Part shown: positions 1-64,000 of the stretch, piece by piece
Position numbering within the stretch: position 1 is the first letter of the stretch
Layout of the letters: every line of letters begins with the position of its first letter
DNA from: Leucoraja ocellata
Lineage: Eukaryota
Length of the DNA stretch: 64,000 nucleotides
NCBI GenBank assembly: GCA_036785375.1
Contig: JAWMAR010000748.1
Location: forward strand, 496,001 to 560,000
Direction: 5' to 3'
Notes under the pieces: generated by a model
Told to the model about the DNA's origin: nothing
Seen by the model: only the letters and a program-made list of their open reading frames with translations
Database searches by the model: none
Made by a program: the position numbers and the translations under genes

Positions 1-221
1 TTCTCCCTGTAACCCTGGGGGTTTCCTCCGGGTGCTCCGGTTTCCTCCCACATCACAAAGACGTGCAGGTTTGTAGGTTTATGGGCCTTTGTAAGTTGTC
101 CCTTTGTGTGTAGAGTGGATGAGAGCGTGAGATAAAATAGAACTGTAAGTGAATGATCGATGGTCGGCATGGATTTGGTGAACTGAAGGACCGTTTTCCC
201 TACTGCGACTGTAAACTAAAC
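1..221 (+). mobile_element. HE1-type V-SINE (cut by window edge)
   Basis: V-domain TTCTCCC..GGTTTCCTCCGGGTGCTCCGGTTTCCTCCCAC; (AAACT)n tail. Confidence 0.8.
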
Positions 222-320
222 TCTTCAGACATTCACAAAGTCTGTACATTTATTAGTGTTATACTCAGTAATGTTCACAAATATGTTCAAATAAAACATC
301 CTTGTCACTCATGTAGCCCC

Positions 321-680
321 CTTAGTTTAGTTTATTGTCACGTGTACCGAGGTACAGTGAAAGGCTTTTGTTGCGTGCTATCCTGTCAGCGGAAAGACAA
401 TACATGATTACAGTCGAGCCATTCACAGTGTACAGCTACCACGATTAAGGAAGAACGTTTAGTGCAAGATAAAGCCAGTAAAGTCCGATCAAAATAACAG
501 TTCAGACCTGCTCTCTAGTTGTGGTAGGATGGTTCATCCAGGGCGCCACTTGTCTTTGATTATGCTGCTGGCCTTGCCAAGGCAGCGTGAGGTAAATGGA
601 ATCAATGAAAGATAGGTTGGTTTGTGTCATGGTCTGGGCTGTGTCCACAATTTTCTGCAATTTCTTGGGATCTTGCGATC
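321..680 (-). mobile_element. Rex1/Babar-like LINE 3' end
   Basis: Reverse complement of tail ...cttttcactgtacctcggtacacgtgacaataaactaaact. Related copies at ~15030-15260 (+) and ~39000-39460 (+). Confidence 0.6.
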
Positions 681-716
681 CGGAGGTGATATCCCTTCAC
701 CTGTTTGATGGGTGTT

Positions 717-1400
717 CAAAGGTTCAAAGGTTTCTTAATTAGTCACCTACACCAATTGGTGTAGTGAAATGCTTGTTGCCAATGCAGCACATAAAAAAAA
801 GAATACAAACATGACAATAACAAAGAAATGTAACATAAAAATCATCCCCCCACAATGGTTTCCACTATGAGGGAAGGCACTAAGTCCAGTCCCATCCCCA
901 TGTCCACCCATAGTCGGGCCTATTGAGGCCTCCACAGTCGCCGCTACAGAGGCCTGATGTTCCAGGCCGTTCTCGCCGGGTGATGGTGCTCCGGCGTCGG
1001 GAGAATCCTCTCAGCGGCATGGGACACCTGGAACGGCCGCCTCCTTACTCGAGACGGCGGCTTCCGAGCCGACAGGCCGCGCTGGATGGAGCTCCACCAC
1101 TGGCGATCTCAGCGAGAGATCCCAGGCTCCCGATGTTAAAGTCAGCGCCGCCGCCTGCGGCTGGCCGCTCGGCAGTCCCGCAGCTCAGCGATGTTCATCG
1201 GCGGTCTTCAGCTCACCGGAGCTCCAGCGCGGCGACCCGGGTAAGGCATCGCCCGCTCCACGATAGCGCTCCAGCGCTGTGCCGCCGCCAAAGCTGAGGT
1301 TCTGGGTGGTCCCCTCAGGAAACCTCGCTCCAGGCCTGCTGGTAGGCCGCGAGGACAGGTCGAAATTGCAGCCCGGAGAAAAGCTGCCTCTCCGATCAGG
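717..1400 (-). mobile_element. GC-rich non-autonomous retroposon with Rex1-like tail
   Basis: Tail (reverse complement) catttcactacaccaattggtgtaggtgac + (CCTTTGAA)n; CpG-rich body. Confidence 0.55.
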
Positions 1401-1404
1401 TAGG

Positions 1405-1560
1405 GACCTGGTGTCCCCAGCAGACTCTGCTCCTCAATGTCCAGCAGTGGAAGGACTCTAGACTGTGGTCGTCTACCACAGAGCTTTGGCAATTGCTGAG
1501 CAGAACTTCAGTGAGTCCCTCAGCACGTACTCCTGCAGTCTGGAATGGGCCTTGCACAGG
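1405..1560 (-). mobile_element. Tx1/L1-type ORF2 C-terminal relic
   Basis: LCKAHSRLQEYVLRDSLKFCSAIAKALW resembles the C-terminus of Tx1-like ORF2 proteins (recalled). Confidence 0.5.
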
Positions 1561-2065
1561 TACATATATCGGAAAGATTTACAGGGATCACTTTTTATTT
1601 CTATAGCACATTTAAAAAACAACTCTCGTTGGCCAAAGTGCTTTACATTGGTGGAGGTACTAACGTTATACAACATTTACAGTTATAGAGATATACAGTA
1701 CGGAAACAGGCCCTTCAGCCCAACGCGTCCATGCCGAAAAAGATGCCTGATCTAGCTGGTGCCCATCTGCCCATGATTGTCGGAAACAGGTACTGTATAT
1801 GGGTCAATTATGGGCATATGGGCACTAGCTAGATCAGGCATCTTGTTCGGCATGGACGCGTTGGGCTGAAGGGCCTGTTTCCGTGCTGTATATCTCCATG
1901 ACTAAATATAGTTAGTACTAAGGTGCCACAAGAAACTGCAGATGTTGGTTTACTGGCCTTCTCCAGTTTATCTGCAACCACCCCTTCTCTAACACAGAGC
2001 CTCCCTACCCCACGCTCTACCATTCACCAGCTGTTAAGCGCTAGGTCTATGAAAGTCTCTGTTAA

Positions 2066-2380
2066 GTTTTAGTTTGGAGTTTAGTATCGAGATACAGCAC
2101 GGAAACAAGCCCTTCAACTCACCGTCCACACCGACCACCAATCACCCGTTCACACTAGTTCCACGTTATTCCACTTTCTCATCCACTCCCTACACTAGGG
2201 GCAATTTACAGAGGCCAATCACCCTACATGCCAGCAGGGATCGGAGAGGAAGACCCCAGAGGAAACCCACGCGTCACAGGGAGAATGTGCAGACTCCTCA
2301 CAGACAGCAGCCGAGGTCAGGACAGAAGCCGGATCTCTTGCACTGTGAAGCAGTGGCTCTACCTGCTGCACCACTGTGCC
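2066..2380 (-). mobile_element. HE1-type V-SINE
   Basis: tRNA-like head (A/B boxes), V-domain, CR1-like tail. Confidence 0.8.
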
Positions 2381-4489
2381 GTTCTAATCCCTGTTGCAAC
2401 TTCCTGTTCTGTTTTAATAAATTGTCTCAAACATCTTTAACCAAGTCTTTTTTCTCACCACAAACTTAGCTTCACTCTCTTCTCTCTGCTACTGTTTTGG
2501 TTTCTGCAAAACAAAATTCCTTTGGGATATCTTCTAATGTTTTAGTTGTAGGATATATGTTTAGTTGCCACTGGAACTGGTTACCTTCGAAGGACACGAA
2601 ATGCTGGAGTAATTCAGTGGGTCAGACAACATCTCTGGAGAAAAGGAATAGACGTTTCAGGTCGAGACTCTATTCCTTTTCTCATGGGATGATGTCTGAC
2701 CCGCTGAGTTACTCCACCTCTTTGTGTCATATCTTCAGTTTAAGCCAGCAGTTCCTTCCGACACAGTTATCTTTGATATTGCTCAAAACTTTCATTCTTC
2801 CTCAATGAGTAATTACCCTGACCTTTGTGTTAGTGAATCAAACAGATTATAAGTGTGTGTGTGATTCATTATATTCTAATGATATCAGAAAGAACTATTG
2901 ATCTCAATAAAAATACATCAAGTGTTGGAGTAACTCAGTGGGACAGGCAGCATTTTTGGAGAACATGGCAAGGTGATGTTTTGAATCGGGACCCTTCTTC
3001 AGGTTTATTGTGGTGGGGAGATGGCTGGAAGAGAGGTGGGGGCAGGACAAAGCCTAGACACAGGGAACTGCTCATGTGGGTTTACAAAAAGGACAAAGTG
3101 CTGGAGTAACTCAGCCAGTCAGGCAGCATCTCTGGAGACCATGGCGAGGTGACGGTTTGGTTCCATCTTCCCCAGAGATGCTGCATGACCCGGGTGGCTG
3201 CCTCGCCAACAGTCTTTCTGTCCTTTCTTTTTTGTTAGTTTTAGTATGTTAAAAAGTATGTTTTAGTGTTCGTTGGTTTGTTTATGTGGGTGCTGGGGGA
3301 GAAGGGGGGGGGGTGAAATTTTTTCACCTAGACGGAGATGCAATTTTTTTCCGTATCGTATCTCCTTCCCCACTGCAGTTTAACATTGTGGAGTTGGTGG
3401 CTTTTCCTGGAGACCGACCCGGCGCTCCAAGCAGGAACGGGAGCCTGTGGGACTTCAACATTGTGAAGCCCGCGGTCTCTGGTAAGAAGAGGCCGATTCG
3501 GGAGCTCCATGCCGCGGAGTGAGTTTCAATTGCCCCGAAGTTTCGATCACCCCGACGGGGACTTTGATCATCGGCCGCGGGGCCTTTGATCGCCCCGACT
3601 GCGGATGGTTTGGCTGCCCCGACTGCAGGAGAACAAAGATGAAGAAGATTGAACTTTATTGCCTTCCGTCACAGTGAGGAATGTGGAATCCACTGTGGTG
3701 GATGTTTATGTTAACTTTTATGTGTCTTGTTGCTTTTCACTTGGTACTAGACTAAGTGGGACCGTTGGGTCCCAGTCACACGGGAGGGGGGTGTGGGGGA
3801 GGTGGTGTGTGGGAAGGGGGGTTTGGGGGAGGGGGTGTGGACTAAAATAAACTCTCAACTTCTCTACGCTACAGGGTATCAGAAGTCATACCAAATTCTA
3901 TACATCATCCTTAAAGGTATATACACTCACAATATGTGCTACACACTCTTTGTGCTGATTACATTTTTTGGAAGGAACTGCAGCTGCTGGTTTAAATCGG
4001 ATAGACCCAAAAAGCTGGAGTAACTCAGTGGGTCAGACACCATTTTGTTGATTGGTATCATAGAGTCACAGTGTGACACAGTGTGGAAACAGGCCCTTCG
4101 GCCCAACGTGCCAACACCGGCCAACATATCCCAACTATACTCGCCTATCTTCGGTGTAAACCAACATCTGCTGTTCCTTCCTACGTGTTTTGTAAACCTC
4201 TCTGGCCATCTTTCTGGCCTGTGTTTGGTCCATATCCCACCAAACCTGTCCTATCCATGTGCATTACATTCTACAGGATCAAAATATGGCAGTTCGTAAC
4301 TTTGCAGCAGTCACAGGCTGAAGACAGGTTGAGCTCTGCGGAACAACCCTTGTCCACAGGGTTATTTACATGGGATGCAATGCAACCAGCAAATGTTACC
4401 ACCTTGCAATATAAGGTTACATATATAAGTTAGTGTCTGTGTCTGTTCTTGGGTGTAAACCAGCAGTGTGTGGGAATCCTTGCAATGCA

Positions 4490-4790
4490 TGTTTAATTCG
4501 AGGGACTGTCCCCGGGACGTTGACAAGTGCCCGGGGGGTAAGGGGAGGCGCGCACCCGTGTCGAGGTGATGCGCGTGTACGCGCGCGGAAGGAGGGAAGC
4601 GGCGGGAGCGCGCTTGCCGTGCCCGTGCCCGTGCCCGCGCGCGTCCCCTCTCCAGGCGCGTCTCCTCTCCAGCCTGCGGCCTGCGCCGGGCCAGGCCTCG
4701 GGCTCGCTTTCACCCCCTCGCCCGGAGGAGGCGACTGCACACCGGCTCATCTTCCCCGGTACAGCACTCCCTCTCCTCAACGCACGTCCC
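4490..4790. promoter_or_regulatory. CpG island, likely POLM promoter / non-coding first exon
   Basis: Dense CpG/GC non-repeat segment ~1 kb upstream of the ATG exon. Possible donor GG|GTAAGG at 4538. The ATG exon is preceded by a splice acceptor. Confidence 0.55.
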
Positions 4791-4922
4791 CTCTCCTTTT
4801 TATAATGAACAAGTTTCATTTGTTAAACGTAACTCCTCCTTTTGGCCGTTTCCCGCAATTAAAATCCACATTATAACAATTAAATGTAACTTTTTTGTTA
4901 AATGTGACTTTTCTGTTCAATT

Positions 4923-5266
4923 TTAGATGCAGGAGAAATGTTCCCCATGTTGGGGGAGTCCAGAACCAGGTGTCACACAGTTTCAGAATAAGGGGTTGGT
5001 CATTTAGGACTGAGATGAGGAAAAACTTTTCCACCCAGAGAGTTGTGAATCTGTGGGATTCTCTGCCACAGAAGGTAGTGGAGGCCAATTCACTGGATGT
5101 TTTCAAGAGAGAGTTAGATTTAGCTCTGAGGGCTAAAGGAATCAAGAGATATGGGGAGAAAGCAGGAACGGGGCACTGATTCTGGACAATCAGCCATGAT
5201 CATATTGAATGGCGGCGCTGGCTCGAAGGGCCGAATGGCCTACCCCTGCACCTATTTTCTATGTTT
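4923..5266 (+). mobile_element. CR1 LINE 3' fragment
   Basis: FRTEMRKNFSTQRVVNLWDSLP plus conserved CR1 3'UTR. Confidence 0.9.
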
Positions 5267-5692
5267 TCCTTGTCAACTATGTTAGCTTTTATCTTAAATT
5301 TTGCTCAGGACATTGAGTCCATGTTGACACCATATTTCTCCAACAATTGGCCTGTTTTATCTGCTAAATGTTACCCCCCGACCTTTGCCATGTTGCCATC
5401 CCCAGCTTATTCAAATTATAAAATTAATATTAATTAACGTAGTCGACAAGGAAACAGATGCGGCAAAGTAGAAAAGTTAAGTTTAATAACTATAATGTGG
5501 AATTTGATGGAAGGAAATGTGAAGGGCAACAGCCAAAATCAGGAGTTAAGTTTCAGAATAAAACTTGTCAATCATAGAAAGTTAATCTGTTTAAGTTTCA
5601 CTCCTGATATTGACCCAGTTGCTATCCTTGTTTTGATGTTAACTGTTGTCCCACCATTTTCTCCCTCAGGTTCCCTTGCCTTGCCCGCAACC

Positions 5693-5904
5693 ATGGCGCT
5701 GATGCCTCGTAAGAAGAGGTGTAAAGATGTAGCGGTGACTTCTGTATACGACGGCTCTTTGGATGGAAACAGCACAGTTGGCAAGAAGGTCAAGTTTGGT
5801 GACGTTGGTGTATTTCTGGTCGAGAGGAGGATGGGGTCAAGCAGGAGAAGGTTCCTGACGGAGCTCGCTTGGAAAAAGGGGTTTCGCGTGGAAGAGCAGA
5901 TGAG
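5693..5904 (+). CDS. POLM: DNA polymerase mu, coding exon 1 (NLS + BRCT start)
   Basis: Kozak caaccATGG. Encodes MALMPRKKRCK...FGDVGVFLVERRMGSSRRRFLTELAWKKGFRVEEQM, matching the Pol mu/TdT N-terminus. Donor AG|GTGAGT at 5905, phase 2. Acceptor ctccctcag ends at 5669. Confidence 0.9.
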
Positions 5905-8559
5905 GTGAGTGGGCTAGAGTTGTACCTGACTCTAGAATCTGACAAACTTGAAATAAGCTGAACAGTAAATTTAACACAACTTAGGACTAATGTAATGAAA
6001 CTCCAAAAAACAAGACATTTAGTGCTGGTATAATTTAGTGGGCCAGGCAGCATCTCTGTTAGGCGGGAGAAGGTGAAACGTCACCTAAAGGTGAGGTGGA
6101 TTGAGCTTCAGGGGAGCCCTCTAAGTTGGAGTCCAGGAACAAGCTGGTCCCCTGCTCATTGGACCTGGCGGACCACCGGCCTGGAAGGAGGAGACCACCG
6201 TGCCATCACCTGTTTGTCCATCGGGAGGATGAAGCCAGCGATGACAGGCGAGGAGTAGGATCAGTAGGAGAGGAGAGGGGACCAGGGTCTGGCCTACCGA
6301 GCCCTCGTCGTAGGCTGCGGCAGGCAGGCACCCCGTGGAACAAAGATGGACAGGCGAGGCGAGGGACATGCCGTCCAAGGAAGGAGACGGCTGGAGGCCC
6401 GCAGCTGCCTGGAACTTGCCTGGAACAGACGCCACTTATGAAGCCTAGCGCATGGACTTTGGAAATGGCGCCAAAACATGGTGCCTCTTGCATGTGGGGC
6501 CTTAGACTTATTTTGGTACACTTGCCAATCGGGGGCATGGCAATACACTATTGGACTGTTTGTAAGGAAAATAATTTCTCTGTGTTCGCAATTCGCACAT
6601 GAGACAATAAAAAAGCACCATTGAACCATGTTCTCCAGAGATGCTGCCTGACCCACTGAGCGACGCTGTAAACCAGCATCTGCAATTCCTTGTGTCTAAT
6701 GAAATGCCAACTGTTTTGTGAGATGGGCAATGCGGAAGAACCAAATATTAAGTGCTTTTCTTTTGCAAGAGACAATAGCATATGGTTAAGAAGGAACTGC
6801 AGATGCTGGTTTAAAGCGAAGATAGACACAACAAGCTGGGAGAACTCAGCGGGACAGGCAACATCTCTGGAGAGAAGGAATGATCAGTCCGAAGAAGGGT
6901 CTCGACCCGAAACGTCTCCAATTCCTTCTCTCCAGCGATGCTGCCTGTTCCGCTGAGTTACTCCAGTTTTTATGGCTGTCTATAGCAAATGTTTAAGCAG
7001 TTTGGATGTTTTTTGTAACAAAAGCAAAATCTTCCAGTTGCTGGAAATCTGAAATAAAAACAGAAAATGCTGAAAATACTGCAGCTTACTGCCATAAATG
7101 TCTCTCGTGTTTTCTTAATTTATTTGAAGTATTTTTCATTTCCTGGCCATGAGTATTTACTGTCCAGACTTAATTGGCCTTGTGAAGGTAGTAGTGAATA
7201 ATGCTTTCAAAGTTAGTACATTCCTGGTGAAGGGTCTTGGATGGGTGTTCAAAGCTTTAGAGCCAACAACCAAAGATGTATTTCCAAGGCATATGATGTT
7301 TTGGAGGAAAACTTACAGATGCAGAAAAGCAAAAATGGAAAGGTTTAGGATGGCATTTGCAGGATAATGTTATAAAGGTCTTCCACTGATTAATGTCAGT
7401 TGGTGATCCAGGTAACCTGGAGATACTGAGATACAAGGATCTGCAGATGCTCAAATCTTGAGCAAAACACAAAGTGTTGGAGTAACTCAGCAGGTCAGGC
7501 AGCATCTGTGAGGGGATAAACAGATGACGTTTTGGGTCGGGACCCTTCTTCATTTCTCTTTTTCTCCCACAGATACTGCCTGACCCACTGAGTTATTCGA
7601 GCACTTTGTATTTTGACCAGGAGATATAAATAGGGTTGCAGAGCTGAAAAAAGCAAGATAAAGAAAAATTGAGGCAAATTTTGAAATCAATATATAAAGG
7701 GAATGGAGGACCATCAATCTGGCTAAAGCACAGTGTAGTAGTGTATGAGTGCGTACAGAATTAGTTTGTAGTTTACCAAAGGAAGATGAAGCTTCTGTGT
7801 TTTTTATGGTGTAAACTTTAGATGTGGAGAGGATGTTTCCACTAGTTGGAGAGTCGAGGACTAGAGGTCATGGCCTCAGAATAAGCGAGTTTGGTATTCC
7901 GAAAAAACGCAAGGAATCATGGGATTTGTCAAAGGTCACAAGCGATAAAAACGCTTGGTAGCCGTGCCGCGGCATGGACATAGACCTGCGCCTCATCTGC
8001 AGCCAGGATCTATCCCGGGTCTCCAGCGCCGCAATCGCTGCCGAACCGCCACTGGACCATCCCCGTGCAGACATCAGGAGTCGATAGGGAGCATTGCCCC
8101 CAGGCAGTGCAGAGAGGCAGCGCTAAATCCAGCTCAACTCTGCCTGTCTCGCCGGGTTAACCTACAACCCTGCCTGGACTGACGGGACACCAGCCTGGAG
8201 CCGTGAAACATGAAAGCAGTTTGTAAACTAGAAGCAGTTTACTATCATGGAGGAAAAGGCAACTATCCCAGGCTTTGAAAACGGTGTTGCAAGATTCACT
8301 GCAGTCGCGGGAATAAAGGAAATTAAATATTGAGAAATTGGAAGCTTATACATGCTGCAGCAGGTTGCAAAGTGTGACATAACATGACGCAAAGGACATG
8401 ATCATCTTATGATTTGTTAAACACATGTGAAACACGGAAATGTCTGCAATATATTCTTTCTGTAAAGCTGACAAAGATAGAAAAGGTTTTGTTGTTATTC
8501 TATACTTCTGTGCCCGAATTTTGAATAGATTGGACCATGAGCTGGACAGTTGTAATACT

Positions 8560-8985
8560 GTTGGAAGGAACTGCAGATACTGGTTTACACTGAAGATAGG
8601 CACAAACTGCTGGGGTAACTCAGCGGGATATACAGCATCTCTGGAGAGAAGGAGTGGGTAACGCTTTTGGTCGAGACCTTTCTTCAGACAGAGAGTCAGG
8701 GGAGAGGAAGTCTAAAGGTGTGAAAACGACAGATCAAAGCAGACGATGATAAAGAAATGTAGCGTGGTTCATTGTTAGCTGAGGGGAAGATGACAAGGAA
8801 TCAGGAAAATTAATCAGAAGGACGGTACTAGTCGGAGAACTCGGGTGGGGGAGGGATGGAGAGAGAGGAGATGCAAGGGTTACTTGAAGTTAGAGAAATC
8901 AATATTCATACCACTGGGGTGTAAGCTGCCCAAGCGAAATATGAGATGCTGTTCCTCCACTTTGTGTTGGGCCTCACTCTGACAA
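8560..8985 (-). mobile_element. Penelope-like 3' fragment
   Basis: Reverse complement of the GIY-YIG C-terminus (QHLIFRLGSLHPSGMNIDFSNFK) plus terminal repeat. Confidence 0.8.
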
Positions 8986-11035
8986 TAAGCGAGTTCGGTA
9001 TTCCGATTGCGCATGCCCAGGTCATAGGTCACTCGCTATAAAAAGTCTGGGCAACTGTGGTGCTGCGTTGTGTGCAGGATTGCGTATCGTCGGATGTCGT
9101 GGTCCGGCCTGGCTCTCCGGCGCTGTGTGCTAAGTGTTGCTGCTGGGCCCCGTCCCTGACTGGAGGTGTCCGGGGTAGGCCCTGGGCTGGCGGGTCGGCC
9201 CTGGACTTGCAGCCGCTGGCTCCAGCTCGGCTCTGCCTGCCCCGCTAGGTTGGTCGGCAGCACTGGACTGGCGGGGTCGGGCCTAGCGCTGTGGCCGCTG
9301 TGGAGTTGTTGCTGGGCCGTGCCCGTCATCTTCCAGGAGTCCCATCCGTGTCCGCTTCCCTCTGTCTTCCTATCACTTATGAGATCTGCTGTGGATCTGT
9401 TGCAACAGAAAGCAGACTGCAGTAGCCAAATCAAGTTTGAATCCAATCTACTAATTCACTGTGGCTCCCTTATGCCTAGATCTTCTGGATCAGCCTTCCA
9501 TAATGAACCGAGTCAAATACTGATTCTGTTTGCCATCCAGAAATCTAGGTGGAAATGTGTACTGCCAGACAGTGAGTAAGGGTAGGATTGGGTTCATATG
9601 CTGCCTGCTCATTAATAGTGATTTGGGTAGTTTACCAGAAGTATTGCCGTGGTGAGTCAACGTTGATGGCAGTGAATCAAAATGAAATATTTATTAACTT
9701 GCGATTTAATGGTACTCTTCTGTTATCTGCAATGCATTGGAATTGCCGCAGGGCCTGTTTTGCGGAATGCTCCCAGTTCACAGGGTAAATGCCACAATGA
9801 GAGGAATGAAATCTAACAAACATTTAGAAAGTGTTAAAACTGTAATCCTCACCTCTTTGGAAAATAAGCCAAAATACTTTTTATATGTTTGGGCTGTTGA
9901 TCTTTAGCCAATACTGGTATTTAAAATCACTGGAATGAAGTTAAACAGCAGTTTGCATCTGGAATTAAATCCAAATTTTAAAAAATGACCAATGGCCACC
10001 AATTAGTCCCGTATAGTTAAAGATGTCCCAGAATACTCGCCTGGCATCTTATCCATTGCTTTTGTGCTCATAATGGTGGGATTGTCAAGGAGGCTAACTG
10101 TGTCCTGATAACCGGAGTGGATATTTTGTTGCTCTGCAGCAACATTTTGAGACAAAATAGACCCTCTTGACCCCTCTCCTCTTTATTTTCCTCCCTTCTC
10201 TTGTGCCCTACCGAGGTGTGCAACCATTTCTCTCAATATCTCGTTATCCCTTTCCCTCCTCCTCCCCATCCCAGTCCCCTTCCACCCATATCCCTTCCAC
10301 TGGCCTCACATTTCACTCCTCTCCTCACCGTACACCCTCTTGTCTCCTTTACATCTGTAGCCTTTGATCACCCATCCACCAACCAAACCCCCTCTCATCT
10401 GTGTACACCTACAACATCAGGCTTTGTCTAAGCCCTCCCTTTTTCCCAGCTTTCTCCACTCCCCCTACTACAGTCAGTTTGAAGAAGGGTCCCGACCCGA
10501 AATGTCAGCTGTCCATGTTCTCCAGAGATGTCGCCTGACCTGCTGAGTTACTCCAGTACTTTGTGTCTTCTTGTAAACCAGCATCTGCAGTTCCTTGTGT
10601 TCCATCTTTACCATTGCCTGTCCAATAGCAACATCAAATATATGGTATTCCAGTTAGCTTAGCAAACCTGACTTACAGTGCCATCTATAATGTTGTCTAA
10701 TTTTCTCCAGTACACACCAAATCCTCTGCTTTATGTCCTTGATTTCTTCCGTCCCTCTGTTTGCAAAGTAATGGATCCACAAGCCAAACCAGAAAGACAT
10801 TTTTAGAAAATGAGTTGGGAGATCAGAGAACTAAGTACGAAAGCCATTTTAGAATACTCCTAATTTCACAACGCACATATCAACTCATGACAGGATTAAT
10901 TCCAATTTGTTTTCAAGAAAAACAGCCGTTAATATTTCAGATGTAGGCTCTAACTGGAATTTTATTTGTGCCACGTTCTGATTTGTACGTGGGGTAGTTT
11001 TGAGTTTTGTGAATTTTACTGTTTCTTCCTTCCAG

Positions 11036-11216
11036 TGACTTGGTTACTCATGTTGTGGCAGAGAATAACACTGGCAACGAGGTTTTGGAATTGCTGGAAA
11101 AACAGAATGGAATTTGCAGAGCTGGGTTTGATGCAGTCCTGGTGGATATTGCATGGTTTACTGAGAGTATGGGGGCGGAAAGACCCCTGGAAGTGGAAAA
11201 TCGCCATCGACTTCAG
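11036..11216 (+). CDS. POLM: DNA polymerase mu, coding exon 2 (BRCT)
   Basis: ttccttccag|T; (S)DLVTHVVAENN...LVDIAWFTESMGAERPLEVENRHRLQ; donor GT at 11217; 181 nt, phase 2 to 0. Confidence 0.92.
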
Positions 11217-11362
11217 GTATTTAATGAAAACTTTCTTGGATAACACAATTTAATAATTTACAAAAGTGTAAGCATTCATTTTTTGAGATGCAAGGAACTG
11301 CAGATGCTGAAATCTTGAATAAAATACAATGTTGGAGTATCTTGGCAGGTCATGCAGCATCT

Positions 11363-11660
11363 TAGTTTAGTTTGGATATACAGCGCTTTGGGCCGAGTCC
11401 GCATTGACCAGCGATCCCCGCACATTAACACTGTTCTACACACATTAGGGCCAATTTTACATTCATAACCAAGCCAATTAACCTACAAACGTGTGTGTCT
11501 TTGGAGTGGAGGAGGAAACCGAAGATCTCGGCAAAAACCCACGTGTTCACAGGGAGAATGTACGAACTCCGTACAGACAGCACCCGTACAGATCGAACCC
11601 GCGTCCCTGGTGCTGAAAGCACTGTAGGGCAGGAACTCTACTGCTGCGCCACCATGCCGC
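11363..11660 (-). mobile_element. HE1-type V-SINE
   Basis: tRNA head with GGTTCGATC B-box, V-domain, (AAACT)n tail. Confidence 0.82.
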
Positions 11661-13262
11661 ATTTGTGGAAGGAACGGATAGGTGGCATTTAGGGTTCGGG
11701 CCTAGTTTGTGATATTTTGTCAAATACAACAGGAAGGTTTGATTCATGATTAGGTCATTGTTGATATTGATAGCTATAATTGCATAGTTCACCCTCAATA
11801 TCTGGCTCTGTGTCCACGTTGATCCCATCTGGAAGCAACAGTGACTGGAAGGCCATCAATGTAGTGAGAGGTCAAGCAGTCCATCTGCTGGCCTTTCCTG
11901 TGCAGAAGCCGTCCGTAACCGAACACTGGGAGAATATGACCTGCGTGTCAGGATCGAACCCGGGTCTCTGGTGCTGTAAGGCAGTAGCTCTACCACTGTG
12001 CCACCGTGCCGCCTGGGCTGTACTGCTCTATGTTCTGACAGGGGACTGGTGAGGGAACAGGATGTGGAGAGCAATAGAGATTGGCCTCAGATCCTGTTCA
12101 TGAGAGGAGGCAATAGGAGCCAGGAGTCCCATAAGGTTCAACGCTCCTCCATCAGCGATGGATATACAGTGGTCTGCAGGGACAGCCTGAATCACGACCA
12201 AAGTGTCCTTCATTTCAACTATTTTAAAACTTTTAGGAAGCTGAGCAGAGTCTGACTTGTCTGTGTCAGGTAGTGAGGTCAGCAGCCACTTTAATGCGAG
12301 TTTCAGCTTTATACTAAACTAAACTAATATTTAGCTTGGGCAGCTTACAATCCAGCATTATGAATTTTGCTAACTTCAAGTAACCCTTGCATTCCCTCTC
12401 TCTCTCTCTCTCTCTCTCTGTCCCTCCCCCACCCCACAGTTCACTGTCCTGATTAATATTACTGTTTGTTTGCCTCCTTGTAAACTTCCCCACAGCTAAC
12501 ATTGAACCATTCTACATTTCCTTAGCATCGTCCGCTTTGATCTTTCGTTTTCACACCTTACCCATCCATATCTCTAGACTCTTTCTAGTAAAGGCCTAGC
12601 CTGCCCAACCTCTCCCTATGGCTCAAGCCCCTAAGTCCTGGTACCATCTTCATGAATCCTCTGCACAATGTTTGCAGTTCAGCAACATCCTTCTTATAGC
12701 AGGGTGATCAAAACCGAACGCTGTATCGAGTGCGGCCTTGCCAACATCCTGCACAAGTCTTTTTGTACATGATAGAATCAAATCTATTCAAGAGTACTTT
12801 GCAGGTACTATGGCAACTAAGAATCATTTAGACTGGTGCATGGTTAGGGCAGGTTGAGAGGGATATGGGCAAAATGCAGGCAGGTTGGACTGGTGTAGAT
12901 GAGAGATATTGGCTGGTGTGGGCAGGTTGGGTGGACGGACCTTTCCACACTGAGACTCTATGACTCTAGTATTATTTCTCCATATATTCCGAATAAGAGA
13001 AGTCAATGAAGCTTGATGTTGACAGATGAGCATTTGAAATACTGAACATATTTTCTAAAGAGTTGCAGTCAATGGTTACATCAGTATAGTTCCGTGTTGC
13101 TTTGCAACAGGGATTTCCCAACATTGCAATTTAACTTGGTTGTTTTTATTCACTCACTGTAAGTGGACATTGCTGGAGTAGGCAATGTTGAATGCCTGTT
13201 CACTGTGTGTTTAAGAGGCCGGACCTTGGCATTGAATGGCTGCAATCCCTGTGGAAAAGGGT

Positions 13263-13650
13263 CTCTGGAATTTAGAAGGATGAGAGGGGATCTTATTGAA
13301 ACATATAAGATTGTTAAGGGTTTGGACACGCTAGAGGCAGGAAACATGTTCCCGATGTTGGGGGAGTCCAGAACCAGGGGCCACAGTTTAAGGATAAGGG
13401 GTAAGCCATTTAGAAAGGAGATGAAGAAACACAATTTCACACAGAAAGTTGTGAGTCTGTGGAATTCTCTGCCTCGGAGGGCGGTGGAGGCCAGTTCTCT
13501 GGATACTTTCAAGAGAGAGCTAGATAGGGCTCTTAAAGATAGCGGAGTCAGGGGATATGGGGAGAAGGCAGGAACGAGGTACTGATTGTGGATGATCAGG
13601 CATGATCACATTGAATGGCCTACCCCTGCACCTATTGTCTATCGTCTATC
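13263..13650 (+). mobile_element. CR1 LINE 3' fragment
   Basis: LEFRRMRGDLIETYKI...TRGHSL...WNSLP. Confidence 0.9.
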
Positions 13651-15759
13651 ATGCTGATGCTTCACATGGGGAGTTCAGGATTTTGACCTGAAGAAGAGGA
13701 CAGCTCAGAAACATCCTTAACTGATATATCTGAGGATCTGCAGATCCTACAATGCCAGTGTGTTTGCCAAAAATCACACAGATAGCACAGCCTCCCAGGA
13801 ATTGTCATCCGGTGATCTTTCAGACAACGTCAAACAGGAGAGTATGCACCAGCCAGTTAGCCTGTGCTACACAGTGCTGGAATAACTCAGCGGGTAACAC
13901 AGCATCTCTGGAGAACATGGATCGCTGATGTTTTGGGTCAGATCCTGAAGGAGTTGACCGGCTCACCCATTCACTTGAGATGAATACAAATCCCAAAACC
14001 TCTCAACTTGCGGGTGAAGTTGTATTTGGCTCTGGGACTGGATGAGCCCAAACCTGCTGGAAATAAACAATGGTATGTATCTGTTTGGCAACATGTCAGA
14101 ATCCATGAGGAAGGGCATCGTCCCACTCGGGGAATAAATACAACAGGAATTGGAGAACCATATCCTTAGTCATCCTTAGTGAAGGCGGAAACAAAGTACT
14201 CGCTTAACGGTTCTGCCCTTTCTTTGTTTCCCCATTATAAATTCACCTGTCTCTGACTTTAAGGGACCTACATTTGTTTCACTAATTTTTTCCTTTATAC
14301 ATATCTAAAGATTGTGCGTTTTATCTGGGTGCTTCAGTTTCCACCCACATTTCAAAGACATATAGGTTTGGTAATATTGTAAATTGTCCCTAGTGTGTGT
14401 AGGATGGTGATAGTGTGCGGGGATTGCTGGTCGGTGAGAACTCAGGAGACTGAAGGGCCTATTTCCATGCTGTATCTCTAAATTAAACGGTTACGGCCAA
14501 GGATCCAATGGACTGGTGTAACTGATTGATCAAGTTCCTTGTTTATTGTTTATATTTGCGCAGGCTAAGCCAAGAAGAATGTATTCCTTCAAACACACGA
14601 CCGCAATTCTATTGATGTTGGAAATGTTAAGGGAAATCTGAAGTTACTGTAAAATATCCACCCGTTAACCGTTTTTTAAACTTTGTTTTGGTTTTCGTTG
14701 TATCAGGACACGCCTGACCAATATTTTGAGGCCTGCACAGTGTATGAAAAGTTCAGGTGTGTGGATTCCAGGCAACCAATGTAACCACACTTCTATAACG
14801 GCCACTTTCCAGGTCTGTGTCTAGACAGCTTAGATGCATTTGTAAGCCAGCTCTTGGAAGTTAATATGAGCAATAATACTTCAGAATGAGGCCAAATTAA
14901 ATCATTGTTTACCAGTTAATAGATGACAGTCTACCCTTATTCTTATGGACCTCTGTATAACGGATGTTGGGTCCAGCGTACAGCGCACCACCACAGTAAT
15001 TATCCACCACTGTCTCTTTAAAAACACAGACTGCTTGGTACACTGCTAGAGAGCAGGCCTGAACTACTGTCCATCTCATTTGGAGACCCTCGGACTTGAT
15101 TGGATTTTACTGGCTTTATCTTGCACTGAACGTTATTCCCTTATCATGTATCTGCACACAGTAAATGGTTGAATTGTAATCTTGTATTGTCTCTCCGTTG
15201 ACTGGTTAGCACACAAGAAAAGCTTTTCACTCGGTACAAGTGACAATAAACTAAACTAAACTGTGGGAGGGCATTGAAATTGACAAGCAATTGCTTCGAT
15301 CGATTCAAACAGCATTTAGTCTTTTTAGCTTGCAGGAACAAAAATACATATTTTGTTTAAAATTAACTGTATTTGAAACCAACTCATCGTTTCATGGAGT
15401 GACCATTAGGTGGGTGGAGTGAATCACTTTCTTGGTTTAAAGCAGACAATCGGCATTTATGGACACCATTCCCTGCTCTGTGGTTATCTGTACTATCATT
15501 CCAATCGTCGATCATCCAAAACCATCACCCATTTAGACATCGGCCAGCAGATTTTTAAAGTTGAGTGAACAAATTCCAAAGTACTGACCCAAAATGTCAC
15601 CTGCCCAAATCTTCCAAAAATGCTGCCTAACCCGCTGAGCAGGTTCAGAACTTTGTCTTTGGCTCAAGATTCCAACATCTGCAGTTCCTTGTGTCCCCAG
15701 AGCTCGTAGATACATCTGATGACATTGGTTCTTATTTGAGCTGGGAGCCTGCTCAATCA

Positions 15760-16820
15760 TCAACAGTCTGTGTGTTTTTTTATATTTTATTTAATTTTTA
15801 GTGCGTTTTAAAAGTTTGTGTAAATGTTCTCCGGTTTGTTTTATGTAGGGGGAGGGGGTCGGGGGAAACTTTTTTTTCAGTTTATTACCTTGCCGGAGAT
15901 GCGTTTGTTTTCCCTGGATCGTATCTCCGGCCGATCTGCGGCCTACCATCGATGGAGCTGGAAACCTCCTCGGACTGACTTTGAGCCCCAGCCCGGGGTG
16001 TGGACCTAACATCAGAGCCAATTCCCTGCCTGGGATCGCTCCAGGCAAGTCTGTGGACTTTACATCGAGAGCTCACAGTCTCGGGAGAGGCTAGTCGGGA
16101 GCTCCAACGACGCAGAGGCTCGACCAGTCCCAACGCGGGGTTCAATCGCCGGCGTGGGGGAGCTGACATCCCCCCCCCCCCCCCGATGCAGGATCTGATC
16201 GCTCTGATGCGGAGGGCTCAAACGCCGCCGGCTACGGGAGTCGAGAACATCCCGTCAACGGAGGGCTCGAGGCCCCTGACCTCGGGAGAGCAAAGAAGGG
16301 AAGAGATCTGAACTTTTTTATTTGGCTTCCTTCACAGTGAGGAATGTGGAAGAGTCACTGTGGTGGATGTTTCTGAGTCTGGGGTTCGGCCGTGGGCCAA
16401 CGGCTGCGTCAGCAGGACTGGTGGGCGGCAGCTTCGACCACCCCGGGGCGCGGTGATTGAGCCACGGGACTGTTTTTAACATCGCCAGGTGGGGTATCAT
16501 CTCATCGCAGAGGGAGAAGAGGAGGGAAGAGACTGCAGACCTAAGACTTTTGCCTCCATCACAGTGAGGAGGTGCTAGGTGGACTCACTGTGGTGGATGT
16601 TAATATGTGTTTATTGTTGTTTTTTATTGTATTGTATGTATGACTGCAGGCATGAAATTTCGTTCAGACTTCGGTCTGAATGACAATAAAGGAAATCTGT
16701 ATTCTGTAATCTGTTTATGTTAAAATGTATTTTGTATGTTCTGTCACTTTTTATTTGTATGACTGACTTGCCAAATGAAATTCCTCGTATGTTGCAAAAC
16801 ATACTTGGCTAATAAAGTAT
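15760..16820 (+). mobile_element. GC-rich non-autonomous retroposon with a related element nested at ~16373-16711
   Basis: Homologous to 3190-3745 (+) and 29391-30400 (-). Shared CACAGTGAG...CACTGTGG hairpin; LINE-like hairpin+AATAAA tails. Confidence 0.7.
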
Positions 16821-16827
16821 CTCATTT

Positions 16828-17090
16828 AGGCCATTTAAGACTGAGGTCAGAGAAAACGTTTCCACCCAGAGAGTTGTGAATTTGTGGAATTCCCTGCTAC
16901 AGAGGGCAGTGGGGGCCAAATCACTGGATGGATTTAAGAGAGAGTTAGATAGAGCTCTAGGGGGCTAGGGATATGGGGAGATGGCAGGCACAGGTTATTG
17001 ATTTGGAATGATCGGCCATGATTACAATGAATGGCGGTGCTGGCTCGAAGGGCCGAATGGCCTCCTCCTGTACCTATTTTCTATGTTTCT
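16828..17090 (+). mobile_element. CR1 LINE 3' fragment
   Basis: Same 3' end and (TTCTATGT) tail as other copies. Confidence 0.85.
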
Positions 17091-17208
17091 AATGATGACC
17101 ATGCTTTTCATTAATGATTGGCCTTTTTTTTTTATTTTCAAGGGGTTTGGGATGTTTTCTTTTGTCAAAGAAATAGTTAAATGCTTACTAATTGTATTTA
17201 ATTTTTAG

Positions 17209-17304
17209 GTATTGACAGAAGCTGTTGTAACCAGTGAGGCACCTATTTCATCATATGCCTGTCAAAGAAGGACGACGCTAAGAAATAATAACATGTTATT
17301 TACG
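17209..17304 (+). CDS. POLM: DNA polymerase mu, coding exon 3
   Basis: tttttag|GTA; VLTEAVVTSEAPISSYACQRRTTLRNNNMLFT (YACQR motif); donor GTAATA; 96 nt. Confidence 0.92.
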
Positions 17305-17586
17305 GTAATAATCAACAGACAACACAGCCCACTCACTCTGACCCCAAACCTTAAGCGGGAATTATTTCAGAGCTTGTTGGCACTTTCAGGGGAATGAGGG
17401 TGCTGCTCACATTCATTACTGGACCTGTTTACAAATGCATGTAAAATGCCACAGTTGTGACACGACTGAGCTCAGACAGTTCCCTACTCTCTCAACATTC
17501 ACAGTCAGGATTGTATGTGGAATGGTGGCTGTTGAAACAGATGAAAAAGGAAGAATACTTATGATTCAATATGTATGCGGTGGATA

Positions 17587-17775
17587 GACAAAAATGCTGG
17601 AGAAACTCAGCGGGTGCAGCAGTATCTATGGAGCGAAGGAAATAGGCAACGTTTCGGGCTTTGGCCCGAAACGTTGCCTATTTCCTTCGCTCCATAGATG
17701 CTGCTGCACCCGCTGAGTTTCTCCAGCATTTTTGTCTACCTTCGATTTTCCAGCATCTGCAGTTCCTTCTTAAAC
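17587..17775 (+). mobile_element. Palindromic Penelope terminal-repeat insertion
   Basis: ~73-bp near-perfect inverted arms plus ~36-nt unpaired tail; perfect 16-bp TSD atgtatgcggtggata (17571-17586 / 17776-17791). Confidence 0.88.
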
Positions 17776-18069
17776 ATGTATGCGGTGGATAACGTGAGCA
17801 ATTGTTTGAATACCTGAGAATGTTACGTTATAGCTCCATGAATCTTACAAGCCTGGGGCTTTGGTGTTGGGCTTGCAGATTGTCTGGGTTATTGGATTTA
17901 TTCCAATAATAATCTAACACGCTGCTAATTCACGCTTTTAAAAAATAGTACAATGATAAATGTACCAGTGACCCAGGGGAGCTTGTGAAACAATGCACTT
18001 GTAAATCTCAAGGAACCAGAGCCAGGTCAGGAAGCAAGCAGGGCTCTAGAGGGTGGAAGGGAATGTGGT

Positions 18070-18520
18070 TTCAACAACTAAGTTACAGAGATAGGTTGAA
18101 TAAGTTAGGTCTTTATTCTCTGGAGCACAGAAGGTTAAGGGGGGGACTTGATAGAGGTCTTTAAAATGATGAGAGGGATAGACAGAGTTGATGTGGACAA
18201 GCTTTTCCCTTTGAGAATAGGGAAGATTCAAACAATAGGACATGACTTCAGAATTAAGGGACAGAAGTTTAGGGGTAACATGAGGGGGAACTTCTTTACT
18301 CAGACAGTGGTAGCGGTGTGGAATGAGCTTCCAGTGGAAGTGGTGGCGGCAGGTTCGTTGGTATCATTTAAAAATAAATTGGATAGGCATATGGATGAGA
18401 AGGGAATGGAGGGTTATGGTATGAGTGCAGGCAGGTGGGACTAAGGGAAAAAAGTTGTTCGGCATGGACTTGTAGGGCCGAGATGGCCTGTTTCCGTGCT
18501 GTAATTGTTATATGGTTATA
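18070..18520 (+). mobile_element. CR1 LINE 3' fragment (second subfamily)
   Basis: RGDLIEVFKMMRGIDRV...WNELP; (ATATGGTT)n tail; homologous to 63870-64000. Confidence 0.88.
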
Positions 18521-18710
18521 TGGAACGGGTTTCCCAGCAAGAGGAAGGTAGCACAGGAACCAGGGCCACAGTAAGAGGGAAGTGAGCAAAGGTCAATGAG
18601 CCAGACATTAAACCTTCGGGAATTCCACACTGGCAGCAGATTACTGGATTTTCATTGTGCTAAAAATTGGCCATGTCAAAATGTATACACTGCAATAGAC
18701 TTCTCTAAAT

Positions 18711-19070
18711 AGAAACATAGAGAATAGGTGCAAGAGTAGGCCATTTGGCTCTTTGTGCAAGCACTGCCATTCAATATGATCATGGCAACTCATCCAGAAT
18801 CAATACCCCGTTCCTGCTTTTCCCCCATATCCCTTGATTCCGTTAGCCCTAAGAGCTAAATCTAACTCTCTCTTGAATACCTCCAGTGAATTGGCCTCCA
18901 CTGTGGCAGAGAATTCCACAGATTCACAACTCTCTGGGTAAAAACGTTTTTCCTCATCTCAGTCCTAAATGGCCTACCCCTTATTCTTAAACTGTGACCC
19001 CTGGTTCTGGACTCTCTCAACATCGGGAACATTTTCCCTGTCCAATCCCTTAAGAATTGTATATGTTTTA
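18711..19070 (-). mobile_element. CR1 LINE 3' fragment
   Basis: SRTRGHSLRIRGRPFRTEMRKNVFTQRVVNLWNSLP on the minus strand. Confidence 0.88.
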
Positions 19071-19127
19071 TATACATTTTATCCATTTTAAAATGGATTG
19101 AGATTAATCTTTTGTCTTGATATTTAG

Positions 19128-19298
19128 GAAGCATTGAAGGTTCTGGCTGAAAGTGCAGAGTTAAGTGAGAGTGAAGGGCGATACTTGGCATTCTCAAGAG
19201 CATCTTCAATTCTAAAGTCTTTGCCGTACACTGTGACCAAAATGGAAGACCTTCAAGGGATTCCCAATCTCGGCGTCCATTCCAGAAAGGTGATTAAG
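19128..19298 (+). CDS. POLM: DNA polymerase mu, coding exon 4 (8-kDa domain)
   Basis: tatttag|GAA; EALKVLAESAELSESEGRYLAFSRASSILKSLPYTVTKMEDLQGIPNLGVHSRKVIK; donor GTAATG; 171 nt. Not in the ORF track; translated by hand. Confidence 0.93.
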
Positions 19299-19401
19299 GT
19301 AATGGCATGATATGATTCCTATGGTCTGTCACATTCCTTGGATATCCAGCAGTATAACTGCTGTTTATATGGACCATTACTTGCATTGCAGTCACTTAAG
19401 T

Positions 19402-19924
19402 GGGGTGGATGATTGCAACCAAAGATCCTATAGATAGACCAGTCCTACTAAATGCAATGGGCTGACGTGTAGTACGCAACGGAGCGGAACGTGGGCCTTT
19501 TTTTCATCAATTTCAGTAACCCGACCCGACCCGACTCGCAGTGTAACCAACGTTGCGGGGGAACAGTTTGTGTTAATAAATTATAATTCTGAAAATGAGG
19601 AGAAGATTTTTACCAAAGCACTTTTATTTTTACGAGGATGTTTCCGTAACTGGCCTCCGTCTCCGCTATGGGATCTTTGGTGCGGAGACGGAAGCCGGTT
19701 ATGGAAATGGGGCCAAACATTACCCATGAATCTGCCCATGACCATACTATGTCTTTTTCGTCGAGTGGACTATCTTGCTCGCTATAGGATCTTTGTTTGC
19801 AACCTTCACGGGGTCCGCCCTGTTTCGATGAATACAATCAACCCGGCGTGCACAATCAAATAACATCAAATAGGACAGGTTGTCCTACAACTTTAGGCTG
19901 TGCACGCCATACGCAAGAAGAAGA
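19402..19924 (+). mobile_element. HDV-ribozyme retroposon, copy 1 (interrupted by a MITE)
   Basis: TSD agtcacttaagt (19390-19401 / 19925-19936). Ribozyme split by the insertion at 19420-19795, and the catalytic C is replaced by T at 19829. Confidence 0.9.
19420..19795. mobile_element. MITE with 14-bp TIR (P-element-like or hAT-like)
   Basis: TIR CAAAGATCCTATAG / CTATAGGATCTTTG; 8-bp TSD attgcaac / tttgcaac. Confidence 0.8.
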
Positions 19925-20067
19925 AGTCACTTAAGTCTTAATGTTGATGCAGAAAAATGAAATTACTTTCTAGAGGAAAAATTAAGATTAGAAAATGTCA
20001 AGATTGAGCGTTGCTGTTCTAGCTATTTGCAAGAAATGAAGAAAAGTCTCCTTTTTCTTTGCTGCAG

Positions 20068-20139
20068 GAAATCCTTGAAGATGGAACTTGTAGTGAAGTT
20101 GGAAATATACTCCAGAATGAGAGATATCATACTCTAAAG
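20068..20139 (+). CDS. POLM: DNA polymerase mu, coding exon 5
   Basis: gctgcag|GAA; EILEDGTCSEVGNILQNERYHTLK; donor GTAGGC; 72 nt. Confidence 0.92.
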
Positions 20140-20469
20140 GTAGGCCTGAGTGAGAATAGTGTTTTGCCATAAGTATATGGAGAATACACATGGAACAGAA
20201 GAGACTGCAGAAGCTGCAATCTTGAACAAATAAACAAACTGCCGAAGGAACTCGGAGGTCTGGTAGCATTTATAGCGGGGAATGGTAAGGACAGGCGACG
20301 TTTCATGTCGAGGTTGAAGAAGGATCCTGACCAGAAACATCGTCAGTCTATTTCCCTCCACTGATGCTACTTGACCCTGTGAGCTCCTCCAGCACTCTAT
20401 TGTTTGGACGATTCACAGATGGCTTTCAGGACCGAGTCTTGGACATATCAGGAAAAGTAGTTGGTTAGA

Positions 20470-20747
20470 ATGGCACAGCTGTTAGAGTCGCTGTCTCACA
20501 GCGCCAGTGACCCAGGTTCAATCCTGACCCCTGATGCTATCTGTGTGGAGTCTGCACGTTCTCCCTGTGGCCATGTGGGTTTCCTCTGAATGCTCCGGTT
20601 TCCTTCCACATCCCATAGAGCTTTGGGTTTGTCGAGTAATTGGACTCTGTACATTGTGCCTGGTGCGTAAGGTGTGTAGAACGGTGTGTGAATGGGCGAT
20701 CGCTGCTCGGCTTGGACAATGCTATATCTAAACTAGACTAAACTAAC
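20470..20747 (+). mobile_element. HE1-type V-SINE
   Basis: tRNA-like head, V-domain, tail. Confidence 0.78.
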
Positions 20748-21197
20748 ATTAATACAATGACTATTTCTAGGATAATTTTTCAGTGGTTAATGTCAATCGC
20801 TTTTTGAAAAGACCAACGTTTCGAAGGTAGACGCAAAATGCTGGAGTAACTGAGCGGGCCAGCCAGCATATCTGGAGAGAAGGAATGGGTGACGTTTCAG
20901 GTCGAGACCCTTCCAGGGAGTCTTGGTGTTCTCAAGCAAAGGTTCAAGTCAAAATGGTAATCCAGCTGCTCATCCAGAAGTTGCTCAGGAGATGACTATA
21001 GTATTTTTCAAATGATAGACACAAAATGCAGTGACTCAGTGGGTCAGGCATCATCTCTGGAGAAAATGGATGGGTGACGTTTCGGGTCGGAACCCTTCAG
21101 ACTGAAGAAGTCTGATTAAGGATCCCAACTCAAAACACCACCTACCCATTTTCTCCAGAGATAATGCCTGATTTGCTGAGTTACTCCAGCATTTTGC

Positions 21198-21510
21198 TTA
21201 GTTCACTTTAGTTGAGTTTAGAGATACAGTGCGGAAACAGGCCCTTCGGCCCATCGAGTCCGCACCGACCAGCGATCCTTGCACATTAACACTACCCAAT
21301 GCATACTGGAGACAATTTTACATTTATACAAGCCTGCAACCTGCAAACCTGTACATCTTTGGAGTGTGGGAGGAAACTGAAGCTAATAGACAATAGAATT
21401 ACCCGGAGAACATGGGGAGAATGAACAAACTCCGTACAGACAGCACCCGTACTCAGGATCGAACCCGGGTCTCTGGCGCTATAAGTCAGTAGCTTTATAG
21501 CTACGCCCCT
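21198..21510 (-). mobile_element. HE1-type V-SINE
   Basis: Full head-core-tail structure, inserted in a Penelope repeat. Confidence 0.8.
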
Positions 21511-22357
21511 GAGTCTATCTTTGGTATAAACCAGCATCTGCAGTTTCTTGATTCTGAGTTTCAAATTGCTTTTGTGATCAATTATAGCTTCGTGTTTCTG
21601 CTATGCAGGAAATGTTTCATCTAATTATGATATGCAAGCAGGGTTTTTGATAAATGAGACAAGTGCAGTCCATTGTCACAGCAACTTGCGCACAAAATCC
21701 AGGCTGACACTTCAGTCAGGTAGTCTTCTTCTTGCGAATGAAACATAAACCAAAGGAATAGTTAGATCTCAAGCCGGGTGTTGAGTAGCCAGGTTGTTGT
21801 CTCTGCGTCAAAGTCAGGTAGCAAAGGAATGTTGCAACATTGGAGAAAGTGTCTTTCATCTGAAGACCTGAGACTGGAATCTGGAGTGAAAGACAAACCA
21901 GTGGAAGAACTCGTTTCCTATTGCAGGGTCTCACCCCGAAACATCGATAAAGCTTCTGCTTCCACAGATGCTGCCTGACTCACTGAGTTCCTTCAGCATT
22001 TTGCTTCTTGCTGCCTTTCAGATGACATGTTAATCCAATATCCAGCTGTTCTCTGAATGGATGGGAAAAGATCAGCTGGCAGTATTTTAAAGAGCTGTGG
22101 AGGGTAGGCTTAATGTTTTGGCCAACATTTACTGCTCAATCAACATGTTTTAAAAAAAAATAAAATAACATCATCCCTGTTGTGAGTGTTCGCTACACAG
22201 AAAATATCTGCCAGAGATTGTGCATTAGAATAGAGACAAAACTGGAAATGCTATTAGATAGACGCATAATGCTGGGGTAACTCAGCGGGACAGGCAGCAT
22301 CTCTGGATAGAAGGAATGGATGACGTTTTGGGTCGAGACCTTTCTTCAGACTGCTAA

Positions 22358-22503
22358 AGGTACTGTCCTACTTATGCGACTTTTTCGGCGACTGCTGGCA
22401 CCCGTCATACGTTGCCAAAAATTTTCAACATGTTGAAAATTTTCGGTGACCTAGGACGGGTGTCGGCAGTCGCCGAGGAAGTTGCGTAAGTGGGACGGGC
22501 CCT
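22358..22503. mobile_element. PIF/Harbinger-like MITE
   Basis: Degenerate AGGGCCTGTCCCACTT TIRs; TAA TSD. Confidence 0.78.
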
Positions 22504-22674
22504 TAATGCTTTTAACTTAGCTGTGAAGTGCTTGGTTGAGATGGTTGTAATGCAATTGGAATTCTTTACTTATTTGCAAATAGCAATCAGCTGGACAGGA
22601 CCCTGTGATTAACTGTAACAAGTTGGTCAGTAACTGGTTACCCTGATGTGTAAGGCTTGTTTCTGGTCCTGTAG

Positions 22675-22815
<141 letters not shown>

Positions 22816-23739
22816 TAAAATACTTGCATTTTTTAAAATGCCGCTACGCAAAAGCACAACTTTTCGAAATATATTTTTGTTGCTGAAAGACTCTGGGATG
22901 AAGTGGGAACCAGCTAATACTTTGATAAATAAATCTTTCCAATTGTAGACAAAAGATCGATTTCCATTTTATAACAAGGAAGACTATTCACGGGAGGACA
23001 ATTTTTGACAATGTCAAATCTCACAGATGAATTATCAGAAATTCCTGTAGAAGTATAGGTAGGACACAAAGTCCAGGGAACTTGGGAACGTTAATGACGA
23101 TTTCTTGACGAAAGTCTGTATTGCAGTAGAAAAATGCTGAATGTCGTACAACACATGGTGAAAAAGTTACTTTTATAACAATCAAACAGGTTCGCTTCTT
23201 AATAAACTGACAACTCACAAACGTTTGGTAGACCAGTTCAAAACTTTACTTATTATCGGCCGATGGAAGTGGCAGGGAGAACTCCAGTCAAGTGAGCAAT
23301 AGAGACACTTCACTGTCCTCATTCCACTTCTCCGAACAACAGAATTACATCGTATTATATAGTGTTTTTTTGTCATCTTAGCACATTCCACAAACATTAG
23401 TTATGGTCAGAGGTACAGAGAATAAAGGTTACTACAGGATGCGTCACATCAAAGGCATTTTGTCGTATGGTACAAGGACAAAGGCATCGGACATTTGGTA
23501 CAAGATATCTTGCATATTAAAGGCATCAGCCATTTGTCAATACCCCTTAGTGACTCTCTCGTCACTTGGTAGACAAATGTTATAGTCATTCATTATCTCA
23601 ATACACAGCAACCTGAGGCAAGCCTAGACTTGCCTTAATCTACTGGAGAAAAGCCTGATTTGAGACTAAATATAAGCTGTAAGCTGACCCAGGAACCAAT
23701 TTAATATATTCTTATATTTTTAACATCATTCAGCCTTAT

Positions 23740-24660
23740 CAATGGAAGTAGAAAAATCTCCCAGCCGTGATCAGGTATATCCAAGGACACTGTGGGAAAG
23801 TGGACAGGAAATTGGATGAGAATGTTCAAGGAATGATTACGTTTGCAGATGCTAAAATAGGTGGTATCATTGATAAGGAAGATGGTTATCAAGAATAAGC
23901 AGATGATGATCAGCTGAGCATGTAGGTCATGCAATGGCAAAGGAGTTTAATTTGGATAAGAGTGAGCTCTTGTATTTTGAGACAACAAACCAGGGCAGGA
24001 CCTTCACAGTGAACGGTGGGCCCTGGGAAGGAATCAAGGAGTAAATGTACGGGTTCTCTGAAAATGGCGTCACCGGAAGATAGGGTAGTGAAGAAGGCCT
24101 TTGGCCCGCTGGCCTTCATCAGTCAGGAAACTGAGTATAGAAGTTGGAAAGTTATGTTCCAGTTGTATGAGAGGCAGAATATGGATATTTTTGTGTTCAG
24201 TTTTGGTCACCTACGCTTTTGGAAGGATGGCGTTAAATTGGAAAGAGTGCAGTGAGGATTTATAAGGATGTTGCCAGGATATCAGGGCTTGGGTTGACCA
24301 GGCTAGGACTTTATTCCTTGGAGCACAGGGGTCCGAATTTTGACCTTTGAGAAGTGTATAAAATCATGAGGCAAATAGATACAGTGGACTTTTTCCTAGG
24401 TTAGGGAAATCGAGAACTCAAGGACAGAGGTTTAGGGTGAGAAAAAAAGATTTAATAGGAACCTGAGGGGCAATTTTTTGTTTACACAAGGGATGGTGTG
24501 TACATGGAACAAATTGCCAGAGGAAGTAGTTAAGACAAGTACTATAACAACACTTTAAAAGATATTTGACCAGGTACATGGATATGAAAGATTTAGAGGG
24601 ATATGGGTCGATAGGGGTTCCTTGTTAGCATGGATGAGCCGGGTTGAAGGGCCTATGTGA
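23740..24660 (+). mobile_element. Old degenerate CR1 fragment
   Basis: Frameshifted FAD / VVKKAFG.LAFI / LERVQ motifs. Confidence 0.75.
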
Positions 24661-25204
24661 CTCGATGACCCTATTTATGGGAACGGAAAGAGGGTAAGGA
24701 TAGGATATTGCAGCATTGCCAAATTCATAGCTCACAGTTTTCTATTTTATTACACAATGGTGCCTGTTGGGTTTGCTCCTTGTGGATTTTGGACAGCTTT
24801 GCTTTACAACTTGGCAAAGGCTGAAGAAGCCTGAAGTGCCTGTTAGTAATCGTGTGAGACATTCAGGGCAGCAGAAACATTGTAGTGTTTGCACAGAGTC
24901 ACGCCATGATTAGCATACTGGCTTTAAAAAAAAACTATTTGAGTAATCCAGTGGTCTGGACTAACAAATCACAGATGTTTCATAGTTGCATAACCAGGCA
25001 AAAGTTTACCCCAAGCAATAGAGGTGAAGTTAGAAGAAGTAACTAAAGGCTTGGTCATGTTAGTGTGTTCCTAGAATCATGAATATGGGGAATTGAGTGG
25101 TAATTATCGTGCTTGAATGACGAGAGTCACAGGTCAGAATTAAAGAAATGGAGGGATGCTGCAATACTCTAGGTCTGCATGAAGTTATAAATGAGACTTT
25201 GATA

Positions 25205-25460
25205 TTAGAGATACAGCGTGGAAACAGGCCCTTCGGCCCAGCAAGTCCGTGCTGACCAGCGATCACCACGTACACTGGGAACAATTTTTACCGAAGCCAA
25301 TTAACCTGCAGACCTGTACGTCTTTGGAGTGTGGGAGGAAACGCAAGCACCCCACTCGATCACAGGGAGAACGTACAAACTCCCTCCAGGCAGTACCCAC
25401 ACTCAGGATGGAACCCGGGTCTCTGGCGCTGGATAGCAGCAACTCTGCCACTGTGCCACC
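25205..25460 (-). mobile_element. HE1-type V-SINE
   Basis: Head, V-domain and tail recognisable. Confidence 0.8.
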
Positions 25461-25927
25461 TCCACAGAGGTGGGGGTGCATGCATGGGAAATTGAGAAGA
25501 AGGGTGCCGACCCAAAACGTCACCTATTCTGTTAGATAGAAGGGTCCTGACCTGAAACTTCACCTATCCATGATGGAAGAATGGTCCCAACCGGAAACGT
25601 CACTACCCCTGTTCGGAAAAAGGGTCCTGAAGCGAAACATCACCTATCCACATTAGGAAGAAGGGTCGCAACCTAAAACCTCCTCTGTCCATGTTCTCCA
25701 GGATGCTGCCTGACCCACTGAGTTACTCCAGTATTTTGTGTCTTCGTAAACCAGCATCCGCAGTTCCTTGTTTCTTTCTACATGAGAAATTGAAATGCAG
25801 ATTATGTTTAATGAGCAAGTAAAAGAGGAAGAAGGAAGCAGAGGAAAGAAAAACAAGAATTAACTCACTTTTGACCCATTAACCTGTTAATGTTAACGTG
25901 TTCCTCTGCTCTAATGGAGATGTTGCT

Positions 25928-26690
25928 CATAAGGTCATAAGTCATAGGAGCAGAATTAGGCCATTTGGCCCATCAAGTCTACTGTGCCATTTAATCATGG
26001 CAGATCTATCTCTCCCTCCTAACCCCACTCTCCTGCCTTCTCCCTATAACCTCTGACACCTGTACTAATCAAGAATCTATTTATCTCTGTCTTAAAATCA
26101 TACATTGACTTGGTAGACAAAAATACTGGAGAAACTCAGTGGGTGCGGCAGCATCTATGGAGCGAAGGAAATAGGCAACGTTTCGGCCTGAAACGTTGCC
26201 TATTCGCTCCATAGACGCTCCATAGACGCTGCTGCACCCGCTGAGTTTCTCCAGCATTTTTGTCTACCTTCGATTTTGCAGCATTTGCAGTTCCTTCTTG
26301 AATACATTGACGTGGCATCCACAGCCTTCTGTGGCAATGAATTCCATAGATTCACCACCCTCTGACTAAAGAAATTCCTCCTCATCTCCTTCCAAAAGGA
26401 ACATCCTTTAGTTATGAGGCTATGACCTCTGTTCCTAGACTCTTCCCCCAATTGGAAACATCCTCTCCACATCCACTCTATCCTGGCCTTTCACTATTCG
26501 GTAAGCTACAATGAGGGTCCCCCTCATCCTTCTAAACTTCAGTGAGTACAGGCCCAGTGCTGTCAACTCATCGTATGTTAACCCACTTATTCCCGGGATC
26601 ATTCTCATAAACCACCTCTGGACCCTCTCCAGAGCCAGCACATCCTTCCTCAGATATGGGGCCCAAAATTGCTCACAATACTCCAAATGC
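25928..26690 (-). mobile_element. CR1 LINE 3' fragment
   Basis: HLEYCEQFWAPYLRKDVLALERVQR; (CTTATGAC)n-type tail. Confidence 0.88.
26114..26301 (+). mobile_element. Palindromic Penelope terminal-repeat insertion within CR1
   Basis: Inverted arms; TSD atacattgac(t/g)tgg. Confidence 0.82.
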
Positions 26691-26905
26691 ATAGCTGTAC
26701 ATTACTGTACATTAGGGCAGTAAGTTGCGGAGTTTCCAAATGCTAACATAATGGCAGGAGTAATTGTTGTGAAAGCCTTGGAGCCACGCGCCCTTTAGTC
26801 ATCGTGGGCGATAAGAAACTGTGTTAACTGGACGATATTTCAAAACATTTCAAATAGTTGACAAATTGTCCTTGCTTTACTATGGGTAACTCTTTTGTTT
26901 TCCAG

Positions 26906-27038
26906 GTCTGTTGTATCATAATGACCTCTGTGTACCAGTTACAAGGGCAGAGGCAGATTGGATCAAGCACATTGTGGAAAGAGCTGTACGCAGATTTCTG
27001 CCTGATGCAATTATAACGTTAACAGGCGGCTTCCGAAG
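26906..27038 (+). CDS. POLM: DNA polymerase mu, coding exon 7
   Basis: ttttccag|GT; (G)LLYHNDLCVPVTRAEADWIKHIVERAVRRFLPDAIITLTGGFRR (PolX GGFRR motif); donor GTTAGA; 133 nt. Confidence 0.93.
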
Positions 27039-27870
27039 GTTAGAGCATTGTAGCTTTTGTTTGCATCATAGTTTTGTCTTCTCATTTCTGTACAAGCTTG
27101 AAGCCCAGCAGCTGGGAAAGGAATTTTGGATTAGTGGGATCTTTATTGTGACGTGTACAGAGATACAGCAAGATGCTCGTTCTGCGTGCTATCCATCAAA
27201 TCATAACATACAATGATATAGTCTGAAGAAGGGTCTCGACCCGAAACATCACCCAGTCCTTCTCTCCAGAAATGCTGTATTTTGTGTCTGTCATTAATAT
27301 AATAGATTGACTTCCGAAACAGCATGCAGTCGCCACAAACCGGCTCCAGCTTGCAATTTCCAAGTCTCTGAAATGTCCGATCTAGAGCTAAGGAGACAGT
27401 CAATTCTTGTATCTTGCCGTAAACATTAAAAAAATCATGATCCTGATCTCCAAAAATAAATAATTTGTAGGACGGAACTGCAGATGCTGGTTTAAACCGA
27501 AGATAGACACAAAACACTGGAGTCACTCAGCGGGAGAGGCAGCATCTCTGAAACAAAGGAATGGGTGATGTAGAGACCGTTCCCTCCGCAACTCCCTGGT
27601 TAACTCATCCCTTCCCACCCAAACCACCCCCGCCCCGGCACCTACCCCTTCAACCGCAGAAGATGCAATACCTGTCGCTATACCTCCCCAATCGACTCTG
27701 TCCAGGGACCCCAACAGTCCTTTCAGGTTAGGAAGAGGGTGGTGAATCTTCAGGTAGCTCCAATACTCCCTCTCTCTCTATCCCTTCCCCATCCAAGTCG
27801 CACTAGCTTCTCATTCTCACCCTTCAAATGGCCAACAATGGCCTGCTTCCTTTATTATTGTAACTTTTTT

Positions 27871-28554
27871 TTTTTTTTTTTTTTTTAAATTTTATTTTTA
27901 TTAGAAGTACAGTAAATTACAATACTACACAACACATATATCTTAATACATTTTTTGTACCGCTTCATTTTTTTTTTTTTGAGCTTTAAGAAAAAGATAG
28001 AAGTAAAGAAAGTAAAGAAAGTGCGCAAGAGTCGTGAAGTGCAAGAGTGTTGGGAAAAGAAAGCCCCTTAGAAAAGAAGAGAAGGAAGTGAGAAAGTAGA
28101 CCCTAGAAAAGAAAGAAAAAGAAAATAGGAACAATCGCTCTATTATAACATTAAACCCCGCAGAAAGGGGACTACCAACCAAGTCTGTTTTTGTTGTTTT
28201 ACCTCCCGTTACCAGGTCCTGATACCATTTATTTATTTATTTAAATTACTATTGCACCTCATACTTGTAATAGGTCCAGAAACATAGACCACGTCTTTTG
28301 GAATTGGTCTGCTTTACCTGCTAAGAGGAATCTCATCTCTTCCAGATGTAATGTTTCAAACATATTTGATATCCACATTTTTATTGTTGGTGTGGGCGCA
28401 TTTTTCCAGAATTTAAGTATAAGCTTTTTTCCCATTATTAGCCCGTAATTAAATAAATTCTTCTGAAACACGTTTAGTTCAGGGTTACCTTCCGATATTC
28501 CAAAAATAATCCATTCTGGTTTTGGTACCAGTTTTATTTTGATTAATTTTGAGA
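27871..28554 (-). mobile_element. L1-clade LINE 3' fragment inserted in a Penelope repeat
   Basis: ORF2 C-terminus (GKKLILKFWKNAPTPTIKMW), poly(A) tail, TSD tattattgtaactttttt (27853-27870 / 28555-28572). Confidence 0.88.
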
Positions 28555-28649
28555 TATTATTGTAACTTTTTTGCATATCTTTCATTCATTGTTTTTTATC
28601 TCTCCACATCACCATGTTATATCTCTCTTTTCCATTATCCCTAATCAGT

Positions 28650-28677
28650 CTGAAGAAGGGTCTCGACCCGAAACGTC
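28650..28677 (+). ncRNA. Minimal hammerhead ribozyme core in Penelope terminal repeat (predicted)
   Basis: CUGAAGA-A-GGGUC-UC-GACCC-GAAA-CGUC; palindromic ACGU stem III; weak stem I. Similar copies at 45495-45522 (+), 46275-46302 (-), 59381-59408 (-). Confidence 0.6.
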
Positions 28678-29585
28678 ACCCATTCTTTTTCTTTAGAGAT
28701 GCTGCCTGTCTCGCTGAGTTATTCCAGCTTTTTGTGTCAATCTCCAAAAAGACATGCTCTGTAGTTGCACTTGTCTCATTGACAAAGGGACAATTTTGAA
28801 ATATGCTGTTGTGTCATCCTGAACCCCAGAAATGTAGTAACATCGTTAGATCTACATCACACTGACTTATTTGTTTTGGATTTAACTGGGTGGGTATATA
28901 GGCCTCCTAGGTTATGAATGCCCAAGTTATGGATATCTCATATTTACGATTGAGTTCTAATAAATATTATTCAATTCAAATGAAGCACAAATGAACAGAC
29001 CCCATTGTCTCTTATAAACACGAGCTGCCAGTTTCACTGGGGGAGATTGAGAGAGTTGCTTTGGAAACTGATAAGCACTCGTGCCCATTGACACTTGTCC
29101 AACAAGTCCATTGTGCAATGTAACAGTCACTGACACGAGCATTGAAACCAGCCATAAAGCATGGGACATCCTGTTTCTGTACCATTGTGACCTGGCTGGG
29201 GAAGAAAATAAAATAAATAGTAATGGAAGATAGACACAAAATACTGGCGTGACTCAGCGGGACAGGCGGCATCTCTGGAGAGAAGAAATGGGTGACGTTT
29301 TGGGTTGAGACCCTTCTTCAGACCAGATGAATATTAATGTTCCCTAATGTGTCCTTAATTGGCCCTTCCCAACGCCATTCATTACAATACAATCACAATA
29401 ATACTTTATTAGCCAAGTATGTTTTGCAACATACGAGGAATTTCATTTGCCTAGTCAGTCATCATGCAAATAAAAAGTAACGGAACACATAAAATGCATT
29501 TTAACATAAACATCCACCACAGTGACTCCTCCACATTCCTCACTGTGATGGAAGGCGAAAAAAGTTCAATCTCTTCCCTTCTTTG

Positions 29586-30094
29586 ACAATAGACAATAGG
29601 TGCAGGAGTAGGCCATTCGGCCCTACGAGCCAGCACCGCCATTTAATGTGATCATGGCTGATCATCCCCAATCAGTACCCCGTTCCTGCCTTCTCCCCAT
29701 ATCCCCTGACTCCGCTATTTTTAAGAGCCCTATCTAGCTCTCTCTTGAAAGCATCCAGAGAACCTGCCTCCACCGCCCTCTGAGGCAGAGAATTCCACAG
29801 ACTCACAACTCCCTGTGAGGAAAAAGTGTTTCCTCGTCTCCGTTCTAAATGGCTTACTCCTTATTCTTAATCTGTGGCCCCTGGTTCTGGACTCCGCCAA
29901 CATCGGGAACATGTTTCCTGCCTCTAGCGTGTCCAAACCCTTAACAATCTTATATGTTTCAATAAGGTTCCCTCTCATCCTTCTAAACTCCAAAGTGTAC
30001 AAGCCCAGCTGCTCCATTCTCTCAGCATATGACAGTCTCGCCATCCGGGGAATCAACCTTGTAAACCTACGCTGCACTCCCTCAATAGCAAGAA
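29586..30094 (-). mobile_element. CR1 LINE 3' fragment nested in a GC-rich non-autonomous element
   Basis: [10 protein letters not shown]...TRGH; host sequence resumes on both sides. Confidence 0.88.
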
Positions 30095-30427
30095 TTGCTC
30101 TCCCACGGTTGGGGGCCTCGAGCCCTCCGTTGACGGGACAATCTTGACTCTCGTAGCCGGCGGCGTTTGGACCCTCTGCATCGGAGCGATCAGCTCTTGC
30201 ATCGGGGGGAATGTCAGCTCCCCCGCGCCATCGATCGAACCCCGGGTTGGGGCTGGTCGAGCCTCTGTGTCGTTGGAGCCTCTCGACTCGGCCTCACAAT
30301 ACTGTGGCGGCATGGTTACCAAATCAAGTCGTGTTTGTTTTTTTCTTTTTTCCAATTTTGTGAACAAAATTGATTTGGGGACGTCTGTAAAAATGGAATC
30401 CATCCATAACCCGAGGGTGGCCTGCAA

Positions 30428-33117
30428 AAAGGCAGACCAATTGAATAATTACTTTGGTCCTGTCTTCTCTAAGGAAGACATAAATAATCTGCCGGAAATA
30501 GCAGGGGACCGGGGGTCAAATGAGATGGAGGAACTGAGTGAAATCCAGGTTAGCCGGGAAGTGGTGTTGGGTAAATTGAATGGATTAAAGGCCGATAAAT
30601 CCCCAGGGCCAGATAGCCTGCATCCCAGAGTACTTAAGGAAGTAGCCCCAGAAATAGTGGATGCATTAGTGATAATTTTTCAAAACTCTTTAGATTCTGG
30701 AGTAGTTCCTGAGGATTGGAGGGTAGCTAATGTAACACCACTTTTTAAAAAGGGAGGGAGAGAGAAAACGGGGAATTACAGACCAGTTAGTCTAACGTCG
30801 GTAGTGGGGAAACTGCTAGAATCAGTTATTAAAGATTGGATAGCAGCACATTTGGAAAGTGGTGAAATCATTGGACAAAGTCAGCATGGATTTATGAAAG
30901 GTAAATCATGTCTGACGAATCTTATAGAATTTTTCGAGGATGTAACTAGTAGAGTGGATAAGGGAGAACCAGTGGATGTGTTATATCTGGACTTTCAGAA
31001 GGCTTTCGACAAGGTCCCACATAAGAGATTAGTATACAAACTTAAAGCACACGGTATTGGGGGTTCAGTATTGATGTGGATAGAGAACTGGCTGGCAGAT
31101 AGGAAGCAAAGAGTAAGAGTAAACGGGTCCTTTTCACAATGGCAGGCAGTGACTAGTGGGGTACCGCAAGGCTCAGCGCTGAGACCCCAGCTATTTACAA
31201 TATATATTAATAATTTGGACGAGGGAATTGAATGCAACATCTCCAAGTTTGCGGATGACACGAAGCTGGGGGGCAGTGTTAGCTGTGAGGAGGGTGCTAG
31301 GAGGCTGCAAGGTGACTTGGATAGGCTGGGTGAGTGGGCAAATGCATGGCAGATGCAGTATAATGTGGATAAATGTGAGGTTATCCACTTTGGTGCAAAA
31401 ACAGGAAAGTAGACTATTATCTGAATGGTGGCCGATTGGGAAAGGAGAAGATGCAGTGAGACCTGGGTGTCATGGTACACCAGTCATTGAAAGTAGGCAT
31501 GCAGGTGCAGCAGGCAGTGAAGAAGGCGAATGGTATGTTAGCATTCATTTTTTTTGGTTTTTTTTTGTTTATTTTATTAGAAGTTAATACATCACAAAAC
31601 AGTACAGTGGCACCTAATTTTAGGTGCCAACTATGTAATAACGTAATCCATTCTATGTACAACCTCTAGTTTTATGTTATAAGAAAGAAGTAAGCAGAAC
31701 AAGAAAAAGAAAGCAATAGAAAGGGGAAAAAGTGGAGAAATAGATGGTAGAGAGTAGAAAAACGTGAAGTGTGTATATAAAAAATAAAAAAAGGAAGAGA
31801 GAAAGAGGAAAGTAGAAATAGAAGAGAAGGCCCCTTAAAAGAGAATTTTTCAAATCTGTATTCGGAGATGTAGCTCTATCCGCGTCATGAACTGAAATCA
31901 GCAATCCTTACGGCACCGCTGCATCACATGATTCCAAAAAGTCGATGAAAGGAGACCAACTCTTTAAGAATTGGACATATTTATCTATTAGTCGGAGTCT
32001 CATTTCTTCAAGGCGTGCTATGTCCATCATATTCCTAATCCACATTTTAACAGTTGGTGTGGTTGTATTTTTCCAAAATTTAAGTATCAATTTCTTTCCA
32101 ATTATTAACCCATAATTAAAAAAAACATTTTAATCTTTATTTAAATTGGTATCTTCTCCTATTATTCCAAATATAATCCATTTCGTTTTGGGTTCTATTC
32201 TTGACTTGAAAATCTTTGTAAATATATCAAATATATCACTCCAAAATTTATTCAACTTTGTACATCCAACAAATGAGTGTGTTATATTAGCGTTTTGAAA
32301 CAAACATTTATCGCATCTGGGAGAGACGTTTGGATAAAATTTATTCAACCTCGTTTTTGAATAATATAGTCTATGTAATAATTTGAATTGAATTAAATTA
32401 TGTCTTGCATTAATAGAACAGTTATGTGTATTCATCAAATATTTTTCCCATCTAAGTGCGAATGGTATGTTAGCATTCATAGCAAAAGGATTTGAGTATA
32501 GGAGCAGGGAGGTTCTACTGCAGTTGTACAGGGTCTTGGTGAGACCACACCTGGACTATTGCGTACAGTTTTGGTCTCCTAATCTGAGGAAAGACATTCT
32601 TGCCATAGAGGGAGTACAGAGAAGGTTCACCAGACTGATTCCTGGGATGTCAGGACTTTCATATGAAGAAAGACTGGATAGACTCGGCTTGTACTCGCTA
32701 GAATTTAGAAGATTGAGGGGGGATCTTATAGAAACTTACAAAATTCTTAAGGGGTTGGACAGGCTAGATGCAGGAAGATTGTTCCCGATGTTGGGGAAGT
32801 CCAGGACAAGGGGTCTCAGTTTAAGGATAAGGGGGAAATCTGTTAGGACCGAGATGAGGAAAACATTTTTTCACACAGAGAGTGGTTAATCTGTGGAATT
32901 CTCTGCCACAGAAGGTAGTTGAGGCCAGTTCATTGGCTATATTTAAGAGGGGGTTAGATGTGGCCCTTGTGGCTAAAGGGATCAGGGGGTATGGAGAGAA
33001 GGCAGGTACAGGATACTAAGTTGGGTGATCAGCCACTATCATATTGAATGGCGGTGCAGGCTCGAAGGGCCGAATGGCCTACTCCTGCACCTATTTTTCT
33101 ATGTTTCTATGTTTCTA
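30428..33117 (+). mobile_element. CR1 (HER1-like) LINE, 5'-truncated, interrupted by L1
   Basis: RT motifs in ORF 30144-31412 ([35 protein letters not shown]), C-terminus in ORF 32467-32889, (TTCTATGT)n tail. Confidence 0.95.
31549..32457 (-). mobile_element. L1-clade LINE 3' fragment
   Basis: Cys-rich C-terminus (QFKLLHRLYY...CDKC...HSFVGC...FW), poly(A) tail, 23-bp TSD gcgaatggtatgttagcattcat (31526-31548 / 32458-32480). Confidence 0.92.
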
Positions 33118-33227
33118 AGGGGAACTGGAGTAAATGAAGCTGTGTGGGAAATGCCATTTGGAATCACCATGAATAGTGTGCCTTGTTAGCAGTGTCAGCA
33201 ACCACTGATCCCATTCTAAACAACATT

Positions 33228-33538
33228 ATGGTGGTGTTAGAGCTACTGCCTCACAGCGCCAGAGACCGGGTTCGATCCTGACCACGGGTGCTGTCTGTAC
33301 AGAGTTTGTACGTTCTCCCTGTAACCTGCGTGGGTTTTTTTCCAAGATCTTCAGTTTCCTCCCACACCTCAATGACGTACAAGTTTGTAGGTTAATTGCC
33401 TTGGTATGAATATTTTTACAATGTAAAAATTGATCCAAGTGTGTGTAGGGTAGAGGTGATGTACAGGGATCACTGGTCTTTGCAGATTTGATGGGTTGAA
33501 GGGCCTTTTTCTGTGATGTTTCTCTAAACAAAACTAAA
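33228..33538 (+). mobile_element. HE1-type V-SINE
   Basis: Head GGTTCGATCC, V-domain, tail. Confidence 0.82.
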
Positions 33539-33677
33539 GTCATTTGAAAACAACACTATTATTTAATGGTTAACTTCATTATCTTTTTGTCTTTCCTCCA
33601 TAGAAAGAGATTTGTCTATTAATTTGGATACGCCTTTCAGTTTCCTAATTGGTTTTGTGTTCAATTGTATTCATCAG

Positions 33678-33780
33678 GGGGAAGGAGTGTGGTCACGACG
33701 TTGATCTTCTCATAACCCACCCAGACGAAGGCAAAGAGGAGGGTATTATTTACCAAGTGGTTAATTGGATGACCACCAAG
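33678..33780 (+). CDS. POLM: DNA polymerase mu, coding exon 8 (catalytic HDVD)
   Basis: tcatcag|G; GKECGHDVDLLITHPDEGKEEGIIYQVVNWMTTK with two catalytic Asp; donor GTAGGA; 103 nt. Confidence 0.94.
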
Positions 33781-34454
33781 GTAGGACTGGTAGATTTTTA
33801 CTAACATTGGCAATGTCCAGTGGATAATTGAAAGTTCATCCACCTTGACCTGGAAGCATATCCAAACTATTCTATCGCCACATCCAAGGGAGTGAGATCC
33901 AATCTTTCCTTGAAATGAGTTAATAATCCCAAAGCTTGTGAAGAGCATGCTGCGAAATACACTGTAAATTTAGAGTCTGTTTAGGTGTATTATCGTCATG
34001 TGTACAGAGGTATGGTGAATAGCTCTGTTTTATATACAGTCCAATTAAATCAGAATATTATCGTCAAATACCTAAAGGGGAAGATACAGAGTGCAAAATA
34101 CAGTTCTCGGCACCAGTTCCTGAGATAAAGTCCAATGGCTGCAATGAGGTAGAACTACAGCCTTACAACTCCAGAGACCTGGGTTTGACCCTGACTAGGG
34201 GTGCTTGTCTGTACGGAGTTTGTACATTCTCCCTGTGGAGCAGCACGCTTAGTTGGGGATTAAATTGTGCAAAATTATCTTAGTTTACTTTTTTAGTTTA
34301 GTTTGGAGAAACAATGTAGAAATTGGCTCTTCGGCCCACCGTCTCCATGCCGACCAAAGATCAACCATACACTTGTTCTACCCCACACACTAGGGACAAT
34401 TTTCAAAAGCTAATTAACCTACAAACCTGCACGTGTTTGGAATGTGGGAGGAAA

Positions 34455-35072
34455 CCGGAGCATTTAGGAGCAGGGAGGTTCTACTGCAGTTGTACAGGGT
34501 CTTGGTGAGACCACACCTGGAGTATTGCGTACAGTTTTGGTCTCCAAATCTGAGGAAGGACATTATTGCCATAGAGGGAGTGCAGAGAAGGTTCACCAGA
34601 CTGATTCCTGGGATGTCAGGACTGTCTTATGAAGAAAGACTGGATAGACTTGGTTTATACTCTCTAGAATTTAGGAGATTGAGAGGGGATCTTATAGAAA
34701 CTTACAAAATTCTTAAGGGGTTGGACAGGCTAGATGCAGGAAGATTGCTCCCGATGTTGGGGAAGTCCAGGACAAGGGGTCACAGCTTAAGGATAAGGGG
34801 GAAATCCTTTAAAACCGAGATGAGAAGAACTTTTTTCACACAGAGAGTGGTGAATCTCTGGAACTCTCTGCCACAGAGGGTAGTCGAGGCCAGTTCATTG
34901 GCTATATTTAAGAGGGAGTTAGATGTGGCCCTTGTGGCTAAGGGGATCAGAGGGTATGGAGAGAAGGCAGGTACGGGATACTGAGTTGGATGATCAGCCA
35001 TGATCATATTGAATGGCGGTGCAGGCTCGAAGGGCCGAATGGCCTACTCCTGCACCTAATTTCTATGTTTCT
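34455..35072 (+). mobile_element. Young CR1 3' fragment nested in a V-SINE
   Basis: Intact ORF2 C-terminus (ORF 34433-34984), highly similar to 32500-33115; SINE halves at ~34280-34452 and ~35073-35200. Confidence 0.92.
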
Positions 35073-35882
35073 ATCCGGAGAAAACCTACGCGGTCACATG
35101 GAGAATGTACAAACTCCGTTCAGACAGCACCCGTGGTCAGGATTGAACCCGGGTTTCCGGAGCTGTGAGACAGCAACTCTCCCGCTGCACCCCTGTGCTG
35201 CCCTTCTTCAGATTTGTCCCACTGTATTTTTGCTCATTTTTAAAATTCCCTTGATTGTGATTGAATCTATTCTGGATAATATTGCCGAACTCTACTCATC
35301 TCGAGTAATAACTTGGTGGTATATAATAGGATATCGCCCCACCTCTTAATTTTTGATCTGCTTTATCTTTATTCCACCAATTTGGTTGAAGTTATCCTAC
35401 AAATCTTAGCAGGGTGGTGGTGAGTGTATGGAAGGAGCTGCCAGAGGAGGTAGTTGAGGCAGGTACTATCACAACATTTAAAAGACATTTGGAGAAGGTA
35501 TATGGATGGGAAAAGTTTAGAGGGATATGGGCAGGTGGGACTACGGTAGATGGGGCATCCTGGTCAACATGGACAAGTTGGGCCGAAGGGCCTATTTCTG
35601 TGCAGTGTGACTATGACTTTAACATAACTGATTGATGTTAGGATGGCTGCAAAAGCCATGCTTTTGTTGTTTTCCACAAACTTTATTCCTAATTTCTGTC
35701 CTCACCTCCCTGCCCCCTTTCTTGAGCTGAATTAGTGTAGGTGAAACCTAGTTTAATCATAACCTTCACTCCAAACACCATCTTTCTATTTCTCAATACT
35801 TATATTCACCTCCATAACATTACTGACTGCCATATCTATTCCTGTGCAGCAAGTAATTTTATCTGTGCTTTTGTTATCTTTA

Positions 35883-36190
35883 TGGACCTGTCCCACTTAC
35901 GCGACCTTTTCGGTGACTACCGGCACCTGTCATAGGTCGTTGCAGGTCGCCGAGAATTTTCAACATGGAAAGACGCTACGACTATTTGGGCGACTGAGGA
36001 GACGACTCGCGACTACTGGCGACATGTCGCGGGGTGAAGCCTGTATGGTCATGAGTAGTCGCCCAAAGAGTCGTAACCTGTTCTGGTCGCCGCTGGATTT
36101 TCAACATGTCGAAAATTTCCGGCAACCTGTAATAACCTATGACGGGGTGCCGGCAGTCGCCAAAGAAATCGTGTAAGTAGGACAGGCCCA
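35883..36190. mobile_element. PIF/Harbinger-like MITE
   Basis: Long imperfect TIRs; flanks TTA / TAA. Confidence 0.8.
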
Positions 36191-36660
36191 TAAGTCTTGA
36201 TAATTTTCACTTACCTGTCCAGTCTTAACATCCTAATCAAGCTCCAAACTGTTTAAAACATGGCGGTCAAAATTACAACCTTGCTGAGCATCACTAGTGA
36301 CCTGCACCTTCCTCTGATCTCTCAAAGCATTTAAGAGTAAAACTCGCATCATCTCAGCAACTTTCTGCAACTATGTCCCCCCTGATTCTGCACTCAATTT
36401 GTGCCTCACTTTTAGTAACGGTGTCAAACCCTGAAAAACCTCTTGATTTTAATGTTTTGTGTATGCTTTTTCCCCCAACTATCTTCATGTTAAGATTTGT
36501 TGAAGAAGATTTGAAGGAATAGGTTGCAAAGCAAAGTTAATAATGAAAGTCTTGTAGAATTATTAACACAGCTTAAGAAGTATTGTTGCTGAATCTCGTT
36601 CACCCAAACAGCCAGATTCTTAATGAAAGTTATCAACAAGTCAGATATTTCTCATGGTGA

Positions 36661-37074
<414 letters not shown>

Positions 37075-38049
37075 TAAACATTTTTTTCAGAGTACGTAAA
37101 CCAAATTCTTCATTTCTGAAATAGATTGATCAGAGGGTCAGGTGGCATCTCTGGGGAACATGGAGAGGATGTTTCCATTCGGGGACCAACCTTCTGAAAT
37201 GAAGATAGACACAAAATGCTGGAGTAACTCAGCGGGACAGGCAGCATCTCTGGAGAGAAGGAATGGTTGACATTTCGGGTAGACACTTTTCTTCAGAGGT
37301 CTTGACCTGAAACGTCACCCATTCCTTCTCCATAGATGCTGCTGAGTTACTCCAGCATTTTGTGTCTGTCTTTGATGTAAACCAGTTCTTTCCTGCACAT
37401 CCTTCTGAAATGAGTTGCTTGATATGAGCTGGAATGTCGGGAAACTCCAGACTGGATCAGCACCCCTCGTACATGCCAGCAGACACCCAGGAGATACCAT
37501 TTGAATGTAATATGCACATCTCTTCTAAAAGGGCTTCTGTTTTTAGCTGAAGATTAACTATTTTATTAAAGCTAGGGCACTACATGAGCAGGGGTTGATG
37601 GATGGCTGGCAACTGGGGACCCTGTAGCCTGCAGATGCTGGAAACCTGAGCAATAAACCAAGTGCTGGAGGAACTCGGTGGGTCAGGCAGCACCCATGGA
37701 GGGAGTGGACAGACCACATTTTGGTTTCTCGACACAGAAGACATTTCCCAACCCAAAACGCAATCTGTCCAAGACTATTAAATGTGTAGGAAGGAACTGC
37801 AGACACTGGTTTACACTGAAGATAAACACAGAATGCTGGAGTAACTCAGAGGGACAGGCAGCAGAGAAGGAATGGGTGATGTTTCGGGACAAACCCCTTC
37901 TTTAGACTACTAAATGGTTGGAATAAAAAGGGAACAAAGTGTAGATTCTGGAAATGTAGTGAAACAGGTGCAGAGATTTATTCAACTTGTTAGGGAATAA
38001 CTCCGTTTTGAATGTAATTTTAAATGGCTTGTTTCCTGCTGTCTTGCAG

Positions 38050-38133
38050 CTCTTCGAACGAGACCTGCGCAGATATGCCAAGCACGTAAAGAACATGAGT
38101 CTCAGCAGCCATTCTTTGTTTGACAATGAGCAG
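38050..38133 (+). CDS. POLM: DNA polymerase mu, coding exon 10 (thumb)
   Basis: tcttgcag|CTC; LFERDLRRYAKHVKNMSLSSHSLFDNEQ; donor GTAGGA; 84 nt. Confidence 0.93.
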
Positions 38134-38212
38134 GTAGGAAGTAATCTAAGCTTCTCTCTCGGCCTGCCAAACAGGGTTAAAGGAGGGGAATCCACCCAGC
38201 TGACTCAGATGG

Positions 38213-38385
38213 TGACTGTCTGACTGTGAGATGCTGACTGTGAGATGCTGACTGTGAGATGCTGACTGTGAGATGCTGACTGTGAGATGCTGACTGTGAG
38301 ACGCTGACTGTCTGAGACGCTGACTGTCTGAGACGCTGACTGTCTGAGATGCTGACTGTCTGACTGTGAGATGCTGATTGTCTGT
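38213..38385. repeat. Minisatellite, 14-bp unit GCTGACTGTGAGAT with 16-bp variants
   Basis: About 11-12 tandem units visible directly. Confidence 0.95.
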
Positions 38386-39191
38386 GTCTGTGTTGCAGTT
38401 TGGACAAGATGGAGTGTCTGGCCTGCTTGCTGCTGTGTGATCCTAAGTAACGTTAAGCTTGTGCTGCCATATGGTGTCACCACATGAAGTGAATCGCACC
38501 ACCCAGAGGGCAGATAATGTGCCCCTCTGCATTTTCCATGTTGCTGTTGGGTGACACATGTGATGCTGCAGTTAGTCACACTCCCTCACAGCCCCACAAC
38601 AAGAACGCTTCAATCCTGACCTCTGGTGCTCACAGCATGTTGAGTCTGCATCTTCTCCCCATGACGGCGTGGGTCAGCCCTGGCTGTTCCGATTTCCAAC
38701 CACATCCCAAAGACTGTTAGTAGGGTAGACACAAAACACTGCAGTAACTCGCCGAGTGAGGCAGCATCCCTGGAGAACCCGGGCAGGTGACGTTTCAGGT
38801 CACGACCCTGCTTCCATGTTTCTATTGCTAGTAGATGAATTGGCCACATCAAATTTCTGCTCGTGTAGGTAAAAAGTAAATGAATCAAATGGGTGTTGAT
38901 GAGCTTGGGAGAGATTAATTGCAGGGTTTTAGGGGAATAACTACTAACTCCATCTATCTCCAGTCCTTTCCCACCTCAGTCATTCTATCTCCCTACTCCC
39001 ATTGGGCAGAAGCTTGAAAGCGCATACCACACCAGCTTCTTCCCCCTCTGTTATCAGGCTTCTAGATGGTCCATCCATAAGCTAGGGTACTGTCCGATTC
39101 TCCTCTAGCCCATTGCGGACATTGGACTTTGTCTCTGGAGCTGATGCATTATAACGCTGAGAAAGGTAACTTTCCCTACACTCCACCTATT

Positions 39192-39328
39192 CTTCTTCTT
39201 GCGTATGACGTGCACGGCCTAAATTTGTGGACAACCTGTTCTATTTGATCTTATTTGATTGTGCACGCCGGGTTGATTGCATCCGTCGAAACAGGGCGGA
39301 CCACGTGAAGGTTGCAATCTCCCACCCC
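39192..39328 (-). mobile_element. HDV-ribozyme retroposon, copy 2
   Basis: Full-length reverse-complement copy with perfect TSD cactccacctatt (39179-39191 / 39329-39341), inserted in a Rex1-like 3' fragment. Confidence 0.9.
39275..39328 (-). ncRNA. Minimal HDV-like ribozyme (predicted)
   Basis: GGGGUGG GA GAUUGCA ACC UUCACGU GGU CCGCCCU GU UUCGA C GGA UGCAAUC: all stems intact, J4/2 CGGA instead of CGAA. Confidence 0.8.
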
Positions 39329-40692
39329 CACTCCACCTATTGTACTTGAGTTTGGCTTCATTTGTCTTTATGTGTAGAGTTATCTGGGCTGACTGGACAG
39401 CAAGCACAACAAACCTATTCACAGTACCTCAGTACATGTGACAATAATAAATCTAAACCTAAGAGTGGGAACGGGACTGAGGAGAGTTGGTTTTGGGTGC
39501 TGACCTACTGCGTACTAGTACGTGAATTAGTTGAGTTTAAACAAGGAGCATTTTTCATCATTAATTAAACCACAAAATGAGGCAAGTAAAAAAGGACTTG
39601 AGTTCTGTAGTCAGGTAACATGTCAGCACAGTGTTTTAACTCACTTTTTGGGATCTGGACATAGCTGGCAAGACCTATGTTACTTTCCCAGCCTCAGTAG
39701 CCCTTGATAGTTGTTGGTGAGCAGTTCTGGTAAAGGGGCTTCCTCACTGTTAGTGTAGGGAGTTCCAAGATTTAGCTACGATTGTGCCTGTAATCGCTGG
39801 AGTTTAGAAGGATGAGAGGACCTCATTGGAACTTACCAAATAGTGAAAGGCCTGGATACAGTGGATGTGGGAAGGTTGTTTCCACTAGAGTCATACAGCG
39901 TGGAAACAGGCTCTTTGGCCCAACATGCCCACACCGCCCAACATGTCCAATCTACACTAGTCCCACCTGCCTGTGTTTGGCCCATATCCATCTAAACCTG
40001 TCCTACCCATGTACCTGTCTAAATGTTAAATGTTGCAATAGTACCTGCCTCAACTACCTCCTCCGGCAGCTTGATCTCTACACCCACCACTCTTTGTGTG
40101 ATAAAGTTACTCCTCAGATTCCTATTAAATCTTTTCACCCTCACCTTAAACCTATGTCCTCTCATCCTCGATTCCTCTACTCTGGGCAAGAGACCCTGTA
40201 CATCTACCCGATCTAATTCTCTCATGATTTTGAACATATAAGATCACCCCTCATCATCCTGCACTCCAAGGAATAGAGTACTAGTCTGCGCAACCTCTCC
40301 CTATAGATCAGGCCCTCGGGCCCTGGCAACATCCTCGTAGATCTTCTCTGCACCCTGGTCTACCTTCGATTTAAACCAGCATCTGCAGTTCTTTCCAACA
40401 CATTTTGTCCGCGCCAATGCGAAATCTCCTCACGGTATGTCGACTTTGAAGAAGTTCTCTTCCTCTCAACATGAACGGTCTCAACCTGAAACATCACCCA
40501 TCCCTTCTCTCCAGAGATGCTGCCTGACCCGCTGAGTTATCCAGCATTTTGTGTCTATCTTCTCTGCACCCTTTACAGCTTGACAATATCTTTCCTTTAA
40601 CATGGTGCCCAGAAATGAACACAATACTCTAAATATTTCCTCGCCGATGTCACATACAACTGCAACATGACCTCCCAACTTCTATACTCAAT

Positions 40693-40875
40693 AGGTACAC
40701 AAAAATGCTGGAGAAACTCAGCGGGTGCAGCAGCATCTATGGAGCGAAGGAAATAGGCAACGTTTCGAACCGAAACGTTGCCTATTTCCTTCGCTCCATA
40801 GATGCTTCTGCACCCGCTGAGTTTCTCCAGCATTTTTGTGTACCTTTGATTTTCCAGCATCTGCAGTTCCTTCTA
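40693..40875 (+). mobile_element. Palindromic Penelope terminal-repeat insertion
   Basis: Near-perfect inverted arms centred on gtttcg-aac-cgaaac, plus tail. Confidence 0.82.
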
Positions 40876-40878
40876 GCT

Positions 40879-41968
40879 AATGGAATTGGGGCTCAACACC
40901 TCCCTGTGTGCCTGGGTCCTGGACTTTCTCACCGCCAGGCCCCAGGTAGTCAAGATGGGAGGGAATACATCGGAGTCCCTCACCCTGAGCACAGGATCGC
41001 CCCAGGGTTGCGTCCTCAGCCCCCTATTGTACTCCCTGTACACACATGATTGTGGCTAGGTTCAGCTCCAATTCAATAATTAAGTTTGCTGATGACACTG
41101 TGGTGGTGGGCCTGATCTCAGACAATGATGAGAAGGCCTACCGGGAGGAGGTGGCTGATCTAGCACTCTGGTGCCAGGATAACAGCCTCCTCCTGAACGT
41201 CAAAAAAACGAAGGAGCTGATCATGGACTTTAGGAGGGCACATCATCCGAGGACGTACACTCCATTGAGGATAAATGGGGATCCTGTGGATAGGGTGAGC
41301 TGCTTTAAATATCTGGGAGTCCACATCTCTGAGGATATGACATGGTCATCACACGCCTCCGCACTGGTGAGTAAGGCAAGGCAGCGCCTTTACCACCTCA
41401 GGCAATTGAGGAAATTCAGAGTGTCTCCGAGGATCCTCCAGTGCTTCTACGCAGCGGCGGTGGAAAGCATCTTGTCCGGGAACATTACCATCTGGAATTG
41501 CTCTGCCAAGGACAAGAAGGCTCTGCAGAGAGTAGTGCGTTCGGCCGAACGCACTATGGGAACTTCACTCACCCCCCTGCAGGAACTATGCAACAGGAGG
41601 TGCAACTCCAGAGCAAACAAAATCATGGGAGACCCCCTGCTCCCCTGCAACGGTCTGTTCCAGCTGCTACGGTCAGGCAAACGCCTCCGTTGCCATGCTG
41701 TGAGAACAGTGAGGTTGAGAAGGATTTTCTTCCCAGAGGCAATTCGGACTGTAAACGCCTATCTCACCAGGGACTAACTCTACAGAACGTTTTTCCTTCC
41801 ATTCTTTATTATGAAAAAGAATATGTGTGTTAAGATTGTGTTTATAATTTGTTTGGTTGTTTTGTTGTTTGTCTTTTGCTCAAAAGTCCGCAAGCATTGC
41901 CACTTTCATTTCACTGCACATCTCGTATGTGTATGTGACAAATAAACTCGACTTGACTTGACTTGACT
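40879..41968 (+). mobile_element. Rex1/Babar-clade LINE 3' fragment
   Basis: PQGCVLSP-type motif, IIKFADDTVVVGLI, LNVKKTKELIMDFRR, KARQRLYHLRQL; hairpin + AATAAA + (GACTT)n tail. Confidence 0.9.
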
Positions 41969-43522
41969 TAAACATTCCATACTCAATACTCTGACTGATG
42001 AAGGCCAATATGCCAAAGCCCTTTTTGACCACCTGATGTACCTGTGGTGCCACTTTCAACAAACTATGTACCTGTACTCCGAGATCCCTCTGCTCTACAA
42101 CACTCCCCAGAGACCTACAGTACCATCCACTGTGTAGGTCTGGCCCATGTTAGTGTTCCCAAGATGCAATACCTCACATTCCATCAAGCATTCTTCAACC
42201 CATCTGCCTAACCGATCAAGATCCTGCTGCAATCTTTGACAACCATCTTCACTATCTACAATACCACCCACTTGCATATCACTAGTGGGAGAGTCGAGGA
42301 CCAGCGGTCACAGCCTGAGAATAAAAGAATGTACCTTGAGAAAAGAGATGAGGAGACATTTCTTTAGTCAGTGGGTAGTGAATCTGGAAATCATTGCACA
42401 GGAGGCCAATTAATTGGGTATTTTCAAAGCTGAGACGGACAGGTTCTTGATTAATTAGTATGTCAAAAGTTATGGGGAGAAGGCAGGCAGGAAAAAGCGA
42501 TTGAGAGGGAAAGATAGAACACCCATGATTGAATGTCAGAGTAGACTGGAAGGGCCGAATGGCGTCATACTGCTCCTTTGCCTTACGGACAATGAAGGTA
42601 CAGCAGTGTGTGACTGAGTGAGGTTGCTGTGTAACTTGGAGCCAAGAGTGTGGATGGCTTGTGTTAGGTATTCTCCTCCTTCTTGAGGAGAGTGGTATTG
42701 AGATGAGGCGATGCAGGGTGAGTAACTGCGTGCATTTTGAGTTTAGTTTAGAGTGGTGGCGTGGAAACAGTCTCATCAGCCCACCGAGTCCATGCCAACC
42801 ATCGGTCCGATCACCAGTTCTAAATGATCCCACTTTCTCATCCATCGCTTTACATTGGGGACCATTTGACATCGGCCAATTAACTAACAAACCCACACAT
42901 CTTGGGCATATGGTACAAAGCCGGAAATCCCCTGCGCAATCACAGATGGAACTTGCAAACTCCATGCAGACAGCACCTGAGGGTCTGGATTGAATCTGTG
43001 TCTCTGGCATTGAGGGTGTGCCGCTGTGTGGCATTTTTGTGACAGTGCGCACTGTGGGGGGGGGGGGGGAATGTTTGGGATGGTGAATGAGTTCCTTTGT
43101 CCTAGCATATTCACGAGCTTCTTGTATATCATCGGAGCTGCACTCATCTTGGCAAGTGGAGTGTGTGCATCACATTACAATCTTGCAGACGGTGGAAAGG
43201 CTTTGGCATTCCAGGAGGTGACATCACATTTAAGAGTAAACTTTCTTAAAGGTGAAGTCAGTTCATAAGAAATAGGAGCAGAATTAGGCCATTCGGCCCA
43301 TTGAGTCTGCTCTGTCATTTGATCATGTCTGATCTATTTTACCCTCTCAACCCCATTCTCCTGCCATTCTCTCCCCATAAACTTTGATGCCCTTAAACAA
43401 GAACTTATTAATCTCTGCTTTTAACATACCCAATGGCTTGGCCTCCACAACCGTCTGTGGCAATGAATTCCACAGATTTGCCGCCCTCCGGCTAAAGACA
43501 TTCCTCCTCTTCTTCATTCTAA

Positions 43523-43748
43523 AGGGCCTGTCCCACTTGCCGATTTTTTTCGGCGACTGCCGGCATCATTGCCTGACGTATTAGGTCACTGAAAATTACG
43601 CGGTGTGATGTGGCGTGATGATGTATGGCGCGCGGTGCTTTTTCAAGTGTCGCAACATTTTTTTTGTCACTGCTCGATTTTGAAATGTTCAAAATCGAGC
43701 GACGACATTGAAATGCCGTTGGCAGAATCACAAAGTGGGACAGGCCCT
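43523..43748. mobile_element. PIF/Harbinger-like MITE in a CR1 fragment
   Basis: TIR AGGGCCTGTCCCACTT; TAA TSD. Confidence 0.85.
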
Positions 43749-43934
43749 TAAAACAATGTCCTTTATTTTAAGGCTATGCTCTCTGATCCTAGACTCTCTC
43801 ACTACTGGAAACATCCTCGCCATATAGAACTTTCATATATTTTTTTGCTATTTTTCTGACTTTTGTAAATAATGCTAATTGTTTAAACAGAATTTATCTT
43901 CCATATTTCAGAATACATTTCTTCTTTATTTCAG

Positions 43935-44021
43935 AATATATATTTGCCAGCTACCACAGAAGAAGAAATCTTTGCACATTTTGGATTGGAGTACATTCCA
44001 CCACAGGAGAGGAATGCTTGA
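43935..44021 (+). CDS. POLM: DNA polymerase mu, last coding exon
   Basis: tttatttcag|AAT; NIYLPATTEEEIFAHFGLEYIPPQERNA-stop, the typical Pol mu/TdT C-terminus. Joined CDS is 1590 nt and stays in frame. Confidence 0.93.
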   Translation, partial: NIYLPATTEEEIFAHFGLEYIPPQERNA

Positions 44022-44539
44022 TCAGCTGAGTTCACACTGTAGAAACACGCAGAGCACCTGAATGAAAGGCCTTGGACAAAGATATTTATTGCACTGTTAT
44101 CATCACTTTAAACTGGGTAAAAGCTGGACATTCACCCATCTCTGTCTGAATGTGTGTCAGTTGTTGAATGGGATCCCCCTCACTATCAAATCTCTGGAGT
44201 CGACTCCAACTCAAAGAACACACAATCCAAGTTTGCATTGAGAAAGAACTCCAGATGCTGGATAAAATCGAAGGTAGGCACAAAATGCTGGGGTAGCTCA
44301 GCGGGTGAGGCAGACCTGAAACGTCACCCATTCCTTCTCTCCATAGATGCTGCCTCACCCGCTGAGTTACCCCAGCATATGTGTCTACCTTTGCATTGTG
44401 AGATTAATGCACTGACAGAGCTACTGTAAATTTGTGATCATGTCTTCCTCATCCACACATAAAATATCCCAGGGTGCCATGGTAAGGAAAAATCTTCCCA
44501 AGATAGTGGCCTTGTAAACTTTTCTAACATAAAGGGGAA

Positions 44540-44551
44540 AATAAAATTAAA
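44540..44551 (+). terminator. Candidate POLM polyadenylation signal
   Basis: AATAAA (44540) followed by ATTAAA about 520 nt after the stop codon. Confidence 0.45.
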
Positions 44552-45062
44552 ATTAAAAATCTACTCATCTATCTCAATTGATTTTGTGATACTTTACATG
44601 CTGCATTTCCCACATTGCAATAGACAATAGGTGCAGGAGTAGGCCATTCGGCCCTTCGAGCCAGCATCGCCATTCAATGTGATCATGGCTTATCATCCCC
44701 AATCAGTACCCCGTTCCTGTCTTCTCCCCAGCTTGACCACACTTCAGAGGTCCTTAATTTACTCCAAAGTGGTTGGGGATATCGAGATTATGAAAGGAGA
44801 TGAATCATGGCCGTGAAACTAGTAGTTGACAGAAATCACCACTCATAGACTGGAGAGAAATCATCCTTGATCGCAACCTGCAATACTTTTGGTTTAAGAA
44901 AGAACTGCAGATGCTGCTTTAATCGAAGGTGGACACAAAATGGGTGACGTTTCGGGTCAAGAGGTCTGAAGAAGGGTCTCAACTCGAAACGTCACCCATT
45001 CTTTCTCCAGAGATGCTGCCTGTCCCACTGAGTTACTCCAGCATTTTGTGTCTACCTATAGT

Positions 45063-45383
45063 TTTGGTGTAGTTTAGTTTATTTTAGAGATACAGCATGG
45101 AAACAGGCCCTTCGGCCCACTGGGTCTGCACTGACCAGCGATCCCCGCACATTAACACGGTCCTATACACACGAGGGACAAATTTACATTCATACCAAGC
45201 CAATTAACCCACAAACCTGTACGTTTTTGGAGTGTGGGAAGAAACCGAATATCTCGGAGAAAGCCCACGCAGGTCACGGGGATAATGTACAAACTCCATA
45301 CAGACAGCAACCGTAGTCAGGATCAAACACGGGTCCCCGGCGATGTGAGGCAGCAACTCTACCTGTGCGGCACCGTGTTGCCC
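45063..45383 (-). mobile_element. HE1-type V-SINE
   Basis: Full-length copy. Confidence 0.85.
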
Positions 45384-45650
45384 AAAAAGGTTTTCCTTTA
45401 AAACCATCCAGATAGTTTGAAATATTTAGTTGGCTGTTCAGAGAGCTCATTAAATGTTTAGTTAGTGGTTTTAATATGATTAAGTGGGACCTGTCTGAAG
45501 AAGGGTCTTGACCCGAAACGTCACCCATTCCTTCTCTTCAGAGATGCTGCCTGTCCTGCTGAGTTACTCCCAACATTTTGTGTCTACCTTCGATTTAAAC
45601 CAGCATCTGCAGTTCTTTCCGACATATTAAGTAGAATCATGGCTCTTTGT

Positions 45651-45704
45651 GGGGTGGGAGATTGCAACCTTCACGTGGTCCGCCCTGTTTCGACGAATAC
45701 AATC
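45651..45704 (+). ncRNA. Minimal HDV-like self-cleaving ribozyme (predicted)
   Basis: P1 GGGGUGG/CCGCCCU, P2 GAUUGCA/UaCAAUC (one mismatch here), P3 ACC/GGU, L3 UUCACGU, 1-bp P1.1, J4/2 CGAA with catalytic C at 45694. Confidence 0.8.
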
Positions 45705-45791
45705 AACCCGGTGTGCACAATGAAATAAGATCAAATAGAACAAGTTGTCCTACAACTTTAGGCTGTGCACGCTGTACGCAAGAAGAAGAAG
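45651..45791 (+). mobile_element. ~140-nt retroposon with 5' HDV-like ribozyme and (GAA)n tail, copy 3
   Basis: Starts GGGGTGGGAGATTGCAACC, ends ...TACGC(AAG)n. Imperfect 12-bp TSD atggctctttgt / atgtttctttgt. Four homologous copies in the window. Confidence 0.9.
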
Positions 45792-45955
45792 ATGTTTCTT
45801 TGTGGTGATACAAAACTGCAGATGCTGGAATCTGGAGTAAAAAACAAACTGCTGAACATGTGTGGAGCAAAAGGACGATGGGTACTTTGCCTCCATAGAT
45901 GCTGCTTGACCTGCTCAGTTCCTCAGATAGACACAAAATGCTGGAGAAACTCATG

Positions 45956-46230
45956 GGCGGCACGTTGGAGCAGCGGTAGAGTCCGGAGACCCAGTTCGAT
46001 CCCGACTAGGGGTGCTGTCTGTATGGAGTTTGTACGTTCTCCCCGTGACCTGCGTGGGTTTTCTCCGAGATCTTCATTTTCCTCCCACGCTGCAAGACGT
46101 GCAGGCTTGGTATAGGTGTAAATTGTCCCTCGTGTGTGTGTAGAATTGTGTTAATGTGCGGGGATCGCTGGTCAGTGCGGACTCGGTGGAAAGGAGGGCT
46201 AGTTTCCACGCTGTATCTCTAAACTAAAGT
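45956..46230 (+). mobile_element. HE1-type V-SINE
   Basis: Near full-length copy inserted in a Penelope repeat. Confidence 0.82.
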
Positions 46231-46615
46231 AAACTCAGCGGGACAGACGGCATCGCTGGACAGAAGGAATATGTGACGTTTCGGGTCGAGACCCTTCTTC
46301 AGACTGAGAGTCAGGGGAGAGGGAAACAAGTTATAGATGGTGATATAGAACAAATGAATGTAAAAAATGCAAACAAGTTACGATGATCAAGAAAACAGGC
46401 CATAGTTGTGTGGGTCGGTGAAAATGAGTTGCAGACAATGAACTCGCCAGGACGACAGTGAAACTAGTACACTGACGAGGGTGGTGGAGGGATGGGGAAC
46501 GAGGGGATTCAAAGGTTACTTGAAGTTAGAGAAATCGATATTCATACCGCTGGGTTGTAAGCAGGCCACGTGAAACATGAGGTGCCTTTCCTCCAATTTG
46601 GCCGCACTCTTGACA
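46230..46615 (-). mobile_element. Penelope-like 3' fragment
   Basis: Same family as 8560-8985; hammerhead-like core at 46275-46302. Confidence 0.75.
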
Positions 46616-47259
46616 ATTGTTTTGTGAACGAAATTGCAATGCCGTTGTTGGCCACTCGAGGGCAGCTGTGGCCATGAGCAGAGAGGACAATAGGATCACA
46701 CTGCACAATCTCAACACGATATGTTGGAGGAGGGGAAAACATAGAAAACAGGTACAGGAGTAGGCCATTCAGCCCTTCTATCCAGCACCGCCATTCAATC
46801 TAAAATCAGTACCCCATTCCTGCTTTCTCCCCATATCCCTTGATTCCGTTAGTCCTGAGAGCTAAATAAAGTGAGAGATGAGCAGAAGGAGAAGGCCACA
46901 GACGGCCAAGTCATTGGGTATTTTTCATGTTCACAAAGTGTAGGAGCTGAATTAGGCCATTCGGCCCATCAAGTCTACTCTGCCATTTAATCATGGTCGA
47001 TCTACATTTCCCTCTCAGCCCCATTCTCCAGCTTTCTCCCCATAAAGTGGAGATTGACAAGATTCGTGATTAGTAAGGATGTCAAACATTACAGGGAGAT
47101 GGCAGGAGAATGGGGTTCAGAGGGAAAGATAGATCAGTCATGCTTGAAATGGTGGATTAAACTCAATGGACCGAATTCTGCTCTTATGTCATGAGGAGGG
47201 GAAAGGAACAGATTGATCGGGGCTGTGGGAAAAAATGTGTGTGGGCTGAGGGCGGAGAA

Positions 47260-47774
47260 TAGGGTTGCCAACTGTCCCGTATTAGCCGGGACATCCCGTA
47301 TATTGGGCTAAATTGGTTGTCCCATGTGGGACTGCCCTTGTACCATATTTGACAGCTACTACTCAGGTCGAGGGGACTGTCGGGCGGAGCGCCACGTCTG
47401 ACCCCGCCTCACCTGTCCCGACGTAGTGCAGCCCATGGAGTGCAGCAGCAGCACCTCGCCTGTGGCCCCGTCGGTGGGGAGCCCGGTCCGACCTACGGAC
47501 CTTCGCTTACTGCCGACACCACCACCCCTACTTCTCATGGCCGATCATTGGTTCATGAGTTGGATGGGGCGCCGGACTTTGAGCGCGACGTCACACGGCC
47601 CGGGCCAAAATGCTTCAGCTGGCCCGCCGGCTGGTCTTTGTGTGCAGTCCAGCACCCGACCAACTCATCATTCACCCAGCCACGGCCGAGTCGGTCAACG
47701 AATTGCCGTTGTGGATTTGTCCCTTATTTTAACATTTTGTCCCTTATTTGGGACTGAGAAGGTTGGCAACCCTA
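47260..47774. mobile_element. hAT (Tip100-like) non-autonomous element
   Basis: TIR TAGGGTTGCCAAC; imperfect 8-bp TSD gcggagaa / atggagaa; subterminal GGGAC/GTCCC repeats. Confidence 0.82.
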
Positions 47775-48619
47775 ATGGAGAATAATTAGTAGGCGGGGAG
47801 GGAGTGGTTCACTTGAAATTGGAGAAATCAATGTTCATACCGTTTGGTTGTTAGCTATCCAAGCGGAATATGAGGTGCTGTTTCTCCAGTTGCGTATGGC
47901 TTCAGTCTCACAATGGAGGAAGCTGGGACAGAAACATCAGGAGTGGGAAGGGGAGTTAAAGTGGTTGCCAACCAGGGGTCCAGCAGACAGACAGAAGACA
48001 GGTGTTTTAACCCCCTCCTCTCCACCCCACCCTCTCATTCCAACCCCCTAACTTGGTGACTGCACATTTTTCCCATCACCAGAGTCATTCTCTTTCCTTC
48101 TCTCCCCCCCCCCCCCCTCCCCTCTCTCTCTCATGTCCCACCACTCACTACAAGTCTCCCATTCTTCCTTACACCTCAATTTCCCCTTCCATCCATATAT
48201 CCCTTTCTCCAGCTTTATAATTCATTTTCCTTTATCCTAACTTTACCTGACACCCTTTTGTCTCCTTTTCACCTGCAACTTTGTCACGCTCTCCACCCAC
48301 CTGCTAGTCAAACCACCCTCACCTGTATCCACCTATCACTCGCCAGGTTGTGCCTGACCTGCTGAAGGTTACTCCTGATGATGGGTTACTCCCTTTCTTC
48401 ACTCTGTTTGCACTTTATCAGTTTAATTATTCATTGTGTGTGTGTATATATTTATGCAATGTGATATGGACAGGCTGGTCTGTTCAGTATTCAGTGCCTA
48501 CTGTGTTCTGTTGTGCTGAAGCAAAGCAAGAATGTCATTGTCCTATCAGGGACACATGACAATAAACTGTCTTGTTCCCATCAAGGATCCTAGAGGAGCC
48601 TCCAGTATCTGTGAGGTAG

Positions 48620-48719
48620 GAACGTTGATGCGGCGCCAGGGGGAGTGGGTTGGGGAGGGCACGGCCGGAAGTGTGTCTGGGGCCGGGGTCCGGGTGCGGC
48701 GGGCGGGAGCGGGGCAGCG
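48620..48719 (+). promoter_or_regulatory. NUDCD3 CpG-island promoter/5'UTR with ETS (GABPA-type) site
   Basis: CpG-rich; CCGGAAGTG at 48665-48673 and GC-box-like sequence just upstream of ATG 48720. Confidence 0.6.
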
Positions 48720-48916
48720 ATGGACGGGGCGCCGGGCATGACGGAGATGTACGACCAGGCGATGCTCGGCATCCTGCAGCACGTCGGCAAGATCGAGAAC
48801 TTTCTGGAAGTTCTCTTCGGCTTCCTGTACAGGAAAACGGACTTCTACCGCCTGATGGTGCTGAGGGAGGACAGGCTGGGATTCCCGCCCGGGTGGCCGA
48901 GCGGCTGGCGCTGCGG
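48720..48916 (+). CDS. NUDCD3: NudC domain-containing protein 3, exon 1 (apparent 1-nt deletion near 48891-48893)
   Basis: MDGAPGMTEMYDQAMLGILQHVGKIENFLEVLFGFLYRKTDFYRL...DRLGFPPG, continuing in a shifted frame as VAERLALR to donor GTGAGG at 48917. Length is 197 nt, one short of whole codons. Confidence 0.9.
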
Positions 48917-49224
48917 GTGAGGGGGAGGGGGGGAGGGGAGAGGGAGAGGGGTGGACATGGAGCAGAGGGAGGGGAGAGTGGGGGGGAGGGAGTGAGGGGG
49001 GGAGAGAGGGGGGGGGCAGTGAGGTGGGGGGGGGACATGGAGCAGAGGGAGGAGGGAGGGGAGGGGGAGGAGAGGGGCAGAGTGGGGGGGGGGGGAGAGG
49101 GAGAGGGAGGAGAGAGGGGGGAGAGTGATGGGGAGAGAGGAGGGAGGGGGGAGTGGGGTAGGGGGACATTGAGCAGAGGGAGGGACTGGGGGGGGAGAGG
49201 AGAGGAGGGGGAGAGGAGGGGAGG

Positions 49225-49424
49225 NNNNNNNNNNNNNNNNNNNNNNNNNNNNNNNNNNNNNNNNNNNNNNNNNNNNNNNNNNNNNNNNNNNNNNNNNNNN
49301 NNNNNNNNNNNNNNNNNNNNNNNNNNNNNNNNNNNNNNNNNNNNNNNNNNNNNNNNNNNNNNNNNNNNNNNNNNNNNNNNNNNNNNNNNNNNNNNNNNNN
49401 NNNNNNNNNNNNNNNNNNNNNNNN
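49225..49424. other. Assembly gap (200 N)
   Basis: Run of N preceded by G/A-rich low-complexity sequence (48921-49224). Confidence 0.99.
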
Positions 49425-50393
49425 CTGTTTCCGTTCTGTATCTCTAAACTAAACAAAGTTAAAAAACGAAACCTGGCCCCATCCATCTATTTCTCCCCCA
49501 TCTGATTCCAGCTATCATCCAGCAACCTGTGTTCCACCCTCCTAGGTGCTGCTTCACATTGGTCATCTTTCCCACCCTCTCCCAGCCCTGATCAAGATTA
49601 ACACTCGCCTTTTGTCTGAACAGAGGCTATTTATTCAGCGTTCTGTTTTTTGTGGCAGTGCAAACTGTTCTCGAAAAAGAAGAATCCGTGCCTATTTTGC
49701 CCCCTTGTTCCTACTGGGCGTTTCCAGTGTTATTAAGAAGCAGGTTTCAGGGCAACACGCCTTCTTATTCTTGTTGAGCAGCTGGAGGGGCTGTGTGAAC
49801 TATATCTTGTCAATGGAGAATACACAAAAGGACAATAGGCATGGAAAGAAGCAGCGGAAATTAGGAAACTATTCACTTGTAATACTTGGCCAACTTTCAA
49901 AGCCTCCATTTAGCTCTAATTCAATGGAGTATTTCGGTCATGTTTAAGTTAGTGGTTGCATTGATTTATAGTAGGTTGGATATCTGACTATTGGCAGTTA
50001 AAGTTATCAAAACACATTATTGGAGCAGACAAAACAGTCACGTAATCTCTTTAAAAGTCAACAGTAATTTGTATAATTCGCAGACTGTAAGGTAATATTT
50101 CTTGAGTGTCTTAAATTTCTGGTAAAACAAAACTTAAATTAGTGTGCCCTTTTTGTAGAGGATCGTGTAAAATTATCATAGATCCAGTCCTATGCGTAAC
50201 AGCACCGAATATTATATCTGCCAAATAGGCTTTCCATCCAACGGTTGAAATATCTGTTGTCCTATTGTTACTCCATTCAGCGTGGCCATTCCAAACTGGG
50301 CGTTAGGTACCTGTTATTCCTCTTTCCCATCCACTCTCATACACACTAGAGCCCATCGGCAGAGGCAGATTGACCTACATACCATTCTGAATC

Positions 50394-50533
50394 TTCTTCT
50401 TCTTGCGTATGGTGTGCACAGCCTAAAGTTCTAGGACAACTTGTTCTATTTGATCTTATTTGATTGTGTATGCCGGGTTGATTGCATTCGTCGAAACACG
50501 GCGGACCACATGAAGGTTGCAATCTCCCACCCC
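50394..50533 (-). mobile_element. HDV-ribozyme retroposon, copy 4
   Basis: Full-length; TSD accattctgaatc / accatgctgaatc. Ribozyme at 50480-50533 has one P1 mismatch and one L3 change, with CGAA and P2 intact. Confidence 0.9.
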
Positions 50534-50572
50534 ACCATGCTGAATCACTTCAGCAAGATGTAAAGAACTGAT

Positions 50573-50786
50573 GGTACACAAAAAAGCAGGAGAAACTCAG
50601 CGGGTGCAGCAGCATCTATAGAACGAAGGAAATAGGCAACGTTTCAGGCTGAAACCCTTCTTCAGACTGATCGGGAAACGTTGCCTATTTCCTTCGCTCC
50701 ATAGATGCTGCTGCACCCGCTGAGTTTCTCCAGCTTTTTTGTGTGCCTTCGATTTTCCAGCATCTGCAGTTCCTTCTTAAACACTT
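50573..50786 (+). mobile_element. Palindromic Penelope terminal-repeat insertion
   Basis: Inverted arms; 14-bp TSD tgtaaagaactgat (50559-50572 / 50787-50800). Confidence 0.85.
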
Positions 50787-50915
50787 TGTAAAGAACTGAT
50801 TGGCTCGAAGGAAAGTTTATGTGCTTTTTCTTGGGTGGCATTACTGGGTTTTGTGCAGTAGATTAGTGCAGGCAGTCCCTTCCTGAGCACTGTTGGTAAC
50901 TGACATTCTCATTAG

Positions 50916-51091
50916 TCAGACATGAACGGCAGCAGTGTGTTAGAGAGGATCACAGACACAGCAGTGACGGGAGAGCACGCAGGTGCGGGAAGAGCGGGTG
51001 CCAGCCGACCCCTCCGATACAGTGAACCAGTTTGCTCAATGCTATCAACTCTGCTCGGCTCAACCCAGCCCCCGATTGTTGCGGCTGGGAG
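50916..51091 (+). CDS. NUDCD3: Candidate NUDCD3 linker exon
   Basis: Branch-like ctgac plus ttctcattag acceptor. Open frame SDMNGSSVLERITD...PPIVAAG(R). Donor AG|GTCAGG in phase 2, compatible with the next exon. No recognisable conserved motif. Confidence 0.4.
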
Positions 51092-51600
51092 GTCAGGGTA
51101 CAGGGAAGAGAAGGCACATGGAAATTTAGTTTAGAAATGCAGCAAGGAAACGGGCCCTTCAGCCCATCGAGTCCACGCCGACCATCGATCACCCATTCAC
51201 ATTAGTTCTATGTTATCCCACTTTCTCATCCACTCCCTACACAATAGTGGCAATTTACAGAGGTCAATTAGCCTACAAACCTGCACGTCTCTGAGATGTG
51301 GAAGGAAACCTTTTCACCCAGAGAGTTGTGAGTCCGTGGAATTCTCTGCCACAGAAGGCAGTGGAGGCCAATTCACTGGATGTATTCAAGAGAGTGTTGG
51401 ATATAGCTCTTAGGGCTAACGGAATCAAGTGATATGGGGAGAAAGCAGGAACGGGGTACTGGTTCTGGATGATCAGCCATGATCATATTGAATGGCGGTG
51501 CTGGCTTGAAGGACCGAATGGCCTACTCCTGTACCTATTGTCTATGTTTCTCATTAGGGGTATATTACATGTGATGATTTATATGTTGGTTTGTTTACAG

Positions 51601-51724
51601 GAAATGTGAAGAGACTTTTGACAGCTATAATGGGGCCGTGAGAGACAACTACACCTGGTCCCAGGATTACTCAGACCTGGAAGTGAAAGTGCCGGTTTCA
51701 AAGGTGATCGTTAAAGGAAGACAG
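51601..51724 (+). CDS. NUDCD3: NUDCD3 exon (CS domain start)
   Basis: tgtttacag|G; KCEETFDSYNGAVRDNYTWSQDYSDLEVKVPVSKVIVKGRQ; donor GTAATG; 124 nt. Confidence 0.93.
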
Positions 51725-52037
51725 GTAATGACTAATCACCAGCAGAGAAAACCCGAGTCTGACTCTTTCAAATATTCTGCTGCAGTTTTAATTTTTTGAT
51801 TTGTTTACAATTCAGCATTGCAGATCTCTGCACCCCTAGGCCAAGAAATAGGAAAGGATATCCAGCGTTTCTGTTCTGTCTGTTGGAAAGAGCACTTGTG
51901 TGTGTGGGTTGATCAGTTGGACATCATTAGAATTGAGTTTGGCTGTGGTCTCAGTTGTAGAATAGCTTGCTGGTAGTGGTAGTCATTGTCTATGCCAACT
52001 CGAGAATGGTTTATAAAACAAAACACACAAAGTGCTG

Positions 52038-52248
52038 GTAGACAAAATGCTGGAGAAACTCAGCAGGTGAGGCAGCATCTATGGAGCGAAGAAGGAATAG
52101 GTGACGTTTTGGGTCGAGACCCTTCCTCAAGGGTCTCAACACGAAACGTCACCTATTCCTTCGCTCCATAGATGCTGCCTCACCCGCTGAGTTTCTCCAG
52201 CATTTTTGTCTACATTCGCTTTTTCCAGCATCTGCAGTTCCTTCTTAA
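52038..52248 (+). mobile_element. Palindromic Penelope terminal-repeat insertion
   Basis: Inverted arms; TSD acacaaagtgctg; inserted into an older copy of the same family. Confidence 0.82.
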
Positions 52249-54110
52249 ACACAAAGTGCTGAAGTAATTCAGCAGGTCAGGCAGCGTCTGGAGAACATGG
52301 ATAGGTGGCGTTTCCGGTCTGCACCCGTCTTCAGACTGATTGTAGTAGGGGGTTGAGAGGTGGTGGGGGCGGAACAAAGCCTTCGAGTGAAAGATGGATA
52401 TAAGTTGGCTATATTTAAGAGGGAGTTAGATGTGGCCCTTGTGGATCAGAGGGTATGGAGAGAAGGCAGGTACGGGATACTGAGTTGGATGATCAGCCAT
52501 GATCATATTGAATGGCGGTGCAGGCTCGAAGGGCCGAATGGCCTACTCCTGCACCTAATTTCTATGTTTCTATGTAAGTGGGGGGGCGGGGAGGGGGGAG
52601 TTGTTGACAGATGGGTAGATAGAGATGAAAGGGAGATAAAAGGGTGTCATATGAGAGAAGAGGAATGAAATGTGAAGCCCAGAGGAATGTGAATGTCCCC
52701 CCTCAGTGGGGAGCTGCTCATTTGCCAGTGTCTGTGAAACTATACCCAGTCGATCGATGCTTTCAGAAAAATGGGTATAAATTGGTATTAAAATCTGATT
52801 GGATTTGAGCAGCCTGATATAAGATGGAGAAGGAGGGGGTGGGGGGGGGGGGGGGGGAGGTAAAGGGAGTGTACAAGGCATGTTATTTTACACAGTGGGT
52901 GGTAAGTGCCTGGAGCATATTGCCAGGCGAGCAGGTAGAAGCATATACAGTAGTGGCATTTAGACTGTACATAAACAGGCAGGGAATAGGGGGAAATAGT
53001 CTATATGCAGGCAGATGGCATCAGTTAGATTGGCTTCATGGTCGACACAGGCCTGGGCTGAAAGGCTGCTCCTGTGCTTACTGTTCTACGCACTGTTGCA
53101 GGGAATTGATTGCGTTGAGATAAAGCGGGTCAGATGATGTAATGTGTTGCAGGTCGCAGACTCTGACCTGCAGAGTGCATCAGTGTGTGAAACTGCTCTT
53201 CCACCTCGGTAAATATTTGATCAGCGGTGTCTCTCATTCAGCTGCAGTATGTTTCCATTTATTGCCTCGCTGAAAGCTGGATTCCGTCTGCATCTGCTGA
53301 ATGTAATACAGTTCTTGGCAAAACCATTTATCACCTTTGAAGGTTTCTGTTAAGTGGACATCTGTGGTTTCATAGTGCAGCACAGGGTTATGTGTGCGTG
53401 TGGAATTAGACTGTGCAAACAGCCCACAAATTGTCGCAGTCCAGGCAGCTGAATATTCATTGATGTGCAGCGTTCTTCATGTTAATCCTGCCACAAAGGA
53501 CCTTATGCATTTTAAATTGATGCTGGTTTTATGTGGGTTGGTAGAGACAGTTTGTACATTTAACAGAAAATGTGTAATCCTCAAATCCATTGTGGAATCT
53601 TATTGCCTGCATGGCCCACTGAAGTGAGATGTGTTTAGTAGAACTCGTTTGTTCAGTTTTAGTGTTTGGGAGGGGCTGGTGTGTCAAGCGCTCATGAAAT
53701 ACTGGTTGGGATTTTTTCTTTCAGCTGTTGGCACACTGGCATCTAAATTATAATCCTGAGTGTCATAACCCTTCACGTGGCAACGGGAACTGCAGACACT
53801 GGTTCTCACAAAAGGACGCAGATTGTTGGAGTGACATCAGCGGGCCAGGCGGCATCTTTTGGCGAACATGGATGGGTGACGATCACCGAGGTGACCCAAA
53901 ACGTCACCTATCCACGTGCTCCAGAGATAGTGCCTGACCCGCGGAGTTATTCCAGCATTTTGTACGTTCATAAGACATAGGAGCAGAGGCCATTCGGCCT
54001 GTCAAGTCTGCTCCGCCATTCAATAATTAATGATCTATCTTTTCCTCTCAACCCCATTCTCTTGCCTTTTCTCCTTAACTTTTGACACATTTACTAATCA
54101 AGATCGTATC

Positions 54111-54153
54111 AATTTCACTTGGACCATCTCCGACATCTCCCTACCGTTTCTAG

Positions 54154-54188
<35 letters not shown>

Positions 54189-56305
54189 TTTATTTATAAA
54201 GCGCTTTTAGACAACATCAGTTACCACAAAGTGCTGTACATGGGAAGTCAACAAAAAGTTATTACAAACTACTAAAACCATTAAGACGACAGGACTATAA
54301 AAACAGTAAAAATTAAAAGACATTAAAAGCACTAAAAACAGGAACAATGTCTCAGCCAGTGTCGAAAGCCAGTGAATAAAAGTGAGTTTTTAGGGAGGAT
54401 TTAAAGATGGACAGTGAAGGGGCCTGTCTGATCTGCAGCGGCAAGGTGTTCCAGAGTGCCGGGGCAGCAACAGAAAAGGCTCTATCCCCTCTGATCTTCC
54501 GCTTAGACCTTGGTACCTCAAGGAGCAGCTGATCCGCTGACCTGAGGCACCGGGCAGGAACATATAGGTGGAGCAGCTCAGAGAGGTAAGGCGGGGCGAG
54601 GCCATTCAATGATTTAAAAACAAATAAAAGAATTTTAAAATGAACTCGAAAGTGCACTGGGAGCCAGTGAAGGGAGGCCAAAATTGGCGTAATGTGCTCC
54701 CTCTTTCGAGTTCCGGTTAAAAGGCGAGCGGCAGCATTTTGGACCAACTGGAGACGAGCCAACGAAGCTCGTGAGACTCCAGAGTAGAGTGCGTTACAGT
54801 AATCCAGCCAAGATGAAATAAAGGCATGGATTATTGTTTCAAAATGCTGCCGCTCGAGAATGGGCTTCACCTTTGCCAGCTTCCTTAGGTGAAAGAAGCT
54901 GGACTTAACCACTGCGCCTATTTGTTTATCTAATTTAAAATCACCGTCCATCATAAAACCCAGGTTTAAAACTGTTGGCTTTACGAACACTGCCAGTGGA
55001 CCCAAGTCAACAAAGGGAGGTTCACGGCAGCCATTAGGGCCGAACAAAATCACTTCTGTCTTTTTTTCGTTAAGTCCCAGAAAGTTTATGGCCATCCAGG
55101 ACTTAATGTCCTCAAGACAAGACAGAAGTGATTTTAAGGAATAATTATCTTCTTTCCTGAGTGGCATATACAACTAGATCTCACAGGAAACAGACTATTG
55201 ACCAACAAACCTACTGATTCCTATAGCTATCTTGACGACACTTTTTCCCACCCTGCTTCCTGTAAAGACTCTATCCCCTACTCCCAATATCTACATCGCA
55301 TCTGCGCCCAGGATGAGGTGTTCCATACCAGGGCATCAAAGATGTCCTCATTCTTTAGGAAACAGGGGTTCGCCTCTTCCATTATAGATTAGGCTCTCCT
55401 CTATATCCCGCAACTCCGTTCTTGCTCCCCCTCCCCCCATTCGTAACAAGGGCAGCGTCCCCCTTGTCCTCACCTTTCACCCCATCAGCCGTCGCATACA
55501 GCATACAAACCTCCAACATTTTCGCCACCTCCAATGGGATCCCACTACTGGCCACATCTTCCCGCCTCCACCCCTTTCTGCTTTCCGCAGAGATAGTTCC
55601 CTCCCCAACTCCCTAGTCAACTCGTCCCTTCCCACCCAACCTACCATCTCCCCGGATACTTTCCCCTGCACTGCAGGAGATGCAACACCTGTCCATTTAC
55701 TTACCCCCTCAACTCCATCCAAGGACCCAAACAGTCTTTTCCAGGTGAGGCAGAGGTTCACTTGCATCTCCTCCAACCTCACCTACTGTATCCGCTGTTC
55801 CAGGTGTCAACTTCTCTACATCGGCGAGACCAAGCGCAGGTTCGGCAATCGTTTCGCTGAACACCTCTGCTCAGTCTGTCTTGACCTACCTGATCTCCCG
55901 GTGGCGCAGCACTTCAACTCCCCCTCCCATTCCCAATCTGACCTTTCTGTCCTGGGCCTCCTCCATTGTCAGCGAGGCCAAGTGTAAATTGGAGGAACAG
56001 CACCTCATATTTTGCTTGGGTAGTTTACACCCCAGCGGTATGAACATTGACTTCTCGAACTTCAGTTAGCCCTTGCTTTCTCTATCCATCCTCTCCCCCT
56101 TCCCAGTTCTCACACCAGTCTTACTGTCTCCGACTACATTCTATCTTTGTCCCGCCCCCTCCCCTGACATCAGTATGAAGAAGGACCTCGACCCAAAACG
56201 TCATCCATTCTTTCCCTCCAGAGATGCTGGCTGACTCGCTGAGTTACTCCAGCATTTTGTGTCTACCTTTGATTTAAACCAGTAACTGCAGTTCTTTCCT
56301 ACACA
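54111..56305 (+). mobile_element. Degenerate Penelope-like element (RT C-terminus, GIY-YIG endonuclease, 3' repeat), interrupted by L2
   Basis: NFTWTISDISLPFLD (54111-54155) resumes at 55174 with KPTDSYSYL..SHPASCKDSIPYSQ, then FTCISSNLTYCIRCSRCQLLYIGETKRR..RFAEHL and EEQHLIFCLGSLHPSGMN, followed by the abundant terminal repeat. Confidence 0.88.
54156..55173 (-). mobile_element. L2 LINE 3' fragment
   Basis: ORF 54352-55173 with LDYCNAL, LQLVQNAAARLL, LASLHWLPV, LKTHFYSLAF; (AAT)n tail; TSD CTAGAT (54150-54155 / 55174-55179). Confidence 0.92.
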
Positions 56306-57034
56306 AGAACATATGGCTTTAAAAATACCTGGGCAGCCTTCAAAGCCGTCGTGTCAATAAATCCCACAGATTTTGCACCCTCTGGCTAAAGAAATCCCTC
56401 CTCATCTCCTTTCTAAAGGTACGTATTTTTACTCTGAGGCTGTGCCCTGTGGTCGTAGACTCTCCCACTAGTGCAAACATCCTCTCCACATCCTTGCAAT
56501 CCAGACCTTTCACAGTTCGGTATGTTTCAATGAGGTCCCTCCTCATCATTCTAAACTCCAGCGAGTGCAGGCCCAGAGCTGTCAAACGCTCATCATATGT
56601 TAAGCCAATCATCCCTGGGATTATTCTTGTAAACCTCTGGACCCTCTCCAACGCCAGCATATCCCTCTTCAGATTTGGACCCGGGTTCGATTCCAACTAT
56701 GGGTCCTGTTTGTACAGAGTTTGTAAGTTCTCCCTGTGACCACCTGGGTTTTCTCCGAGATATTCGGTTTCCTCCGACACACCAAAGACTTGGTATAAAT
56801 GTTTTTTTAAATAAAAAGCCCTAGTGTGTGTAGGATAGTGTTAATGTGCGGGATTGGTGCAGACTTGGTGGGCCGAAGGGCCTGTTTCTGCGCTGTATCT
56901 CTAAACTAAAATAAGATGAGCGATGGTCTTGGCATCATGTTCAGCACGCACATTGTGGGCTGAAGGGCCTGTTCGTGTGCTGTACTGCTGGAAAGACATC
57001 AGTATTATTTAACTTATGGTGTTTTCCTATACAG

Positions 57035-57178
57035 GTGTCTGTCGACATACAAAGCAACCGGTTACGCGTGTCTGTGGTTGAAGCAGGGGGTGAGCGAGTC
57101 ATCGTGGACGGAAAACTGACACACAAAGTCAACACTGAAAACTCCATGTGGAGTTTGGAGCCCGGGCACTGCATTCTG
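57035..57178 (+). CDS. NUDCD3: NUDCD3 exon (CS domain)
   Basis: cctatacag|GTG; VSVDIQSNRLRVSVVEAGGERVIVDGKLTHKVNTENSMWSLEPGHCIL; donor GTAAGA; 144 nt. Later exons were not found in the window. Confidence 0.93.
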
Positions 57179-60100
57179 GTAAGACTGCTAGCACATGATG
57201 TGGACGTACCCATAGAAGCATTTGCCCGACAGATCCGATGCTAAAGATGCTGGAGTAACTCAACATGTCAGGCGGCATCTCTGGAAACCATGGATAGGTG
57301 ACGTTTTGGGTCAGGACCCTTCTTCAGGCTGATTAGCTGAGTAACTCCAGCACCTTGGTCCTTTTGTGTAAAGCAGCATTTTCAAGTACTTTTTGCTACA
57401 GGTTCAAGGTGGAAGCTGCCTCCCAAGCAGTATCATCTTTCTGTGCCAAATCACAAAATGCTGGAGTAACTTAGTGGGTCGGGCAGCATCTGGGGAGGGA
57501 AAGGATATGCGATGTTTCAGGTTAGGACTTTTCTTCAGACTGATTTTAGTAGGGGGGAGAAAGCAGGAGAATAAAGTTGGTGGCGGGACAAAGGCTGAAT
57601 TGCTAGGTGGATAGACACAAAATGCTGGGTTAACACAGCGGTTCAAGCAGTATCTCGAGAGAAAAGAAATAGGTGACATCTTGGGCCGAAAGCCTTCTCT
57701 GTACGGGGCAGACTCGGTGGGTGCAAGGGCTCTGTATCTCTAAACTAAACTAAACTAAAGACGCTGCCTGACCCACTAAGTTACTCCAGCTCTTTGTGTT
57801 CTTTTGTGTAAACCGGCACCTGCAGTTCCTTGCTTCTGAATCGTAACAAAGCCTGAAGGCTACGGGGGAGCAGCACATGCGTAGACTAGTTCTTTGTCTG
57901 GGTATCGACAAAGGCACAATTCACCCCAGCCACTGGCTAGTGATTGAGGTGGCAACGTGGGCTGGCACCAGTTCTCTTCCTGACTCTGGCAGTCAGAGTT
58001 GAGTTGCAGCATCTGTGTTGCAGCTAAGTTCGCACAAGCCAGGAATCTAGCTAGTAACTTTCTATTTGTATGGCTCGATGAAAGTAGTGCATTTACCCAC
58101 TGGAACAGAATGGCAAGTTTTATATTCCTCTGGCACTTAAATAATAGTTATCAAAATATTCAAAAAATGCAGGTCTAGTTTCAATGAATATGATGAAAGG
58201 TGGAGGAATTGAGAGGACCAGAGGATGCACAGGAGCATCGATCAGCCATGATCATACAGTATCAGTTGATGGGACATACTTGCGGGGCAACCTGCCTATC
58301 CTGCTCCTATTTCTTGTGTTTAGTTTAGTTTGGTTTAGAGATACAGCGTGGAAATAGGCCCTTCAGCCCACCGAAGGTAGACCCAAAGTGTTGGTGATAT
58401 TTCGGGTCGGAGCCCTTCTTCATACCCACTGAGCTCACCGAGCACGCTGGCCATCGATCACCTGTTCACACTAGTTCCATGTTATCCCACTTTCTCATCC
58501 ACTCCCAACACACTAGGCCGATGAACCTACAAACCTTTGGGATGTGGGAGGAAACCAGAGCACCTGGAGGAAACCCACGCAGTCATATGAAAACTCCAGA
58601 CAGATAGCACCCAGGGTCAGCATCAAACCCATTGAACTCTGGCGCTGTGAGGCAGCAGCTATACCCGCTGCACCACTGTGCTGCCCTTCGAAGTTTTCTT
58701 TACTCACAAGAAGATGTTGGATGCCTGAAATCATTATGCTTTGCTGCGGGTTCTCTGTTCAGCAAGTAATATTTGGCCCTGGATTAATTAAAGTGGTGAT
58801 TGGACACTAGTTTGGGCAAGTCTGGGGTATGTTGTAGATTGTGGACTAGAGATTCAAGCTCTGTGTAAGAAAGAACTGCAGATGCTGGTTTAATGCCGGC
58901 CCTGCAGTCTACGGTGCTTCTGGCTGTGGCGGAGACTTTAAATCTCGACTGCCGGCCTGCGGCCTACAACAACTTAAAGCCGCAGCCTCCGGTGAAGAAG
59001 AGCCGATCCTGGACTGACTCTGGACTCTGGTCCTGTCCACGGGGGGGAAATGGAGGAGGACTGGCCAAATTTGTTTTTTTTGTGCCTTCCACCACAGTGA
59101 TGAATGCTGTGGTGGATGTTTGTGTTACATTCTTATTGTGGTTGTGTGTTCTTTATTATTGTACCGCTGCTGACAACCCAAAATTCCACCGACCCTGGTT
59201 GTGTGGTAATAAATTCTATCTAAATTCTATCTAAATCGGAGGTGATGCACCCGCTGAGTTATTCCAGCATTTTGTGTCTACCTTCGATTCAAACCAGCAT
59301 CTGCAGTTCTTTCTTACACAAAGAGCTTGAATTTCTAGTCCACAATCTGCATCATACATATCTGGAGAAAGGGAATGGGCGACGTTTCGGGTCGAGACCC
59401 TTCTTCAGACTGATTCAGAGATTCAACCTCGCTGTGTGCATGAACAGCCCAAGCTCAATAACAGGTGCATCTTGAACTCTGTTTTTGAAATTCTATTCTA
59501 TTGATGTTCACTGAAGTGGAATTCAACATGAAACAGAGGATGAGATTCTGTCCAAGTAATTATTGGTTTTCAGGTTATAGCCATGATAGGCTTTACTTAA
59601 TGAGTATGCTTGACTCGCATGCTTTCTGTTATTAGACTGTTCCAGAGTTCGACTTGTAGTCTCGGTTAAATTACCTAAACTTGGGTGTACAATGAGCCTC
59701 CATCTGTACCACGGTACTGACTGGCCTGTTCTTGTGAATAGAGCGTGGGATATGGGAGGAAACTAGAGCACCCGGAGGTAACCCACGCAATCACAGGGAG
59801 ACCAGTGTTAATATCCATTTTGTACATTCTACCCATTAACTCTAGTTCTATATTCCACTTTTGCATCCTCTCCCTATACATGACCGGCATTAAAAAAAAA
59901 AAGATGAATTAGCCGACAAACGCGCGTGTCCTTTGGGATGTGGGAGGAAACTGGAGCACCAAGGGGAAACCCACACGGTCACAGGGAGAACGTGCAAACT
60001 CCACACACAGATAGCACCGGGTCAGGATCAAACCCGGGTCGCTAGCGCTGTGAAGCAGCAGCCCTACCGGCTGTGCCACTGTACCGTCCTGAAAGCCCAC

Positions 60101-60896
60101 GTCACAAAGTAGTTGGTTCGACTGTAAATTAGTTGCAAGTTACATTTTACCAAAGCAAAAGTAATCGTCAAGTCAAGAGAGTTTATTGTCATGTGTCCCA
60201 GATAGGACAATGACATTCTTGCTTGCTGCAGCACAACAGAAATACAGAACAGTTCAGTATGTCTATATAGCATAGACCATATATATATACACATAAATAA
60301 ACAAATAAATAACAAATCCACAGCATGTTGTGAATTGGTCTTTGAATTTCTGGTGTGTCGGGTTTTTTTCCCCCTCTGTTTTCTAACTTTTTCTGGAATT
60401 TCATCTTCATGGATACTTTTTAATGGGTCGACCCTTCTAAGTACTGAGGAACTTGCAAATTCAGAAATAATGTATACCAAGGCAGTGTGTTATTGATTCT
60501 TTGATAGCTTGGAGGCTGAAAACATTTACTCCTTAGATTATATTTTAATACTAGACATGCACGCATTTTCTTGGCAGCTTTTGAATCTGTTGACTCATCA
60601 GGTTCTGCTGCTGTTGCTGAAACACAATGAAACGTGTGGAACGTGAAGGAGAACCTAGGTGGGGTCACACTTTGCTGCTTCTGTTATTTAAAATAGGAAC
60701 CTAGATTATGTCCAGATATGAGCAAACCATGGAACATAATGTGCTGGAATAACTCAGTGGGTTAGGCAGCATCTCTGGAGGACATGGATAGCCGATGTTT
60801 TGGGTCGGGACCTGTCCTCAGACTGAACCGATTTACCAAACTCTGGGACTTCAAGCTTTGTTTTGCTTATTGCACTATATTGGGATTTTTATTCCG

Positions 60897-61388
60897 TTTA
60901 GAGATACAGTGCGGAAACAGGCCCTTTGGCCCACCGAGTCCACGCCAACCAGCGATCCCTGTACACTAATGGGCCAGTCCCACTTAGGCAACTCTTTAGG
61001 TGACGGCCAGGGATTAGTTTTAATGAAATTCACCTACGACACCTGGTGACAACATACGACAGCAAAAACAGTCGCAACTGTCGCCGAAAATTTTTCAACA
61101 TGTTGAAAAATTTTGCCGCAGTCGCCTATAGTCACCCAGAAATTTGTCTAAGTGGGACAGGCCCATAATATTACACACACTAGGGACAATTTACAATTGT
61201 ACCAAAGCCAATTAACCTACAAACCTGTACGTCTCTGGAGTGTGGGAGATAACCGGAGATTCAGGGGAAAACCCACGCAGGTCACAGAGAATGTACAAAC
61301 TCTGCACAGAGAGCACCCATAGTCAGGATTGAACCAGGGTCACTGCTGCTATAAGACAGCAGCTCTATCGCTGCGCCACTGTGCCGCC
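60897..61388 (-). mobile_element. HE1-type V-SINE interrupted by a Harbinger-like MITE
   Basis: SINE sequence is continuous across the MITE at 60970-61165. Further SINE copies lie at ~14313, 42738, 51126, 56678, 58318 and 59910. Confidence 0.82.
60970..61165. mobile_element. PIF/Harbinger-like MITE
   Basis: TIR TGGGCC(A/T)GTCCCACTTAG; TAA TSD. Confidence 0.85.
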
Positions 61389-61439
61389 TTTATTTCATTA
61401 TTCCATTTACATACGACAATAATGTACCAGTACACATTA

Positions 61440-63780
61440 TCTAACCAAGTTTACCAATGACGTGAAAATAGGTGGAAGGGCTTACTATGGTGAGAATATT
61501 GTGATTCTGCACCGGATATGGATAGATTGAGTGGGTGAAAACTTAGTAAATGGAGTTTAATGTGTGAAAGCGCAAGGTGGTGCACTTCAGTCCAGGCCGT
61601 CCCTGGGTTAGGAACACTCAAAGTACAGATACCACTTACAAACAAGCTTCCATTATGTCAAATTCAAAACTCCGCTACACGGACATACATCTGTTGCTAT
61701 GAACGGCAGAACTAGCCTCACTCTCTCACTCCGCTTTTAGTAATTGTTCTTATCATTAAGCTGGAAAGAGAGAAGATTGGCAAGGATGCTGTCAAGGGAT
61801 TGAGTTATAGGGGGAGGTTAGTCAGGCTCAGACTTTATTCCTTGGGGTGCAGGAGGCTGAGTGATCTTTTAGAAGTGTATACAATCATGAGGGGAATAGA
61901 TAGGTTGAATGCACAGAGTCTTTTTCCCACAGTAGGGGAATCAAGAACCAGAGGGCATAGGTTTAAGGTGAGAGTTGCAACATTTAATAGGAATCTGAGG
62001 GGCAACTTTTCAACTCAGATGGTGGTGTATATGTGGAATGAGCAGCCAGAGTAGGTAGTGGAGGCAGGTATTATAACAACAATTAAAAGACACTTGGACA
62101 AGTACATTTGTTAGGACAAGGGTGAAGGGCTATGGGCCAAACACAGGAAATGAGACCAGCTTAGATGGGCCACTTGGTCGGATGGACAAATTAGGTTGTT
62201 TGACGTTATGGCTCTGTCTAAGACCCTCTCTTCTGTCCGTGCTTTTGATGCTATTCACTACATTACTGTGGAGGTACTGTATGGATACCACATCGACTGA
62301 TTTTGTGTGTTTTCCGACTTATGGAAATACCCGACTTAAGAACATCTGTAAAAGCAGAGCGTGCCGAGCTCTGGGTACAATCTGTAAGAGGAACTGAAAG
62401 GCAGATTATTATCGACACTTGCAATACAGTGCGCCAGAGATGCTTCCTGGCAGAGGAAGAGTGCGGGAGCGGTGTGCTTGTACATCTGTTCACACGTCCA
62501 GGAGGGGGGCCAGCTGTGACTGCCAACCCAACAGACAGCATGATGCCATATTCAGATCGCGTTGCCCCACACTATTGACTTGCCTGGGATAGCCAGCATG
62601 GTTATGTGTGTGACAGGTCGTGCCTCACTAACTTGAGAGAGTGACAAAGCAGATTGATGAAATGGATGTTGTATACATGGATTTTAGTCATACTTTAAGT
62701 AAGGACCCTCTTGGTAGGCTGATCCAGAAGATTAAGATGTATGGGATTCACAAAGATTTGGTTGTATGGATCCAGAACCGGCTTAGTCATAGAAGACAGA
62801 GTGTTGTGGTGGAACGTAAACGTTCTGGTTGGAGGTTTGTGACCAGTGGAGTTACGCAGGGATCTGTGCTGGGACCTCTGCTGTTTGCCATATATACAAA
62901 TGACCTAGGCATTGTACATGTAAATGGGTTTGTGAGTAAGTTTGGTGATAATGCCAACATTGAGGAGTTGCAGACAGTGATGAATGCTGTCAGAAGAAAC
63001 AGTGGGATATTGATCAGCTGCAAAACTAGGCAGAGAAATGACAATGGAGTTTAACCCAAGCAAGTGTGAGGTGTTGCACTTTGAGAAGTTGAATGTGTGT
63101 AGTTAATGGCATTGATGTGCAGAGAGGGATCTTGGAGTCCAGGTTCATAGCTCACTGAAGTTGCCAGCACTAGTAATTAGGGTGGATCAGAAGGCTTGCC
63201 TTCATTGCTAGGGCCATTGAATATAATGGTCAGGAAGTCACAATGCTGCTCTGAAGGACTTTGGTTAGGCCACGTTTGGGGAATTGCATGCAGTTCTGTC
63301 CACATTGTCCCATTACAGGAACGATGTGGAGACTTTGGAGAGGGTACAGAGGAGGTTTACCAGACCGCTGCCTGGATTAGAGGGTCTCAGCTACAGGGAG
63401 AGGTTGGATAGACTTGGATTAGAACATCAGAGCTTAATGGAAGTATATACAATTTTGAGCAGCATAGATAGGGTAGACAGTCAGAACCATTTCCCCAGGG
63501 TGGTAATGACCAACACTAGACGGCATAGCTATAAGGTGAAAGGGGGAAAGTTTGATGGAAATGTACGAAGCAGATTTTTTACACAGAGTGGTGGGGGCTT
63601 GGACCACATTGCCACGAGTGGTGGTGGAGGCAGATATGTTAATGGCATTTGAGAAGCTTTTAGATAGGCACATAGAGGTATAGGGAGTGGAGGGATATGG
63701 ATCATGTACAGGCAAATGAGATTAGTTTAGCTAGGCATCATGTTGGACACAAACATTGCAGGCATGTTCCCATTCTATGT
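61440..63780 (+). mobile_element. Cluster of degenerate CR1 fragments
   Basis: DVVYMDFS, SGVTQGSVLGPLLF, LERVQRRFTR motifs with frameshifts; non-CR1 spacer ~62200-62580. Confidence 0.75.
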
Positions 63781-64000
63781 TCTATTCCATGTTCTTCATT
63801 AAAAATAAAAATGAGCCAAAATCCTTGTTTCATTTGCACTGTGTGTTTATTTATTTATTTACCTGCCATTGTTACAGAGAAAGGTTGAACAGTTACAGAG
63901 AAAGGTTGAACAAGTTAGGGCTTTATTCTTTGGAGCGCAGAAGGTTAAGGGGGGACTTGATAGAGGTCTTTAAAATGATGAGAGGGATAGACAGAGTTGA

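What the first reader, a model, noticed from the sequence alone, without database searches (positions are those of the whole stretch)
39179..39341. Element 5' boundary equals the predicted cleavage site in all four copies; 12-13 bp TSDs suggest an Ingi/Vingi-type non-autonomous retroposon
Seen: copies at 19402(+), 39328(-), 45651(+) and 50533(-) all begin at the same G1, directly next to a 12-13 bp TSD, and end in a -TACGC(AAG)n tail. None is 5'-truncated and no tRNA-type A/B box is evident. Established: Ingi-clade elements (L1Tc/ingi and their short derivatives NARTc, RIME, SIDER) carry a 5' HDV-like ribozyme and make ~12-bp TSDs. As I recall, the L1Tc P3/L3 reads ACC-UCAACGU-GGU, close to ACC-UUCACGU-GGU here. 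Inference: a promoter-less ~140-nt element that cuts itself out of host read-through transcripts and is copied by an Ingi/Vingi LINE. Four copies in 64 kb imply a very large family if this density is typical. This copy has a perfect TSD and intact stems.
Basis: partly seen in the sequence, partly recalled or inferred. Interest (0 to 1): 0.85.

Follow-up and report, generated by a model that had tools for sequence, protein, structure and literature searches.

The report
Ribozyme-headed 137-nt retroposon family
A very abundant 137-141-base mobile element in this vertebrate genome begins exactly at a minimal HDV-like self-cleaving ribozyme fold, and RNA libraries show transcripts starting at that very base, but which LINE copies it remains unknown.

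Summary
The window has 4 of 4 full-length copies of a 137-141-nt element: 39328-39192(-), 45651-45791(+), 50533-50393(-) and 19402-19926(+). The last is split by a nested 376-bp inverted-repeat transposon. All start at the same G1, end in ACGC(AAG)3-4, and carry 10-13-bp target-site duplications.

Bases 1-54 fit a P4-less HDV-like ribozyme: P1 with G1.U, P2, P3, P1.1 and a CGAA J4/2. A strict descriptor finds 0.1 such sites per shuffled window.

New evidence comes from laid reads:
- The family reaches millions of summed word-depth, against about 35-55 for single-copy flanks.
- DNA contigs lose similarity exactly at G1.
- In two RNA libraries with different template-switch oligos, the oligo abuts G1 (1263 and 207 reads). 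RNA 5' ends therefore lie at G1.

No assay shows cleavage. The 4 copies give no covariation, and Rfam gives only a sub-threshold hit.

The Ingi/Vingi attribution is untested. No partner LINE was found, and RTE is an equally good candidate.

The scan's first readers noted the same element on at least five other pieces of this genome.

Verdict: a real element, and a new variant of a known kind, the ribozyme-headed non-autonomous LINE derivative.

The parts
39329..39341 (-). upstream copy of the 13-bp target-site duplication
   Evidence: Read directly. Identical to 39191-39179.
39275..39328 (-). element positions 1-54: minimal (P4-less) HDV-like ribozyme fold, with the predicted cleavage 5' of G1 at 39328
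   Evidence: Pairing table in 4 copies. Descriptor scan against 40 shuffles. Sub-threshold Rfam RF02682 match that starts at 39328. Template-switch oligo joined at G1 in RNA reads.
39322..39328 (-). P1 5' strand (positions 1-7), pairing with 39293-39299 (positions 30-36). G1.U36 wobble at the cleavage site.
   Evidence: 7 of 7 pairs in 3 of 4 copies; one mismatch in copy 50533.
39313..39319 (-). P2 5' strand (positions 10-16), pairing with 39275-39281 (positions 48-54)
   Evidence: 7 of 7 pairs in copies 39328 and 50533; a C.A mismatch in the other two.
39300..39312 (-). P3 (positions 17-19 with 27-29) enclosing the 7-nt L3 (positions 20-26). L3 positions 23-24 pair with 37-38 as P1.1.
   Evidence: P3 and P1.1 are paired in 4 of 4 copies.
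39282..39285 (-). J4/2 (positions 44-47) with the predicted catalytic C44. CGGA in this copy, CGAA in the family majority.
   Evidence: At 39283, 98-99.8% of laid reads and contig depth carry the other letter, which gives A46 (table 3).
39207..39269 (-). 3' domain: a long-range stem (positions 60-68 with about 114-122) around an A-rich loop and a small hairpin (39224-39235). Presumed recognition site for the partner reverse transcriptase.
   Evidence: Minimum-free-energy folds of three copies. 91.7% and 90.0% of cells paired. The function is inferred.
39192..39206 (-). 3' end: ATACGC followed by (AAG)3
   Evidence: The same end occurs in 4 of 4 copies, with (AAG)4 in the other three.
39179..39191 (-). 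downstream copy of the 13-bp target-site duplication
45651..45791 (+). second full-length copy, with 12-bp duplications at 45639-45650 and 45792-45803 (2 mismatches)
50393..50533 (-). third full-length copy, with 12-13-bp duplications at 50546-50534 and 50393-50381 (1 mismatch)
19402..19926 (+). fourth full-length copy, interrupted at 19421-19796 by a nested inverted-repeat transposon. Duplications at 19390-19401 and 19925-19936.

Best explanation
This is a copy of a very abundant, 137-141-nt non-autonomous non-LTR retroposon built from two modules.

Module 1 (bases 1-54) folds as a minimal, P4-less HDV-like ribozyme. When the element is transcribed as part of any longer host transcript, the ribozyme cuts immediately 5' of G1. 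The element RNA then gets a precise 5' end and needs no promoter of its own.

Module 2 (about bases 60-126, plus ACGC(AAG)n) is a stem enclosing a small hairpin, followed by a short microsatellite tail. A partner LINE reverse transcriptase recognises it and primes on a nicked target by target-primed reverse transcription. Staggered nicks give 10-13-bp duplications, and the first 1-2 bases of each duplication can also be read as tail. Because the cDNA runs to G1, every new copy carries the whole ribozyme again, which explains the absence of 5' truncation.

Shown here: the anatomy, the duplications, the abundance, and RNA 5' ends at G1.
Inferred: that the 5' ends come from self-cleavage, the role of the 3' stem, and the existence and clade of the partner LINE. 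RTE or Vingi/Ingi are the leading candidates.
For: - 4 of 4 window copies are full length, share G1 and the ACGC(AAG)3-4 end, and carry duplications.
- The fold has P1 of 7 bp with G1.U36, P2 of 7 bp, P3 of 3 bp, a 7-nt L3, P1.1 of 2 bp, and J4/2 = C-G-A-A next to P2. The family majority has A46.
- A strict descriptor hits 39328(-) plus one unrelated site. In 40 dinucleotide shuffles of the window it hits 0.1 sites on average over both strands.
- The Rfam HDV-F-prausnitzii model aligns end to end (model positions 1-74) starting at 39328.
- 93.5% of cells are paired, against 29-50% when partners are slid by 1-3 columns.
- Loose ends just beyond G1 read as the reverse complement of a template-switch oligo: 1263 reads in the single-cell run (agreement 0.88) and 207 in the bulk oligo-dT run. 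The two oligos differ. Reads with unrelated flanks number 542 and 760. The oligos were identified in a paper passage.
- 244 and 267 DNA contigs diverge exactly at 39328.
- Summed word-depth on the element is 2.6-4.1 million, against 35-55 on single-copy flanks.
- Such 5'+3' LINE derivatives with 5' ribozymes are described for RTE, Ingi and R2.
Against: - No biochemical cleavage test was done.
- No pair has changes on both sides, so there is no covariation.
- Nested minimum-free-energy z-scores are not better than shuffles: +0.61, +1.35, -0.54, +1.30, -0.06.
- Rfam finds nothing at gathering score. The only permissive hit is 14.5 bits, E = 2.6, and its alignment uses a different P4/P2 register.
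- The reads tool's own table of places where many molecules begin or end lists none (table 6). The 5'-end evidence rests on loose ends that carry the oligo.
- Template switching marks any RNA 5' end, so an internal promoter starting at G1 would look the same.
- Many reads run through G1 (542 and 760).
- This particular copy has G instead of A at J4/2 position 46. The other three copies each carry one or two changes in the ribozyme.
- No partner LINE was found.
Confidence: 0.75

Rival explanations
1. The G1 RNA ends come from transcription initiation at an internal promoter in the head, by Pol III or Pol II. L1Tc is the model: the same first 77 nt act as both promoter and ribozyme. The HDV-like fold would then be inactive or only an accessory.
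For: Template switching reports any 5' end, so one search does not discriminate. The abstract of PMC3383444 (search listing) states that the L1Tc 77-nt head is both a promoter and an HDV-like ribozyme. In the single-cell run, reads on the element's sense strand outnumber antisense about 4:1 (1992 vs 487 in the bin 39260-39303).
Against: No tRNA-like head and no Rfam small-RNA family. Reading by eye, I found no acceptable A or B box; the nearest is TTTCGA at positions 38-43, one base off the recalled B-box core. A complete HDV-like fold starting exactly at base 1 is very unlikely by chance. The neighbouring unrelated repeats show comparable strand biases, so the 4:1 bias is not specific (table 2).
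Confidence: 0.15
2. One reading: the partner is an Ingi/Vingi-clade LINE and the head descends from the Ingi-type ribozyme.
For: Ingi is one of the clades reported to carry 5' ribozymes and to make 5'+3' non-autonomous derivatives. Vingi occurs in vertebrates, and template RNAs used with Vingi-1 carry both cognate UTRs (review passages).
Against: Nothing here tests it. The P3/L3 motif is shared with a bacterial HDV-like family consensus. The trypanosomatid ribozymes named in the passages read carry lengths of 78-126 nt and are drawn with a P4, unlike this 54-nt P4-less fold. RTE is named alongside Ingi for the same behaviour. The claim of a 12-bp duplication as an Ingi hallmark could not be checked: '12 bp' occurs 0 times in PMC4035085, and the Vingi paper is not held.
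Confidence: 0.3
3. The HDV-like fold is a coincidence. The element is an ordinary short LINE-dependent retroposon whose 5' end is set some other way.
For: No covariation. Non-significant folding energies. Sub-threshold Rfam score.
Against: The descriptor rate is 0.1 per 128,000 positions in shuffles, yet the hit starts at the element's first base. J4/2 reads CGAA in the family majority. RNA ends lie at G1 in two libraries.
Confidence: 0.05

Closest known systems
Bipartite non-autonomous LINEs and short internally deleted elements with a 5' HDV-like ribozyme (R2 SIDEs, NARTc/RIME/SIDER of L1Tc/ingi, RTE derivatives)
   Same: A LINE-type 3' end joined to a 5' end that is a self-cleaving ribozyme. 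The copies are not 5'-truncated. The ribozyme releases the RNA from co-transcripts. Sources: Kojima 2018 passage; abstracts of PMC3414825 and PMC4035085 in the search listing.
   Different: This element is only 137-141 nt, sits in a jawed vertebrate, and has a P4-less 54-nt ribozyme and an (AAG)n tail. Its parent LINE is unknown, so descent by internal deletion is not shown.
Minimal HDV-like ribozymes (drz-Mtgn type; theta ribozymes of gut phages)
   Same: A nested double pseudoknot without the P4 domain, with the catalytic C as the first base of J4/2 (passages of 10.1101/2023.06.13.544163).
   Different: Those come from metagenomes and phages, next to tRNA genes. This one heads a eukaryotic retroposon. 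No sequence comparison with them was made here.
L1Tc ribozyme / Pr77 hallmark of trypanosomatid L1Tc/ingi elements
   Same: An HDV-like ribozyme at the first base of a LINE and of its short derivatives.
   Different: Pr77 is 77 nt or more, has a P4, and doubles as a promoter. No sequence or model match to it was tested, because Rfam offered none.
Rfam RF02682, HDV ribozyme from F. prausnitzii
   Same: The only Rfam family that aligns. The alignment covers model positions 1-74, starts at G1, and shares P1, ACC-7 nt-GGU P3/L3 and the 3' strand of P1.
   Different: The score is 14.5 bits against a gathering score of 44, with E = 2.6. The alignment places P4 and the 3' strand of P2 further downstream than the 54-nt fold.

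Membership tests
HDV-like (delta-like) self-cleaving ribozymes | Nested double-pseudoknot order: P1, P2, P3, L3, P3', P1', P1.1, (P4), J4/2, P2' | tested here: met
   All helices lie in the required order. 93.5% of cells are paired over 4 copies, against 29-50% in slid controls. The descriptor rate in shuffles is 0.1 per window.
HDV-like (delta-like) self-cleaving ribozymes | Cleavage site directly 5' of the first P1 base, closed by a G.U wobble (feature recalled, not taken from a call) | tested here: met
   G1.U36 is present in the 3 of 3 copies that have letters in both columns. G1 is the first base of the element in 4 of 4 copies.
HDV-like (delta-like) self-cleaving ribozymes | Catalytic cytosine as the first base of J4/2 | tested here: met
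   C44 is present in 3 of 4 copies and is T in copy 19402, a CpG-type change. The position rule comes from a passage of the theta-ribozyme preprint.
HDV-like (delta-like) self-cleaving ribozymes | Site-specific self-scission that is lost when the catalytic C is changed to U | not testable with these tools
   There is only indirect support: RNA 5' ends at G1 in two libraries.
HDV-like (delta-like) self-cleaving ribozymes | Match to a curated covariance model at its gathering score | tested here: not met
   No match at gathering scores. The best permissive match is RF02682 at 14.5 bits against 44. The class is defined by structure and varies in sequence (passage), so this lowers the claim only a little.
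Minimal (P4-less) HDV-like ribozymes | No P4 domain between P1.1 and J4/2 | tested here: met
   Only 5 bases (positions 39-43) lie between P1.1 and C44. An alternative register with a 3-bp P4 exists in the Rfam alignment, but it loses the CGAA junction.
Non-autonomous non-LTR retroposon mobilised by target-primed reverse transcription | Dispersed copies flanked by target-site duplications, with a defined 3' tail and no coding capacity | tested here: met
   4 of 4 copies have 10-13-bp duplications and an (AAG)3-4 tail. The element is 137-141 nt long.
Non-autonomous non-LTR retroposon mobilised by target-primed reverse transcription | 3' end shared with an autonomous LINE of the same genome | tested here: inconclusive
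   No LINE in the window shares it. The CR1-like LINE in the window ends in a different 7-8-nt repeat. The rest of the genome could not be searched.
Ingi/Vingi-derived element | Head and tail homologous to an Ingi/Vingi LINE; partner reverse transcriptase in that clade | not tested
   No Ingi/Vingi sequence was available to compare, and no partner was found.
Classical SINE | Head derived from tRNA, 7SL, 5S or snRNA, with an internal Pol III promoter | tested here: not met
   ARAGORN finds 0 tRNA-like genes in the window. Rfam finds 0 families at gathering scores.

The most novel reading that the evidence does not exclude
Tens of thousands of copies of a P4-less, 54-nt HDV-like ribozyme are scattered through a jawed-vertebrate genome, and many are active in vivo. 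Any host transcript that carries a sense copy is then cut at G1. This would be a genome-wide source of transcript truncation. It would also be the first biological role for a 'minimal' HDV-like ribozyme in a eukaryote. The 137-nt element would be a natural minimal two-module template (54-nt head plus about 80-nt tail) for trans-mobilisation by a LINE.
Probability: 0.45. Interest if true: 0.7.

Novelty: new variant of a known kind. Interest (0 to 1): 0.55.

Why it matters
Ribozyme-headed LINE derivatives are known from insects and trypanosomatids. The searches run here found no description of one in a jawed vertebrate, nor of a P4-less HDV-like ribozyme heading a eukaryotic mobile element. Those searches were made, and they cover only open-access PMC papers and bioRxiv. 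Repbase and subscription papers were not searchable.

If the ribozyme is active, three things follow:
- This genome would hold a very large set of natural sequence variants of one minimal ribozyme, useful for structure-function work.
- Sense insertions would cut host transcripts.
- The element would define the smallest natural RNA that a LINE accepts with both a 5' and a 3' module. Template RNAs used with RTE-1 and Vingi-1 carry both cognate UTRs (review passage).

The public RNA libraries already show 5' ends at G1, so the question can be tested directly.

Tried and rejected
Partner LINE
- blastn of the element (word size 7, E up to 10) and a covariance model with filters off found nothing in the window beyond the 4 copies.
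- The only other (AAG)3 end, at 21725-21733(-), has no similarity to the element.
- The reverse-transcriptase fragments in the window are CR1-like. The CR1 3' end carries a different 7-8-nt repeat, so I rejected CR1 as the partner.
- Exact-pattern scans for the head found 0 matches in the metagenome, prokaryote-genome and viral collections. A scan for the 3' hairpin found 0 in metagenomes.
- Scan notes searched by words gave no note of a long element with this head. The search by sequence was blank.

Alternative fold
- The Rfam alignment implies a 3-bp P4 (positions 44-46 with 58-60) and a P2 3' strand at positions 64-72.
- I rejected it in favour of the 54-nt fold, because that fold gives a perfect 7-bp P2 and a CGAA junction in the family majority.

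Covariation and thermodynamics
- The 4 copies are too few and too similar to give covariation. No pair changed on both sides.
- The thermodynamic z-scores were uninformative, because the folding program cannot model the pseudoknot.

Strand invasion by the template-switch oligo
- I considered this as an artefact and rejected it. The read consensus has the oligo's three G followed by all four G of the element, 7 G in total.
- Invasion at the element's own G run would give fewer G, and the upstream flanks differ between copies.
- Individual reads were not visible, only consensus lines.

Empty sites
- The joints that skip 183-202 bases around the element are other copies of the surrounding repeats with unknown letters between. 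They are not clean empty sites.
- The contigs that cross the 5' junction have only 24-25 letters inside the element, below the tool's 31-letter rule. I make no claim about presence or absence in the related organisms.

Papers
- Ruminski 2011 and Kojima 2011 are not held. What I say of them is recalled, or taken from citing passages.
- Supplements were not opened.
Full report
**What is in the sequence**

On the minus strand, 39341-39179 reads as follows:
- a 13-bp direct repeat (39341-39329);
- a 137-nt element that starts GGGGTGGGAG at 39328 and ends ATACGC(AAG)3 at 39192;
- the same 13 bp again (39191-39179).

blastn of this element against the window finds three more copies at 91-92% identity: 45651-45788(+), 50533-50396(-) and a split copy. 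In the split copy, positions 1-19 lie at 19402-19420 and positions 12-137 at 19797-19923.

The split is a nested 376-bp element at 19421-19796. It has terminal inverted repeats and an 8-bp duplication of element positions 12-19. The fourth copy is therefore also full length.

A covariance model of the whole element, run without filters over both strands, scores the four copies at 156-182 bits. Nothing else scores above 10.5 bits (E = 1.8). So 4 of 4 copies are full length, and there are no truncated or older fragments in 64 kb.

The duplications are 13, 12, 12-13 and 10-12 bp, with 0, 2, 1 and 0 mismatches. Their first one or two bases can also be read as tail. Each copy differs from the four-copy majority at 4-7 positions, and 0-3 of these are CpG-type transitions. 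The window has CpG observed/expected of 0.49 and 45% G+C.

**The fold**

In all four copies the first 54 bases can be written as an HDV-like nested double pseudoknot:
- P1: positions 1-7 with 30-36, closed by G1.U36.
- P2: positions 10-16 with 48-54.
- P3: positions 17-19 with 27-29, around a 7-nt L3.
- P1.1: positions 23-24 with 37-38.
- Five unpaired bases where P4 would be.
- J4/2: positions 44-47, directly before the P2 3' strand.

J4/2 reads CGAA in two copies, CGGA in the copy of the finding and TGAA in copy 19402. Laid reads show that 98-99.8% of the family carries A at position 46, so CGAA is the family state (table 3, place 39283).

According to a passage of the theta-ribozyme preprint, minimal HDV-like ribozymes lack P4 and the catalytic C is the first base of J4/2. 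That matches C44 here.

A strict descriptor required G1, a 7-bp P1, a 6-8-bp P2, a 3-bp P3, a 6-8-nt L3, and a C four bases before the P2 3' strand. It hits 39328(-) and one unrelated site, 58686(-), which lies in a repeat with tRNA-like stems. In 40 dinucleotide-preserving shuffles of the window it hits 0.1 sites on average over both strands. A hit that begins at the very first base of a mobile element is therefore not chance.

Over the four copies 93.5% of cells are paired, against 29-50% when the partners are slid by 1-3 columns.

**Evidence against the fold**
- No pair shows a change on both sides.
- Nested folding energies are no better than shuffles, with z from -0.54 to +1.35.
- Rfam finds nothing at gathering scores.
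- In permissive mode only RF02682, a bacterial HDV-like family, matches, at 14.5 bits with E = 2.6. That alignment does cover the whole model and starts at 39328.

That alignment also shows that the ACC-7 nt-GGU P3/L3 is shared with a bacterial family.

**The 3' half**

Folds of three copies give a long-range stem, positions 60-68 with about 114-122. It encloses an A-rich stretch and a 5-7-bp hairpin, and ATACGC and the (AAG) tail follow. I take this to be the site a partner reverse transcriptase recognises. That is inference.

**Reads**

One call laid two RNA runs (raw reads) and two DNA runs (contigs) on 38600-39900, at 88% likeness.

1. Abundance. Summed word-depth on the element is 4.1 and 2.6 million in the bin 39260-39303. 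Single-copy flanks (39480-39743) give about 55 and 36. The tool warns that this is not a copy number. As an order of magnitude it points to 10^4-10^5 copy equivalents, in line with 4 copies per 64 kb.
2. The 5' boundary. 244 and 267 DNA contigs run on into unrelated sequence exactly behind 39328 (agreement 0.34-0.35). Depth does not fall towards the 5' end. Only the best-supported 24 of 1,477 loose-end rows were shown, so this is partial support for homogeneous 5' ends.
3. RNA ends. In the single-cell run, 1263 reads continue beyond 39329 with a consensus (agreement 0.88) whose reverse complement is a template-switch oligo ending GAATGG. In the bulk oligo-dT run, 207 reads continue with the reverse complement of a different oligo ending ACATGG.

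A methods passage gives both oligos and names them: the Drop-seq TSO primer and the Smart-seq2 template-switching oligo. Both end in three G.

Base 39329 happens to be G on the element strand. The reads therefore spell the oligo's three G followed by the element's own four G. That is what template switching at an RNA whose first base is G1 should give.

Reads with unrelated flanks at the same boundary number 542 and 760. Among the rows shown, no other place in the stretch has an oligo-like loose end.

The tool's own table of molecule starts and ends lists none. That fits, because these reads do not stop at G1 but run on into the oligo.

In the single-cell run, reads on the element's sense strand outnumber antisense about 4:1. 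The neighbouring repeats show similar biases, so I give this no weight.

**What this means**

Sense-strand RNAs that begin at G1 exist in two independent libraries, alongside read-through transcripts. Partial self-cleavage predicts exactly this. But template switching cannot distinguish a 5'-OH from a triphosphate or a cap.

An internal promoter that starts at G1 therefore remains a live rival. L1Tc combines both functions in one 77-nt head (abstract in the search listing).

Against a classical SINE promoter: no tRNA-like sequence, no Rfam small-RNA family, and by eye no acceptable A or B box.

**Partner LINE**

None was found.
- The reverse-transcriptase fragments in the window are CR1-like.
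- The CR1 3' end carries a different repeat.
- Head and tail patterns have no exact match in the metagenome, prokaryote-genome or viral collections.

[quoted passage not shown] R2 is specific to rDNA, and the four insertion sites here are unrelated to each other. RTE and Ingi/Vingi are therefore the candidates, and I cannot choose between them.

The trypanosomatid ribozymes named in the passages I read carry lengths of 78-126 nt in their names and are drawn with a P4, unlike this one.

**Host**

The closest named relatives of the CR1 reverse transcriptase are from cartilaginous fishes: Hypanus sabinus at 85% and 71%, and Callorhinchus milii at 67-72%. This is a lead only. Organism names of the runs were coded.

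**Novelty**

The kind is known: a ribozyme-headed, non-autonomous LINE derivative. The searches run here surfaced no description of three features of this one:
- a P4-less 54-nt ribozyme as the head;
- a total length of 137-141 nt;
- a jawed-vertebrate host with a family of this size.

For example, 2 papers hold both 'HDV-like' and 'shark', and neither title or abstract shown in the listing concerns a retroposon of this kind; I did not open either paper. These searches cover open PMC papers and bioRxiv only. Repbase and subscription journals were not searchable, so prior description cannot be excluded.

First readers of this scan noted the same element on at least five other pieces of this genome. 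Those notes are unchecked and I did not count them as evidence.

Noticed in passing
window 19421-19796: A 376-bp element with terminal inverted repeats of about 14-16 bp, plus a third internal copy of the repeat at 19666-19681. It is flanked by an 8-bp duplication and sits inside retroposon copy 19402. It looks like a MITE of a cut-and-paste transposon; an 8-bp duplication would fit hAT, which I recall rather than tested.
   Followed up: partly
window 58640-58686 (-): The only other hit of my HDV-like descriptor. It lies in a repeat whose sequence has tRNA-like stems and is probably the head of a tRNA-derived SINE. I took it as a chance hit. ARAGORN does not call it a tRNA.
   Followed up: partly
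window 30144-31412 (+); 26200-26692 (-) with 3' end near 25927-25946; 62591-63082 (+); 40889-41777 (+): CR1-like LINE fragments. One is a 422-aa open frame with an RVT_1 domain (E = 4.5e-32). Another is a C-terminal fragment followed by a 7-8-nt tail repeat. The nearest named relatives are in cartilaginous fishes.
   Followed up: partly
window 38732-38819, 39040-39171, 39392-39479, 39788-39900: Four other very high-copy repeats flank the finding, with summed word-depth of 10^5-10^6 against about 35-55 for single-copy sequence. The retroposon copy sits in a patchwork of repeats.
   Followed up: no
window 39257: A 2-base deletion variant of the retroposon appears in RNA reads of both RNA runs (62 of 1275 and 212 of 2166). 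It has depth 0 in the contigs of the two DNA runs. It may be a subfamily specific to the RNA runs' organism, or a variant that the contigs dropped.
   Followed up: no
window 39329 onwards (family-wide flanks): The consensus of unrelated flanks just upstream of G1 is A-rich on the + strand, so T-rich in element orientation, in DNA contigs and RNA reads alike (agreement 0.34-0.42). This may reflect an AT-rich target preference.
   Followed up: no
window 21725-21733 (-): A fifth (AAG)3 run, preceded by TTCGC, with no other similarity to the retroposon.
   Followed up: partly
window 38220-38359: A tandem array of a 14-bp unit, 9.6 copies at 95% match.
   Followed up: no
window 48921-49224, next to the N run 49225-49424: A G/A-rich low-complexity array of several overlapping periods that runs up to the assembly gap.
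   Followed up: no
element positions 47-88 of each copy (e.g. window 39282-39241, -): An ATG that overlaps the end of J4/2 and the P2 3' strand opens a 13-codon frame. In a parent LINE this could be the start of the first ORF. This is speculation.
   Followed up: no

Follow-up and report, generated by a model that had tools for sequence, protein, structure and literature searches.

A predicted P4-less HDV-like ribozyme at the 5' end of a short, non-autonomous Vingi-type LINE derivative in Leucoraja ocellata

The element and its surroundings

The stretch of DNA considered here, called the window, comprises 64,000 nucleotides of the Leucoraja ocellata genome (contig JAWMAR010000748.1, positions 496,001 to 560,000, forward strand). 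It carries four copies of a short retroposon of about 140 nt, one of which begins with the 54 nt that were flagged in a preliminary description as a minimal HDV-like ribozyme. The features, in window coordinates and with the basis of each assignment in brackets, are the following.

45639..45650 (+): left target-site duplication, 12 nt, two mismatches to the right copy (sequence)
45651..45791 (+): whole short retroposon copy, 141 nt (repeat alignment)
45651..45704 (+): predicted minimal HDV-like ribozyme, 54 nt (descriptor fit)
45651-57/45680-86 (+): P1, 7 bp (descriptor)
45660-66/45698-704 (+): P2, mismatch at 45699 (descriptor)
45667-69/45677-79 (+): P3, 3 bp (descriptor)
45670-76 (+): L3, 7 nt (descriptor)
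45689-93 (+): 5-nt loop replacing P4 (descriptor)
45694-97 (+): J4/2, CGAA (descriptor)
45694 (+): predicted catalytic C, first base of J4/2 (C44 of the element), within a CpG (descriptor)
45705..45731 (+): rest of the parental 5' UTR part (element nt 55-81), beginning the 5' arm of a long 3' hairpin (alignment to locus L225; fold of the copy at L010)
45732..45749 (+): 18-nt linker matching neither end of the parent LINE; a predicted hairpin of 7 bp joins some of it to the 3' part
45750..45779 (+): part from the 3' end of the parent LINE, with the final ORF codons, the stop at 45759-61 and a short 3' UTR (alignment to the parent LINE)
45780..45791 (+): (GAA)n tail (sequence)
45792..45803 (+): right target-site duplication (sequence)
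50393..50533 (-): second copy, full length, one P1 mismatch (descriptor, alignment)
39190..39328 (-): third copy, full length, J4/2 CGGA, exact target-site duplication (descriptor, alignment)
19797..19926 (+): fourth copy, first 11 nt missing, T at the catalytic position (alignment)

A scan for a host gene, covering 24 of the 66 long open frames of the window, gave mobile-element domains only. Other fragments of non-LTR retrotransposons, with zf-RVT or RT matches, lie at 32133-32555 (-), 30033-31409 (+), 40989-41774 (+) and 62632-63051 (+), and an open frame at 55388-55984 (+) with a weak GIY-YIG match (E 8e-4) is perhaps a Penelope-like remnant. An abundant palindromic repeat family is found just upstream of the element (45501-45624) and at dozens of other places in the window, and a 223-nt imperfect palindrome occupies 1681-1903.

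Predicted fold of the head

The fold was parsed with an HDV-like descriptor built from the HDV consensus and checked against rows of the theta-ribozyme table. The flagged copy is read as a P1 of 7 bp, a J1/2 of 2 nt, a P2 of 7 and a P3 of 3, an L3 of 7 nt, GU, a 5-nt loop and CGAA. The order P1, P2, P3, L3, P1.1, J4/2 of the nested double pseudoknot is thus followed within 54 nt, as had been proposed, and the catalytic C assigned earlier to 45694 is indeed the first base of J4/2. Some details need correction. P1 opens with the G-U wobble that had been reported (G1-U36), to which a second wobble, U5-G32, must be added. The 7-bp P2 is valid for the consensus, whereas the flagged copy has an A at 45699 and forms six of the seven pairs; the copy starting at 39328 (-) is the only one in the window without a helix mismatch. 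The head had also been ascribed to all four copies; it is whole in three, the one at 19797-19926 being the exception. By its short L4 and the lack of P4, the modelled head is of the minimal HDV-like form, and a search for a long-P4 variant of it gave 14 matches, all of them small local insertions or duplications.

One explanation that has to be weighed is that a repeat without ribozyme history fits the fold by chance. The descriptor matches the window three times, each time in a copy of the one element, and 20 dinucleotide shuffles of the window, searched on both strands, gave no match, which argues against chance. A chance match would be in keeping with two other results. Neither the window nor an intact copy had an Rfam match, the flagged head being without a match at the cut-off of the CPEB3_ribozyme model (RF00622, 35 bits), and the plain folding energy of the four heads is ordinary (z 0.57 to 1.35). 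An ordinary energy is expected, since the pseudoknot is beyond what the folding program can model. In nested folding of the 54-mer, P1 has a probability of 0.8-1.0, and the competing GU-UUCG-AC hairpin, earlier suspected of sequestering the catalytic C, is predicted at 0.05 (5%) or less. When the 141-nt RNA is folded in the same manner, P1 and P2 compete and C44 is paired with a probability of 0.28. Self-cleavage of the head is predicted from this modelled fold.

Copies, boundaries and decay

The initial proposal that a short retroposon of high copy number begins with this head is borne out by the 3.44-Gb assembly. A 36-nt 3' motif has 1,685 exact occurrences and a 28-nt head motif 1,828, and from the presence of the head motif in 16 of 100 places of the 3' motif the element is roughly estimated to occupy some 11,000 places. 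The boundaries were established on 100 of the 1,685 3'-motif places listed, picked by their 3' end only; 13 are duplicates of another place and 87 are independent. Among these listed matches, G1 is reached by 73 of the 87 independent 3'-anchored places, while 6 are classed as starting within the head and 8 as lacking it; two of the headless ones are LINE 3' ends, and two others perhaps represent one insertion. L033 and L048, considered as possible LINE ends, were rejected as 5'-truncated short copies. A separate observation on the assembly is that L001 and L002 lie on the same contig, 480 kb apart, and that many loci occur twice with shared flanks, as haplotype or segmental duplicates.

A target-site duplication (median 12 nt) was called in 60 of the 73 copies that reach G1, as compared to only 2 of 73 in a control with mismatched flanks. 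Of the 60 duplications, 20 stop immediately before G1, 23 do so one base to either side and 17 farther away. The base preceding G1 is T in 44 of the 73 copies, and because this T belongs to the duplication in 23 of the 44, it largely reflects target preference. The short element has thus been inserted independently at its various places, with duplications and a tail of simple repeats. In DNA-type sequencing runs of seven organisms, 8,800-13,600 contigs each align to the element, with loose ends accumulating at G1 or the preceding base; such loading indicates that the family is common to related species.

Decay has affected most copies in the genome, among them the flagged one. The sampled copies diverge on average 5.9% from the majority head, only 34 of the 73 full-length heads still fit the descriptor, and the catalytic C is kept in 64 of 73. 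Genome-wide, next to the 1,828 intact 28-nt head motifs, 205 carry C44T, 623 carry G45A and 675 are loop-CpG variants. For a loop C the corresponding estimate is about 240, as against the 205 C44T variants. At the loop CpG, 13 C-to-T and 23 G-to-A changes were counted by eye among the first 100 matches listed; since the excess of G-to-A is general, and also present at the loop CpG, these counts do not set C44 apart as spared beyond ordinary CpG decay. The excess of G-to-A over C-to-T at several CpGs of the heads (623 vs 205; 23 vs 13) is in itself unlike symmetric decay. In four other organisms, head variants at a depth of at least 10% occur only at positions 32, 42 and 45; all are fold-compatible, but three of the four are CpG changes, which leaves this evidence weak. 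The thousands of natural variants constitute a ready mutational library.

The parent LINE

One 3'-anchored place, L097, extends upstream into an ORF with a Cys/His end and led to a LINE family that had escaped the preliminary description. Near full-length, broken copies of about 3.2 kb are present at L225-L228, of which L225 begins at the same G1 as the short element and has a duplication and a GAA tail. The GAA tail had first pointed to an RTE parent (150 matches with DUF6451), an idea that was set aside once the actual parent LINE had been found. Pfam searches with six open LINE pieces gave matches to endonuclease and RT and a weak one to zf-RVT. P0001, with 1019 aa the closest intact protein (RT identity of 75-77% to L225 and L227), contains endonuclease and RT families only, and RNase H had no Pfam match in the six pieces or in P0001. 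All copies in the genome examined are broken, so that the single-ORF status of the parent rests on P0001. We take the parent LINE to be a Vingi-type element, a name that is derived from its architecture and motifs. A compact single ORF with an APE endonuclease and an RT, and without RNase H, is the architecture given for Vingi in the accessible part of PMC13708176, and by its sequence the parent LINE appears to be of this type. In an RT tree drawn without named Vingi or Ingi sequences, and from which the L243 row (two elements mixed) and P0002 (short overlap) were left out, a compact group of about 1000-aa proteins is separated from four distant loci.

Aligned to the parent, the short element consists of LINE nt 1-81, the 18-nt linker and the last 39 nt, and it is a bipartite derivative of the two ends of the LINE without an ORF. 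L163 and L155 represent different, independent deletions of the LINE. This composition bears on the possibility that the element is an ordinary Pol III SINE, with a tRNA, 5S or 7SL head that merely resembles a ribozyme. Its size, copy number, tail and duplications are SINE-like, whereas nt 1-81 can be aligned with the 5' end of the LINE itself and nothing in Rfam matches up to E 10; we consider a Pol III origin highly improbable.

The head is present, in part or whole, in 14 of 19 independent LINE 5' loci. The parental heads carry C44 and A32 in 14 of 14 cases each and U45 in 12 of 14, and they differ from the head of the short element at two sites (32 and 45), both fold-compatible; A32 creates a Watson-Crick U-A pair where the short element has the U5-G32 wobble. 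As the loop of the parental heads is equally short, the loss of P4 predates the short element.

Two further observations concern the LINE and its ends. In five LINE copies (L190, L174, L191, L189 and L180) the 5' part, including the head, is inverted relative to the 3' part, as in twin priming. In the flagged copy, the 5'-derived and 3'-derived parts form a long predicted hairpin (45709-45775), which suggests that the UTRs of the parent LINE may pair with each other over the ORF.

The fold in distant LINE relatives

An alignment of 36 relatives was used to retrieve 80 metagenome loci, 23 of which contain the endonuclease start and 19 of which have at least 239 nt upstream. Seven of these 19 relatives, making up five families (L251, L256, L272/L303, L288/L289 and L302), fit the fold; it lies on the sense strand, 188-236 nt ahead of the endonuclease. 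No fit was obtained in 30 shuffles per locus for the 19 relatives, nor in 18 upstream regions when T, A or G was placed at the catalytic position, when the reverse strand was searched, or in 50 shuffles; across all 311 kb, the descriptor matches these heads only. The other 12 relatives have no fit. They include L271 and L255, with decayed heads as judged by eye, and four members of a distant group; by eye, no head is visible upstream in L245, L246 and L257.

The catalytic C is present in all five families, and L272 has a duplication adjoining G1 and a GAA tail. Helix covariation, suggested as a check in the preliminary description, is found across six families, with 95 of 96 cells paired and at least two pair types at 13 of 16 positions; because the descriptor itself requires pairing, the weight of this covariation rests on position, strand and controls. 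All five relative families possess P4, the ribozyme being 67-98 nt overall. Since the P4-less form is seen in the flagged family only, the covariation supports the fold of the clade and not the activity of the shortened form. The ribozyme-bearing elements are scattered through the tree group of about 1000-aa proteins. To judge from these sequences, the results support a fold that recurs, its position unchanged, in five distant LINE relatives, with helices that have changed and yet pair, which is a further argument against a chance match.

Sister families and the CPEB3 ribozyme

Prior annotation in Rfam is lacking for the flagged family, whereas sister families pass the RF00622 model. The main loci are the following.

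L329:1512-1585 (+): head with a 74-nt HDV-like fold with P4, above the CPEB3 cut-off (related loci L325-L354)
L344:1501-1571 (-): head of an older family, matching the CPEB3 consensus including P4 (Rfam)
L351:1501-1579 (-): relative of L344, running directly into a weak Vingi-type C-terminus match; resembles another bipartite element
L288:3617-3690 and L289:2199-2272: metagenome Vingi-type LINE headed by a CPEB3-like ribozyme (Rfam, 55.6 bits)

Against the mammalian CPEB3 model (cut-off 35 bits), sister Vingi-type heads score 55-65 bits, the head of L288 reaching 55.6; in the skate assembly, 56 of 59 scored candidates from sister families are above the cut-off, the best at 64.7 bits. A Vingi-type ORF follows on the same strand in 17 of 30 fetched heads (some of them duplicates), and these ORFs are closer to P0010 than to P0001. 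The agreement of the L344 head with the CPEB3 consensus extends to P4, and the L351 head continues into sequence that weakly resembles the Cys/His end (E 0.04). With sister families exceeding the cut-off, a chance match is strongly disfavoured, and we give it practically no weight. Two family-level observations may be added: the L329 group (L325-L354) is a second, younger Vingi-type family with copies 93-97% alike, and a third family (L335, L339, L341) carries a 64-nt form of the head.

According to the part of the work of Bendixsen (2021, PMC8233481) that was available, the CPEB3 ribozyme had previously not been found outside mammals. The simplest reading of the sequence likeness is that it descended from a Vingi-type insertion, which we regard as likely. 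The alternative, convergence on a constrained fold, explains the likeness in P1, P2 and P4 less well. The flagged family is not the closest relative of the CPEB3 ribozyme. Taken more broadly, we lean towards the proposal that the Vingi-type clade starts with HDV-like ribozymes, that the one of the flagged family would be the smallest (theta-sized, P4-less, some ten thousand copies), and that the mammalian CPEB3 ribozyme would be a domesticated Vingi 5' end, with these elements as its missing outgroup. Since Vingi-type heads score above the cut-off of the CPEB3 model, in one case with a likeness that includes P4, the origin of the CPEB3 ribozyme becomes directly testable.

Proposed mechanism

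We think it quite probable that a 140-nt element, non-autonomous and derived from a Vingi-type LINE, has these 54 nt as its 5' end, and that they encode a P4-less HDV-like ribozyme that is active in self-cleavage. In the cycle that we propose, host RNA polymerase II, starting at a promoter upstream, would transcribe through a source copy. The head would then fold and cut just before G1, with C44, as predicted from the fold, being catalytic. The freed RNA would start at G1, and its compact fold could shield the uncapped end, as suggested by the accessible part of the work on R2 (PMC11331408). The LINE protein would bind the shared 3' end and copy the RNA in trans by target-primed reverse transcription, a role suggested by the shared 39 nt, the tail and the duplications. 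Cleavage before G1 would make new copies start at G1, which is where they are observed to start.

A precise 5' end is also expected if the head acts as an internal promoter from which transcription begins at G1, its fold being inherited from a ribozyme ancestor, weak or dead after the loss of P4 and serving at most as a 5' shield. Pr77 of L1Tc, described as promoter and ribozyme at once, offers such a precedent (PMC4035085, as far as available), and in R2 templates the fold itself is stated to boost insertion efficiency (PMC11331408, same proviso). The CpG counts of the head, with C44T at 205 against about 240 estimated, should be set beside this reading as well. It is less easily reconciled with the retention of the catalytic C and every core element in both parent and derivative, with the existence of natural ribozymes of like size and loop length in the available theta-ribozyme rows, and with the free variation of helix sequences among relatives, which is unexpected for a shared promoter motif. 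As a replacement for self-cleavage an internal promoter thus seems unlikely to us, although a promoter at G1 may coexist with the ribozyme. For a self-cleaving head there is also a practical side: according to the available part of PMC13708176, Vingi elements are entering gene-insertion tools, and a native 5' end that processes itself would matter for the design of templates.

Comparison with known systems

HDV-like ribozymes are described at the 5' ends of R2, RTE, Baggins and L1Tc/ingi elements and of their short derivatives (PMC6765202, PMC7936874, PMC4035085, each as far as accessible). The closest parallels are NARTc, RIME and NARTco, short internally deleted L1Tc/ingi derivatives with the Pr77 HDV-like ribozyme; like the flagged element they retain the two ends of a LINE and have the fold as their exact 5' end (PMC4035085, accessible part). 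They occur in trypanosomes and have a ribozyme of about 77 nt with P4 and a parent that encodes RNase H, whereas the flagged element, from an animal genome, has 54 nt without P4, a parent without RNase H and a total length of about 140 nt. Ingi is the sister clade of Vingi (PMC13708176, accessible part). The joining of LINE 5' and 3' ends through an internal deletion is likewise seen in bipartite non-autonomous Vingi and RTE elements (Kojima 2018, PMC5786205) and in R2 SIDEs (PMC3414825), in the parts of these papers that were at hand. The same part of Kojima (2018) gives six clades with 5' ribozymes (R1, R2, R4, RTE, Ingi as well as LOA), Vingi not being among them.

Minimal HDV-like ribozymes without P4 were described by Kienbeck (2024, PMC10879173), and the following rests on the available parts of that paper and its supplement. 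The four theta ribozymes that were tested cleave and are inactive with a C-to-U change. Tailed phages account for nearly 99% of the theta ribozymes, which often follow tRNAs; the genomes searched also included those of human, mouse and protists. They share with the flagged head the lack of P4 and equal segment lengths, and rows 1782 and 9300, known as table entries, have the same P3-L3 core and a near-identical 5-6-nt loop, so that the minimal geometry noticed at the outset has natural counterparts. J1/4 is GU in the flagged head and GA in these two rows, and the flagged head is absent from the table matches listed for five of its segments, the first two places for each. In contrast to the phage-borne ribozymes behind tRNAs, it opens a retroposon within an animal genome of 3.44 Gb. 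An animal example would widen the range of minimal HDV-like ribozymes, earlier almost exclusively a phage matter (PMC10879173).

The mammalian CPEB3 ribozyme (RF00622) is identical to the flagged head in L3, in the GU after P1 and in the CGAA junction, as read from the Rfam consensus line. The flagged head differs from it in the sequences of P1-P3, in the lack of P4 and of an Rfam score, and in being repeated, whereas the CPEB3 ribozyme is single-copy and intronic.

In the accessible portions of the literature on Vingi and ribozymes, no Vingi ribozyme is reported; those on shark SINEs, minimal forms and the origin of CPEB3 contain no description of the element, and the available main text of a 2026 preprint does not mention Vingi, shark or skate. 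A prior description is possible, Repbase, Dfam and patents lying outside the search. Ribozyme-headed short LINE derivatives as such are already known from trypanosomes and insects (NARTc, RIME, R2 SIDE), a precedent that the preliminary description had overlooked; what is apparently new is a Vingi clade with a ribozyme, a P4-less form in an animal and the link to CPEB3.
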